From Camelus ferus (taxonomy: Eukaryota), in contig NC_045719.1 of NCBI RefSeq assembly GCF_009834535.1, positions 13,082,001-13,146,000 on the forward strand: 64,000 nt of DNA, in the 5' to 3' direction. The notes beneath the pieces were generated by a model, which searched no databases, was not told the origin of the DNA, and was given only the letters and a program-made list of their open reading frames with translations. A program made the translations under genes and the position numbers. Position 1 is the stretch's first letter; each line of letters starts with the position of its first letter. Positions 1 to 64,000 of the stretch are shown here, one piece after another.

Positions 1-429
1 TTGCTATACACATGTATACATACACATTACACATACATTGCACACATTACGGTATAGGTCAAACATTTTTTTTCAATAAATCAAGGTGTTAGTAAACAAT
101 TATACTTAATTCAATTTTCTTTTGTTTAACTGATAAATTCTTCACCTGTTTTTTTTCAAATGAAATATAGACAGTAACAACAGTAAACTGAAGGGAGGTA
201 AAATAACAGAGATGAATCCAAGGGATATTGGCCACATTCACATTAATAGTTTTCTTTTCAATGACAGCTGCCGAGCATGTTTTTTTCACAGTATTCAGAT
301 TGACAATTTATTTTAAGATATACTATTTTGCCTCTTGTTAAAAATGCAATATATATTTTGTTACACAATAAATAAGGACGAGAACAAAATAAAGAAAATA
401 TGCTTTCATTATTCGTTACCATAGAAAAA

Positions 430-1380
430 TCACTATGAACAATTCCATTGTATAACATTCTCTTATAAGCACCCATAATTTGTAAAAATGGCATTGCATG
501 GTACATTCTGTTTTGTTGACTATCTTTGACAGTTGACAACCTATTATGAAGTTATTTCCAACTCAATGTGTTTCACCCTATGTATGGTATTTATTATCAC
601 AACTCTGCCACAATCCTACTCGTAACTAAACCATCCTTGGAGGAAGCCTGATAGGTCTTTTATCAACACCCAGGCCCTGTATTGTCTGCTCCTGTATCGT
701 CTTTTATTTAATTTTGTCTGGCACCTGTTGTGCCTCCTAAACTTGCGTTCTCAGATGTACATCCAGAAGATTTTTATTCTGTTCTCTTTTTGACTGTTAG
801 TTTGTTTCCATTTGTTCTGTATTTTCCTTGGGAATACAGAATTTGGGGTGTTGAGTCTCTTTTGTCACTTCATTATCATATCATCTCAGGTCTTCCATCA
901 TTTTGGGGACCCTTTTCTCTGCATCTCAGCAAAGCCTCTCAAACACGCTTCCTGTAGCAGAGATTTGCTTTTATCATGCTGACTCTTGCAATGCTATTGC
1001 AAATATAATTTTAAATTCTGCTGTGACATTTTCGCATTTCTTTCTTGAACTTTTCCAACCCAACTTTTTATTGTCATGTCAAAGCATTTTAATCTTTTTT
1101 CATGAAAATTGTGTTTATCTTTATTTCCTTCAGGAAAAAAACAGATTACATCTAATTTTTTACTTCTGTTTCTTGTCTAATATATTTTTAGAAATCAGGT
1201 ACTTAACTTTTTAAACACTTTATCTTTTTTTTTGGTTATAGAATAGTTTTAATAAGTCTTCTACTACTTTCTTCTCCAATGAAGAAATAACACCTCACCT
1301 TGTATGTTTTCTTCTAACTATTATAAATGCATAATCTTTACATATGCTCACTCTATTGGTATCTTATGTTCAAATATGAA
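430..1380 (-). mobile_element. Possible highly decayed L1 (L1ME/HAL1-like) remnants
   Basis: T-rich sequence resembling antisense ancient L1 (e.g. 'attccattgtataac' near 441). Boundaries are uncertain. Confidence 0.3.
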
Positions 1381-2467
1381 AACGTAGGTTAAACAGGAGT
1401 CTGGGGAAAGAGAAGAGTATCAGAGATGAATATTGTCCCAAAAGAGGAAGTCCTACTCTGTGTAATTCTTTTCCCTGTTTGTTAAAACTACTTTCAGACA
1501 CCTGGTATCATCACCTAAATCTCTATGCACCCCAGCCTCCATCCTAGGTATACAGTATAGTTGTGATGGGCTTTCTTCAAATTGCTGTTGTCATTTTTAT
1601 TGGAAGAGAGCATTGCTGTTCCAGAGAAGGGCCCTAAATCGTCACATTGAGCTCCACCAAGTCAGAGCAGGGTCCAGTGTGAAACGTCCTTCTAGGAGAA
1701 ACTCAGCTCTGCAGTCTTATCCGTATGATTCTCCCAACAGAGAAGTGTTGTGGAGTGTTTATTGGCATCCATTGGCACAGGACATGAAAAACAAGAATTA
1801 CACCTTTCAAGTTTAAAATCCTACAGTTACTTTTCAAATGAATGAATAAATAAGCCAATGAGAGGAGAATGTTCAAAAGGATTCTTTTATATTCCGTTTA
1901 ACATCAAGCCACAATCTTTACTTTTCTTTCTTTTAAACACTTTCTTGTATAACTTTTAATTTTGACCTGTATCTTCTTATAATTTTTCTTCTTTCTGACC
2001 AATAAAATAATAAAATCATTTTGGCCTCAAGTTTCTAGTCTTTTTTTTCCATGAAGTATATGTATGAATACACACACACACACACATAGTAAATGTACAT
2101 ATATATAATGGAAACTTTATATTGTATTTATGAATTTTTCACAAGAAATTTAAATTCCTGTATTTGTTTAAAAGATTATTTAGTGACTGATTTTTGTATT
2201 TCTCTTTTTTACTTTTCAGTGAATATTAAATCTAATTTTTATTTTCCTGGGAACTACAGAATATAAAAATATATTATAAATTTTTAATTTTATATTCAGT
2301 GGAAGCATACCAATAATTCAAATTAAGAAATATTTTTAAACTAAATTCTAAAATTATACATTATAACACAGATTTTATTCACTGGTCTTTGTACAACATA
2401 ATGTATAAATTACATTTCATTTTGTAAAAAAATGTAAAGTTAAGAATATTATGCCCCTTTAATTGTT

Positions 2468-2859
2468 TTTCTTTTAATTTTTTAAATTGAAGTCTAGGTG
2501 ATTTACAATGTTTCAGGTGTAAGCAAAGTGATTCAGTTGTTCACATATATATATATTCTTTTTCAGATTCTTTTCCCATATAGGTTATTGCTAGATATTG
2601 AATATAGTTCCCTGTACCATACAGTATGTCCTTATTGTTTATTTATTTTATATATAGTAGTGTATATCTGTTAATCTAAAATTCCCAATTCATCCCTCCC
2701 CTCTTCCTTCCCCTTTGGTAACCATAAGTTTGTTTTCTATGTCTGAGTCTACTTCTGTTTTGTAAAAAGTTCATTTGTATCATTTTTTTAGATTCCACAT
2801 AGGAGTGATATTATATATTTGTCTTTCTCTGTGTGACTTACTTCACTTAATATGATAAT
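2468..2859 (-). mobile_element. L1 3' end (cetartiodactyl-type), 5'-truncated
   Basis: T-rich tail followed by diagnostic antisense L1 3'UTR text: 'gatattgaatatagttccctgt', 'cctttggtaaccataagtttgttttctatgtctgagtct', 'tagattccacata', 'gacttacttcacttaatatgata'. Confidence 0.85.
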
Positions 2860-3771
2860 TACTGGAAACAGAACTCTGTTATTAAAATGTTTTGAGCCTA
2901 CAATATATGCATACGTATTTATTTAAAAATAATAGGTATGTTCTACTAATTGTACATGCAGATGCATTTTACTAATTATTATATGCATAAAACACATGCC
3001 AAAATAGAAATATTAAAATATGAGATAAAGATGAGTTATGCAGTATTCAACATTATATCTTATTTATTACTGTTCCAAATTTTTTCATACTAAAGCACTA
3101 TTAATTGATACCTACTAATAGTGACTTTAAGTGCTAGCCATATTATTTACTCTACCACATTTTTCTGGAAAAATATTGCTATAATACTTAGTGACACAGT
3201 TGGAAAAAATTTTTGGTTGGAAGTTGACAAAATTTATTTGATTTTCATGGCTCTCATAGCTGAAAATGATAACCTTACAAAGACACAAAGACTCAAATAC
3301 AAAAAGAAGTTATCAGCTACACTTATCAAGCCATAATATTTATTTTGAAATTTTATCTATCTGAGCAGTTATGGAAAGGACTTGGTTGAAATTCAGCCTG
3401 TCAAATTCTTTCCTAATGTCTACCAACTGTTTGTTCCAACAACTTTGAAAGGGTAAAATGGTTATATTTTTATCAAATGGATTTAAACTTCTCTAAACTC
3501 TTTATTTGGAATACCTTAAAATAGATTAAAAATCTGCTTTTTAGTGGCTTCATATTGATATGTACACAGATGACACTCTTAGGTAAATTTTGGTAAATGG
3601 TACCCTAACTAGGCAAACATCTCCAAACAACTTTTTTCAAAGCTCTGTCTTCATAGCTTGGGAATTTTTTGAAAAAAAAAATTTCTTTCTTATAATTTTA
3701 AAACATTGCTTTTATCTTGAAGTGACAGATTAAGTGCATTCATTTTTCCCTAAAATATATTCTGGATACTA

Positions 3772-4324
3772 TGTAGGATTCAGGACTCACTACTCCAAAC
3801 AGAGGCCACCTGGAGTATTAAATCTCGTAAGCTGAAGAAATTAAAAAGAAAAAACAGTGGATGCAAGACGGTCCATTCTGACCTCCCTCCACCCTTGTCC
3901 TTTTTCCCTGAAACAGATCATAAAACTCCCGTGTGAAAGTTTCCCTACTTTGAGCCAGGAGGAGGGAAGACATACCTATCACCAGAGATGGAGAATTTGG
4001 GACCAAGAATTATGCACAAACCAACCTTGTTAAAATAACTCTTCTCTTCCTGGTTCCGTCTTCACCATTTACTTACTTTTTCCTAGCCCGAAGCCTTTGT
4101 CTTGTCAGTTCTTCACAAATTTATTATTTCTTTGTTTAAAAGTTATAGAAGCTTCCTGCTCCGGTCACTTCTTCAGGTCTTTGTTCTCTTGTGAAGACTC
4201 CCAGGTACAGGTCAAAGTTCAATAATGTGTCCCGTCTTCTTCTGTCAATCCGTCTTTGTTGGTTTCATTTTCAGACGCAGCCAGGAACCCAAGAGGGTGG
4301 AGGAAAACTTTTTCCTCCCCTACA
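3772..4324 (+). mobile_element. ERV1 solo LTR, MER34/MER39-like (MER4 group)
   Basis: TG...CA termini (tgtagg...ttttcctcccctaca), 553 bp. The 3' end 'gaggaaaactttttcctcccctaca' resembles MER34-family LTR ends. Confidence 0.8.
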
Positions 4325-7300
4325 GATGCTACTGACCATCACTAAATTTGAAATACTGCCTTACATAACTTTGCATAATACTCCTTATCTTATTACAAAG
4401 CATTGTAAAGATGCCACGATTTAGGTTCACATAAGCTGGCATATGTAAACGGTGGCACTGGAGGGGAAAGGCTGAGCGAGTGGGCACTGCGCATGCCTCC
4501 ACGCTCCTCCAAGCCCGCCCTTCCCATGGCGACACTTGAGCATGGAGGTGATAAGTGACTTTCTAACAAGTGGCTCCGTTAAGAGCATCAAGGTCAGCAC
4601 ATTAATTAGATTAGAGTGAAGCTTAATTCCTTCTGCATGTTCAGGACAGAAAAAAGAAAGATAGAAATGGAATTTCTAGTACTTATTTCCCATACCCCAA
4701 AGGAACAGTTTGCAGCCATTTCTGTGAGTGTACACCCCATTCTGGAGATAGCCATCTGGAGTCTAAAGATACAACTGCCATTTACCACTACTAAATATTT
4801 TGACTTTGTGAAAATTCTAATTAAAAACAGATTCTCTTTTCTTTGTAAAATAAATCCACTTGACAAAATTAAACACCCAGTTTTCTTTCTGTTAAGATTA
4901 TTTAGATAATCCTCCTTCATATAAGGAAAAAGAAAACAAAAAACAAGATTCAGATCTATGTTTTCAGTCTTTACAAAAGATTGATATGTAATTACTAATT
5001 AACTTCATTAGCTCCAGGCTCATTGTTTGGATCTCTCTCTCTCTCTCTTTCTGAATATATATAAAAGCTTCAGAGAATTCAGAGATTATATTAGATGAGT
5101 ATTAGAAATTGATATGTGTACAAATATCAACTTCTATATCCTAGTCCTGTTTAATTTTTCTCTTCCAATATCTCCTCCTCATTTTACTAAGCTTTAAAAA
5201 TTTAGTGTTATCATACAGGTAGAAACGTCTAAATATAGATTCCAGCTGTTTCTTTTGTTACACTTGGCCTCCACTACTTCAGCGTTTCCAAGTCAGTTCT
5301 GTTCTTCTTTTTTTTTTTTTTTTGAAGAGACTTGAATTTTTTTTAATCCATATATTTCATCTATTTTAAACATCATGGTAACTTCCATTTTTTTATTAAG
5401 GATGTGTAAGGTTGGAGGTACAAAAGCATCTCCAGTTGTGACTAGCTGGGGTTCTTCCATCTCCTCTCCCAGAGTTTCCAAAGGAGTGAAGGGAGGAAGC
5501 TGTTGAACTGACAGCTCTCTGCAAGGCGCCAAACTGTCAGAATAATTTGAAGACAGATTAGCTTTACAGATTGTTTATTAACATATTGGCAAAGGGATGG
5601 TGACAAGGGGGCTGCTTCCTGCTTGGCTCTGCATAAACTGGATTTTCCTGTGAAACAAACTTTTCTGTGAAGTGGGGGGTGGGAAGTGGGTTCTGGAGGG
5701 ACCAGGGCAAGCACATTCTGCACCTGAAAGCAGCAGTGTAGTGCCTTCGTTTAAGATCTTGAGCAAGCGAGGCTGAACTACTTCTGAAGAACTCAATCAA
5801 ACTCACATTTTTTCCCCTTGACTATTTACATAAAACATGCAAGTAAGGAATAGAAATCTCTGGGGAAAAAAAATTTTTGCTTTTCATCAGTGAGCGTACA
5901 CACGCATACACTTGTGTGAGCATGCCTGCGTGGGAGGGGTGTTTATGCATTTAGTGGATAACTTATTTTTCTAAGGTGGTTTATACAATCCAAGCCAAGC
6001 CAAACACGGGTTAGCAAATACATCTTCCACCACCTAAGAAGGCAATGTAGGAAAATCAGAGTTGCACATTACGCTTTGGTTCAATATTAGTTGAGTGTGG
6101 TTTTGATCTTGTTATTTAGGATTCTAGTGCATCCATGCACAACTCAGGGCTTGCCTTGGATTTCCAGCCTGGCCTATTGAGCGCCATTGACTATTTAAAA
6201 CTGTTTGTTCGAGATAATAATGACAAGCCAGAAAGACTGAGTGTTTTTCAAATTTGTGATTGGGATTTTGCAAGTTTTTATACAATTTTGCCTTAATGCC
6301 TGAAAACAAAATGTAGAGTACACCAAAAGCCGCGGGCCAGAGTGAATCCCAGAGGGCTGTATCAGGCTGCTTATAGTTCATGCTTCAGTACTGATTGAAT
6401 CCAAGCTCACTTTGAACGTCACCTGTTATCCAAGTACAGGACCGAGTTTTCATTTCTGGCTCACTTCCTCATGTTTATGTGACCCGTGCTATCACCTGAA
6501 ACCCAGCTGCAGATCTCATCTAGGGAGGTGACGTGGCATGGGTGTGGCTCTCGGAGAAGGTGGGCTCTGCTCCTTTCTGGCCGAAGGAGTGGCCTTATCT
6601 GGAACGGGAGCCTAGGAGGGAAGCTCAAATACACGGGGGAATTAAAAAGTAATGACAAGGGAGACTGCAGTGGGGTTAACGGATTACAGAGTTAGGGGAG
6701 ATATTTTGATTCAGCCTAGGAGACTAAGGCCAGACTCAAGATCTACCCAATATTGTGTCATGTTCTAGGTGCTAAGACGGAGAACCTGTCAAGAATCCGT
6801 ACAGACTCTGATGGAGAGATAAGAAGAGGTACAAGCTAGTTTGGGGAACTCTCCTTTTGTGCTGCAGGGCTTCTGGTTTCCATGGTCTACCATTTTTCAA
6901 GGAGATCCTAGGTGAGACCTTTTAAGGACTCAGATGGCCTTAAAAGTGCCAGGTTGGGCCTTGTAATCAACTCCCTAAACTTCTTTAGGTTGTTTAAACC
7001 CTCTGTTCCCTAGTTCTGTTTCCTGCTTTTAAAATAGTGTGTGAATTGCTTTTAGATCGTAGAAGGACACCTCTGAGATAAAAATAACAAAATGTGGCAG
7101 AACTTGAGATATAAAATTGCTGTGTTCACTGAAAGTGTACATCTTCTAAAAACCTGAACACTTGGAGAAAAGATACAGGAATAAATTTTTAAAGATTCTT
7201 CATTCTCTTAAATAGTTTTAAAATGTCTGGGCTTGAAAGGAACCATATTATTTCACAGGTCTTCATTAAGTACCTTATTGAGTCTTTTTAAATTGAGGCA

Positions 7301-8239
7301 TATTAAATTTTTATAAAATTTTAATAAAATTCCTCAGCATATTAAAAAGGACACCTCAGAAAAGTGAGAAGGAAGTTTTCAGAAGCAGACACCATGACAG
7401 AAAAAGTAACAGCTCCTCAAAAGAAAAAACTAATTAAAAACCAAAAAAAAAAAAAAAAAAAAATGGAAAAGTATTATAAAAAGAAACATAGCAATGTTCA
7501 AAATATGGACAAAGAATCACTAAGAATTTTAAAATTCTATGTAGCATTCTTCTTTTTAAAAAGTTAGAAATGTGTAACCTTATATTTGCTTTAAAAATAA
7601 TTACAATTTTTAAATGACATTTGAGTCTTTGATTAATTTGAGAGGCTCAGGTATGACCTCAATTCCTAACGGTCATAGGATTAATAAAATATCACTGAAT
7701 TGTTAAGTTTTTCAATTATCCAAATAAATTTTCTGCATGTGGATTATCTGTTCTTACTTGTGGATCAGCCTTTATATTAACATCTGAAATTGTTATCATC
7801 ACCTCTTCCTCTTATTCAAATAAAATATGTTCAGGAATGTAAATTTATCTTAATATTAATGAAATAAATACAATTGAAGGAAGTCATCTGCCTATACCAA
7901 TATGTGACTTATTACGCTCTTTAAGTAACTGAAAACTGACTTTACCAATAATGAAACCATCATTCCATATATGTGATGTCCTGATTAGCCTGCAACTGAC
8001 ATTCAAACCATCAGTCTTAAGTCATCCTCATGTTATCAGTCAGTCTTCACCACATGGACTCAGTTACCTCCCAGACTAGTGGTCAAGGCAGGATCCTTCA
8101 GAACCCAGAGATGGTGCGGCTTCTGCATTATCTACCTGAGGAGCTGAACCTTCTCCTCAGTTACTTGTGTCACCAGGAACCATCGTACGCTATGACAGTG
8201 GCCATATTTTAAACCTCATATACCTGTCAATCCAAGCAT

Positions 8240-8310
8240 CACATTAGTTGCCTAAGGTCACAGCTCTAGAAATGATCTACTTTGAGCTGGGTCTGCCAGA
8301 CTCTAAAGGC
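8240..8310 (-). mobile_element. MIR fragment
   Basis: 'ttgcctaaggtcacagctctagaaatg...gagctgggtctgccagactctaaagg' matches the antisense MIR core/5' part. Confidence 0.5.
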
Positions 8311-8787
8311 TGTGATTTTTCTATTTTTCAAATATGGAACATTTTCCTGGTGAGACTGTAGAAAAGTCGGTGTGTTCAGTGCAGGGAAGAGAAGAATCAG
8401 ACCCGACAATACCTTTCTCTATGTGAACATCCTGGGGGGTGAAGGTGGGGTTGGGAAATGTCATTAGGGAAAAAAAAAAGTATATGAGTAGTGATTAATA
8501 TCAAGGTCATAGAAATAAAGAAACATAAAAATGAGAAACCTCATTGTCATCTCTGTTATTTTTCTCGCAGAATGACTGTAAGATAAAATGTGAGTAATCT
8601 TAGACTGTCTCTAGAGAAAAACTGTAATACAAGTACAATTTATGGTGAAATGGACAAAACATAATTTTAAATTTCTCAGAAAAATTATATGAAGTCTAGT
8701 AAAGTTGAAACTGAGTTCTTCTGATAAACTGAATTTAAATTGACTCTAAGTATTTCATATACATATATCTCATAGAGATAGCTTGTG

Positions 8788-8990
8788 TTTAGAGGTACAC
8801 ACTACTATATATAAAATAGATAAGCAACAAGGACCTACTGTACAGCACAGGGAGCTATATTCAATTTCTTGTAATAACATATAATGGAAAAGAATCTGAA
8901 AAAAAAGTATGTATGTGTATGTATAACTGAATCACTTTGCTGTACACATGAAACTAACATTGTAAATCAACTACACTTTAATAAAAAAAA
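8788..8990 (+). mobile_element. L1 3' end (cetartiodactyl-type)
   Basis: 'actactatatataaaatagataagcaacaaggacctactgtacagcacagggagctatattcaat...tgaatcactttgctgtacac...tgtaaatcaactac' followed by an A-rich tail. Confidence 0.85.
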
Positions 8991-9044
8991 TTTTTAGATA
9001 CAATTTAGCAATAATTATCAAAAATCATAAGAAGGATTTACAGA

Positions 9045-9270
9045 ATAGTAATTACATGTTAGACACTGTTTTAAGCACTTTGGATGACTTTTTCATTTAA
9101 TATTCATGATAGTAATATGAAGTAGGAACTTTGATTCTTATCTTTTTCACATGTGATGAAAATCAGGTGTACAAGATATGAACAATTTACCTGGAGTCTC
9201 CACAGATCCTATGGGGCATATCCAGAATCTGAACCCAGGTCTGTCAGATTTCAGAACCTGCACTCTCCCT
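9045..9270 (-). mobile_element. MIR
   Basis: 'agacactgttttaagcacttt...catttaat...gaacccaggtctgtcagatt' follows the antisense MIR consensus. Confidence 0.6.
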
Positions 9271-9362
9271 ATAAATTATTGTTTTGTAAATGTCATTTTC
9301 TATACATGACCAAAGTCTTATTCTATAACATGCAAATACGAGTTAAGAATGTAAAACCAGGA

Positions 9363-9420
9363 GATGGTAGGTACTCAAAAAATAGTTTCTGAATAATTGA
9401 ATAAATGTTTGAATGAATGG
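9363..9420 (+). mobile_element. L2 3' tail
   Basis: 'gtaggtactcaaaaaatag...tgaataaatgtttgaatgaatg' is a typical L2 terminus. Confidence 0.45.
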
Positions 9421-9524
9421 TTGTATTAAACTTTAAAAAACATAAAAACTCGATATAGAGAAATACAGTAACATTTATAGGCATAATAATCAAATGTATA
9501 GATAGATCCTTAACGTTTCCATAC

Positions 9525-9715
9525 TGCTTATCATACATTTAATCTATTTGTTCACAACAACACCCCCGTGAGGGGGCATTGGTGTTCTCATTCCACTTTC
9601 CTGATGAAAAAGCTAAATCTTAATTTTATTACTTTGTCCACGTTGATACAATACTGGGTAGCAGACTCTGAAGTTGAATCAAGGACCTTCGGCTAAACAT
9701 CCAATCCTATTTCAG
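9525..9715 (-). mobile_element. MIR (decayed)
   Basis: 'ttcacaacaacacccccgtgag...ttcctgatgaaaaagct' resembles the antisense MIR core. Confidence 0.45.
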
Positions 9716-10179
9716 CACACACGTTAGTCTTGGAAGTCAATCACACCAAATGTATTACTGTCTTTTTTCCTGATTTCTGATTTGCCCAAAACATATCGAT
9801 TGTAGGAGCAAAACTTCTTTTTACCTCCTGCTAGAATTTTATATGATCACATTTATTTTACAGCCTGAGTCATTATATCATTGCTCTGCAAGTCCTTCTC
9901 CGCTGCTCGGAAGCCCAATGCTGTTCTGGGACTGTGTTCCTGCCCTATATACAAAAGACATTCCTTTGGAAATTAGATGAGTGGTAACCTTATTAATATT
10001 TCATATTCTCAATCCTGCTTGAATTGATGATGCTGCAGTAATTTTTGTGTGAAATAATGTAACATAATGTGCGTAGAGAGTAAGTAGGCCTGTCAGAGAA
10101 TTAATAAAACTTAGTTGTGAGAGGAAAAAAATTCTCACTTTTTTAACCCTAATTCAGGAGGATTTAGCCTTTCTCTCTG

Positions 10180-10560
10180 CCCTATGAAAGCCGCCACGTT
10201 ACTAAGTAAAGCATCTTTATGTGCTGGAGTGTAAAGAAAAGCTGGCATCACTCCCCTCCGTAGCTGCTGATAGAACGTGGTGCCCTGCGCATCCCCACAG
10301 AAGTGCGCTGCGATCCACGGACCAGTGCGGGGGGGGGGGGGTGGCAGGGCCCCGAGAAACGGGCGGTCTCGGCGGGACGGCCAGCTGTCCCTCCAATGCA
10401 GGCGGCTGCACTGAAGGGCAAGCTCATACATGTATTATTTAAGATAAATACCAATGCCATGGGTTCTACAGATTATCAAGGTGCTAACGCCCAGTGAACA
10501 GAAGGGCAGAGCCCTCTTCTGTCCTGACGTGGCATCCCGTGTGCAAACGTGGTCTCATCC
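10180..10560. promoter_or_regulatory. Small orphan CpG-rich segment (candidate enhancer)
   Basis: About 20 CpG in about 380 bp within AT-rich flanks, a G13 run at 10329-10341, and TGACGTGGCAT at 10525-10535. Confidence 0.5.
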
Positions 10561-12399
10561 ACTTTCTGCTCATCCCGTGCCTGCCCTGCTCTCCTGAGCT
10601 CACTGCAGCCAGCAGAGGGGTAACTCCCTCTACACTCCTCATCTCTTCTCTTCCTGATTCTGTCCTTTCCTGCCTCCTAGTCCTTTCCTGGACACCAACA
10701 CCTGAGCCAGCCCCCTTCTTTAATGAATCCTTTGCATTATCTTATTTAGCATGCTTTTTGACCTTAAACTTTGTTTTATTCTTACCTCTGGACACTTTAA
10801 TTTTTGTATCATTTTGTAGCTTTTGGTAACAATTCACTCTGTCAAGCCCATCTAGTCAGCATAATACCTCCTTTAGGGCTGGCTCCTAACATCTGCCACG
10901 AGAAAGGATGGTGTCCTCCACTTAAAAAAGTAAGATAAAACTTTCAAAAGACTTGAAAAAAGTGTTTATTTTTTTAATTTAAAGTCCTCAGAAAGCATGA
11001 AGTAATTCAACATTTGCAGATAATTTATTACTTCTATGAAGTTATCATTGCTAGTAGGAAATATTTTTTTCCTATGAGATTCCAAACATTAAAAAAAAAT
11101 AGTGGCAAACTTAAAGGCAGGTTACTAATGTATAAGTAATTTTATATATAAAAGGATTCATAAAATAAAAAAAAACACAAATGGTTGTTTCTCTAGCCAT
11201 CTAAATTTACAAACTCTTATTTTTACATAGTATCTCAAAATCTGTTTAGAGATAGACCAATTGATTCATTCAAAAGATTTAAACATAGCCCAAAGTATAC
11301 ATGGCTCAAACTCAAATTTCTTTCCTGTTTCCATGCTTTAGATAAATAAGTCATTAACAGTGATTTTTAAATCCTCTTAAAATAATTTATTTTGCCTTCA
11401 GCATGTTCTGTTACCACTGGTGTTTTATTTTTTTCAGTGTTCACATTTTCCATTCATTCTTTAGTTTATACATTCTCTCGAATTTGTAAGTTTCCCGTAT
11501 ATTTCTAAGAGTGATATTATTTAAGTTTAGTTCTATGTTATCATACTTGCAATTTTCTAAATACAAAAAATACGCATGCTGCACAACACTCCGTGTATTT
11601 CTCCCTTAATCCACAGCGGAGCCTTCACAACGTTTTGCATATCAGAAGGGAGCGGGGCTGGGAGAGGGAAAAGTAACTTCAATAAACCGTTTGACACACG
11701 TAACTAGATGGCAGCCGTGAGCCTCAATGAAACAGTGAATGGAATCACCTTTGAGGACCTCCAAGGCTGATACTCTCCACGGCTACAGAATTCTTTGGCA
11801 GATGTATTACAGTGTCCCCCGTAAGCTGCCCAATCAGGGTTATTCATTTGTTCAATTATTTACAGGACTTAGTTTTGATGTTCCACCTTAGAAGAGCTTC
11901 TTTTCTCTAGTGACTGGCAAGGTCTTCTAAATATCTGGGGTTAGCTGAGGCTCAGCTTATAACTGGTCAAGAAGACAAACGAGGTCCTACAAATCTGAAA
12001 GAATTGTTCCACATTCCCAAGTTTCCCCCATTAGCAGGTGTGGCACAGCCACTGAAGGGGGCACAGGGCAGGCAGAGAAGCATGGTGAGATGAAGACGGT
12101 TCCCCCTCCTCAACTGTATCATATTTCCATTGTTGAGTTTAATCGGTTGGGGAAAATAAACTGTGAACCTTCATTCTTCATAACCAGGGAAGCATTTCCC
12201 TGGAAATTTTCTCCATCCGATTCACTTATTTAAAAAGAAAAACACCTGTTCCACTGAAATTCTGTGCATTAGAGGTTCACGTGTTCATGTGGGAGTTTGT
12301 AGTACAGCTTGCTAAATATTCCAGTTTTCCCTCCTTTTAGGCACGTCAGAGGCGTGTACTCCTGGCTTTCTTGTGGGTGACGTACCGCATGCCTGGATC

Positions 12400-12635
12400 T
12401 AGTCAACAAGGACTAAATTCAGTTGAATTGCTAATGTGATGCCCTCCAAATTTCTTTTTTCTTTCTTCCAAGAACCCAGCAAAGTTTCAGGCAGTGGCTC
12501 TTCCATCAGCCAGGGTCCTCCACGAAGGGCAAACTGGACAGAGACCCCCTAGTCAACCCACGATGACATGTATCATGAGTTATAAAACTTCGCTGTGTCA
12601 AGACACTGAGAATTGAGTTTGTGGTTACTGGTTCA
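12400..12635 (+). mobile_element. Old MaLR LTR (MLT1-type) 3' fragment
   Basis: 'gagttataaaacttcgctgtgtcaagacactgagaattgagtttgtggttact' resembles the MLT1 LTR 3' end. Confidence 0.4.
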
Positions 12636-14889
12636 TGACCTCATCGATTTTAACTGATGCCCCATGTACCTTGAACATTTCAATACTTTTAAAAAGTTGC
12701 AATTTTATCCTCTAAAATACTTTAATAGAGCAACATTGCTCATTTTCTCAAATCTGAGTTCTGTAGAGACAGTTCCAATTGTTAAATGTTTCCCTGCTCA
12801 TAGATGAAAGACCAGGAGTTGAAAGGAGCTGTAGAGTTTATCCTGAACTTTGACAAGGCACAGTGACATTAAACATCAATCACATGGTAATTTGCAGTTA
12901 TCACTGGGCTGTTATTGTGTCTTTATTAAAGGCAAAAACTTGAAATACACGTGAGAAATCATTTTTGCATTCTAACACTACTACGCTGGCATGCTCAAAA
13001 CTAAGCTTGGGAGTCGATAAATTCCACTGGGAAATAGTCATTAAAATACATGAGGACAGGCTGCTGGTTCAGGATTTTGACACAAGTTCACTTGCTTTTC
13101 TGTGTATCGCTGTGTTTCAGAGCATGTTAAATACGGCTTAATGAGTGCATGAGACTCAGAGAACGTGGACTTCTGATCAGGTAGCTACTGATGGTCCTGC
13201 AGTTTACCTCAATACTTGATTCCACTGATGATGAAAATCACTCACTGGCGTCTCACTTCCTTTTGGTACAGGGAAGAATAGAGTCCCTGGCAAGTGCCCT
13301 TCTCTATTATTAGTCTGAAAGCTCCCCAGTTACACCTCTATTTTAAAATCTTATCCACCTTACCTTCAATCCATTGTGGTTTTGGTTGAAGAAAGATATC
13401 AAAACAATTTCCATCACATCCTAAATGGAAAGAATGAAAGTCCAGTCTTGAAACTTTATCTTTTGAAAGGTATTGTACACTGTGAATCACACTTCTCTCC
13501 AGAACCTAATTAATTCCCCTGGTTCTGGTAATGCCTGCTTTCCTGAGTCCAGTGGTAGTCAAATATCTTTCTCTCATTAGACATTTAAAGGCTTCTTGTT
13601 CAGTCTACAGTGGGGGCAAGGAGGCAGAGCAAATGAAGCTAAAAACCATCAGGTTTTGTGGCACAGGAAATCGGTTCTAATTTGATATGGGAAAAGTTGG
13701 AGTACAAGGTTGAAAAGGGTAAGACACAATCACACAATGAAAAGCAAAGAGTGAGAATCCTGTTGGTTAAATTAATATTTAGAAATCCAACACACACATG
13801 GGTTTGGTACAGTTGCTGTAAAAGATTTTCTTTTTTAATTTCATCATCTGAACATCAATTTTCTGAGCTCTTCTGGGGAACTAGAGCGATGCCAGGCACA
13901 GTGAGGCCTTGTAAGGTGCTGACTCATGCGAGTCAAATCAGTGCATTGTTATGATTAATTTTTTGGAGAGAAGAGAAAAAAAAATACCAAGCTGAGGCTC
14001 TGACATTTCACTTTCCATGTGAGAGAGAGGAGCGTTATGTATTATCTTCATTTCATATAATTTTATAAAAGTCAGGTTCTGATTCATTATAGGCGCCCGC
14101 TGTGTTGGGAAAGGCAAAGTGGGGCAAGTTACGTGCTTTGTTAAAGGAATTTCAGAAAGACAAGACCTTGATTTATGGGGGACTGAAAATGTAAAGATAA
14201 TATTTCAAATTTTCCTTTTATGCAAAAGCAAAATCCTGGTAGGTCTTGTTTCCGTGGCTACAGAACTCTGTTCTGTAACTCACAAGGGGTTGCTGTCATC
14301 CGAGGCAAGGCAGGCTGCTTTATGGCAAATCAAACAGAGTGAAACTTGTCGTGATAGAAACGGCAGAGCTCGACACAGATTGCAGGGCTGTGACTCACTT
14401 GCGTCCTCGAGGCAGGTTTATAGTGAGAGCCACTAGGATCCATGGGCAACACATGGGCTTTGAAGGCTTCTGCAGCATAAGTGTGTCTGGCTCTTCCTTT
14501 CAGATCTCTCTGATCACATCTCAAGACATCCCTCACGTCTTAAGATGTCCCCTTAAGATGTGATCTGGGAGCTACAGTGAGTGAATCCTGAGCTACTGAA
14601 CAGATCGGGGCCTGTTAGACGTGGTGACTGGAATGAGCTGTTGTACTGTTGCCATGATGAATGTTCTTCTGCCTCATGTACATTTATCTGTGGGAGACCT
14701 GGTCTTTCTTCTCTAATCGAAATAATCAGGCACTTGTTTGGGCCAATGGACCATGAATTCTAATGAGGTGGATCATTGTCAATGTCCTGGAGTAAAGAAA
14801 ACATGAATGAGAGACTCAATCAACCCAAGGTGATTGAGAAATAAATATATTTTAAAAAAAATTGGAAACCACTGATTGCTGAGACTTTT

Positions 14890-15370
14890 AAAAAAGAAGG
14901 AAATCTTCCCATTTGTTACAACATGGATGGACCTGAAAAGCGTCATGCCTAGTGAAACAAGTCAGACAGAAAGACAAATACATATGATCTCTCGTATATG
15001 TAAAATCTCAAAACAAAACAAAACGAATACCTCACAGATACAGAGAACAGGTTAGTGGTTATGAGAGGCAGGGGAACAATAGGTGAAGGTCACCAAAAGG
15101 TACAAATTTTCAGTTATTTTTTTAGAAAGTCCTTAGGATGTAATGTAATGTGATTATGGTTAATAACACTGTATTGCATATTTGAAAGTTGTTAAGAGAG
15201 TAAATATTAAAAGACATAATCATAAGAAAAAAATTGTAACTGTTTGTGGTATTGGACGTTAAGTAGACCTGTCATCTGGGTCATTTAACAATACACACAA
15301 ATATCAAATCATTAGGCTGTACAAGTGGAGCTAACAATCTTGTATGTCAACTGCATCTCATTTTAAAACA
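14890..15370 (+). mobile_element. L1M (L1MA9/10-like) 3' end
   Basis: 'ggaaatcttcccatttgttacaacatggatggacctg...agtgaaacaagtcagacagaaagacaaatac...actgtattgcatatttgaaagttgttaagagagta...tgtatgtcaactgcatctca'. Confidence 0.8.
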
Positions 15371-16837
15371 TTTCATTTTGCCATGAAAGTAAAGGCCTTT
15401 TTTTAGGGCTTAGTTGGAGCCCACAGGATACTCAGGTGACTTCAGGTGTGTAGAGGAGTGAGTGCAGGTCCTGATGAGGGACTGGACCCGGGAGAGGAGA
15501 CGATGGGCTGAGACAGGCTGAATATCAGGGGCAGCTCAGGGATTGGCCTCATCGTGCAGGAGGCACTGCACTGAGACCACTCTTCCCACAAAAGTGATCT
15601 CGCTGGATCTTGGGAGATCTACGGGGTCCTAGCAGGGGAGTCATTGTCTGAGAAATACCTGGGTGCCCCCCATCCCAGACTCCTTATAAGGAGTCTGTCT
15701 TACACCACCTATCAGGCAAACCCTGATGCTGGTGGACAACTCACTCCATTTCCCCCCAACTCAGAGTCACAGTGCAGCCAAATGCTGGGAAGTGACCGCC
15801 AAGGCCAAACAGAGGAGGAAAGTGCACACTCCCCGGGCTGCAAATCTGGAGCCTCACGGGAGCCCGAGGAGCCCTGGCAGTCACGTGGGCTTCCAGCTAG
15901 GAACCCTGGGGCCCCAACCGGACCTCTGCTGAAGTCCAAGGCGGCAGCAACCTAAACGTGCTGTTCCATCGCACAGCCTCGGGGTCAGCTGTTCCTCTCA
16001 TCACCTGAGCGGAGTTTATAACTGCAGCATAACCTCATACATATCTTGAAAAATACAGAAATCAACAATAGAAGTGGAAGGCTGCAACACCACAACCTGC
16101 ACTGCGAGGCACTGGCTTTGGAAATGGGGTTACATATAGGCAGTGAAAAAAAAATTATATGAAGCTGGAAAAACGGCTACTGATGTTGCACTATGGGAAA
16201 ACATTTTGGAAAAAACTATTACCTGCGATAAAGTAAAAGGTAGATAATGTCCCTAATGAGCTTATTACTATAGGTTAAAAAAAAAGGGTAGGAAAAGAGA
16301 CTGTAACATGAGTTCGTTTCTACCGGCTTTTTTTTTTTTTTAAAGATAATGCAATGAAGAAGTGATCTCAGAAAAAAACAAAAAACAGAAAGAGAAGACT
16401 GGCCTGTTTACGACTAGGAATGAAAGAGCACTCTGACAGTTCAGAAACTCAGGGTTGAATGATGCTGCTGATTCGCATCAAATCAGCGCAACATAAAACC
16501 GAGGGGCCGTCTGAGTGACAGCCTGAGACAAGGACAAAACCAAGACGCTGCCCACTGCACCCTCCGCTAAAACACATGAATGAGTTCCATAGAACCCAGG
16601 GAAACCTTTCAGGTGGCTCAAGAAACAAGGGGCCTGGGGAAGGGGGTTAGGGGATGTGACTCTCCCACAGAAACCTCACAGGCCACAATTAAGTCTAAAG
16701 CATGGGGCAAATGAGAACTCACACATGGAAGAGATGGCAAAAATCAACTGTTAAATACCCAACTATACTGGTTAGTTTACGTATTCTATTGTATAGATTA
16801 TATATCATTACCTTGTCTGCTACACTATTGGGTATTC

Positions 16838-16875
16838 TGTGTGTGTGTGTGCACGCGTGTGTGCGTGCACACACA
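16838..16875. repeat. Alternating purine-pyrimidine (TG/CA/CG) tract with a perfect 13-bp inverted repeat
   Basis: tgtgtgtgcacgc (16844-16856) and gcgtgcacacaca (16863-16875) are exact reverse complements, separated by a 6-nt spacer. Confidence 0.9.
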
Positions 16876-18329
16876 GCAAGGCATGGTCAGGTAGCATATC
16901 CTTCTGCTTCCTAGGTCTCTCAAACAGGAAGAGCTGTAGGCAGACCTGATGAAGACACTGCCAGGCACCCCTCAGAGATCCTGGTCTTTGAACGCCAAGC
17001 AGAGATGAAATGGGGCTATTGTGTTATTTTGCTGTGTCAGGGTAACAGAAACAAATATTTGTGACTAGAAAGGACGACTCCACTGCCTACCGTTTACTCA
17101 GCATTTTGATCATATAGAGTTACAGAACACAGGGTACCTGGAAGTGTTACCTAATGAAGAAAACGGAGCTCATTATGAGGGTTTCTGTGATACAGGTTTT
17201 TTAAGCAACCAGTAATTTCAGAAAGACATCTGGATCAGTGGGTAGTCTTCTCACCCACTTTGACACTAGATCATATTCAGTTCCATTTCGCTTGTTTTTT
17301 GAATGCTCCCAACTTACTAATTAAAGGTTGTCTTGTTGGGTTCCAAGATTTCAACCCCGGATGACCTGCTCACAAGAAGTCAATGATCAAGACCCAGGAT
17401 TCTGAGAAATAGAGCCTTGAGCAATATAATGATGGGAGCGCTTAGTTTCTAAACAAACTGATGGCAGATTGCTCCACAACGCCGTGAGTTTATTGAGACC
17501 ACGTTTTTGTTGTGACACGTTGAAGAGATAGTCTTCACACATAAGTGAATTTTAGATTAACTATCGTTTATGTAAATTGTGCCTATTTGGTGGTCTTACT
17601 GAAACGGAATTTGGCTTTGGCTTCCCCCTACAACTTGGAAACTGAGCAGCACGATTCACATAAAGCTATTTGAGAATAATTCCAACAGGATATTTGCTAA
17701 TTAACAGCAGGCAAATGATCAGAGAAGGGATAGGTCAACATAATCAGAAGTGGCTCATGGAAAAACCGAACCGAAAAGGATGAAAAAGAATCACATGGAA
17801 TGGAAGAGACTCTGTGGTTAACAAGAACATGAGTCAGGGCACATGGCAGGCACGAGAACAGCAGAAGAACATTCTGAGGTTGCCAGCTGCCTAGGGCTAA
17901 AGAAGCATGTGGAGCACGCAAGAAAGATTAAATATTTACTGTCATAGGCTCACGTTATTTTTGAAAAATTTCAGACTGGAAGAAAGCAACATAACAGGGT
18001 CTCAAAGATATCTATCAGGGCAGTTACGACAACGTTATGTGTGGGAAGAATAAGCTGAAGTGCCTCTCAACCTCAACAGTGTGACAGTTATTTAATCAGA
18101 CAGTTATTTTTTCTAAATTCTTTCAGCAAGTATTTACATTCTGATTTATAGAGCCACAGGGCTGGGGGAGCATTAGTCACATAGAAGATAATATGGCCTA
18201 TTACCCTATAGCTGTGCAGTATGGAAACCCTAATTCTAAATAAGAAATGAGGATTGTTGGTATATGTTGGGGAGGGGTAAGGAATTGAGATGATGGAGGA
18301 CATGAAACACAGGAAATAAAAATAATGGC

Positions 18330-18535
18330 TGATACGTATGATGTACCAGAGACTCTGTTCATAGTTTCCACTGGTGAGGCGATGCTATGTATTACTCCCA
18401 TTTTACAGATGACAAAACTGAACAACAGAGAGATGAATTAACTTGCTCTAGTTCTCAAGCTAAGAACTGTGGAGCTAGAACATAAAGCCACGTCTATCAG
18501 ATTCCAAATATACTTACTTTTAACCACCATCACAC
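18330..18535 (-). mobile_element. MIR
   Basis: 'ccattttacagatgacaaaactga...aacttgctc...ttttaaccac' is the antisense MIR core. Confidence 0.65.
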
Positions 18536-20549
18536 ACTATTTTCCTAGTGTCTTAATTCTTTTTCACCTGGTTTCAAGAAACAAGGCTAAGATATTTCTG
18601 AATTATTATCATGTGCTAATTATAGCTTCCATCTTGAAAAAGATTCTAGGTAATCCTTAATTATAACTTTGATTTTTTGACTCTTTTTTTCTGGCTTTCT
18701 AGAACTTTGTCTAGAACACTAACTAATGACCATCCTATAGTGATGCTTTAATACACCTATATGGAAGTAATGCTACATTGCATAACTTTATTTAATACTA
18801 TAACTATTAAACTCATTCTTAATTGTCATTTACATTTCTGATGACAGGTCCTGTTAAAGGGTTTTTTTAAGATTTTTTTTTTAAGTTGCTCAAGTCAGAT
18901 GGTTAATAAAAAAGTGAATTGGGACTTATAAATTATAGACTATTTTTTCTTATAGAATATGCATCCACCATATTACACGATCCAATATTACTCACTCCTC
19001 ACCCTCCAAACTTCTAAGGTTAGCTCTCTGAAAGGTGTTCAGTGCTAGTGACCTCCCATAGGTGCCCTAGAATAAAGTTTGAAGAATCTATTTCTTACAC
19101 ATTTTTTAGGAGATTTGTGAATATTCTATAAGGTGATTGTTCAGCTACAATTGATATATAAAGACTAAAATATGTACATTGCAGTGTATATGTTACAATA
19201 CATATACTATAATGTAGTGATGTAGACGTGACCAAGATATTTTGTTTTTTTCACTTTCTCAGTTCTGTTAAACAACACACAGTTACTAACGTAAAATGTA
19301 GGGAGGACGTCATAGCTTCTAAGTGTTGTTTTGTTTTTAATTTTCTGAATTCTTATACACCCAAGCTTCCTAGTGCTTCATTCTTAAGCTCCAAAAAAGT
19401 TGGTTTGGTTTTTACTACATTTCATGTTATTCCCGAATCCTCAAACCTTCTATGACTGCAATAAATTAAACAGCCACTTACATGAAATCATAGATTTTCC
19501 TCATGTACATTGAGGTCAGGGCCTGGAAATCACTTAATATTGATCAGATGTCCTATGATCATGTATTAATCTTTTTAAAATGATTTCAAATACAGTTGCT
19601 TTCTTATATCACTTATTGAATGTTACTCAGCTTCACACAACCCATTGCATTAAGACAGTTAAAGAAATGGAGTGGGAACTTTCCTTTGCTAGTTCATCCA
19701 CTGTGAATCATCTGATCCCCAAAGTCCCTATAATAATATTTGAAATACCTGGAAGCTCTCCTTTTTGCTGTCATTTCAGGCCTTACATGAGAACTGCTTT
19801 TGGATCACTCTACAAATAAACAAGTTTGCCACATTCTCAGTCCCAGTCTTACAGGCAAGTCACTGAAACATCACTCTATATTCGACTAAACTAGTTTATC
19901 TACATTTATTGTAGGAGAAATAGACGGGCCAAGCAAAATGATCTATTCTTTTCCCTTTAGACTGAATGTGAGTGCTCACGAAATCTTGCACACAAATGAG
20001 TAACCTAAGATTATATTACTCAATTATCAACTTAAGCCAGTAAGCAGATGATAAATCTATTATATTACTCAATTTTAACTTCCTGTATAAGTAATGATGT
20101 TTCGTCCATAGCGTTTGACTTCATAGCTAACATTGGAAAAAGCTGCAGATCTTATTTGTTTATTTCAATCAATTTTTCATTTGAGTTTTAAAAAATCCCC
20201 AGTTTTCAGAACACTGGCGATGCCTCTCAGTGATTTACTCATACTTCGGAAAGGACACATTGTCTTTCTTAATATTTCTGACTCAGCCATCTCTCTTAGC
20301 TTGACAAGAAGACACCTCTCTTATCCACCAAGAGACCCTGGTCATTGATTCATTAGTCTCCACCCTAAGGCTATAATTTCAAAGACTGAGAAGGATTACA
20401 ATTCTTAAAGTACAGTAATTTGAAAGAAATTCTATAGATTTAACATGTATCAGCCTTAAAGGAAAAAATAATATAAGCAGATGTACATATACCCCCCCCC
20501 CTTTTTTTTTGGCCAAAGCATAGGTTGTAGCTTTCCTGCAGCTTTCATC

Positions 20550-21130
20550 CAAAATGCATTTAGTGTCGCCCGTGACCCGGCAATCCAGGTATCGTCCTAT
20601 CAGGAGAGAGAAAAGCACCCGGCGGGCAGAGGTCACACGTGGCGCGGTGAGCGGTGTGCAGGCCTGGGCACCACCTGCAGGGCCGCCGCGCAGCGCCCGC
20701 GTCTGCTCCGTCGGACTCGGCTCGCAGTGCTCCTACCTTTCCAGAAGTGAGTTCTCCGGCCCGGGACGCAGACGGCCGACGCGGGTGGCCCGGGCTCAGC
20801 ACCGCTTCTGGGTGACACTGAAGTGGCCGAGCTGCTCCTCGAAAAGCCCGAGCGCGGGAAGCGTGGCTGCCGCGACCGCCCCGGGGGCCTGGGCGGCGCC
20901 GCACTGCTGCTCCCACGCGAGGTAAGGCCGCTGCCGCCGCTGTCTTCAGGCAGCCGACCGCGCTCTGCTGGCCGGGCCGACGGGCTCCCCCTGCCACCGG
21001 GGAGACAGGGTCCTTCCCTCCCCGCCCAGGGTCCTGCCACCGGCGTCTCCCCACCGGCGCCCGCGGGAACGCGCTCGCGAGGAGGGCGCCGCCGCCCCGC
21101 CGCCCGCCGCCCGACGCCGCCCTTCTCACC
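20550..21130 (+). promoter_or_regulatory. CpG-island promoter
   Basis: Very high GC and CpG density over about 580 bp. E-box CACGTG at 20636-20641, and GC-box/CCG repeats at about 21085-21125. Confidence 0.9.
20680..20921 (+). other. TMEM200A: Non-coding first exon (5' UTR), tentatively TMEM200A; start approximate
   Basis: Strong donor GAG|GTAAGG at 20921/20922 inside the CpG island, with no in-frame ATG ORF. The gene identity comes only from recalled architecture (short UTR exon 1, a roughly 64-nt UTR exon 2 about 19 kb later, distant coding exon) and is not verified by alignment. Confidence 0.5.
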
Positions 21131-21185
21131 AGCTGGTTCATTTTTTCTTTTCTTCCTTTTGTTTCTTTCTTCCTTTCTTTCATTT

Positions 21186-21399
21186 NNNNNNNNNNNNNNN
21201 NNNNNNNNNNNNNNNNNNNNNNNNNNNNNNNNNNNNNNNNNNNNNNNNNNNNNNNNNNNNNNNNNNNNNNNNNNNNNNNNNNNNNNNNNNNNNNNNNNNN
21301 NNNNNNNNNNNNNNNNNNNNNNNNNNNNNNNNNNNNNNNNNNNNNNNNNNNNNNNNNNNNNNNNNNNNNNNNNNNNNNNNNNNNNNNNNNNNNNNNNNN
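21186..21399. other. Assembly gap (214 N)
   Basis: Run of N. Confidence 1.
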
Positions 21400-21569
21400 A
21401 CAATGTGTTAATTTCTGGTGTGCACCATGTTTCATATATATATTCATATATATATATATTCCTTTTCCTATTCTTTTTCATTATAGTTTATTACAAGCTA
21501 TTGAATATAGTTCTCTGTGCCATACAGTAGGACCTTGTTGTTTATCTATTTTATTGTTATATATATATA

Positions 21570-21900
21570 TACTTATTGAAATATAGTCAGTTTATAATGT
21601 GTCAATTTCTGGTGTGCAGCACAACACTTCAGTCATATAGGAACATACATATATTTGTTTTCATATTCTTTTTCACTGTAAGTTCCTATAAGATATTAAA
21701 TATAGTTCCCTTATAGTTCTATAAGATATTAAATATAAACTTGTTTTTCTATTTTATGTATATTAGTTAGTATCTACAAATCTTGAACTCCCAATTTATC
21801 CCTTCCCATGCCCCCGGTAACCATAGTTTATTTTCTGTTCTGTGAGTCTGTTTTGTAAATAAATTCGCTTGTCTTTTTTTTTTTTTTAAGATTCCACGTA
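21570..21900 (-). mobile_element. Younger (camelid-type) L1 3' end nested in the older L1
   Basis: 'ttattgaaatatagtcagtttataatgtgtcaatttctggtgtgcagcac...tatattagttagtatct...ggtaaccatag...agattccac'. Confidence 0.8.
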
Positions 21901-22639
21901 CAGTAGTGTGTATCTGCACATCCAGAACTCCCAACTTACCCCTCTACCCGCCCCCCTTTCCCTTCCCCTCTGGTAACCGTAAGTTTATTTTCTGTTATAG
22001 ACTGATAATTTTTTCTCCTTTCTTTACATTTTGTATACCTTCCCCCTCCTTACAGTTCTAATCAGGACTAGAAAAATAATGTGTGGGTGAACTGGGGACA
22101 TATACATTTGGATTAGGGTGGGAGCCAGTAGTTCATGATACACCTTCTTCTCCCAGTTCGATCCTGATATTCATAACAAATGAAAACCCTCATGCTATGA
22201 AAATTAACTTTCATAGACACCCTACTGCCAAACCCTGCCAAGAATTTTCCACATTATAAAACCAGTGGAGCTCAAAGACGAGTTAAAGCCATGATTCTTA
22301 ATGACACGTGCACCGCTACACTGGGGAGAACCAGCCCACTGGCCAGAAGGACGGAGGGAGAAGCTTCCTTCCTTCCGCCACGGGCTGCAGTCTGGGGCAC
22401 AAACAGTGGCTCTGCATGCGACAGAAAAGTGAGGAGCCATTTCTCCATTGTACCTGTATTTATTTTGATGAAAGAAGAATTATTTATTTGTTGTTACTGT
22501 TTTCCTGCTCTCCTCCACACACACACACACCCACACCTTTTCCCAAAACATAACAACAGAAAATCCTTAAAAATTGTTAGGGAGAATGGTAAGCCTTTAC
22601 AATAACCTACCCGAGAGTATGAGCGATTTGACAATGAGA

Positions 22640-23190
22640 ACAGCAGTGGAATTAGAAGTGAACTTGGCACTTGAATGGATGTAGTTGTTGCAAGAGATAA
22701 GCAGGTCAAGAATAATTCCTAGTTTTCTAAAGAGCTATTGGGTACATGGTGGAACAATTTGCAGAACTGGGAAAGCTGGAGGAGGAGGAGGTTTGGGGAA
22801 AGGATCATGTGTTACTTGATTGGCCATGTCCCATTTGAGGTGTCTTTGTCTAGGAAATATACAGGTTAAATCTTGAGTAGGGACATAAGGGTCCGGGGTC
22901 AAGACAAGAGGAAGGGACTAGAGGCAATGAATTGGTAATGGTCAGTAAACAGATGGTAGTCAAAGCTAAGTGAGTACCTGAAGCTGAAAGAAATTATAGT
23001 GTGAGAGGAAAATAAACTGCGAATCACGTCTTGAATAAATCAGTATTTAATGGTTGAGTGGACAAGGAGAAATCAGCAAAGGAGGCTGAGAAAAATAAGG
23101 CAAAGGTAGGAGGAAAAGTTTTAGAAAGTTTGGGAATTACAGAAGAAAGGATCTGAGTTTCACAAAAGAGCAAATGTTTAGGAGTGAAGC
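22640..23190 (-). mobile_element. L2 fragment
   Basis: Purine-rich antisense L2 text, e.g. 'tttggggaaaggatcatgtg...tttgaggtgtct' and 'gcaaaggaggctgagaa'. Confidence 0.6.
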
Positions 23191-23439
23191 CACCTAAGGG
23201 TAATTTGCGTTGTGGCTGGATGAGTAAGACATATCATGAAGTAGTTTAGCAGGATCTTATAAGTTATAATCAAAATAAATAGCTACATGTTCTCTGAATA
23301 TCAGAGTAGGAGCATGAATAAATTTTGGAATCCTATTACGTGCATACAATTCTTAAATTATGGGAAAATTGCTTGAGTAGTAGATATTTTTATTTGGTAA
23401 CCAAATTGATCTATTTATTTTAAAAGATCAAGATGAGTA

Positions 23440-23620
23440 ATAGCGACCATTTACTGGGCCCTGTTACTCACTGTATTTCTCGTGTTTAAAAAGCTGTCAA
23501 TATTATTATATTCATTTATAGCTAAGTGAACTGAGACTTAAACAGTTTTCAGAAACTTGACACACGATCATACAGCTAATTCATGGCAAGCTAGAATCAA
23601 ATGTAGATCTTGGATCCTTT
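23440..23620 (-). mobile_element. MIR
   Basis: 'gaactgagactta...aacttgacacacgatcatacagctaat...gctagaatcaaa'. Confidence 0.5.
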
Positions 23621-25504
23621 TGTCAAAAAATTCAAGCTATTTGTATTATACTGAAGTATCCATATATTTTCATAAGGACAAAAACAGAAAAAAAGAGATC
23701 CGTCTAAAAATAAACGGGAAATCACTTGAATCACTGAATACATTTTGAGGAATATGAAACACTTCGTACAATTCCAAGCAGTGCCTAAAAATATTTTCCA
23801 ATATTCATCAGCTATGTTTTGTCTGTCCTTTTTAAGCAGCGGCCTGTGGATTTCAGCATGTCTTTGTTAAAGAAGGATGCCAAGCTAGGTATTAAACAGA
23901 TATTAGAGTATGAATTCAGGAAAACTAGCTCACGTGCTGGCAGGTGATAGCAAGGCATACCAGTTTCTTTTCCCTTGCCGCAGGCTCTTAGCGTGTCTGA
24001 TGGGAGCATTGAGAATCTAAATTTTATTTTATGAGCTTATTCAATGTAAGGACCAGTGCTACATGTATAGAGTAAGAATACAGCCTTTCAGCCATGTTAG
24101 TTCCAGCACTAGAAATGCTCCTATAGTTTATTTGGGAATAAAAAAAAGATCAACTGAGCATAAATGGAGCTAAAAATATTTACTTTAATTAAAGACGAAT
24201 GCAAACAAAGTACCTTCTACTCTGAAGTATAGTTTGAAGATGTGTGCAAACAACTGCAAGAAATGTTTCAGATCATAAAATGTGAATACACAAAGCACTG
24301 AAAACAAAACTAAAAAGGGAAACACTCAGTCGCTGTGGGCATGTAGCTGGGATTAGAGCATGTGGTGACACACGAGGAAGGCAGGATCCATTGCAGCCAT
24401 AAACAGTGAAACAGGATAGTGAACCCTGGACCCTGACTCCTCATTTCTCTCCCGTGCTCAGCTTGAAGCCCCCTGACTTTCACGTGGCTCACTAGACCCC
24501 CAGAAACTTGATTCTCCTGGAATTTAATTCTCGCCTGCAGGCAAGAACTTTGCTGTCGAAGCGGGAACAATGTTACAGGCACAGAGGGGCTCTCATCATC
24601 AGGCGTGGCAACAGGAACAATTAAATCAAGATCTCAGGGCACTGACTCCGTGAGCCCGAATTTTAAGCTTGGGAACATCCTCTGTGCAAGACTGTTCTCT
24701 CCAATGGCTTCCTTACTATCTCAGACGTAGCAGTCATCAGTTCCAGTAAGTGGAGTTAATATTTCTGCAAAAACTTAACTTGAACTGACTGTCATGCGGT
24801 ATGGAGGTCATGCTTTGGGATGAGAACAAAGAAATCAGCCTGGATTGATTTTGTTCCTTTATTCATTTATTTTGTGATGTAGTGATCAAAAGAGATTTGA
24901 GAAAATGCAGAGATGGACTTTGGAAAGGGAGAGAAGACATTTAGAAAAGCCCACATAACAGATGGGAGACCAGTGGGAGTACTGGAAAGAAAAAAAAATT
25001 ATTTGGAGAAAGAATGTTTGTTGTATTAAATAATTAGTATATATTTAGTTAGAGAGGCCATAGGTTGTAATATGTGATTATGAATGTTTGGAACTATACT
25101 GTATATGTTAGTAGAAATGGAATTGAATGAATTCTTGGATTTGGGAAAGTATATCTTTTTCAATATATTCATTAGCACTGGCTTTGTAACTGCCCGGTAT
25201 AGAAATTAATCAAAAAAATTGAGCATAAAAGAGACTGTTACTGACTTTCAAGGTCAGAATTCCCATGGAGACCAGATCTGGTGCTCAAATACCCCAGAAT
25301 GCTGAATTGCACTGTTTTCGTTCCCTCTCAGTTATGCTTTCCGCCTTTTTTTTTTTTTTTTAACTTCATCTTTAAGCAGCCTGTGTATACTCAGAGAGGG
25401 GCAGCTCTAGGTTTCCTTTTAAATGGAAAAAGTATTTCTCCCTCAGTAATTGCCACAAATTCCAGAAATGGTGTCACGTGTCTTGTGCCACATCTCCGAC
25501 TTTG

Positions 25505-25760
25505 AACAGTTCGCTGTGTCCTGGAGTGTGAGCTCTAAGACTGGCTGTCCCGAACGATGTCCATATCCTTGTCCTAGAATGTGGAACACAGTCCATTGCA
25601 TGAATCCACGTGGACCAAGAGCTGAGGAATTGGAGTGTGGTGATGGGAGAAAGGACGTGGATGCTAGACAAACGAAGTAACAGTGTGTGCCTCCCTTATG
25701 GGGCTGCGGTGAAGGGCAGTTGGAAATATAAAGTGCTTAGTGGTATATGAAGTGCATGTG
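25505..25760 (+). mobile_element. MIR (decayed)
   Basis: 'cttatggggctgcggtgaagg...taaagtgcttag' resembles the MIR 3' part. Confidence 0.4.
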
Positions 25761-26075
25761 ATACATAGGGGATGTGTCAGTGTTTGTCATTCTTGTTTTT
25801 AATGCAATTTTGGTAAGAAAAACCACAGGCAAACGTGAACATGTGTACGGGTGACGCAATATAGGGTATTAGAAGTTCATCCTCAGGGGAAGGCAGGGGG
25901 GATTTGAGTTGAATACAGAGTGTGAGATCACGTAGAAAAGCACTGAGTTACGTGGGTATAGAATTGGCTGGTTCTTTCGCCCTGTTGTGGGCTTGTAACC
26001 AGAGTAAAACCACGTAATTATCAATTAAACTTTTCTGTCTTGTTGTACTGTGAGCATCACTTCCTGGAAGAAGTT

Positions 26076-26630
26076 TGTGATAGGCAGCCTTTAAGGTGGT
26101 TCCCAGTCATTCCTGCCTCCTGATACTCATGCCCTAGTGAAGCTCTCCCCCACCCGGATGTGGGACAGACTTACTAACGTACTTCTAGGGAATACAGCGT
26201 GGCAGACTTTGTGTGATGGCTACCACTGCTAAGAGTTGGTTACAAAAATTAATGGCTGCCATCTGGGCACACTGTCTAAACCTCCCTCTTGGATCACTTA
26301 ACCTGGGGGTATCTACCTGCCACGCTGTGAGGCAGCCCTGTGGGGAGGGGCTGAGACCCACCGGTAACACGTGAGTGAAACTGGAAGCAGATCCCTCCAT
26401 CTCTGAATGAGCCTTCGTGTGAGCCTCCAGCCCTGGCTGGCAGCTCAGCCTTGAGCTCATGAGAAACCTGGAGCCAAGAGATATTCAGCCAAGCCGCATC
26501 CTGGTCTCCAACCCACAGACACTGCAGAAAGAAACATTTATTTATTTAAAGCAATACTTAAAGCAATAGAAGCTGTGTTAAACTTCTAAGTTTGGGAGTA
26601 ATTTGTTGTACAGCGATAGATAACCAATAA
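26076..26630 (+). mobile_element. MaLR solo LTR (MLT1E/F-like)
   Basis: Starts 'tgtgataggcagcctttaaggtggttcccag', contains 'tggaagcagatccc' and 'cagccaagccgcatcctg', and ends 'taagtttgggagtaatttgttgtacagcgatagataaccaata'. Confidence 0.85.
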
Positions 26631-27879
26631 ATCATTTCTAGATTAAAAATTGCAGGGCATAATTATCTAAGAGCTTTCATGACTTGGCATGAGTTACTAG
26701 TAAATGTGGCAGCTTTTGCCTGAATCGATCCCCATGGCCCTTTCTGCTAACCCACCCCAAGCAGAGAGAATCAAGAAAGAGGTCTACTGATTTATCTGTT
26801 TTTAAACAACTACACTTTTACTCGCTTCTGACCATAACCTTTACTCGACCATTGTATGTGTATATATACCGTGCCGTAGAGAAGAGAGGGAAAGCACATG
26901 AAATTATTTTCGGCCTCCCTCAGCTTACCCTGGGGATAAGATACATACAGGTGGGTAATTCATTAAGTTAAGCCACAGTGCGGTGAATTAAGTGCCAAAA
27001 TGGTGTGCTGTGACTGAACTCCAGTTAATTTGAAAGATCAAACACTTATTTTTATAAACTGAACTTTTTCATGCCTCCTTTCCTGCTCAGCAGAAGGGAA
27101 ATTATTTTTACACCAACCTGGCAAATTCAATCCAAACCAATAAGTTTTATTCCACCCTGGGTAATAAAATACCAGATTCTCTCAGGACATGCTCAGTCGA
27201 ATTCAAGTGGTCCCATTCTCTCCGTCATTGTTCACGATTCAGAGTTTTCTTCTGAGCTTGGTCCCCAATTCTCCGCGCTGGTTTTTGTTTTTGTTTTTGT
27301 TTTGTCTGAAACAAGGAAGACAGGGAGGAAGGGGCTTCTGCTCCTGTGGTTGAGGGAGCATGAGATTGCATGGTTTATTCCTTGTCAGTTCTCTGTGGCT
27401 TCTGGCATCTGCTGCTTTCATGTCCCCCTGCCCCACCTGTCCCCGCTCCGGTACTGGCAGTGATTAATGCAGACTCTCTTGTAGAACATCTCGCGGTCCC
27501 TAAGCACTCAGCTAGGCAGCCTCTGTCGCCCGCCAGCACGGGGGAGTCTCTGTGAAATGCCACAGATGCTCTTTGCCTGAACTCTCTTGTGTGGGCAGCA
27601 AACTGGTGTGTATTGTCTTCCACCAGCTACTGTCCCTTGTCTTCTGTGAGCTTATTAGTAATCTTGGAGTCCGTGCCATTCCAACTAGGATTCCCATATG
27701 GTCAGCGTGGCGGGCAGGAGTATTCTCTCTCTCTCTCTCTCTCTGTGTCTCTCTTTCTTGCTTACCCTGGAGGCAGCCGGGTGGAATGCTGGGCAGCGGT
27801 CCTGTGGTAGTGCCCCTGTGTCCGGGAACTGAGGGAGGACTCAAGTCAGCCGTCAGTGGAGAGTGTAGGACCTGCGGAG

Positions 27880-28140
27880 ATTTCCCCCAATCCAAGAGCC
27901 CATGAGGAACAGAACCCGCACGAACAAGCTTGGAAGTGGACCAGGTTCCAGCAGAGATCACAGATCTTTGGTAGAGACCACAGCCCGGGCTGACAGCTTG
28001 ACTGCCCCCTGGTGAGAGACCTTGAGCCAGCTAGGCCATTCCTGGGTATTTGAATTATAAAACCTATGATAGTAAATGTGTGTTTTATAAGTTTTATATA
28101 GTTTCGAAGTAGTTTGTCAAACTGCATATGTAACGAATAC
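27880..28140 (+). mobile_element. MaLR LTR (MLT1) 3' half
   Basis: 'aagcttggaagtgga...gagaccacagcccgg...gagagaccttgagccagctaggcc...gtaacgaataca'. Confidence 0.75.
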
Positions 28141-29059
28141 ACCACACCACCTGGTGAGCTTTCTGTGTGACTTCTCCCAGCCCCTGGCATCACTGGAAAT
28201 CCCTGCGGGTCATGCATACATCAAGATACAGATTGTAAACTGGGACTGTGCCCTTTTCTCAGAATCCATCCCCAAACTACAAGGGAGATTCTGTTGGCGT
28301 GACGAGTCTTTACAGGGTAATATATTAAACATTCTTCCGCCCGTATCTTTGCACAGAGGAGGAAGAAAAGATAAATTACCGACTCTAAGGCTCTACAGAA
28401 ACTGTTCTCCCAACCTCTGCCATCCCTACCTTGCAAATACCTGTATTCCCTCTTCGTTTCCTCTAATGGTAAAGCCTGCAAAAACCAGCTCTTTCTTACT
28501 TGAAACTTGTTGCCGATTGGGGAAAGCCCCGAACTAGGAATAACACTTTCTTAATATTTAGCTGTTTGAAATAATGTGTCATTCATTACCCTCAGATGTG
28601 AGCGCTCTCCCTGGTTTTTCATAGACTCTCTGCATAGTCATCGTGAAGAGCCAGACAGCTGGTAAGCCAGGAAGGCAGGGGAAGAAACCACCTCATGTTC
28701 GCTTACGTGATACCGTAGCAGAATTCTCTGAGGAGGCGATCAATGGAAGCTGGTCTGGTGGATGAGGTGGGATTTGTTCTGAGCCTTAAAGGATTGGAGG
28801 ATTTGCATTAATAGATTGGAGGTTTATGATCATTTCAGAAGGCCAAAAAAAAAAAAAAGACTTGTGCAAAAGGCACTAAGATCAAAATTCCTTTTGGAGG
28901 CAGAGTGGGAGGAAAAGAACCTGTCTGTGAGGCTACTGAAAGAGAAAGATTTCTGTCTTCTGTCGCAGTGGATTACTCAGAGAGTCTGACTGTTAGCGGT
29001 AGACGAGATGTTTTTGGGTAGAGGCGTAAGATAAGGAAATTAATGACTTCATAAATTGA

Positions 29060-29200
29060 TAACCAAAGAATAAATGTTTACTGAGGGTCTTCTCTGCTGA
29101 AAGTGCAGTGGTCAGCAGAGCGGATACGGCTGCCACCCTCGTAGAGCTTACGGTCTGTTGTGGGAGACCGTGACTGTAACAGTGAGTCAGAGGGTTTCAG
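29060..29200 (-). mobile_element. L2 3' fragment
   Basis: 'aataaatgtttactgag...tgccaccctcgtagagcttacggtct'. Confidence 0.45.
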
Positions 29201-29284
29201 TGTGTAGAACACTGAGAAGCTGAGGTTCAGTGTGACGTGTGAGGCTGCAGTGGGAGAACTTCATGGAGTTAGGCTTTCCTAAAG

Positions 29285-30005
29285 ATTTTTTTTTTCCAAA
29301 TGGAATCTCTTGTTTTGAGGTAATTACAGATTCACAGCAGGTGTAAGAAATAGGACAGATTCCATGTATCCTCTTTCCAGTTTTCTCCGACAGTAAGTAA
29401 CGCCTTGAGTAACCATCGTACAGAGTCACACCCAGGATGTGGACACTGACACAGGGACTATGCAGAGCACTGCCCTTGTGAGGATTTCTCCCGTTGCCTT
29501 CTTTAGCCACGCCTCCTTCTGTCTTGCTGCACCCTCTCATTAATTAATCTCTGGCAACCACTCCCCTGGTCTCTATTTCTAAAATGTGGACATTTCAAAA
29601 ATGCTGTATGAATGAATCATGCAGTTTATAACTTTGGTGACTGGCTTTTCATCTCATTCCAAGAGGATCCACTCACTGGACATGGTCCTCTGGGCTGCCA
29701 GCTGTCTTTCAGCACTTGAAAGGTTAGGACATTTCCTTCTGACTTAACATGTTTCATGATGAGAAGTCCTGTGTCATTCAAAAATGTCCTCTCTGAGTAA
29801 TGTCACTTCTTTTTCACTGCTTTCAAGATTTTGTCTTTCGTGTTTAGAAGTTTGACCACTATGTTTCCTTGGGTTTTATCCCATTTCGAGTTTGTGCACT
29901 TTCTTGAATCTTTAGGTTTGTATCTGTTGCCAAATTTGGGAATTTTTCAGCCTTTATTTATTTGAGTATTTTTTCATGTCGGTCCTCTATCTCCTCTTCT
30001 TCCAA
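29285..30005 (-). mobile_element. L1M (L1MC-like): 3' end joined to a more 5' internal segment
   Basis: 'ttgaggtaattacagattcacagcaggtgtaagaaat...ctggcaaccact...gaatcatgcagt', then 'tttcagcacttgaa...gatgagaagtc...ccaaatttgggaatttttcagcc'. Confidence 0.7.
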
Positions 30006-30074
30006 AAGCCTGCAATGCATTTTAAAGAGTAAATGGGAAGCTACTGATAAGTTTTAATCAAGGAACTTGTATCA

Positions 30075-30515
30075 TTAAGCTTTTAATGAAAAACAAACCA
30101 TCCCACAATTTAGTGGATTAAAACAACAATCATTCAGTTAACTCACAACTCTGTAGGTTGGCAATTTTGGCTGGTCTTAGTAGGGTAGTTTTTTTTCCTG
30201 TTCAAGGCTAGTGTTAATACTGCATCTTCAGTTAGCTGCTATTTTGGTGGATGTAGAAGTTCTCCACTGACGGCTTGTCTCTGCTTCAAATGTACCTTCA
30301 CCTTCCAGCAGATAAACTGAGCTTTCTCACGTGGTGGTGGAAAGTTGCAAGACCTATGAGAAGCAAGCTCCAACGTGTAAGAGCTTTTCGGGACTCTGCT
30401 CTTGGAATGTTTGCCAATGTCCAGTGGCCAGAGTAAATCATACAACCAACCCAAATTCAAGGGATAGAAAAATACTTTCCAACTTTCAATGGCAGGGGAC
30501 AATTTTTGCAGTCCA
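30075..30515 (-). mobile_element. MaLR LTR (old MLT1J/K-like)
   Basis: 'caaaccatcccacaatttagtggattaaaacaacaatcatt...ctcacaactctgtaggttggc...caacccaaattcaaggg'. Confidence 0.65.
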
Positions 30516-30559
30516 GCTCAGGGGTATTATAATCAGAATCACCTTTTTAAAAGAGTATT

Positions 30560-31095
30560 TGATACAGTGAGAGGTATGATTTTCAGGAAGCCAGAGGTGA
30601 GGCTGAGAGATCATTTTAAAAAGGAAGAGAGAGAAAACTGCAGATTTAAAATATGCTTAAGGGGTAGCAATGACAAGTGGTTGATTATGTATGAGTAGAG
30701 GAGAAAGGATGTGTCATGCATTACTAGTAGGTTTCCTGTCTTGAGCAGTTTGGGGAATAGTAGTGACATTTGTTGAATTGGGAACCCTAGAAATGGCAAG
30801 ATGAAGACAAGGGTAATGAGTTCAGTTTGGGATAAATTTTATTTGAGGTACTGAGAGGCATCCAAGTGGAAATACTGACTATGTAATTCAGTAAAGGGCC
30901 AGGGTCTAAGGAAAGAGTTTTGGATAGAAGAAAAAAGATCTGTAAGTTGTCAACTTATTGACTGTACATAGTTTTGGCTATACAAATGGGTGAGTTAAAT
31001 GTGCAATAAGAGTTGTGTGATTCTGAAATATGAAGAGTGGAACAAATCCAGGATTCCATTGAGTTGAACAATCTTTAGCACTAGTCAGAGAGATG
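30560..31095 (-). mobile_element. L2 fragment
   Basis: 'atgagttcagtttggg...tttgaggtactgagaggcatccaagtggaaat' is antisense L2. Confidence 0.7.
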
Positions 31096-32599
31096 TTTTA
31101 TTTGGCCATTTTATTAAGCACTCATATCTTTAGGATTTGCTTAAAAGATTTGAGTATACCTCAAGAGACAAGTACAAAATCCAACCTTATTTATCACCCG
31201 TGGTGGGAACCACAGACGTCTGTGAGTAGAGGGATGGATCAGGTGATTATATATTTGTAACAGGGAGTCGGGGCTGTATCACCACAGGGTCGTACCCCTC
31301 ATGTATTATGTAGCTATTCAGATAACAACTCCAAATAGAGTCTAGTCTGTCTGATCAGGGTTGCCAACAAACACTCACTCAGTAAAATAATAATAGACAA
31401 AACTCAAAAATATCTGGGATGATATTTGACTTAGTTTCAAGTATGAGAATTGCACTTGATTTCTGAAGTCCAGAGATCATGACCAGGCAGCTTTTCTGAC
31501 CATATGTCCCTTTTGTCACAGGTGCGTTTCTTAGGGTATATGCATCCTTTCACTCTAGGGGGAATCAGAATAAAGTACAAAGATATTTTTAAGAGAGATA
31601 AATTAAGATATTTTTATCTTGAGATGGAATCTATGCATCTTTTTTTGTACATGTGAAATTTAATAGAATTTGGCATGTTTGAGTGACAGCCTGGTAAATC
31701 CAATTTAAAATGTTATTGAGTAATTGATTCAGAATGGTGATGTAAGTCGAAATCTTGCTAAGTTTATGTACAGTATGTTATGAACATTTATACAAACTTA
31801 AATTGTACCATATTTATCAGTTAATTTCTTGGATTTATAAAAATCCCTAATACTTGAGAAGGCTTTTTCTCAGATAATTGAGATGCTAAAAAATGAGTCT
31901 AAAATATATTTTATTTATAAATTCTGTTTAAAATATTTGAAATAATATTCAAAGTCCCTTTAAAGATTATTGTTTTTCTGGACTTACAAGTTGAATAGAA
32001 TTTGCTAATTGGACTTAAGCATCTGACAAGGGTTTTGAATTTGTAACTTCAGACAGTTAAATTTAAAGTGAAATCATAAAACTCTATAAAGTTTCTTACG
32101 TACAAAATCTACCCTGAACTGAAAAGAAGAAGGAAATAAGTTAGAAGACTGCTGCAGGAAATGAAGAAATCAGTTAGATTTAGAGGCACAGGAAAAGAGC
32201 CCTCTGGAGGGGTAGTACAGTGGGACCTGAAATGACGCAAGTACAAAACCAGAGTGAGGTGCTGGGAGCCTTGGGAGGGAGTGAACCTTGGGTTGTACAA
32301 GGTCTCATTAAGGTTACAATTAAATACAGTGTTCAAGAGTGTTTACAATTGACAGCTAGTATTGAGAAGTTGATCCTCCCTACCCTCACTCTAGCCCATC
32401 TAGAGACCCATTTGCAACAAACTCAGCTCTTTTAACTCCCTTCATCTCCAATCTTGCATGAGAGGTGAAAAGAGTTGTAAGAATGAACGTGTCCACATTG
32501 GTTGGGGTGTCATGGGGAAACGGGTGCTCAGAACAAACGATGAGCTCGTGAGAACTAATTTTCAACCTCCCCATGTGAAGCAGCCTCGTTGTTTATCCC

Positions 32600-33640
32600 T
32601 TCCTTTCCCCAGAGTTGGAAAGGTACACTAGGTGTCCTCCTTGCTTCATATGCTCTCATATTCATACCATAATCCTCTGTGAATATTTAAAATTCTACAT
32701 GCCTTTGAGGCTCATGATATAAAACTATAGCCTTTCCTTTTTTCTTTGTTCTCAACCACTGACATTTTAATTACTCTTTCTGCGTTCATTTTCAAAAGCA
32801 AGGTAACAGGTGACTGGTAATCTTCCTCTTCTCACCACGCCCTTCTACTGTTTTGGGTGACTTCTGTTTTACCAATGTCCTGATCCTCAATTTCTTGACA
32901 TTTTCATCTGTAATGAGTATTTTTTTCCATTCCGTTTCAGCCATTTGCTCCCGTAACCCCATCCTGAGCCTCGTTCTTTGGATCTTCTCTGTTTCTGCTA
33001 TCTTGTGAGCAGGATCACAGAGATGACCACAATCTCCTAGCCTTCCATCTTTCCAAACGGCCATGAAATCTATTTCTCTCCATTCCAACCATCACTGCCC
33101 TTTACTCCTTCGTGCGATCATCATCTCTGTTCTGGACTCTTTCTTCCATTTCTTACCTGACCTTGCAGATTCTGTTTTGTAATTCATTTTTGTTTATTCC
33201 CCTGTTTTCAGTGTTCCTTCTCTATAAAATGCAAACTAGATCATTGCCCTTAGGATACTGTCCAAACTCTTGATCAAAACCCATTTCTTCATCCCCACTT
33301 CAGCTCTCATTTCACACCACATCCATCTCTCCACACCAGCAAGACTGAAATTCATTGAGTTCTCCAGATATTCCATATACTTTCACCTTGTGGTGTTTTC
33401 TGCCTAAAATATCAGTCCCACCCCTACCTGAAATTTTCACCCGCACCATGCTCTCTTTAGTCCTTTCCTATGCATTCTGTAGGCCCTAACTTAAATTTTA
33501 CTTTCTTTATAAAATGTTCCCTAGATTTTTCCTGGCCCAGGCATCCCACTTCGGATATAGTGTCCTTATTCTCGTGTTACTAAAGCTTTCTCTGCTTCCC
33601 AAGCAGACAGTTTATTATACTTTGTGATCATTGCTTTATT
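32600..33640 (+). mobile_element. L2 fragments
   Basis: Pyrimidine-rich sense L2 text, e.g. 'ccttaggatactgtccaaactctt' and 'atcatcatctctg'. Confidence 0.6.
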
Positions 33641-33959
33641 CTTTGCAGGTTCTTTGATCAACATATATTGGGAGGTGTTAGGAACCTGAACTGGACTTTT
33701 CCTAAACATCTCTTTACTGTTTATATGACATGGTCTAAGGAATAAGGCAGTGTTACATTTTAGAAATGTTCCCCGGTTTAGGCTAGCATTGCATCTTTTC
33801 TTGATGAAACATATTTATGCTGTAAGAAGGTGTGCTTGAAGGAAATGGGAAACCAAGATTCACTGATAATTATGGGTTCTTAATGTTTATTGTTTCCTAA
33901 ACCCCCCTTTGTAGTACTTAACATTAACGTATTAAACTTTGCTGGACCTATGTTAATAA

Positions 33960-34190
33960 AAATAACATTTATTGATCATTATATACTAGTCACCACAGCA
34001 CTTCGCATACATTTGCTCACTCGTGTCTTCGCACCTTATTAAAAAGTAGGCATTACTCCTATTATCACAATTTAAGAAATAAGGAAACCAAAGCTGATAA
34101 AGCTTAAGCAACTTGCCTGAGATTTGTAGTTTCTTCAAATGGGGAAATGCAGTTGCACACTCAGGCAGTCAGGTGCTGGGACCTGCCCTC
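33960..34190 (-). mobile_element. MIR
   Basis: 'aataacatttattga...gtaggcattact...ggaaaccaaagc...aagcaacttgcctgag'. Confidence 0.55.
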
Positions 34191-35299
34191 AGATCCAAAC
34201 TACTGTTTCAGCAAAAGAACCTCAGTGTAGGGGAGAAATGATGTGATGTCAAGAAATCGACATTTTAAATAGAAACGAGACTCTTATTTACCATTTCTCA
34301 GGCTAGTTCCTGTGTTTGAGTCTGTTTACTTAGGATCACCTGACTAGCTCATACTACCTGTCATGTTGGAAGTCAGTAGATAATTTTGTTTTATATTGAC
34401 ACTCACGATACAGACATGGAATGACTGATCTAGGGATGAAAATTGAAGGTGCTGTTTGCCACTCTTGTTATCTGCTGAAAAGTAGCCAAGTATCTTGTGA
34501 AAAATGCACTCAATAAGGAAACATACGGCCTCTGTGGCAACAAAAGCAAACACCTGGCCAAGATCATGTTCATGGACTATAGATTGCATTGTCCCAAATC
34601 CTTAATTAAGTGCCCTTGCCTATAAATTCCAAGTGTAGTCAATTGTATTAATAGCTACAAATATCCTTGGCACAAAAATGACTTCTTTTGCACTAAACAT
34701 CACATAGGCCAAGAGAATGAGCACACCAATAGCGCAGTAAAACTGATTCTCTAAACTCTGGACCATTAAACCAGGCTCACGTAGCCAGGAACAAATCTCA
34801 CGTGAGGAAGGTTTACACGGTATGTGATTGGGGTGTGAAGGATGCGGTGGCGTCTGGGAAGAAAAGTAAGAAATGGAGATAGAATTAATGCATTTCCCAT
34901 TTTAGGACGAGGATAGGTCTCTGCATTTCTGCATTGTCCTTCCTTCCTTTCTTCCTCATGCTTTATATTAGGGATTCAGATGCATGGATCCAGATGAGAA
35001 ACATGTATTTTATTCAAAGAAAGGTACAAAACCCTGTCAGAAGTGCTGGAACCCACCACTAATATTAGACAGCAGATTTGGAAATTGTCTCCTCATCCCG
35101 GTCTGTTTATTTAAAAGCAAATACACAGAGAAATAAGATACGTGAAAGATTATTGTCCATTTTCACGATAATACTTTTTGTTTTATTTATATGTTTAGAA
35201 GCAAAAAATGAAAAGAATATTATTCAGAATTATAAATTTTTTTACGCAAGTCATGAAATAGCATTAAGTGTAGGAAATTTAGACTAAAAAACAAATCCT

Positions 35300-35470
35300 T
35301 ATTCTACTATCTTCTAATTGTATGAATTTTAGTGATTTCCTTATTTTCTGGAACTTAAATTTCTCATCTACAAAATGGGGACATCGGTACCTCTCCTGTT
35401 GTACAGAGATTGAGGATCGAATTTGATTTGAGAAGGCACTTAGTAAACTCTACAGGATTATGAACATGTT
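35300..35470 (+). mobile_element. MIR
   Basis: 'tttctcatctacaaaatgggga...gaaggcacttag'. Confidence 0.5.
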
Positions 35471-35549
35471 TGTAATTATAATGATGTGCTGTCTGTTTTC
35501 CCAGCTCAGCCTTAGTAACACATGCAATTACTGAATCAGTATTCATGTA

Positions 35550-35689
35550 NNNNNNNNNNNNNNNNNNNNNNNNNNNNNNNNNNNNNNNNNNNNNNNNNNN
35601 NNNNNNNNNNNNNNNNNNNNNNNNNNNNNNNNNNNNNNNNNNNNNNNNNNNNNNNNNNNNNNNNNNNNNNNNNNNNNNNNNNNNNNNNN
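35550..35689. other. Assembly gap (140 N)
   Basis: Run of N. Confidence 1.
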
Positions 35690-36329
35690 ACAGAAAGTGG
35701 AAATACCTCTTTCAACTGACGTTCTAAAGGGAGTTAGGTGGGAGGGAAACAATTATTCAGAGTGGATAACAGTACTCAGAATTGCAAAGCGTGCCCTGGA
35801 ACCTTAAATAAGTTCAAGCAGACAGATGTTTAAAGTTGCACTTGTCAAATGAGAGAAATGCTTTTCCTGTTGGTTTTTAAAACTTTTTAAACAAATCGGG
35901 ATTCTTTACCTGAAAGTTTTTTGTTCCTTTCAGAATAAATTGGCTAAAACTGGCATTAAGCATCTTTAAAATTAAGTCATCTGTAGTTATTTTTCTTTTC
36001 TAATCTGTTACTGAAACCTTTTATGGATGGCAGATCTGTATGTTTTAAGTTATTTATTTATTTATTTTTCCTTTCCCCCAGAGACTTTTTCAAGGAGTGC
36101 AATTTTATGAGAGAATTTTTGAAAGAATATACATTTTTTTCAATTCTGCAGTCAAAGTTTATGGGAAACCCTGATTACCATATACATTTCTGGGAGATTC
36201 ACGAATACATAGCATATTAAAAGCTTTGCGTCCTTTCGTGGCAAGGAACCATATTTGACTGTTTAAACTAGTGTTTTTCAGATTTCTTTGGCCATTGGTA
36301 AAGCAAAAGATCCTCTGTAGTAAGGCTGC

Positions 36330-36505
36330 CGGAGCTGGATCCCAGGCCTGCCCTTGACCTATCTGAGCCCAAGTTTCCTCACCTGTAAAATGTGGATTAG
36401 ATGATACATAGGTCACAGAATGTTTTACAAGGATTACCTGAGGTGACGTTTGCAAAGTGCTTAGAATGTTGTCTGACATGATTGTGCAAGTGTTTATTAA
36501 AAATA
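36330..36505 (+). mobile_element. MIR
   Basis: 'aagtttcctcacctgtaaaatgtggat...aaagtgcttagaatgttgtctgacat'. Confidence 0.6.
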
Positions 36506-37761
36506 ATGTAAACTTTCCTTTCATGCCCCATTTTCTCAAAGCCCTGCTACTTGAGGGATTGTGCAGATATGGGAGACGGGCAGAGGGTATGGAATCTAAT
36601 TTTAATAGCTTCCAAGACTGTAGGCTCCTCGAGGCTCAGAGAAGTTAAATAACTTGCTCAAGACATGGTGGTAGAGATTCAGACTTGGACAAGTTTTGGT
36701 CCTGGCCCTTATATTAAACCACCGCATTAGATGCATCTCTGAGGGATAAACAACAGTTCATTGTTTCACATAACTTCTCTCCTAGAAATGTTTGTTTCCA
36801 AGTAAACCCATGTTTCCTAACGCTCATGAAAGATTTTGGACGAATAGGACCAGAAGACTTTTGCTGTCCTTTCAAAACTGGTTCAATTACTCAACAATCT
36901 TGGCTGCCTTTGTCACTTAACTAGAAGATGAGAATCAAGATACAAAGACAAAATTGAATAAAAAGATTTCAACCAAAATCTACCCAAATTCTAACCAAAA
37001 TAAGAATTATTAGAAAGGATTATGACACACTGACATGGGACTAGGTGGTGGGAGAGAGAGGGGACAGTACATCAAAATAGTTGTGTGACATTTTGGTTAG
37101 CAAGCAAGAAAGAATGTAAATCAACCTCCTGTGTGTCTTTTCATGCCCTTTGGGTAGTTTAAAAAATGATTAAAGAAATATATTTATCATTACAAGTCAC
37201 CTTGGCTCTTTCTAGTTAAATTTCTGTGATAGCTACAATTTTTTACCTTCCTGCTTATAAGATTCTTTTTGACCAAGGAATTAAGAAAATCTTGTGAAAT
37301 CATTAAAAAGAAAAGTGCCTAGAGTTCTTCTTACTAAAATGGCATGGCTAGTCAATCTTCTAAGCATACCTTCTTGGTTTGCTTGGACAGTGTATGTTAA
37401 ATATTTGTCTTGTACAGTTCAGTTTGCCTCAGTCTAGTTCAATGATTAAGCAGTTAGAACTATTCATCAGTATTCAGTAAAAATAAATCTATTTGCAAGG
37501 ATTTCCAACAAAAAGGAAAAACAAGGACTTTCAGGAACTCATATCTAGTTAGAGAAGTGGCTTGATTGAGCATTCCGGGTGGCCTCAGATCTGAATGCAG
37601 GTTTAGCAGTGGCTCCTGTGTTGTGCCTGGAGAGGTGGGCAGGATTCAGAGGTGGGAGGGGGATGCAGGAGGGCGCTGCGGGACAAAGACTGGAACAACA
37701 TCACGAAGGACACGAGGAGGAACGTGTGGAGTTTTTCCACGTATCATAGATCAGTTAGGCT

Positions 37762-37962
37762 TACCCCTTCAACCTCAGCATTACTGACATTTGAGGCTGG
37801 CTTGTGGGGTCTCCTGCGCATGGAAGGATGCTTAGCAGCATCCTTGGCCTCTACCAGCTAGATGCCAGGCGCCCTCTCCCCGCTTATGACAATCAAAAAT
37901 GTTTCCCGATATTGTCAAATGTCCCTCACAGGGACCAAATCACCGCTGGTTGAGAATCCATG
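37762..37962 (-). mobile_element. MER20 (hAT-Charlie MITE)
   Basis: 'caacctcagcattactgacattt...gatgcttagcagcatccttggcctctaccagctagatgccag...tgacaatcaaaaatgtttcc...aaatgtccc...ggttgagaatcc'. Confidence 0.85.
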
Positions 37963-38990
37963 CACTAAAGTGTAGGGTGCTAGTATAATCCAGCGGGCAG
38001 TGATTTTGTTTCAAGGGACAAACAGCAGATAGTCTTAGATCCCTGAAGAAAGAGGCTATCTTTCTTAAGAAATGGGGGATGAATGAAAGTGTTCTTTTGC
38101 TGTGGCTGGATTTATGAGTAAGTTTAATTGTGGTCTGTAACACAGGAAGGGGGAACGTATAGAGATGAATTATGTACCATAGCAGTATCATTTCCCCTGC
38201 TATTAATAAAAAATAAGGTAAAATTGACCATCTGCCACCATGAGGAAGCTTTGTTAAAATTTTGAGATGATTCAAAGTCAAATCACAACTCACCAGTGTT
38301 TCACAACAACTGGGAAGAAAACATTGAAATCTTGATTTCTCTTCGACACAGGACCAAATACCAAAATGCAGCTTTGATGCACTTCCCTTTAGTCTTTCTT
38401 TTATGATCTTAAGCATCTGTCCTGCCGCTGAGCATTGAGAGCAGGGAGTGAGGCAGCTCAGCAGGACATCCATAGCTGAGGCCGGCAGGTATCATTGACT
38501 GGCATTCCCAGTTAAGAAAAATGAAAGGGAGAGATGGCATAAACATTAATTTTGGGAGGAGGTGAAAGGTCAGGATATTTTGCTGACCCTCTCAGTGAGG
38601 TCTTCAGCCAGTGTCAAGTAATCAAGAATGCTTTTAGTTTAACCTTTGGTCTGTCAAACTGAGAATAAAACACAGTCACGGTCATAAAGCCTTTGCTGTT
38701 GTAAATAAGAAACGTGGGTAAGGGGTATTATATGGTGAAAGCACGTTTAATTTTCTTTTTCAAAACAAGATGGAAGAGAAAGAAGACTTACACTGTACTT
38801 GGGGAATTATATGAGAAGAGAATAGTACTTTCCAGTTTTATGAAAATCTGTTGCGGCATTGCTAATTTCCATTTTTAGAAAAATTTAATGCCGAATCTGA
38901 AGAGAGCTCCATGTCACTACATAGGAAATATGACTCTAAATTTTGTGCTATAGCAAGAGAAATCATCTCTCTCAGACAGAATTTTGTACT

Positions 38991-39018
38991 CACACACACG
39001 TGCGTGCGCACACACGTG
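38991..39018. repeat. Alternating purine-pyrimidine tract containing two CACGTG
   Basis: cacacacacgtgcgtgcgcacacacgtg. Confidence 0.85.
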
Positions 39019-39757
39019 CCAATTAGGCACCTGGGGGATTACTACGATCCTGGGAGGAGCTGCCGTGTGCACGGTTTTGAGTCATGTTCGTCGCTCCTAT
39101 TCAGGTCACTATGTATAATTCAGGCTTATTCAAAAACACTCCACTTTGTCAGTTTTCAGTGTGCTATTTTTAGTGATAAAGAGTTGCCATTAGGGAGAAA
39201 GAAATACGGTTCTCCCTCTTTTGTTAAAAGAAACCTATTCTGCAGCAGGAATACTTACCTATTTTTCACTTGTTCTCCAGCATTTGCTTACACTTTGACA
39301 TGGAAAGCTTGAGGTCTTTTATGGCAAATTATTCCATCCTTAGCATTTTTTTGTTGTTAAAGTGACTAGATGCTGTTCTGTTTTTTTATTATTTTAAATG
39401 AAAGGATGTCTTAAGATTCCTTGCTATTTTAGGCAGATCATTCAGATCTTTTGAAAGACATTAGTAAACCATTTCCAGGGAAGCTAAGTTTATTGAATTT
39501 TTCAAATACTCTGCTTAGCTTGGCTGTCATCACACCATCAGTTGTGAGGGATATAAATACCCTCAGTTTCACATGTGAGAAATAATAAAGAAGACTCCTT
39601 CTGGATGTTAAGATGTGAAATTAAACTCCAGGTGCTTTTCAGAGTCGTTTGGGACATTTTCCGGTTGTCAGTATGGAAATCCTGTCACTCAGGGCAGGGA
39701 TCTGTTGCCATGGGGAAGCCAAAGCTGCATCGTTTGACAAATTGGCAGTTTTTACAG

Positions 39758-39820
39758 CTGGTGGAAAAGAAAAAAAAACTTAGAGACAGGTACTGGAAGA
39801 TGACTGTTCACCAGGGATTG
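39758..39820 (+). other. TMEM200A: Candidate second non-coding (5' UTR) exon, tentatively TMEM200A
   Basis: Acceptor 'gtttttacag|C' at 39757/39758 and donor 'TTG|GTGAAT' at 39820/39821; 63 nt long, 18.8 kb from the exon 1 donor. Size and spacing fit the recalled TMEM200A exon 2 (unverified). Confidence 0.5.
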
Positions 39821-40011
39821 GTGAATGGGCTTGGAAATAAATTAATTATTCTTCTTTCTCTTTTATAGACATTTGTTTATGCACAAAGATTATGGTCTTT
39901 TTGGTACATTGATCCTAGAATTTTAGGCATAACTGTGTCTCTTAAATATGTAAATTTATTATATCCAAGCATTTAATTGATTTATTACTAAGATTCTGAT
40001 TACCAATTTCT

Positions 40012-40510
40012 TGTGTAAAGGGTTTTCCTCACCCTATCAAGCAATTTTCTGACACCAGCTGGGTGTCCTACAATTCAACTCAGTTCTGATGCTGTCTACC
40101 TGGAGACTGAGTCAGATTCCCCTGGTAAAGGACTCAGGACTCAGTACCACGGGACTGCCCCACTTCAATGCCAATTGCCAGCCCAGGTTGTTACCTGAAC
40201 TTCTGACTGAGTGAGTATAAATTGGATGTTTCCCTGACCCTCCCCTTAGGTTTGATTAATTTGCTAGAGCATCTTGCAGAACTCAGGAAACCAGTTTACT
40301 CATTAGATTGCCAGTTTGTTACAAAGGGTATTAAAGGATGCAAATTGACAGGCAAATGAAGAGATGCAGAGGACAAGGTATGGGGACAGGACACAGAGCC
40401 GCTGTGCTCTCTGAGTGGCCACTCGCCTGGAATCTCCAGTGTGCATCAACCTGGAAGTTCACAAATCCGATCCCTTTGGGTTTTTGTGGAGGTGTCATTG
40501 TGCCCAGTGA
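40012..40510 (-). mobile_element. MER21-like LTR fragment (ERVL)
   Basis: 'ttctgacaccagctgggtgtcctacaattcaactcagttctga...ctacctggag...ttaatttgctagagc...agaactcaggaaac'. Confidence 0.75.
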
Positions 40511-40896
40511 TGTGCTTTTGCTGGAAATTTCTAACTGAGAAAGTAGAAGCTCAGCATTTGTGACATTCAGATTCACTAAGTATCACTAGAAAACAGGTCT
40601 CTTAGATCCTAAATCCTAAGTTTTACCATGGGATGGATTGCCTTCCAGTAAGACGAATTTAAAGACTATTGGAAATGTGCTCTTTTAAAAATCAGCCTCA
40701 TACTTTCAAACTCAGTTCTCAATACTGTATTTGTTTCTTAAACAAAGTCTGTCTACCCATCTGACTGAGTTCGTGTTCACTGTTCTTTCTAACCCGTTCC
40801 TTGGCATCTGCTTATGTGCTTACCCACATTGCTGACTTTTCCTACCGGCCAGGGTCAAGTTTGCTTGAGCTGCTCCATGTCGATCTTCTCCACCTC

Positions 40897-41375
40897 TGGC
40901 AAAGCCTCTCTCCTTGACCACACTTTAGTCACGCTCCTCTCTTCCCTTTTCTTGACGATCCCTTGGATTCCATGTCCATCATCTCATCACCCAGTTTTAG
41001 CGAGAACCCTCCTAAGCAGTTCAGAGAAGCTCCCTCACCCTCAGTATCTGATCACCTTGGCTACATCTGGTCAAACTCCTCACCTTCCCACATCATTCCC
41101 CAGATGAAGTCTGATTTGTCTGCCTTCAGCAAGAGTCCTGTTACGTCCGGTTAGCAAGAATTCTCCCTACCCTTGATGTCTTCTCTTAGTAATTTTTCAT
41201 CCACTGACCCTCCAACCTGCTCATTGGCTATAAATCCCCTGCTTTGCTTTATCTGGAACAGAGCTCTGTTCTATACTGAGGTCTCTTTTCCCCTGTTGCA
41301 ATAGTTCCTAAATAAATTCCATTTTTACCAAAAAAAAACCCTTTAGCTACTATCCAGCATTGATGTTCTTTGATA
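40897..41375 (+). mobile_element. MER31/MER67-like ERV1 solo LTR
   Basis: Starts 'tggcaaagcctctctccttgaccacactttagtca', has TATA-like 'ggctataaatccc' and 'aataaa', and ends 'ttctttgata'. Flanks cctc/ccgc match at 3 of 4 positions. Confidence 0.8.
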
Positions 41376-42871
41376 CCGCCACTATAAAAAATTACAAAGC
41401 TATATTCCCTCAGGAAATATCCTAGGTCTTCTTCTGATCTGCTTTGAACTTCGGCTTATCCATCTAAATGAATGTCTCTTAAGCTCTAGTTCTGCAGGTA
41501 CATGGGGCTTTTCAGCACTGTTACCTATGATCCATCCATTTCCCTAAGTTTATTGTATTTTAAAAATCACACAGCTGTACTCCTAGTCACCTCTCAGGAA
41601 AATCGAAGTTTTATCCAACGTCTTACTTTCCAATAAGTCCCCGAAACCTGCCCGGGTGACCTCTCTTCCTGAGACCTGTTGTCTTCCTTTTCAATTCTAC
41701 TGCAGTTGGCCTTGCACCTTCTTCAACCTTGACAAGTACTGTTGTTTCTTAACTTCTCTCTCTTTCCCGGTTCTCTTTGTTGCACACAGTGCTGTCAAAT
41801 TTAACACATGTATTGAATCTACTTCATTCTAAAAGAGTTTTACTAAATAACCACAGTCCATGCAACAAATTTCCAACCTCCAAGCTCTGTCCCACGTTCC
41901 CTCTATATCCTGACCTACTACTTCCATTCAACAGAGCTTCCCCTCTCACTGAACATTTTTCACAAGTGCCTTCCAGTGATTTTTTTTTTTTTTTTTTTTT
42001 TGGCCATCCTCTCTAAACAAAACAAATCTTTTACTCCCACAGCCCACTGAAAGCCTTTTTGTTTCAACTTAAATGCCATGGAAGTCAATTCACTTTATTT
42101 TCATAGTGCTTCCTTAAAATTTATTTTATAGAATTTATCACACTGCACCTTGCATAATAGCTTAATAGTCACCTGTGCTCTCCTTTTTATCTCTTCTATT
42201 AAATTGTAAACTCCTTAGAGATGAAACCATCTTATTTATATTTATAGCGACTGCCATCTTTGCGCTACTGGTAGTCTTTTTGCTTTTGTTTTGTTTTGTT
42301 TTCACATATCATAAAAGAGAAGCAAACTAATGTGTAGTACATAATTATGATATGGTAAGTACCATGCTATGTATTTTCAACACAGTTACTCTAATAAAGT
42401 TACGATGTCCATTATATTGATGGAGAAACTTAGTCTTGGAGTAATTAACTTGCATGGAGTCACGTACTCTGTACACGGAGCAGCCCATTCTGTCTGATTC
42501 CCAAGCTCATCCCCCATCCTCTATTCCTTGCGACCTCTTATTATCACCCTTCCCAAATGTACTGCAATGATTGCTTACATGTGTGTCTTCTTCAGCTGAC
42601 TCTGAGTTCCAAAAATGAAGGCTGACGTTTAGTAGGAGTACAATACATGCTTGTAAAATGGCATTCCATGAGTCAATGTAAATTTGCAACACGTTGAAAA
42701 TGGACATTATTGCAAGATGGAAATCTCTTCGATAGTTTTTTTTTTTTTCCCTTGCTTTTTGTTTAAAGTGTTTACTAGGAAGATTTGAAATTCCTGGTCA
42801 GTGAAAAGAGCAAATAATGCACCTCCTGTTTTCATCCTGTGTGTTCAGAGCCTAGAACCTTGCCATGTAAA

Positions 42872-43022
42872 CTGTGGTCCTTAAACGAGCAGCAGGAGCA
42901 CCACTTAGCCCCTGTTAGAGATGCAGAACGTGGGGTCCCTCCCCAGGCTGCACTGAATCACAATCTTCACTCTACAAGAATTCCGGGTGATTCATTTCCC
43001 CATTAAAGTCTGCAAGGCACTG
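42872..43022. mobile_element. MER5A (hAT-Charlie MITE)
   Basis: 'gcagcaggagcaccact...tgttagagatgcagaa...ctgaatcacaatct...acaagaattccgggtgattc...aaagtctgcaaggcactg'. Confidence 0.75.
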
Positions 43023-43456
43023 ACTATGTAATCTTCTTGAAAATGAAATTCATATGAACAAAAAATTCTGTAAACTTTGCTTTGAGTAGATTCTTGGGAT
43101 GAAGTAGCATGCTTCTGAGCATATGATGAGGCAGCCAATCATCCATTTTCATATAATCAGGATTAACAGGCGACAGCCTACAACTACTGTCAGGAGACCC
43201 AATTGCTCCTCTTGTCCTTGCCCCTGTCCCAGCCATTCCATTAACTGAGCCCTGGGAAACATTTCGGTGACAAGTTCAGCCAATGGTTTGATTTCCCTTT
43301 CAGTTTACATTTGCGAGCGAAAAAGAAAGGAGGAGGAATAAAGAAAGAACATTACAAACAGCATAATGCAAATGAGGCCCCTTTAAGCAGCAAGCAATCC
43401 GCATAGGTACATGCCTTACGCTGTAGTCCCACATGCAGTCATTAGGCTGCCTTCTC

Positions 43457-43604
43457 NNNNNNNNNNNNNNNNNNNNNNNNNNNNNNNNNNNNNNNNNNNN
43501 NNNNNNNNNNNNNNNNNNNNNNNNNNNNNNNNNNNNNNNNNNNNNNNNNNNNNNNNNNNNNNNNNNNNNNNNNNNNNNNNNNNNNNNNNNNNNNNNNNNN
43601 NNNN
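43457..43604. other. Assembly gap (148 N)
   Basis: Run of N. Confidence 1.
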
Positions 43605-44224
43605 TCTGTGCCGCGTGATGGTCCGCAGTTACTGCACTGGGCTGTTGTTATGTGAAGCAGAGAGTAATGGGGTCTGGCTCAGGACCTACAGAAAGGTTCC
43701 CTTGTACCATCTGTGCAACTCTGTTTACTTGCAGGTGGAAGTATGTTTGCACTTATTTACGGTTGTCACTATCACAGACCTAAAAGGTTGCATTTATTCC
43801 CCGTACTCCGTGGTTAAGCAGAACTTTACCTACAACCAGGATCTAGAGAGAAGGAGTGGAATAGGGAATTGGAAAGCAGAAACCCCACTTTTCTTTCCTG
43901 GGCTCCAGCCTGAATTCTAATCAAGGTCAGTAATGGCTGAGCGTTTTGATGAGCTGCCGGTTGTCTGGTGTATGCAAAGGAAGCGAACCGGCTCATATGG
44001 GTTCCCAGTGAACAGTTGCCCAAGTCACAAACCATTGGCTTCATGCTTTTTATCTGAGCAAAGAGATCTCCTAGCAGAGTGTTCTTCCTGAGTGTGCCAG
44101 TCCTCAGTGCTCCCGTCCTCTTCCCTCAACCCCGGGGTGGCTTGAGTCTCCACCACATGGGTTAGCGCCTCGCAGTGCCCCGTGCCAGCCCTTTCTTGGC
44201 GGTTCTGCTTCCTAGACTCTTGCT

Positions 44225-44360
44225 CTGTCTCTTACTAGATTATAAATCCTCTAAGGAGAAGGGTCTTTTCCTTTGTTGCTTCTCTGTCATTCTCACTGTT
44301 GGCTACAGAGTTGTCACTGGTGAGTCACTGAAGATAGAATTAATACAAATATGCTTAGCT
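44225..44360 (+). mobile_element. L2 3' fragment
   Basis: 'actagattataaatcctctaaggagaagggtc'. Confidence 0.5.
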
Positions 44361-45545
44361 CCCATAGACATCTTTTGAGAATACACTTAAAATATACTAT
44401 GGGGTATAAAGACTGGACCGTTCTGTCTTTCATGATTTTCCTCTGGCCTCTAGCCTGTTGTTATTCAGACACGAAGAAATACTTGCAAAGCACCAAACTG
44501 CTTATCTGACTTTTCTCTTCTGCAACAAACCACTGGGCTAATAGATTTTTGAAACCACTCAATCATTTTTAATGTGACCCCAGAAACTTTTTTTAATACA
44601 GTGTTTTCAACTTGAGCTGTAAACATTTCATATATTTTGCAAGTAATTTGCAGGTTGAGCAAGCTATCCTGCCTAGATTGCTCATAAATTGAGGTACGCC
44701 TCATTATCATCACAGCCACCTTAGAGGAACTACTAAGCCAAATTAAGGAGCTAATTTTATCTTTAAACAGTGTTTAGCAATTATAAAGCTTCAGAAAAAC
44801 AGTATCCTTGAGTTTTGACCTAAAGAGAAAAGGAACATTCCTAATTCTGGACTCTGTCTCTCAGTGATTATTTTGCTCCACACCACAGCTCTAAGTCCTA
44901 CACTGATGTTACTGGAGTTCGAAGTGGATGACAGGTCCTAAAATCTGCATCAAAGGGAATTTGATACAAATAGTACCATGAATTATATAAGGAAACATTG
45001 CTCTATCTGCTCAGCTATCCACATTGTGACAATACAGGAGCAAACATAGCATTGACCTGTTGTTTGTATTTTCAACCGTGTATTCAGGTTTTACTCAACA
45101 CAAATAGACTGCATATCTGTTGTGTTAGACACTAAGCTAGAGTGTTGATAAACCAATATAAAAAAAAAAAAAAAGATAGAACAGATGTGTTATTTTTCTT
45201 CTTAAAGCTTGTAATCCGCCAAGGATATAGGAAAACAAATGGCCAATTTGAATATGAGTTGGGTCATTTTATGGATAATATAGGGTATCGTGGACGCCCA
45301 GAGAAGTCACCTGACACTTAGTTGTGGGATGAGTGACAGCTTCTTCTAAGATCTCACATCTTAGCAGATATCTGAAAGATAATTAGGCATTTTCCAAGAG
45401 AGGTGGAGTGTAAATTATGTCATTTCAGAGGAGACGCATCTACAAAGCTCTGAGGCAAGAGACTTTACATGGAGTAATTACATCCTGAAATTAGTGCTGT
45501 AAAACTTTAGATTAGCACCAACAGACCCATTTTCCAGAACCTAGA

Positions 45546-45921
45546 TGAGGGTAGCAGAATTTGTCATTCCTCCCAAATATGCCACCTTAGCGTAAGGATT
45601 ATTTCGATCTGAAAGCAATTGAGAAGAAGCAGACACAAGAAAAGCTCTCGGCCCTCCCCCTATTTGCCTAAAAACAGGACATAAATTTGTAAAGCTGTCA
45701 CCCTCCCATCTGTACCAGGAAGAGACCACCCTAGACCTTTATCAGCACGGAGATGCACTGGAGGAACCTACAATAAACTTTGCTAAAACTAGCCCTTTTC
45801 TACAATGAGTTCTCCATATATTTGCCTTTGATGCATATGTTATTAAAATTCTGGGGTTTTTTTTTCCACTTCCTAATCTCTCTTTTGTCAGTCTAATTTA
45901 CAGGACTAAAGCAAATGAACT
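45546..45921 (+). mobile_element. MER34-like ERV1 LTR (3' end lost in the gap)
   Basis: 'caaatatgccaccttagcgtaaggattattt...aaagcaattgagaagaagcagacacaagaaaagctctc...gcctaaaaacaggacataaattt' matches the MER34 5' region. Confidence 0.75.
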
Positions 45922-46061
45922 NNNNNNNNNNNNNNNNNNNNNNNNNNNNNNNNNNNNNNNNNNNNNNNNNNNNNNNNNNNNNNNNNNNNNNNNNNNNNNN
46001 NNNNNNNNNNNNNNNNNNNNNNNNNNNNNNNNNNNNNNNNNNNNNNNNNNNNNNNNNNNNN
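45922..46061. other. Assembly gap (140 N)
   Basis: Run of N. Confidence 1.
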
Positions 46062-46380
46062 CTGACAATCACTGTGCTCTGTAAAATTGTGCAATAAATA
46101 CTATAGTGCTCTTAGAAAATAAGGGGGTTTGAGGTACAAAACTCAAAAACTTCATCAGTGACCCACACAAAAAGATAAAAACCTAATAAAAATAGTGCTA
46201 GTTTTACATGCTAAGTGATTAAGAAATACATAAACTCAGTAAATACGGCATTTTTCCTTGGAAGAAACCTGAGGTTTGCTAACGGAAGTGGTCATCAGAA
46301 GGGTTGCCGTCCGTGAGCTGTTGCTGTAAGGAAGGTGGTCTGAAATCGGCTGGAAAATTGTAGCACCGGATGTGCAGGGG

Positions 46381-46922
46381 TGTATTAGTTTTCCCTTGCT
46401 GCCATAAACATTATCACAGATTTGGCTGTTTCCATGAGTCAGAAGCCTGGGCACAGGCTTAGTTTCAAAGTCAAGGTGTTGGTGAGCCGTGTGCCTTCCT
46501 GGAGGCTGTGGGGAAGAACCGTCTTCCAGGTTCATCCGATTGCTGCAGAGTTCAGTTCCTGAGGACTAGAGGCTGAGGTCGCCGCTCCCTTGGTGGCCAT
46601 TAGCCGAAAGCCCCCTCAGCTGCCGGAGGGCTCGCTTTGGTCTTCGTATGTGTCAGGCCCTCCCAGTGCGTGGAGTCTCTCTGACTCTTTTTTCTGCTTC
46701 ATATCTGACTCTAGCCAGAGAAAGTTCTCTGCTTTTAAAGGCTTGTGGGATTAGATTAGGTAAACCCTAGATAATCCAGGATAATCTTTCTGACTTGAGG
46801 TCAGTGATTAGTAATCTCCAGTACATCTGCAAAGTCCTTTTCACCATGTAACATAATATATCTGCAAACTGCAGGGATTCAGGCTTGGTGCATCTGGAGA
46901 CCTATGCCATCTCCCACCTGCA
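46381..46922 (-). mobile_element. MaLR solo LTR (MLT1D/E-like)
   Basis: 'tgtattagttttcccttgctgccataaaca...aaagtcaaggtgttgg...gataatccaggataatct...catctgcaaagtcctttt'. Confidence 0.8.
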
Positions 46923-49540
46923 GATATGGTTGATAAGATACATGGTAGACTGAGGTAACTGGTAGCTGTTTGAAGTGTATTGCGTTTTGTGGATTCCCAT
47001 GTGGGTCAGTTTAGCCAGTTACCGATTTCATTGGTCACCTAGTACTTCTCATGGATGAAATCATACATAAACAACATGAAATCTGTGTAATACCCAAATT
47101 GTTTCCTAATACGTCAATTGCAAAGAAACAAGTCTGTGTCTTTAAAACAATCACTGTAGCTGATTATGTATATTCTAAGGAAAAGGAAATGAGAGATGCC
47201 TTTTACGTGTATGGGTGTCGTGTCAGGCTCATAGGCACAGTGGGTACAGAAATCTCTCTGATCTCAAAACTATTCTAACTATAGGAATCTGAGATAAGAC
47301 ACCACATATCTATAGACCTTAATTTCCTCCTAGATAAAATAAAAATAAAGGGTTTGGCCAACTGCTCTCATAAGTCCCTTCCAGATCAAAAAAATAATTT
47401 CCATAATAAATCTAAGATCTAAGCAAATGTATAAATAACTTATAAATAAGTTTCAAAGAAGCAATGATTATTTTCATATTTGTGGATGAGTACATCTGGC
47501 CAAAGGCTCTAAGTCTGTTATCTGACAAAATGTTATTTTCATATCTCTTTGAAATTACAGAAGAATATGTTTTTGAGTGAATATATTTTTGTCCCTGAGG
47601 ATAAGAGTGGAAATTAAAAAGCAAAGCACTTAAGTACGAAAGAAGAAATAAAAAGCGTAGAATATAAATGCTAGCTGGTGATGAATTATATATTTTTCAG
47701 TATAAAAATAAATGGTATATAGAATGTGCTACCCTGAGCTAAAGCCATAGATAGTTGAATCCAGATATTTTAAATCAGGTATGACTTTAGGCAGGCATTC
47801 CCAAACGTTGTATCAGGAAACAGAATGGAGAGACAGCCATCCCAGTGCAGTATGTCCCCTTCCTCTGAGTCGGTTCACTAGACTGGCCCCAAACTGTCAG
47901 TTCGCAGGTTTTTTGTTAGGTTGTGTAAGGGTTTAAAAAAACAGCATGAACTCAGACCCTATAATTAAAAAACTCAAAGTCATGGTGACAAAGCCCTCCT
48001 TCAACATTCCTTTTATGTCAACCCAAAGATAACATGAAGGAGTCAAAAGGAAACCCTGTTAGGTCTTGCCAACTTGCAATTCCCAAGAAACGCCTTCTTT
48101 CTTTGTTGGCTGTCGGTTCCGATGCACCCGCTGCCGGTTGCAGCTGACATTGGATCCTTGCTCATGGGTTACATCACCTCACACAGCGGAGCCTGAGTCA
48201 GGTAGCAGCTTTCTTTCTCAGGGCCCTCTGCCTTCACCTCTCTCCCTCTTCGCCCCGTGCTGAGTTACATTTTCACTTTCTGAGTTCTCTCTGTGTCTTA
48301 CGATCTTTGCTCCAGCGCATGTGTTCTACTGCAGTGTCCTGGGTGGCTTGCTTTTAGGGCTTAGCTACTAGGCTGTGAGCTTTAGGAAAGCGAGGACTGT
48401 GTCTTCTGTCTCTTTGTCTTCTCAGCATTTGAAACCCTTAAGTTACAGAAAGTGCCCAAATCAGTGTGTGCTGACTAGATGATGCTAATGGTGGCAGTGC
48501 CACGAACTGAGTCAGATTGAACCCTCTCAGTAGAAGAGGCTTAAAGAATTCAATATTCTTAACTAAAAATCACTATTTACAATATGAGCCCTGTAGTTTT
48601 CAACTCTTCCGAACCATGCACAAATAATGTCATTCAGTTGATGTAGATGAGATGCAAGTTTGTGAGTTTGTGTGTCTAATACCAGTGTGGACAGTGGATT
48701 TCCTCCAGTTTCATTCATATATCAGGGTATTTTTGTCAAAAGTAGTTCTGTGGGAGACTGGACACAATTATGAATATTCAGTGCAACTAATAACCACCCA
48801 AGCAAAACAATGTTAGAATCATGTTTCAACATTAATCACATGTTAATCAGTGTTGTCACCAAATGTGAAGGTCAGAATATTCTACTCATTCTTGAAATGA
48901 AAAAAATGGGACTAAATAATAACCTTGAGATATTCCTGGCTTTTGTTTGTTTGTTTGTTTTAGTATTCAAAAAGAACACCTTCAAATTTTTATACACATG
49001 AAGATATTTTGTTTATAGATTAAGAAACACTTTTTTTAAGTCAGATCTGCTCCATTCTTTTGTGGCTCTGTGCTTCAGAGTAAAAATCAACAACACAGCA
49101 AATCCTGTGCTCTATGAGCACATAAGAATTTATGTAACGATGGGCCTTCAGTCTCAGAAGCGATGATGTCATGAACCTTGACTAAACTGATCTATCTATT
49201 TTCAAAAATCAGTATATGTAGAAAGCATTTCAGCTAAAATAGAGATGATACTCAAGACAGAGGTCATTATATCTTTAATGTAGTTTTATTTGTTTTAAAG
49301 CTTAATATTACTTTAACACTTTATTCCTTGGCACATCTTAATTTTAGTCCCAGCTCTGCTGTTAATTACTGATTTAAACTTGTCAAATGATAGATTTTGG
49401 GGGGACCTCAATCTTCAGGTTCCACTTTAGCCTCCTTTCCTGAATTGCAAAAAAACAGTTTGATTGCTCTCTTTCCAGCCCCGCCCCGAGTCCAGTCTCT
49501 CCTTTTCCCTCTCCCTCTGCATTCTGCACCCCCGCTCCAT

Positions 49541-49598
49541 ACACACACACACACACACACACAGACACACACACACAGACACACACACACACACACAC
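49541..49598. repeat. (CA)n microsatellite, interrupted by two GA
   Basis: Directly visible tandem repeat. Confidence 0.95.
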
Positions 49599-49929
49599 TT
49601 TCGTCCTTAAGTGGGGGAAGAGAAGGCTCCACTCCCTAGACTGCAGATTACAGGAATAGCCACTGGCCAAACTCCAGTTTCGGTGAATCAGGGTGCTATG
49701 AAAAGGTAAATGCCATAAGAGTGTTTTGTAATGGAATTGCGTTCCAGAGGGCACAGCTTGAACAGCTGAGAGAGAGTAGAAATGAGAGGAAGATCTCGAT
49801 GTAGGGGTGGTGAGAAATGTAATGTCTGAATGAGACAATGTGTTTAAATGGGTTTATATTTTAGGAGACACCTGGAGAGAACAGAGATGAATGACATGAA
49901 TAGAAATACTATTTTAGTGGAATTGAAAG

Positions 49930-50105
49930 AACAGGGTTTGGGAGCCCGGGGAACCGAAGCTAGGTGTAGTCGAATGGCTGTGTAACAGAGGCTGGTCGTT
50001 TAACCCTGTGAGCCATAGTTTCCTTATCTGTGAAATTAGATTAATTTTAATTGGTTAGGAGAATTCAATCATATTATGCACATAAACACTTAGCACAGTG
50101 CCTAT
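49930..50105 (+). mobile_element. MIR
   Basis: 'agtttccttatctgtgaaat...aaacacttagcacagtgcct'. Confidence 0.55.
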
Positions 50106-50384
50106 CCTATTTTAAATTATGACAGATTTTCTGAAAGCAAATCTTATTATGATTGCCCTCCTAGCAGCTAGGCTGGCGCCTTGCAATTTCCTCACTTGTA
50201 AAAAGGAGAATCTTGGGGGATGTTATCCTTTGTGGAAATAAAATGTGATGGTTTTTCAATTCAGTGTGGCTCAGTGCCCTTAGCGGCAGTCTTTCTGCCA
50301 GACGTCCCTCCAGGCTCCATATAATCTCTCAGTTTGGGCCTCGTTCTAATAAGATATAAATGAAGTTGATGGCTCAGGAAGGAG

Positions 50385-51420
50385 AGGTGGATCATTCAAT
50401 CATTTGTTTACTCTGTAGACATTTATTGAGTGCCTGACATGCGCTAAGCACCCTGTTGGGTAAGAAGGCACACTAGTGATTAAACTAAACATTTCTCTGC
50501 TCTCAGGGAGCTTAGAATCTAGAGTTGAAAGAAGACAGTCAAATCATCACATATGTTAAATTGATTTTGTGATTTCTGTAAAGGGAAGGCACACAGTGCT
50601 TGGAGAATCTAATGTGTTGAATATCACATTAAGGGAGTCAGGGAGGGATCCCTCACATGAGTACATAAAGCTTAGGCTAAGATTTGAAGGCTCATTACAG
50701 GGAGGAATTTCATTAAGAAAGAGCTGCCTATGAAAAGGCTCCATGTGAGAAAGGAGCTTGGAATTATGTAGAATTGACTGACAAGCAAAGCATCTGAAAT
50801 TTAGAGTAACAAAGGTTGAAAAATAAAAGAGGAGCAAGGAGAGAGGGGTAGGAATAAGAACCACTTCGTCCTGAGAGCATTTTAATCAGGAGTGGAGGAT
50901 TGTATTTCTTGCTTCACTGTGCAGAATGGAATTAAGAGGGGCCCAGGTGGGTAAGAGCAATCCAATCAGAAAGCTGTTTAATAGTAGAGACAGCAACTGA
51001 TGGGTGCAACTGATGGAGTGGTGAAGATGAAGATGGACATGGTACCAATCACAGGGGTAAGGGCACTTTGAGAAGAGCTGGTGTGAGGGGGAATTAGACA
51101 TTGAGATCCGTTTGCAAGATCCAAGGAGAATTGTTACATAGGCAACTGTACCCACAAGACTGGATCTCAGAAAAGACAACTGGCATGTTGATGAAAATGT
51201 TATGAGTCATCCCCATGTAGGTGGTAACTGAAGTCGTGTGTATGAATAATAATGAATAATGAGGAGACTAGAGTAATAAAATGAGAAGAAAAGAAGGGCT
51301 GGGATAGTGTTGAGATTTTCTCACATTTAGAGGTAAGGAGGAGGAAGGTGAGACTGACTAAGAAACAGACAACAAAAGGGTAGGAGTAGAACCAGAATAG
51401 TGCTATGAATTTGCCTATCA
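50385..51420 (-). mobile_element. L2 (about 1 kb, including the 3' end)
   Basis: 'tcattcaatcatt...catttattgagtgcct...ctgctctcagggagcttagaatctag', continuing as purine-rich antisense L2. Confidence 0.7.
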
Positions 51421-52024
51421 ACATCAAATAGCCTTCTGAATACCATTCCTGGTTAAACTGGACCTAATTACTATGAAACCAGTAAAGATGGAAATAGCAG
51501 GTTTACTGTAGAAAGTTTCTATATAAAGAGACAACTTATTGGTTGCATTAGCCTTGCATTTCCAACTGTTTAGACAATTTGACTAAATGTAATGAGGTCC
51601 ATATGATTCTTTTTACATAACTAGAAACCTTGGAATTGAAGGCAAGATTTTGTTAGCAAGACTATATTTAATGTAATCAATTTCTTTCTTATTATTATAT
51701 ATGTATTTTCCTGCTCTGTTGTAAAATGTGTATCTTTTTATGCATCTGATATTTATTCGCTCTTTAGCATGTTAAATGTAGTAACAGCCATATGCAAAAT
51801 TTCATTATCTTACATTTAATGACTCTTTTAAATCTTATACTTTTGGAGGAATATAAGAAATACATTTTCTTCCAGTGAGTGGGGTAGCCTTGATAAAAGA
51901 AATTTATGTGTAGATATTTTGAGACTATATAGATATGCTATTAATTTTCAAATTCGTCCCCTCCTCAGATATGGCAGCTATTAATAATTCATGTCTGAAT
52001 TCATTTTTAGTATTAATTAGTATG

Positions 52025-52150
52025 GGACACAGCAACTGAGGATAGGACAAACTCGTCGGAACCAAGATGGTGGAAGATTCGACTTCCCATAGAGCCTCAT
52101 GGCACATCCGCAGGCGCCATGACAGTTCCCATTTAATATGGGCTCTAAAT
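52025..52150 (+). mobile_element. Isolated internal fragment of a MER41-like LTR
   Basis: 52025-52130 aligns to about 53628-53737 ('ggacacagcaactgagga.aggacaaact...aagatgg.ggaagatt.gacttcc...gccatgacagttccc'). No LTR termini. Confidence 0.7.
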
Positions 52151-52555
52151 GGTGATTTTTCTAAGTCTATATTTTTTTCTGTTTATTATTAGAAAGTAGA
52201 TTGTAAACCATTAATATATTTTGCTGTGTGCTTACATTTTCCTAGATTTAGTCAGTGAGAGCCTCTTCAAGATGGCTTCTATGTACTTGCATCTTGCCTT
52301 CAAAAATGTGGAGTGTGTGTGTGTGTATACTTTGTTACTTTCTGGCCAGTTTACCTTCTCTAGCTTTGTCCTAAACTTAGCCATTTCTTCAAATATCTCT
52401 GGTTCCTTTGGGTGGGAAATGGAATGTAGAAGCCAAAGTGTAGGTGCCAGGTATGTTTGTTAGTACAAACATCTTTTAAATGAAATCCTTATCCTAATTT
52501 CTGTTCTAGTTCCTGGCAAATGTCAACAAACCAAGAGACAGACAAATACAAATGC

Positions 52556-52908
52556 TATTAAAAACCAAAATTCAACCAAGTACAATTTGAAATCTAATTG
52601 GCCTTAGTCATTCATGGATTACAGAGCATCCCATCTAGTAAACAGAAAGGCACTCCCAGAAACTGTACAAAAATGAAGGGCTTTTATAAACATGGCAGGA
52701 CAAGGAGATTATTAACAAAAGGAAAGAAAGAATTGTTTCAAGCAAGGTTACTTCACTAATGCTGACCAGGAAGTTCCAGAAATTCCATTCCTGGGAGAGG
52801 TTGAAATTTCAGTTAAGTCTTGATTTGCTGTCTTGGGGGTGAGTGACTTGACCTTGGGACTGTTGTTTCTTTTTTCTTCTTCTATTTTATATTATTTTTA
52901 TTTTAACA
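52556..52908 (-). mobile_element. 3' LTR of the provirus
   Basis: Homologous to 54587-55010 ('aaaattcaac.aagta', 'agcatccca.ct.gtaaacagaaagg', 'ttccagaaatt.cattcctgggagag'). Minus strand begins TGTTAA. Confidence 0.85.
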
Positions 52909-52920
52909 ATTTCCTCCTTT
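52909..52920 (-). promoter_or_regulatory. Polypurine tract
   Basis: Minus strand reads AAAGGAGGAAAT immediately before the TG of the 3' LTR. Confidence 0.8.
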
Positions 52921-53100
52921 GGACCAAATTCTCAGCCTAACTGAAAGATGTGATCAAAATTAAACACACACCCTCAGCTTCCGCTCTGTGGTTCCTGCAG
53001 CTTTGTTGCTGTTCAGTGTAGTATCCATAGGTCATGATGTTTTTTGCCTATTATACCTGTAACATTCACAGGTAAGAGTTTCAGGTTCATAATCCTTAAA

Positions 53101-54260
53101 TCAGTTATTCTCTTTGAATCTTTTCTGACATTCCAGTCTTAGGGAGGTCATTTTCTTGATGCTTGGTGGCTGTGAACATGCTTTTAAAGCTCTTGAGAAA
53201 ATGTAATGTGCTAGGGGATTATTAGCAAGATAATTCCCAATGTTTGGCATGTATGTTGGAGCCATGATCCTCAAGATGCACCCCAGTTTTAAAAAGACCC
53301 ATTGAAGGAGTAACCCTTTTAAGCCAACTGGCTCTCTCAGTGATCTTACAAAGCTGAGTTTCAGCTTCCTCAGAAATATCAATTTAGGTACAGCATGTGG
53401 CACTGGCCATGGTACAGACACCTCTTTGCTGAGCTAAAAGCTAATCCAGGGCTATACTATTACCCAAGAACAGCCTTGGCCAAAGAGTCTAAGGATCTTT
53501 ATCGGGCAGCTAATATCTTACCAATGGACTCTGCAATGTCTTCAAGAGCTAATGTGAAGTGTCTGATCATATTCTCATTTGTATCTACTCCTGAGACAGG
53601 AGGGAAGGGGGCAGGGCACTGAAGGAAGGACACAGCAACTGAGGACAGGACAAACTGGCTAGAACTAAGATGGCGGAAGATTTGACTTCCGGTAGACCTT
53701 GAGCCTCCTGGCACCCACAGGTGCCATGACAGTTCCCAGACTGACCTTAAAAGGCCAAAAATTGGGCATGAGCCCAATTCCTAGAAATCTATGCCCCTTC
53801 CCCAACATAGTTGGAATGATCCTCCTACTTGTTAGCATTCACAGTTCCTGAGCTCATAAAAACTAACAACCTTGTGCCTCATGGTCACTCTCTCTCTTGC
53901 CTTCTGAGATGGCCTGCACTCTATCTGTGGAGTAGGTATCTACTTTTACTTTAAACTGAACACCCCACACCTCATGGCCTCTCGCCCTCTCACCTTTTGA
54001 AATGGCCTGCATTCTGCCTATGAAATGTGTATTTCCTGTGCCACTCTCCCTTCTGAGTGAGAGAGACCGCACTCTGTCTGTGGAGTGTCTGCCTCCCTGA
54101 GTAAACTTACTTTCACTTGACTGTGCTTTCTGTTGAACTCTTTCCTGCACTAGACAAGAACCTGTTCCCTGGCAACATTCCTAACCAGGGAATGAATTTA
54201 TTCACAGGGATTGCCGTGCTCATGCGTTCAAGCCAGGAGTCAGTCAGACTTTGAACACAC
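53101..54260 (-). pseudogene. Decayed retroviral env TM subunit (stops and frameshifts; interrupted at 53592-54177)
   Basis: Manual translation: ...KFIPWLG|VDTNENMIRHFTLALEDIAESIGKILAAR*RSLDSLAKAVL/GNSIALD*LLAQQRGVCTMASATCCT*IDISEEAETQLCKITERASWLKRVTPSMG..., then QTLGIILLII and IFSRALKACSQP. This gives a fusion-peptide-like segment, heptad repeat, ISD-like segment, CX6CC at 53390-53416, membrane anchor and cytoplasmic tail. Confidence 0.85.
53592..54177 (+). mobile_element. MER41-like ERV1 solo LTR nested in env
   Basis: TG...CA termini (tgagacagg...ctggcaaca), 586 bp, with 4-bp TSD ctcc/ttcc. Removing it restores the env frame (WLG|VDTN). MER41-like 'gccatgacagtt' and 'aagatggcgg', plus three imperfect internal copies of 'ccttctgagatggcctgcactct.tctgtggagt'. 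Confidence 0.8.
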
Positions 54261-54564
54261 GCAGGAAGAGAATTGCCTCGCCTGAAGTAAGGGGCCATCC
54301 TAAGTAGCTTTCAAAGCTGTGTGCTGTTGGCGGGCTCTCTGAGTGAGTGGGGGCAAATTTGATCTAGACAGTTACGGATAGATCAGAATCTTTGATGTTA
54401 AATTCAGAAATCTGAAAGCTTATCCCCCTTAGTAATGGCCCTACAGATACAGATAAGGGCATTATCTTTCCAGGGTAATGAACTTAGACAGAGAACTCGC
54501 TGGGTTCACAGGGTGCTACAGGTGTGTTTCTTGTTGTGCTCAAAGCTGTCAGAAGTCTTCTTTG

Positions 54565-54582
54565 ATCCCACTGCTGCCACCA
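54565..54582 (-). promoter_or_regulatory. Primer-binding site, tRNA-Leu
   Basis: Minus strand TGGTGGCAGCAGTGGGAT, 4 nt after the 5' LTR end. It matches 17 of 18 nt of the complement of the tRNA-Leu(AAG/TAG) 3' end (...ATCCCACCGCTGCCACCA). Confidence 0.85.
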
Positions 54583-54586
54583 AATC

Positions 54587-55010
54587 TGTTAAAAAAACAA
54601 AAAAACCCAAAATTCAACTAAGTAAATTTGAACATCTAATTGATTTTATTCAATGATTCATGAATCAAACAGCATCCCACCTGGTAAACAGAAAGGTACT
54701 CTGAGGAGCTGTAGAAAATTGGAAGCTTTTATAGAAATGAGGCAGGACAGTGAGATGATTAGCAGAAGAGAAGAAAGGGTTGTTTCAGGTAAGGTTGTTT
54801 TAGTCTTACCTCACTAGAGCTGACCCAGAAATTCCAGAAATTTCATTCCTGGGAGAGTTTGAAACCATAATTAAGTCTTGCGATTAATTTGTTGTCCTGG
54901 AGGCAAGTGGTTCTAACTTGGGGCTGTTATTTTTCTTCCCCTTCTCCTCATCCTCCTTCCCTTCCTCCTCCTCCTCCCCTTCCTCCTCTTCCTCTTCCTT
55001 CTTCTAAACA
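54587..55010 (-). mobile_element. 5' LTR of the provirus (contains a CCT/CTT microsatellite expansion)
   Basis: Homologous to 52556-52908. Plus strand starts TGTTAA and ends AACA. Adjacent to the PBS. Confidence 0.85.
54930..55005. repeat. Polypyrimidine (CCT/CTT)n low-complexity tract
   Basis: About 75 nt, almost purely C/T. Confidence 0.9.
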
Positions 55011-58000
55011 AACTTTAAATTGAACTGATACCCAATGTTAGAATGTAGGTAAAAATTCTATAGCACTGCCTGCAAATGCTGTAGAGCATTCATCATTACA
55101 ATTACGTACATCAAAAAGCTTATCAGGCTTGAACTAATTATTATAAAAATTAAACTCATTTTTTAACTTACATTTAGATGGTTAGACTTTGAAATAGTTA
55201 ATTAGGATTTCAAAACTTTGAAAATTGGGTTCCTTCTCATCTTAACCAAATTAAAACAATGCTAGATAAATTTAAAATTTTATTAAACATTAAAATATCA
55301 TTTTTTCTAAGAATCTAAGGTGTTTTTTTTTTTCCCAAGGCAAGAACTAATTGCACCATTTAAAATTAATAGCTTGGTTATATACATCTTTTGTTAATAA
55401 TTAGACGTTTAAGTGGGTGTAAAATGTGAACATATTTTTACTAAGGCCTGTGCTATCTTAGACTCAAGCCAGCTTTTGCACTAAGGTGAGAACATACCGT
55501 AGTTCATGAGAGTTGCATTCACTACATTGAAAATCTGGTTGTGGTCACGTATATATGAAGTTACAAATGTGTATGTTAAAAAGGAATATTCTATGATAAA
55601 CTGTCACTCTCTTAGCTCCTAATATATCCCACTCACCAAGTGTTGCTCTTGCTTATAGCATCTAGCAGTACCTGATCGTGTTTAATGATTTTGTTCTTTT
55701 GTTTACTGTCATTCTCCTCCACTAAAATGTGTTTCAGGAGGGCCGAGGCTTTGGTTTTGTCCCTAGCACTGAATAGTGTCTGACTTGTAGTAGCTACTAA
55801 GTGCATAGATGAATGAATCAGTAGTCCATGGTGGAAGGAATAAAAGTGCAGAGCAGGTTGTGATTTTCTGTTGGAAAGACACATAATGAGGCATTGCATC
55901 ATGGGAGATCTGGAAAACCAAAAGGAGACTGAGGGAATGGGGTGAGTGTGTAGGGAGAGTAGGTCAGGCTATGAAGTTCAGGAAAAATAGGTAATAGAGA
56001 AATAGACAAAGTAAAGGAATGACCCAAGTTCCTATTCTTACTGTGTTCTCAAGTGAAGTCTTCTTATGGCCAGAAAGTAAAGGTTCTCACTTTTGGGTTA
56101 ACTTATTTTTCATCTTAAATAAGTACAAATTTAAACTATAATTAGAAAGGTAGTGAAATTAATGTGTGACCATGAAACCATTAAGTCGTTAAGGGAATTC
56201 CGAATCACAAGTGGAAGTCAAATTGAAAAAAAAAGAGTAACCGGCTGTAACATCGTGACAGTACTGTAGTAGTATATTGTCTTTCACAGATTCAAAAGAA
56301 ATAAAAAGAATAGCATCTTTATAAGTGGCACTGTATATAGAGTTTCTCATCTGATGTTCACAATAGCTCTCATGATGCTTGTATTATTATGTCCTTGTAT
56401 AGAGCTTAAAGCATTTGTACACACATCTGGTCACTATGGTCAACATTAAGGCAGCCATCAATACAGTTGTTTACTCTTATTGAACTTCTTCCTATTTCCA
56501 GAAGACCAATATCTATACCTAAATGATGGTGAACATACTACTTCCTGTCATTGGAGGCACTTTTCCTTTTCCTGTTTTGTTTTGTTTTTAGTCTCCTGTG
56601 GACCTGAGGAGTACACAGTGTGATCAGAGGATCAGCGTCTTTTGGAGATTACACATTAGAAATCACGGCAGAAGTCATCCACAGAAACAGAAAGTAGGAA
56701 AGGAGGACCTGAGTGTGTAGCCCACGTCCAGAGACCAGGAGGAGCACCCATGAGAGGGATTTCAAAGGAAGTAGCTCATAATGACAGCTCTGACTTTTCA
56801 TAGGTTGTCTTAGACTCATAAAAGTGGAGCCGAAATAGAACAAACAGTGAAGCTGACAGCAGCCTGGCATGAATCAGAGCAAGTTTCATCAGAAGAAGGG
56901 CGCTACATCACTGTATCCAGTTCTCAGCATCCTCAGGAGAAGGGAGCTGAACACCTGCTCTGGTCCAGGTTGCCAGTGTGGAAGTACATTTCCAAGCCCC
57001 GAGTGTTAGAGAAGAGAGTTACAAATCCTTTGAGTGTGCATGAAGTTTTCTTCATGAATAAGGCAAACAACATAAGGAAAATCGTATCTTTTTTTCTCAT
57101 AAAAAACAACTACATCATTTTAGAAGTACTTATGGAAGCAGAAAACTAAAGACCCTCTTTGAGAAAGCATCTCTCTTTATATTGCTGCTATCCCTCACAT
57201 GCCACAAATGTCTCATGTTGTTTTACAATTATATATTTATATGTCTTTCTGGGTGATATAGCCCTGACCTTGCCTTATTCATTTTTTTTTTTTAATTCCA
57301 AGGCTTAACAGAATGCCTGGTACATAGAAAGCATTCAGTGCACTTTTGCTGAATCGATGAATTCTGTTTGCAGATTGAAAGACACGGCAGTTGTACAGGG
57401 GAAAGGTCACTTTTTAGAGATGATGTTGATCAAATGCTGTGAGAATGAGGCCCAGAAACTGCTGCTGTCACTCAGCACATTTGGTATCAGGGAATCCTGA
57501 TTATATATCAAAGCTTGAGCACCAGAAATAGCTTTATATTGACAATTTTCAGGGGAGGGTACTTATGAATATTTTTTGTGTTTCTCCCTAGTTCATTAAT
57601 GCTTGTGAGCATAAGAGGAAAAGTCACTCGGCACTTTACAACCATAGTTGGGAGAGGATGCATTTACACAAGTTTTTTTCCCCCAAAGTACTAGCTGAAG
57701 GTCATTGAGGTTTTTGCCTAGATCATAGAGGACATCACATTTCCTCTGGACTGATATTTCTGGACACTGTTTGGTACACTTAGAGAAATTTTCTTTTGCC
57801 ACTGCAAAGAGTAGTATAAAACTTTTTGAGTGAAAAAAATGTCAACAAGTATTTCCTGAGATTTGATGCCGTGAGACATTCTAATTGCATACAGTTTTAC
57901 CAACATACTCTCCAAATGTTGGCACTGTAGTTATGTCACGGGGCATTTATTTCTTTTTTCTCTGACCTATTGGAATTTTTTCCTCCCTAACTGTGGGGTA

Positions 58001-58539
58001 GGATACGAAGTGGACCTTAACTAGGTACATAGCTTTTAGCTTACTTTTTTTTTTTTAGCAACTTTTTTTTTCTTCACCAAGACTGCAAAATTCTTAATTG
58101 GAATGCAGAGTGCTCCTTCTCTGCATCTCCATGCTGCCCGAGACATGCCTTAGTCAGGCACCAGTTCACCAAACCTTTACTGTGTTTGCTGAGCCAGACA
58201 TTACAGGAAGTACTGGGGCCGAGCACTGAGCAAGGCAAGCCACGCCCTCTGCTCTTGTGGTCCTTACCGCTGCTTGGGCAGGAAAGATTCAACAACATCT
58301 ATTTGAGGATGGGGAATGGGAGATAAAGAGGACAGCAGAAGTGAAATCTGGAGCTGTCACCCCCTTTAGGAGTTCTAGAAGGTCTGAGAAGTCTTCTTTG
58401 AGTAAATACATTAAGGCTGAGTCTTAGAGTACCCCATTTCCCCCCCAGGCTGTAAAGGGAATTCAGATATTCAAACTGACAATATATTTCTGGACAGTAA
58501 TTACTGTTTCTATAGCTCCATCTCTCTCTCTCTCTCATA

Positions 58540-58660
58540 TAAATACTATATATTATATTATTATATGTTATAATAATAATTATACATTTTATTATATATA
58601 TCTACTTAGATTATAATATTGCAGTATATTCTTTATTTAACAGTATATTATGCATATATA
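58540..58660. repeat. AT-rich low-complexity (TA/TTA) tract
   Basis: Directly visible. Confidence 0.8.
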
Positions 58661-58684
58661 TATAATTGCCAGTTAAATTTTTGG

Positions 58685-59343
58685 CAGCAGTTGTACTCCT
58701 GGGTATCTAGCTGAAGAAAACAAAGATATTAATTTTAAATTGCACCCCTGTGTTCATTGCAACATTATGTATTTAATAACCAAGATATGGAAGCAGCCAC
58801 GTCCAATTGTCCATCAACAGATAAACGGATAAAGAAGTTGTCATATATATGTGTGCATTTATATGTATGCACACCATGATATGTTGGTCATAAAAAAGGA
58901 TGAAATGTTAGCACTTGGAACAGCATGGATGGATCTTGAGGGTACTATGCTAAGTGAAGTAAGCCTTGCAGAGAAGGACAACTATGATATAATTTCACTT
59001 ATGTGTGTAATCTAAAAAACAAACAAAATAAAACATAAACAGACTCAGAGTTACAGAAAATAAACTGGTTGGGAAGGGGTGAAAGAATGGTCAAAAAAAA
59101 GTAAAGTGGATTAAGAGATATGAAATTTGCATCATACAGTAAATAAGTTATGGGGACGTAATGTACAGCATAGGGAATATATTTGGCAATGTTGTGATAA
59201 CTTCGTATGCTGACAGATGCTTACTAGACTAATCTGGAGATCATTTCATAGTGTACGTGTTTATATAAATGTCAAAACACTCTGATGTACACCCAAAAGT
59301 GATATTTTATATCAACTATACTTCAATAATAAAAAAAAAAAAA
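58685..59343 (+). mobile_element. L1M 3' end (L1MA9-like/laurasiatherian) with poly(A) tail
   Basis: 'gcacccctgtgttcattgcaacatta...gtccatcaacagataaacggataaagaag...catggatggatcttgaggg.actatgctaagtgaa...gtacagcatagggaata...tcaactatacttcaat(a)n'. Confidence 0.85.
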
Positions 59344-60082
59344 GACTTCTTGCCACATGATGAAAAAGGAAACCTTGGGTATTTGCAAACCCTAACTGAT
59401 GTCAAAAGCAGTCCCCTTTTCATAAAATATGGGCCAGGGTAAGGATATGTCCAAAGTATGACAGAAGTCCTTCAGGAACAGAAGCAGCATTATTACAAAT
59501 AATAGTTTGAAAGGTTCTCCTGTCATACGTGCAAATTGCCGCATACACCCCCAGTTACACAGTAAAGATTTTACAAATTGATTATTTTTAGAGGCAAGTT
59601 GAAAACTGGAAAACTCATGTTTTCTGACTCCAATTCCAGCGTCCTTTCCTTTACACCACTATGTGGATTGGTTACCTAGGAAGCACTGAGCACCCAAACC
59701 CAGTAATTCATTATGTGAGTGTCACATTCATCCCTTGGGAAAGAGTCTAGATTCGAAAACCGTCTAAAATTCCTTATGGGAGCTTTGTTTCCCTATCCCT
59801 AGAAGGCCTAATATATATATAATTGTAATTGTTTCCCAGCCATCAACTTCTTTGTTGGTGTGATGAAATCAATGGACCCATTCCAGACTAATTCTTTTAA
59901 ATGCATAAAAGAACATGCATAGACTTTAATAAAAATCAAAGAAAAGAAATGCAGCTATAAAAACATCTGTAATCAGAAGTTTTGGAAACAATGTTTTCCT
60001 AGAGTTACACGACTCATAACCTGACACTTCTGGAAAGGTGTTCGTGTTAACAAGTCACTGACGCCGTGACATAAGCATTCTT

Positions 60083-60390
60083 TCTTTATTTATTTTTTTT
60101 ACTTTTTTTTAATTGAGTAATAGTCATTTTACAATGTTGTGTCAAATTCTAGTGTAGAGCACAATTTTTCAGTTATACATGAACATATATATATTCATTG
60201 TCACATTTATTTTTCACTGTAAGATGTCACAAGATCTTGTATATATTTCCCTGTGCTATACAGTATAATCTTGTTTATCTGTTCTGCATTTTAAAATCCC
60301 AGTCTGTCCCTTCCCACCCCCCACCCCCTTGGCAACCACAAGTTTGTATTCTATGTCTATGAGTCTGTTTCTGTTTTATATTTCTATTTT
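60083..60390 (-). mobile_element. Young camelid-type L1 3' end with a perfect 16-bp TSD
   Basis: TGACATAAGCATTCTT at both 60067-60082 and 60391-60406. The minus-strand target reads ttt/aaga, an L1 endonuclease-like site. Confidence 0.9.
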
Positions 60391-62669
60391 TGACATAAGC
60401 ATTCTTAAAGAAGAGAAGTAAGTATCTGCCATTAAACCAGGGGATGCCCCTTTGTTCAGCCCTTCTCCGATAAGGAGCTAAGGAGCTTTTGTGGCTGCTG
60501 ATAGTAAGGTGGATTTTCACAAGCACTCAGGTGTGCACACAGATTCTAAAAAAGCACTATGTGAAGCTGACACCAAGGCAGTTTTCAGTTAGTTGCCTCG
60601 TGGTTCTCTGAATGTAGCCAGCAGATGGAGCACTGCAAAATTATGTGATGGTGAGGCCAGCTGTATATATAGAATGAAGCCTCCCGCCTTATCTGATGGA
60701 ATGGGTCTTTGGAATAATGGAAGATCACTAGGCTTTAGGAAGGAGTAAGGAAAGAGAGGCCATGGAATATGGGGAAAACACTTCTACTAATTGTAAATGA
60801 GAGCAACGGACTTTCCAAGGCAAGGATTTGGCATGGGTATGACTCAACTAGATATTACGTCTTCAGTTATTTATACAAGATAGATTTATAATATTTATCA
60901 TTTCTCTCAATATTAATTGCTTATGTTATGCACAGTATATAATTCTAAATCACTCAAAGCAAAAACAAGCACTTTTCTTGCATGATGTATGTAGTATTCC
61001 GCAGTAAGTGGCTAATAGATTGTGTTGAGTTCCTTATTTGTTCTTTCATGCTTTCTTGACAATGAAGAAAACCAAAACTCATCAGGAGAGTACAATACAC
61101 CCCCTCAAAAACAGGTTTTTCTTCCTTTCTCCCCTCCCCTGCAATAAGTGTCGTTCAAACCATAATTGGACAAATTGCTTTCAAATATGTCAGACTGTTT
61201 TTACATTTCAAACTATGTACACTTTCTCAAGATGCAAATCTGTGAGATATAATTTGTGCAGTGGTATTTTATAGCTGCCATGAAATCTGGCAATTTCCTT
61301 TTGACCGAGGGACCAATGAGTTGCATAGCTTTTCAGCCTAATCAGACTCCAAGGTGCCTGGGGAAACACTACATTCTGCCTGTAAGTCTGGTTGTAACTT
61401 TAGTTCCAGCTGGGAGCTGACCTTGCTTCTTATTCTTTTCCGTCCATCTGTACGGCTTCCAGAATCCAGTCTGAAGTCATTCCTAGGTAGTTGCTTTCAC
61501 AGCCTGGTTATTATTATATTTTTGTAACATTTTGGCAGAGGATTAACCTGGTGCAACCTTCAGGGATCTGTCTGTCCAGCCAACTCAAACATGAGTCAGT
61601 GGAGATCAGGAAATAGCAGTGCCCTGAACTATCCTGTCAGTGGTTTCTGTGTCCAAATTTGTGGAAACACATGCCCACCTCACGTCGTATGAGGCTTTGA
61701 TCTTGGTTTTGCCTGGTGACGTAAACACATTGTATAACTGTGGAATAATGTCTGGCTGTGTTCCTCTGAGTTCGTGAGGCCGCACATCTGACAACATTGC
61801 ATATTTCAGAGGATTCTGAAAGGTTGTACTATGACCATTGGGTAGTATTGTAAAAAAGTAAATTTAGTGGGCTATCATTATTCTGGCATGTACTACGTCT
61901 CTTTAATCATTTGGGAAATTTCTTTTAAGTAAAATCATGTTAATCTGAACTTTCAGTTCTGTATTGTCATACTGTTAGGTTTCTTAAGACTTTAAATGAC
62001 TTTGAAATTTGTTTTCTTTTAGAGCTTAAAGTAGAAAGTTTCTTTTCTTTTTCATTAAATAGTATTGATACCTTTTAACTAAAAATTACAAATATGGGTT
62101 GATTAGTAAAATACAGAATATTACGTACTACCTTTAAACCAAAGTATGTATGGCATTAACAATAGAATTGTGTTTTTGCATGGAAGGATAATATTGTTTA
62201 TTTAAACACTGAGTGGGAAAGGAACTATCCTTATATACACACACACACAAATGAGGAAATAACCTCCAGGTACAATTCAATGTCAATAAAATATGAGTTA
62301 AAATAAATACAATATATTTTTTTCCAACAGGCATGCCCAGTGGGCTGAAACATTTACAAATTGCTAGCAGTATTTTAAACCAGCTTAATTTCAAAGCTTT
62401 CTACTTCCATTTTGACACTATTAAAAGCATTGATGTTCAGGTTTTATTATTACTTTAAATCTGAAAGACATTATGCGCATCGTTGCTAGGGCTCCCGCCA
62501 GGTACGTTTGCATCACTATGTCATATTAGTGCTAAACCCTTCTGCATAATGCACATGGGAACAGACACGTATAGTCACTTTGAAAGTGTTTAAAACTAGA
62601 ATGGGCAAGATCCTTTAGATGGTTTATGTTAAAAAGATTCAGAAATATTGTATTCAGTCTGATTCTTTA

Positions 62670-62980
62670 AAAATTCATTCAACAGATGTGATGGAGCAAT
62701 AGCTGCTTTTCAGGCTTTATGATAGATGAACAAGACATAATATCTGGCCTTGTTGTATTCAGAGACTAGAGGAATAAATCTATATAGGAGCAATTGAAAA
62801 AAAAATACTGCTGTAGGTGCTGTAATAGAGGTTTTTAATACAATCTTAAAGGAGGATCATTTGAGAGCATGGACTGAGGCTGTTGGTGAGAGAGAAGATG
62901 AAGGAAGAAACCAATACTATATGAAATTAGAGATTTAGAAGAGAGTATAATTCATGAAGTGAGGTGCCATTGGTGATGGG
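62670..62980 (-). mobile_element. L2 3' fragment
   Basis: 'attcattcaacagat...gaacaagaca...gtaggtgctgtaatagag'. Confidence 0.5.
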
Positions 62981-63033
62981 AAGAGCAGCTGAACAGGGAA
63001 ACCAAGGGCAGAGGTTGCATCCTTTATTTCATA

Positions 63034-63413
63034 TGTTATAAAAAAGGACCCCAGACCCCAAAATGGAGTCCCTTACGCTAAGACCCTCTTCCCCAACTGA
63101 AACTTAATTATAGTTTTGGCTCTTCCAGAAATAGAATTTTAAAGTAGTCAGTTAGGAATTGCCTGATCAGTACTAGTTAAGTAAGTAATCTCCCTGCTAG
63201 ACTCCTGTCATCCCCTAAAGGAAAGTAGTTTTACAGTAACAGACCCATTTTTTCCGCCTCGTATAACTTCCTTGTTCCTGTTCCCTCCTGGCTGTGAACG
63301 TCTTTCATTTTGTACAGCTGTCTGCTAGATTGGATGCTGCCCAATTCAAGTTAATTTTTCCTCAAAATAAACTCTTAAAATTTTAAAAATATGCTTCAGT
63401 TTATCTTTTAACA
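63034..63413 (+). mobile_element. ERV1 (MER4-group) solo LTR with perfect 4-bp TSD CATA
   Basis: tgttataaa...ttttaaca, 380 bp, with 'cata' on both sides (63030-63033, 63414-63417). Contains 'aaaatggagtc' and 'aaataaactc'. Confidence 0.85.
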
Positions 63414-63560
63414 CATAGAAGTGACCTTGGAAATAGTAGACTTCTCATCTCTAAATTAAGGTTAATATTGGCCATATCAATCATTTGTTGTAAGGATTAG
63501 ACAAGATAATTAATATGAGTTGCTTAGTAAAACTCCTAGCACACAGTAAAACTGCTAAGT
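63414..63560 (+). mobile_element. MIR (3' part, apparently split by the LTR at 63034-63413)
   Basis: 'gtgaccttggaaa...ttctcatctctaaat...gttgtaaggatta...ctagcacacagtaa'. Confidence 0.5.
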
Positions 63561-63589
63561 ACACTTTTATTTCTTTTTCCCTACCACCG

Positions 63590-63805
63590 AACACGTGAGT
63601 CCGTGAGCTTTCAGCTGATTATAGCCACCGATCCTGGAATCTTCCAGGTGGGCCAGATGAGGCCCCAGACACTGTGGAAGAGACACATCATCCCAGCTAT
63701 GCCCTGTTTAAATTTCTGACACTTCAGAGTCCATGAACGTAACAAGTGATTGTTTTACACCGTAAGTTTTATGCTAACTTGTTATCCAGCATTAAATAAC
63801 TAGCA
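63590..63805 (+). mobile_element. MaLR LTR (old MLT1H/I/J-like) 3' half
   Basis: 'gaggccccagacactgtggaagagaca...gctatgccctgtttaaatttctgac...tgattgttttacaccgtaagtttt...ttgttatccagcattaaataact'. Confidence 0.6.
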
Positions 63806-64000
63806 CTCCCCAACCTGAAATGTGAAGTCTAAGCCTGGATTTGTTAGCAGAGACTAGAGATGATAAGGGCCATTCAGTATGCATATAGACTTGTAAGTTC
63901 ATTGTTTGACCAAGACTGGGAAGACTGGGGTGCCTAATAGCAAATAGTTTAAATGTTCATTCAGAGTCTCAGGTCAACGCAAAGGGCTTAAAGCCAGGAC

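What the first reader, a model, noticed from the sequence alone, without database searches (positions are those of the whole stretch)
52556..55010. Compact 'env-only' ERV1 provirus with all cis-elements: possible uncatalogued non-autonomous family
Without the nested LTR, the internal region is only about 1.1 kb. It holds PBS-Leu (17/18), about 300 nt of leader, a gamma-type env TM (fusion-peptide-like FIPWLGV, heptad repeat, ISD-like 'LDSLAKAVL/GNSIALD*LLAQQRGVC', CX6CC, anchor, tail), a 3' UTR and a PPT. No gag or pol is recognisable. Keeping PBS, PPT and both LTRs is what a trans-mobilised defective element needs. The LTRs differ by roughly 20-25% by eye, so the insertion is old. Stops and frameshifts make a functional Env here unlikely. 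The interest lies in the family architecture and whether an intact relative (a syncytin- or HEMO-like co-opted env) exists elsewhere in camelids, where I know of no described captured env.
Basis: partly seen in the sequence, partly recalled or inferred. Interest (0 to 1): 0.7.

Follow-up and report, generated by a model that had tools for sequence, protein, structure and literature searches.

The report
Old broken provirus with private deletion
This is an ordinary, long-dead retroviral insertion whose short 'envelope-only' shape comes from a multi-kilobase deletion seen in no other copy examined, so it is likely a one-off damaged copy rather than a new mobile family or a usable envelope gene.

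Summary
The anatomy is real: a minus-strand class I provirus with two LTRs (19% apart, K2P 0.23), a 17/18 tRNA-Leu PBS, env remnants, a PPT and a nested 586-nt solo LTR of a high-copy family. Without the nested LTR the internal region is about 1.09 kb. The proposed env-only family is not supported. About 40 relatives were fetched; ten with both LTRs well aligned have 3.7-8.1 kb internal regions. The window's junction (54486/54480) occurs in 0 of 30 other env-start places, 0 of 28 other leader places and 0 of the 7 closest LTR relatives. The deletion removes the splice donor, the region that usually holds the packaging signal, gag/pol and the env signal peptide, so not all cis-elements are kept. 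About 300 nt of the supposed leader is env SU. The family's env resembles syncytin-Ten1 and EnvV and lacks much of SU; no intact member was found among scored candidates. It resembles the MER4/HEPSI group (Dfam name untested). One relative looks like an L1-made copy of spliced RNA.

The parts
54587..55010 (-). 5' LTR (TG..CA); outer ~65 nt expanded into a purine-rich microsatellite
54565..54582 (-). Primer binding site, tRNA-Leu (AAG/TAG), 17/18
   Evidence: aragorn finds tRNA-Leu genes at the matching pattern in L148, L153, L160, L162, L163
54486..54564 (-). Truncated leader; stops about 14 nt before the place where relatives carry the splice donor
54480..54486 (-). Private deletion junction (3-7 kb lost relative to relatives), at a CATT present on both sides in many relatives
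   Evidence: bridged in runs X5, X15, X17
54178..54480 (-). env remnant: SU N-terminus (CxxC motif destroyed), SU largely deleted, fusion-peptide-like FIPWLG at 54196-54179
53592..54177 (+). Nested solo LTR of another, high-copy family; 4-bp TSD CTCC/TTCC; interrupts env
   Evidence: 3964 candidates, 40 scored, 78-81% identity
53101..53591 (-). env TM remnant: heptad, ISD-like, CX6CC, anchor, tail; at least 4 stops and 3 frame changes
52921..53100 (-). 3' untranslated region
52910..52920 (-). Polypurine tract
52556..52908 (-). 3' LTR

Best explanation
It is a dead copy of an old, multi-copy class I ERV family with a tRNA-Leu primer site, and a deletion found in no other copy examined joins its leader to the start of env, likely through a short shared sequence at the two ends. 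The parent element integrated tens of millions of years ago (23-52 My by LTR divergence, rate-dependent, inferred) with a 4-8 kb internal region and an env already missing much of SU. A single deletion, either a template switch in the last reverse transcription or a later repair event in the chromosome (not distinguishable here), removed the splice donor, the probable packaging region, gag/pol remnants, the splice acceptor region and the env signal peptide. A younger solo LTR then inserted into env, and neutral decay added stops and frameshifts. It would neither express Env nor be copied again.
For: Leader homology ends at 54486 and env-side homology starts at 54480 in relatives. None of 40 non-self rows (40 of 40 candidates scored) and none of 39 (40 of 261 scored) crosses the junction. 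Of 31 places with the SU-start anchor only the window has leader directly upstream (other 30 score 14-25, null max 24); of 29 leader places only the window and L093 (other junction) have SU within 500 nt. The 7 LTRs most like the window's are 6 solo LTRs and 1 long copy. Ten relatives with well-aligned LTR pairs have 3.7-8.1 kb internal regions (17 tried). 20 of 27 relatives have a donor-like GGTRA in the stretch beyond the break, the window none. Pol remnants in 6 of 22 relatives (one marginal); 7 of 7 controls positive. The window's end branch is 0.2 and its best identity 74%, so it has no close sister.
Against: Genome searches score only top candidates (40 of 83, 40 of 261, 40 of 156), so a diverged compact sister could be missed. 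The env/UTR tree is poorly resolved (1 of 34 inner branches starred). The shorter SU/TM border is shared with 5-6 relatives, and LTR pairs are kept, so some deleted forms of this family did spread. No outer TSD was found. No Dfam/Repbase comparison and no other mammalian genomes were available.
Confidence: 0.86

Rival explanations
1. The compact form is a small non-autonomous sub-family, packaged and copied in trans by a helper ERV, of which the window is the only copy found.
For: Both LTRs, PBS and PPT are kept. The wider family already spread in defective forms: SU shortened in 25 of 25 measurable copies, pol undetectable in 16 of 22. Clusters of short non-coding ERV1 elements are reported in alpaca (PMC8605555 section 14).
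Against: Junction absent from all other places tested. Splice donor and downstream leader, where gammaretroviral packaging signals usually lie (recalled), are deleted.
Confidence: 0.08
2. The element is a reverse-transcribed spliced env RNA (a splice-derived provirus or retrocopy).
For: Leader joined to env is the shape of a spliced env message, and L093 appears to be such a copy.
Against: The window's junction lies about 14 nt upstream of the donor and about 290 nt downstream of the acceptor-like site, at the end of the signal peptide. Both LTRs are complete and there is no poly(A) tail.
Confidence: 0.03
3. The locus, or a relative, is a co-opted env or regulatory element.
For: The env lineage has been captured repeatedly: best named matches are syncytin-Ten1 and EnvV2-like proteins. 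Two RNA runs from one study hold patchy contigs over the element.
Against: At least 4 stops, 3 frame changes, an insertion and no signal peptide here. Longest open frame among 90 TM matches is 285 codons with a stop. No env frame of 200 codons or more in 40 family stretches. RNA contigs are low depth (about 2-5), also lie in the flanks, and cannot show strand or level; 5 partial raw reads in X24.
Confidence: 0.03

Closest known systems
MER4I group / HEPSI supergroup of class I ERVs (MER21, MER31, MER34, MER39, MER65; Vargiu 2016, PMC4724089; Kojima 2018, PMC5753468)
   Same: Highly defective, often no Pol; LTR divergence 13-31% in human HEPSI versus 0.13-0.33 here; PBS-Leu listed for MER21, MER31, MER65, HEPSI3; the ISD text listed for the HEPSI2_a env subgroup resembles that of relative L103 (by eye). 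That the LTR looks MER34/MER39-like is recalled, not tested.
   Different: No consensus comparison was possible, so no family name is assigned; MER34 itself is listed with PBS 'Q?'. This copy's 1.1 kb internal region is a private deletion.
syncytin-Ten1 and EnvV/ARTenvV/CARenvV env lineage
   Same: TM of relative L103 is 43-56% identical to syncytin-Ten1 and EnvV2-like proteins; the window hits P0001 at 42-44% and the SU N-terminus of P0006 weakly (E 0.014).
   Different: Those are intact co-opted genes. Here SU is mostly missing and the frame is broken. ARTenvV is a different single locus (CREM-CCNY), reported lost in Tylopoda.
HEMO (ERVMER34-1)
   Same: A captured env of a MER4-group family (PMC12704712, passages).
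   Different: Reported intact only in simians and some felids; no HEMO-named protein was among the 7 hits; no direct comparison was made.
L1-made processed copies of ERV RNA (HERV-W type; abstract listing PMC5537654)
   Same: Relative L093 has this shape.
   Different: The window's element has two full LTRs and a non-splice junction.

Membership tests
Class I (ERV1) provirus | Paired LTRs with TG..CA ends, PBS and PPT | tested here: met
   the 3' LTR ends TA rather than CA
Class I (ERV1) provirus | Gamma-type TM with ISD and CX6CC | tested here: met
   relative L103 hits Pfam TLV_coat E 1.6e-10; window fragments alone gave no Pfam hit (0 of 6)
Class I (ERV1) provirus | Target-site duplication around the whole element | tested here: inconclusive
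   flanks AGTT and GCAT do not match; 5' end degraded
Non-autonomous env-only family (proposed) | Same internal junction in several independent insertions | tested here: not met
   0 of 30, 0 of 28 and 0 of 7; no crossing rows
Non-autonomous env-only family (proposed) | Cis-elements for packaging and splicing retained | tested here: not met
   donor present in 20 of 27 relatives, absent here; the packaging signal's position is inferred from recalled gammaretroviral layout
MER4I/HEPSI group | LTR and internal sequence match a Dfam/Repbase consensus | not testable with these tools
   no repeat library held
MER4I/HEPSI group | Pol clusters with HEPSI/MER34/MER65 in a tree | not tested
   the window has no pol; remnants in 6 of 22 relatives were not placed
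MER4I/HEPSI group | PBS-Leu, high age, defective internal region | tested here: met
   against the descriptions read; these traits are suggestive, not diagnostic
Captured env (syncytin-like) | Intact env ORF | tested here: not met
Captured env (syncytin-like) | Orthologous conservation, purifying selection, placental expression | not testable with these tools
   no other mammalian genomes; the RNA laid was contigs plus 1% of one raw run

The most novel reading that the evidence does not exclude
The junction marks a rare minimal non-autonomous lineage (LTR, PBS, 80 nt of leader, env stub, PPT, LTR) that was packaged without the usual leader, within an uncatalogued PBS-Leu family whose SU-deleted, syncytin-Ten1/EnvV-like env was spread in trans and also retrocopied from spliced RNA by L1.
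Probability: 0.08. Interest if true: 0.45.

Novelty: new member of a known kind. Interest (0 to 1): 0.15.

Why it matters
Little as it stands: internally deleted old proviruses with nested LTRs are common. The side value is a sketch of a PBS-Leu family (at least about 40 env-bearing copies) whose env lineage was captured in tenrecs, primates, carnivores and other artiodactyls but appears only as broken copies here. If the junction proved to be shared, it would point to an unusually small packageable ERV RNA.

Tried and rejected
Pfam on 6 window fragments: no hit. Pfam on three frames of the long copy L090: no hit; one short piece gave a weak zinc knuckle, E 0.03, below the cut-off. Protein search with the 59-residue window fragment: 1 candidate, no hit. 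PDB search: best was syncytin-2 at E 0.021, weak. TLV_coat search (78 of 384 candidates scored) and syncytin-Ten1 search (85 of 573): the 10 loci fetched for their long or top-scoring frames share no DNA likeness with this element; the longest env-bearing frames are 375 and 386 codons. PBS-pattern loci (30 of 40 matches examined): none was compact. L093-junction search: no second copy among 39 other rows (40 of 50 scored). Splice origin of the window junction was rejected. The automated CATT count (2 of 30) used a misplaced window; the printed rows show 16 of 30. SPRE paper passages were read (PMC8579622) but the motif was not searched. Literature searches listed no paper on this element or on a captured camelid env; the library lacks most subscription journals. 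Earlier-findings look-ups were empty.

Full report
Observation. The element lies on the minus strand. Self-comparison finds the LTR pair at E 1e-50, with p 0.191 and K2P 0.229 over 324 columns. Boundaries read from the sequence are 5' LTR 54587-55010, PBS 54582-54565, PPT 52920-52910 and 3' LTR 52556-52908. A 15-nt pattern for the PBS complement gave 40 matches. Of 30 loci examined, 5 are tRNA-Leu AAG/TAG genes at the match, which carry C where the window has T, so the PBS is 17/18 Leu. A 586-nt LTR on the plus strand (53592-54177; TSD CTCC/TTCC) belongs to a family with 3964 candidates and 78-81% best identity. The internal region is 1,088 nt by subtraction. Contigs from runs X5, X15 and X17 bridge the junction, and 14 runs under two species labels hold 91-94% of the words, so the structure is real.

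Is the compact form a family? The env/3' UTR piece gave 42 rows at 66-81% identity apart from the self match (83 candidates, 40 scored). The piece between the 5' LTR and the nested LTR gave 41 rows (40 of 40 scored). Every non-self row matched either query positions up to 112 or from 118 on, never both. In 40 fetched 10-kb stretches, leader homology repeatedly ends at window 54486 and env-side homology starts at 54480, with 3-7 kb between them where both were found. A search centred on the junction gave 39 non-self rows, none past 54486 (40 of 261 scored). Across the 140 loci then held, 31 distinct places carry the SU-start anchor. Only the window has leader directly upstream (score 230; the other 30 score 14-25; shuffled maximum 24). 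The others carry the env 5' region (29 score 70 or more, one of them a self-match; one scores 40). Of 29 leader places, only the window and L029/L093 have SU within 500 nt. The window's LTR is a short variant; its 7 closest relatives are 6 solo LTRs and the 3' LTR of L063, a long copy. Ten copies with 300 or more aligned LTR columns have internal regions of 3.7-8.1 kb including later insertions (17 tried). K2P over 11 pairs has median 0.24, range 0.13-0.33. These searches score only top candidates, so the counts are lower bounds.

What the deletion removed. The 300 nt after the junction are env, not leader: they begin at the end of the signal peptide and match the SU N-terminus of an EnvV-like protein (E 0.014) and the same place in relatives. 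In 20 of 27 relatives a donor-like GGTRA lies in the stretch beyond the left break, mostly about 14 nt past a CATT; the window lacks it. An acceptor-like pyrimidine tract lies about 290 nt upstream of the SU start in relatives (by eye). The junction is therefore not a splice junction. A CATT sits at the env side in 16 of 30 printed rows, and C(A/G)TT near the leader side in 13 of 27. This suggests microhomology-guided deletion (inference). It cannot separate a template switch before integration from repair afterwards. Losing the donor and downstream leader probably removes the packaging signal (recalled gammaretroviral layout), which argues against further trans-mobilisation.

The parent family. 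The distance from SU start to TM anchor is 299 nt in the window by subtraction. It is 227-445 nt in 23 of 25 measurable relatives and 752 and 894 nt in two, against about 990 nt in intact syncytin-Ten1. One of the two long cases is a repeat insertion and the other may keep more SU. Pol remnants were detected in 6 of 22 relatives, one marginal, with 7 of 7 controls positive. In a tree of 37 env/UTR rows (4 left out for short coverage) the window falls in a weakly supported 14-row branch with the other short-SU copies, end branch 0.2, best identity 74%. So defective forms did spread, but the window's form has no sister. Age by T=K/2r is 52 My at 2.22e-9 (rate from PMC9604959 methods passage) or 23 My at 5e-9 (from PMC8605555 passage); CpG decay and gene conversion blur both.

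Intact relatives. The window's TM fragment read with X at stops gave 90 matches (150 of 214 scored); the longest frames are 285 codons with a stop and 224 without. Searches with Pfam TLV_coat (78 of 384 scored) and syncytin-Ten1 (85 of 573) gave longer frames only in other proviruses. Ten of these were fetched: none shares DNA likeness with this element and none holds a full-length env. None of the 40 family stretches holds an env frame of 200 codons or more. RNA evidence is low-depth unstranded contigs in two runs of one study and 5 partial reads in a raw run, which shows no specific transcript.

Comparison with known systems. A natural 142-residue frame of relative L103 hits TLV_coat (E 1.6e-10) and retrieves syncytin-Ten1 and EnvV2-like proteins (E 4e-18 to 6e-7, 7 hits). 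Vargiu 2016 (passages, a supplement search, and supplement 2 part 5) describes the MER4I/HEPSI elements as old, highly defective and often without Pol, with PBS-Leu in MER21, MER31, MER65 and HEPSI3. Kojima 2018 (passages with Table 4) lists the families. The element works like a member of this group, but membership by consensus match could not be tested. Simpson 2022 (passages) reports ARTenvV lost in Tylopoda; HEMO is intact only in simians and some felids (PMC12704712 passages). Section 14 of PMC8605555 mentions clusters of short non-coding ERV1 elements in alpaca, without tying them to this family. Six searches listed nothing on this element.

Verdict. This is an old defective ERV1 copy with a private deletion and a nested LTR. 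Interest 0.15; chance that the junction marks a real sub-family about 0.08.

Noticed in passing
L093 ~7700-9800 (G000:C25:33053200-33063199): Family member with no 5' LTR, leader joined to the env 5' region within about 10 nt of the donor- and acceptor-like sites, 3' LTR ending in an A/G-rich tail, lying in L1-like sequence (recalled likeness) with an apparent 13-14 bp target duplication: likely an L1-made copy of spliced RNA. No second copy found.
   Followed up: partly
window 52025-52135: Fragment of the same family as the nested LTR (81% over 113 nt), about 420 nt outside the 3' LTR.
   Followed up: no
L061, L063, L068, L069, L079 versus L089, L090, L095, L100: Two internal types appear to share these LTR and env sequences: one with pol remnants, mostly on the window's side of the tree, and one long type with gag-like remnants and no detectable pol.
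   Followed up: partly
L092 7910-8680; L071 7380-8290: L092 may keep more SU than other copies (weak hits to syncytin-Ten1 residues 64-96, E 2e-4); the extra length in L071 is an unrelated repeat.
   Followed up: partly
G000:C17:36277739-36290030 (L113-L115): Three env matches with identical scores, spaced 5,648 nt apart: a tandem ERV array or an assembly duplication.
   Followed up: no
L179, L180: Unrelated proviruses with partial env frames of 375 and 386 codons; no DNA likeness to this element.
   Followed up: partly
L061, L072, L082, L087, L095, L096: The nested LTR family has also inserted into or near several other copies of this family.
   Followed up: no
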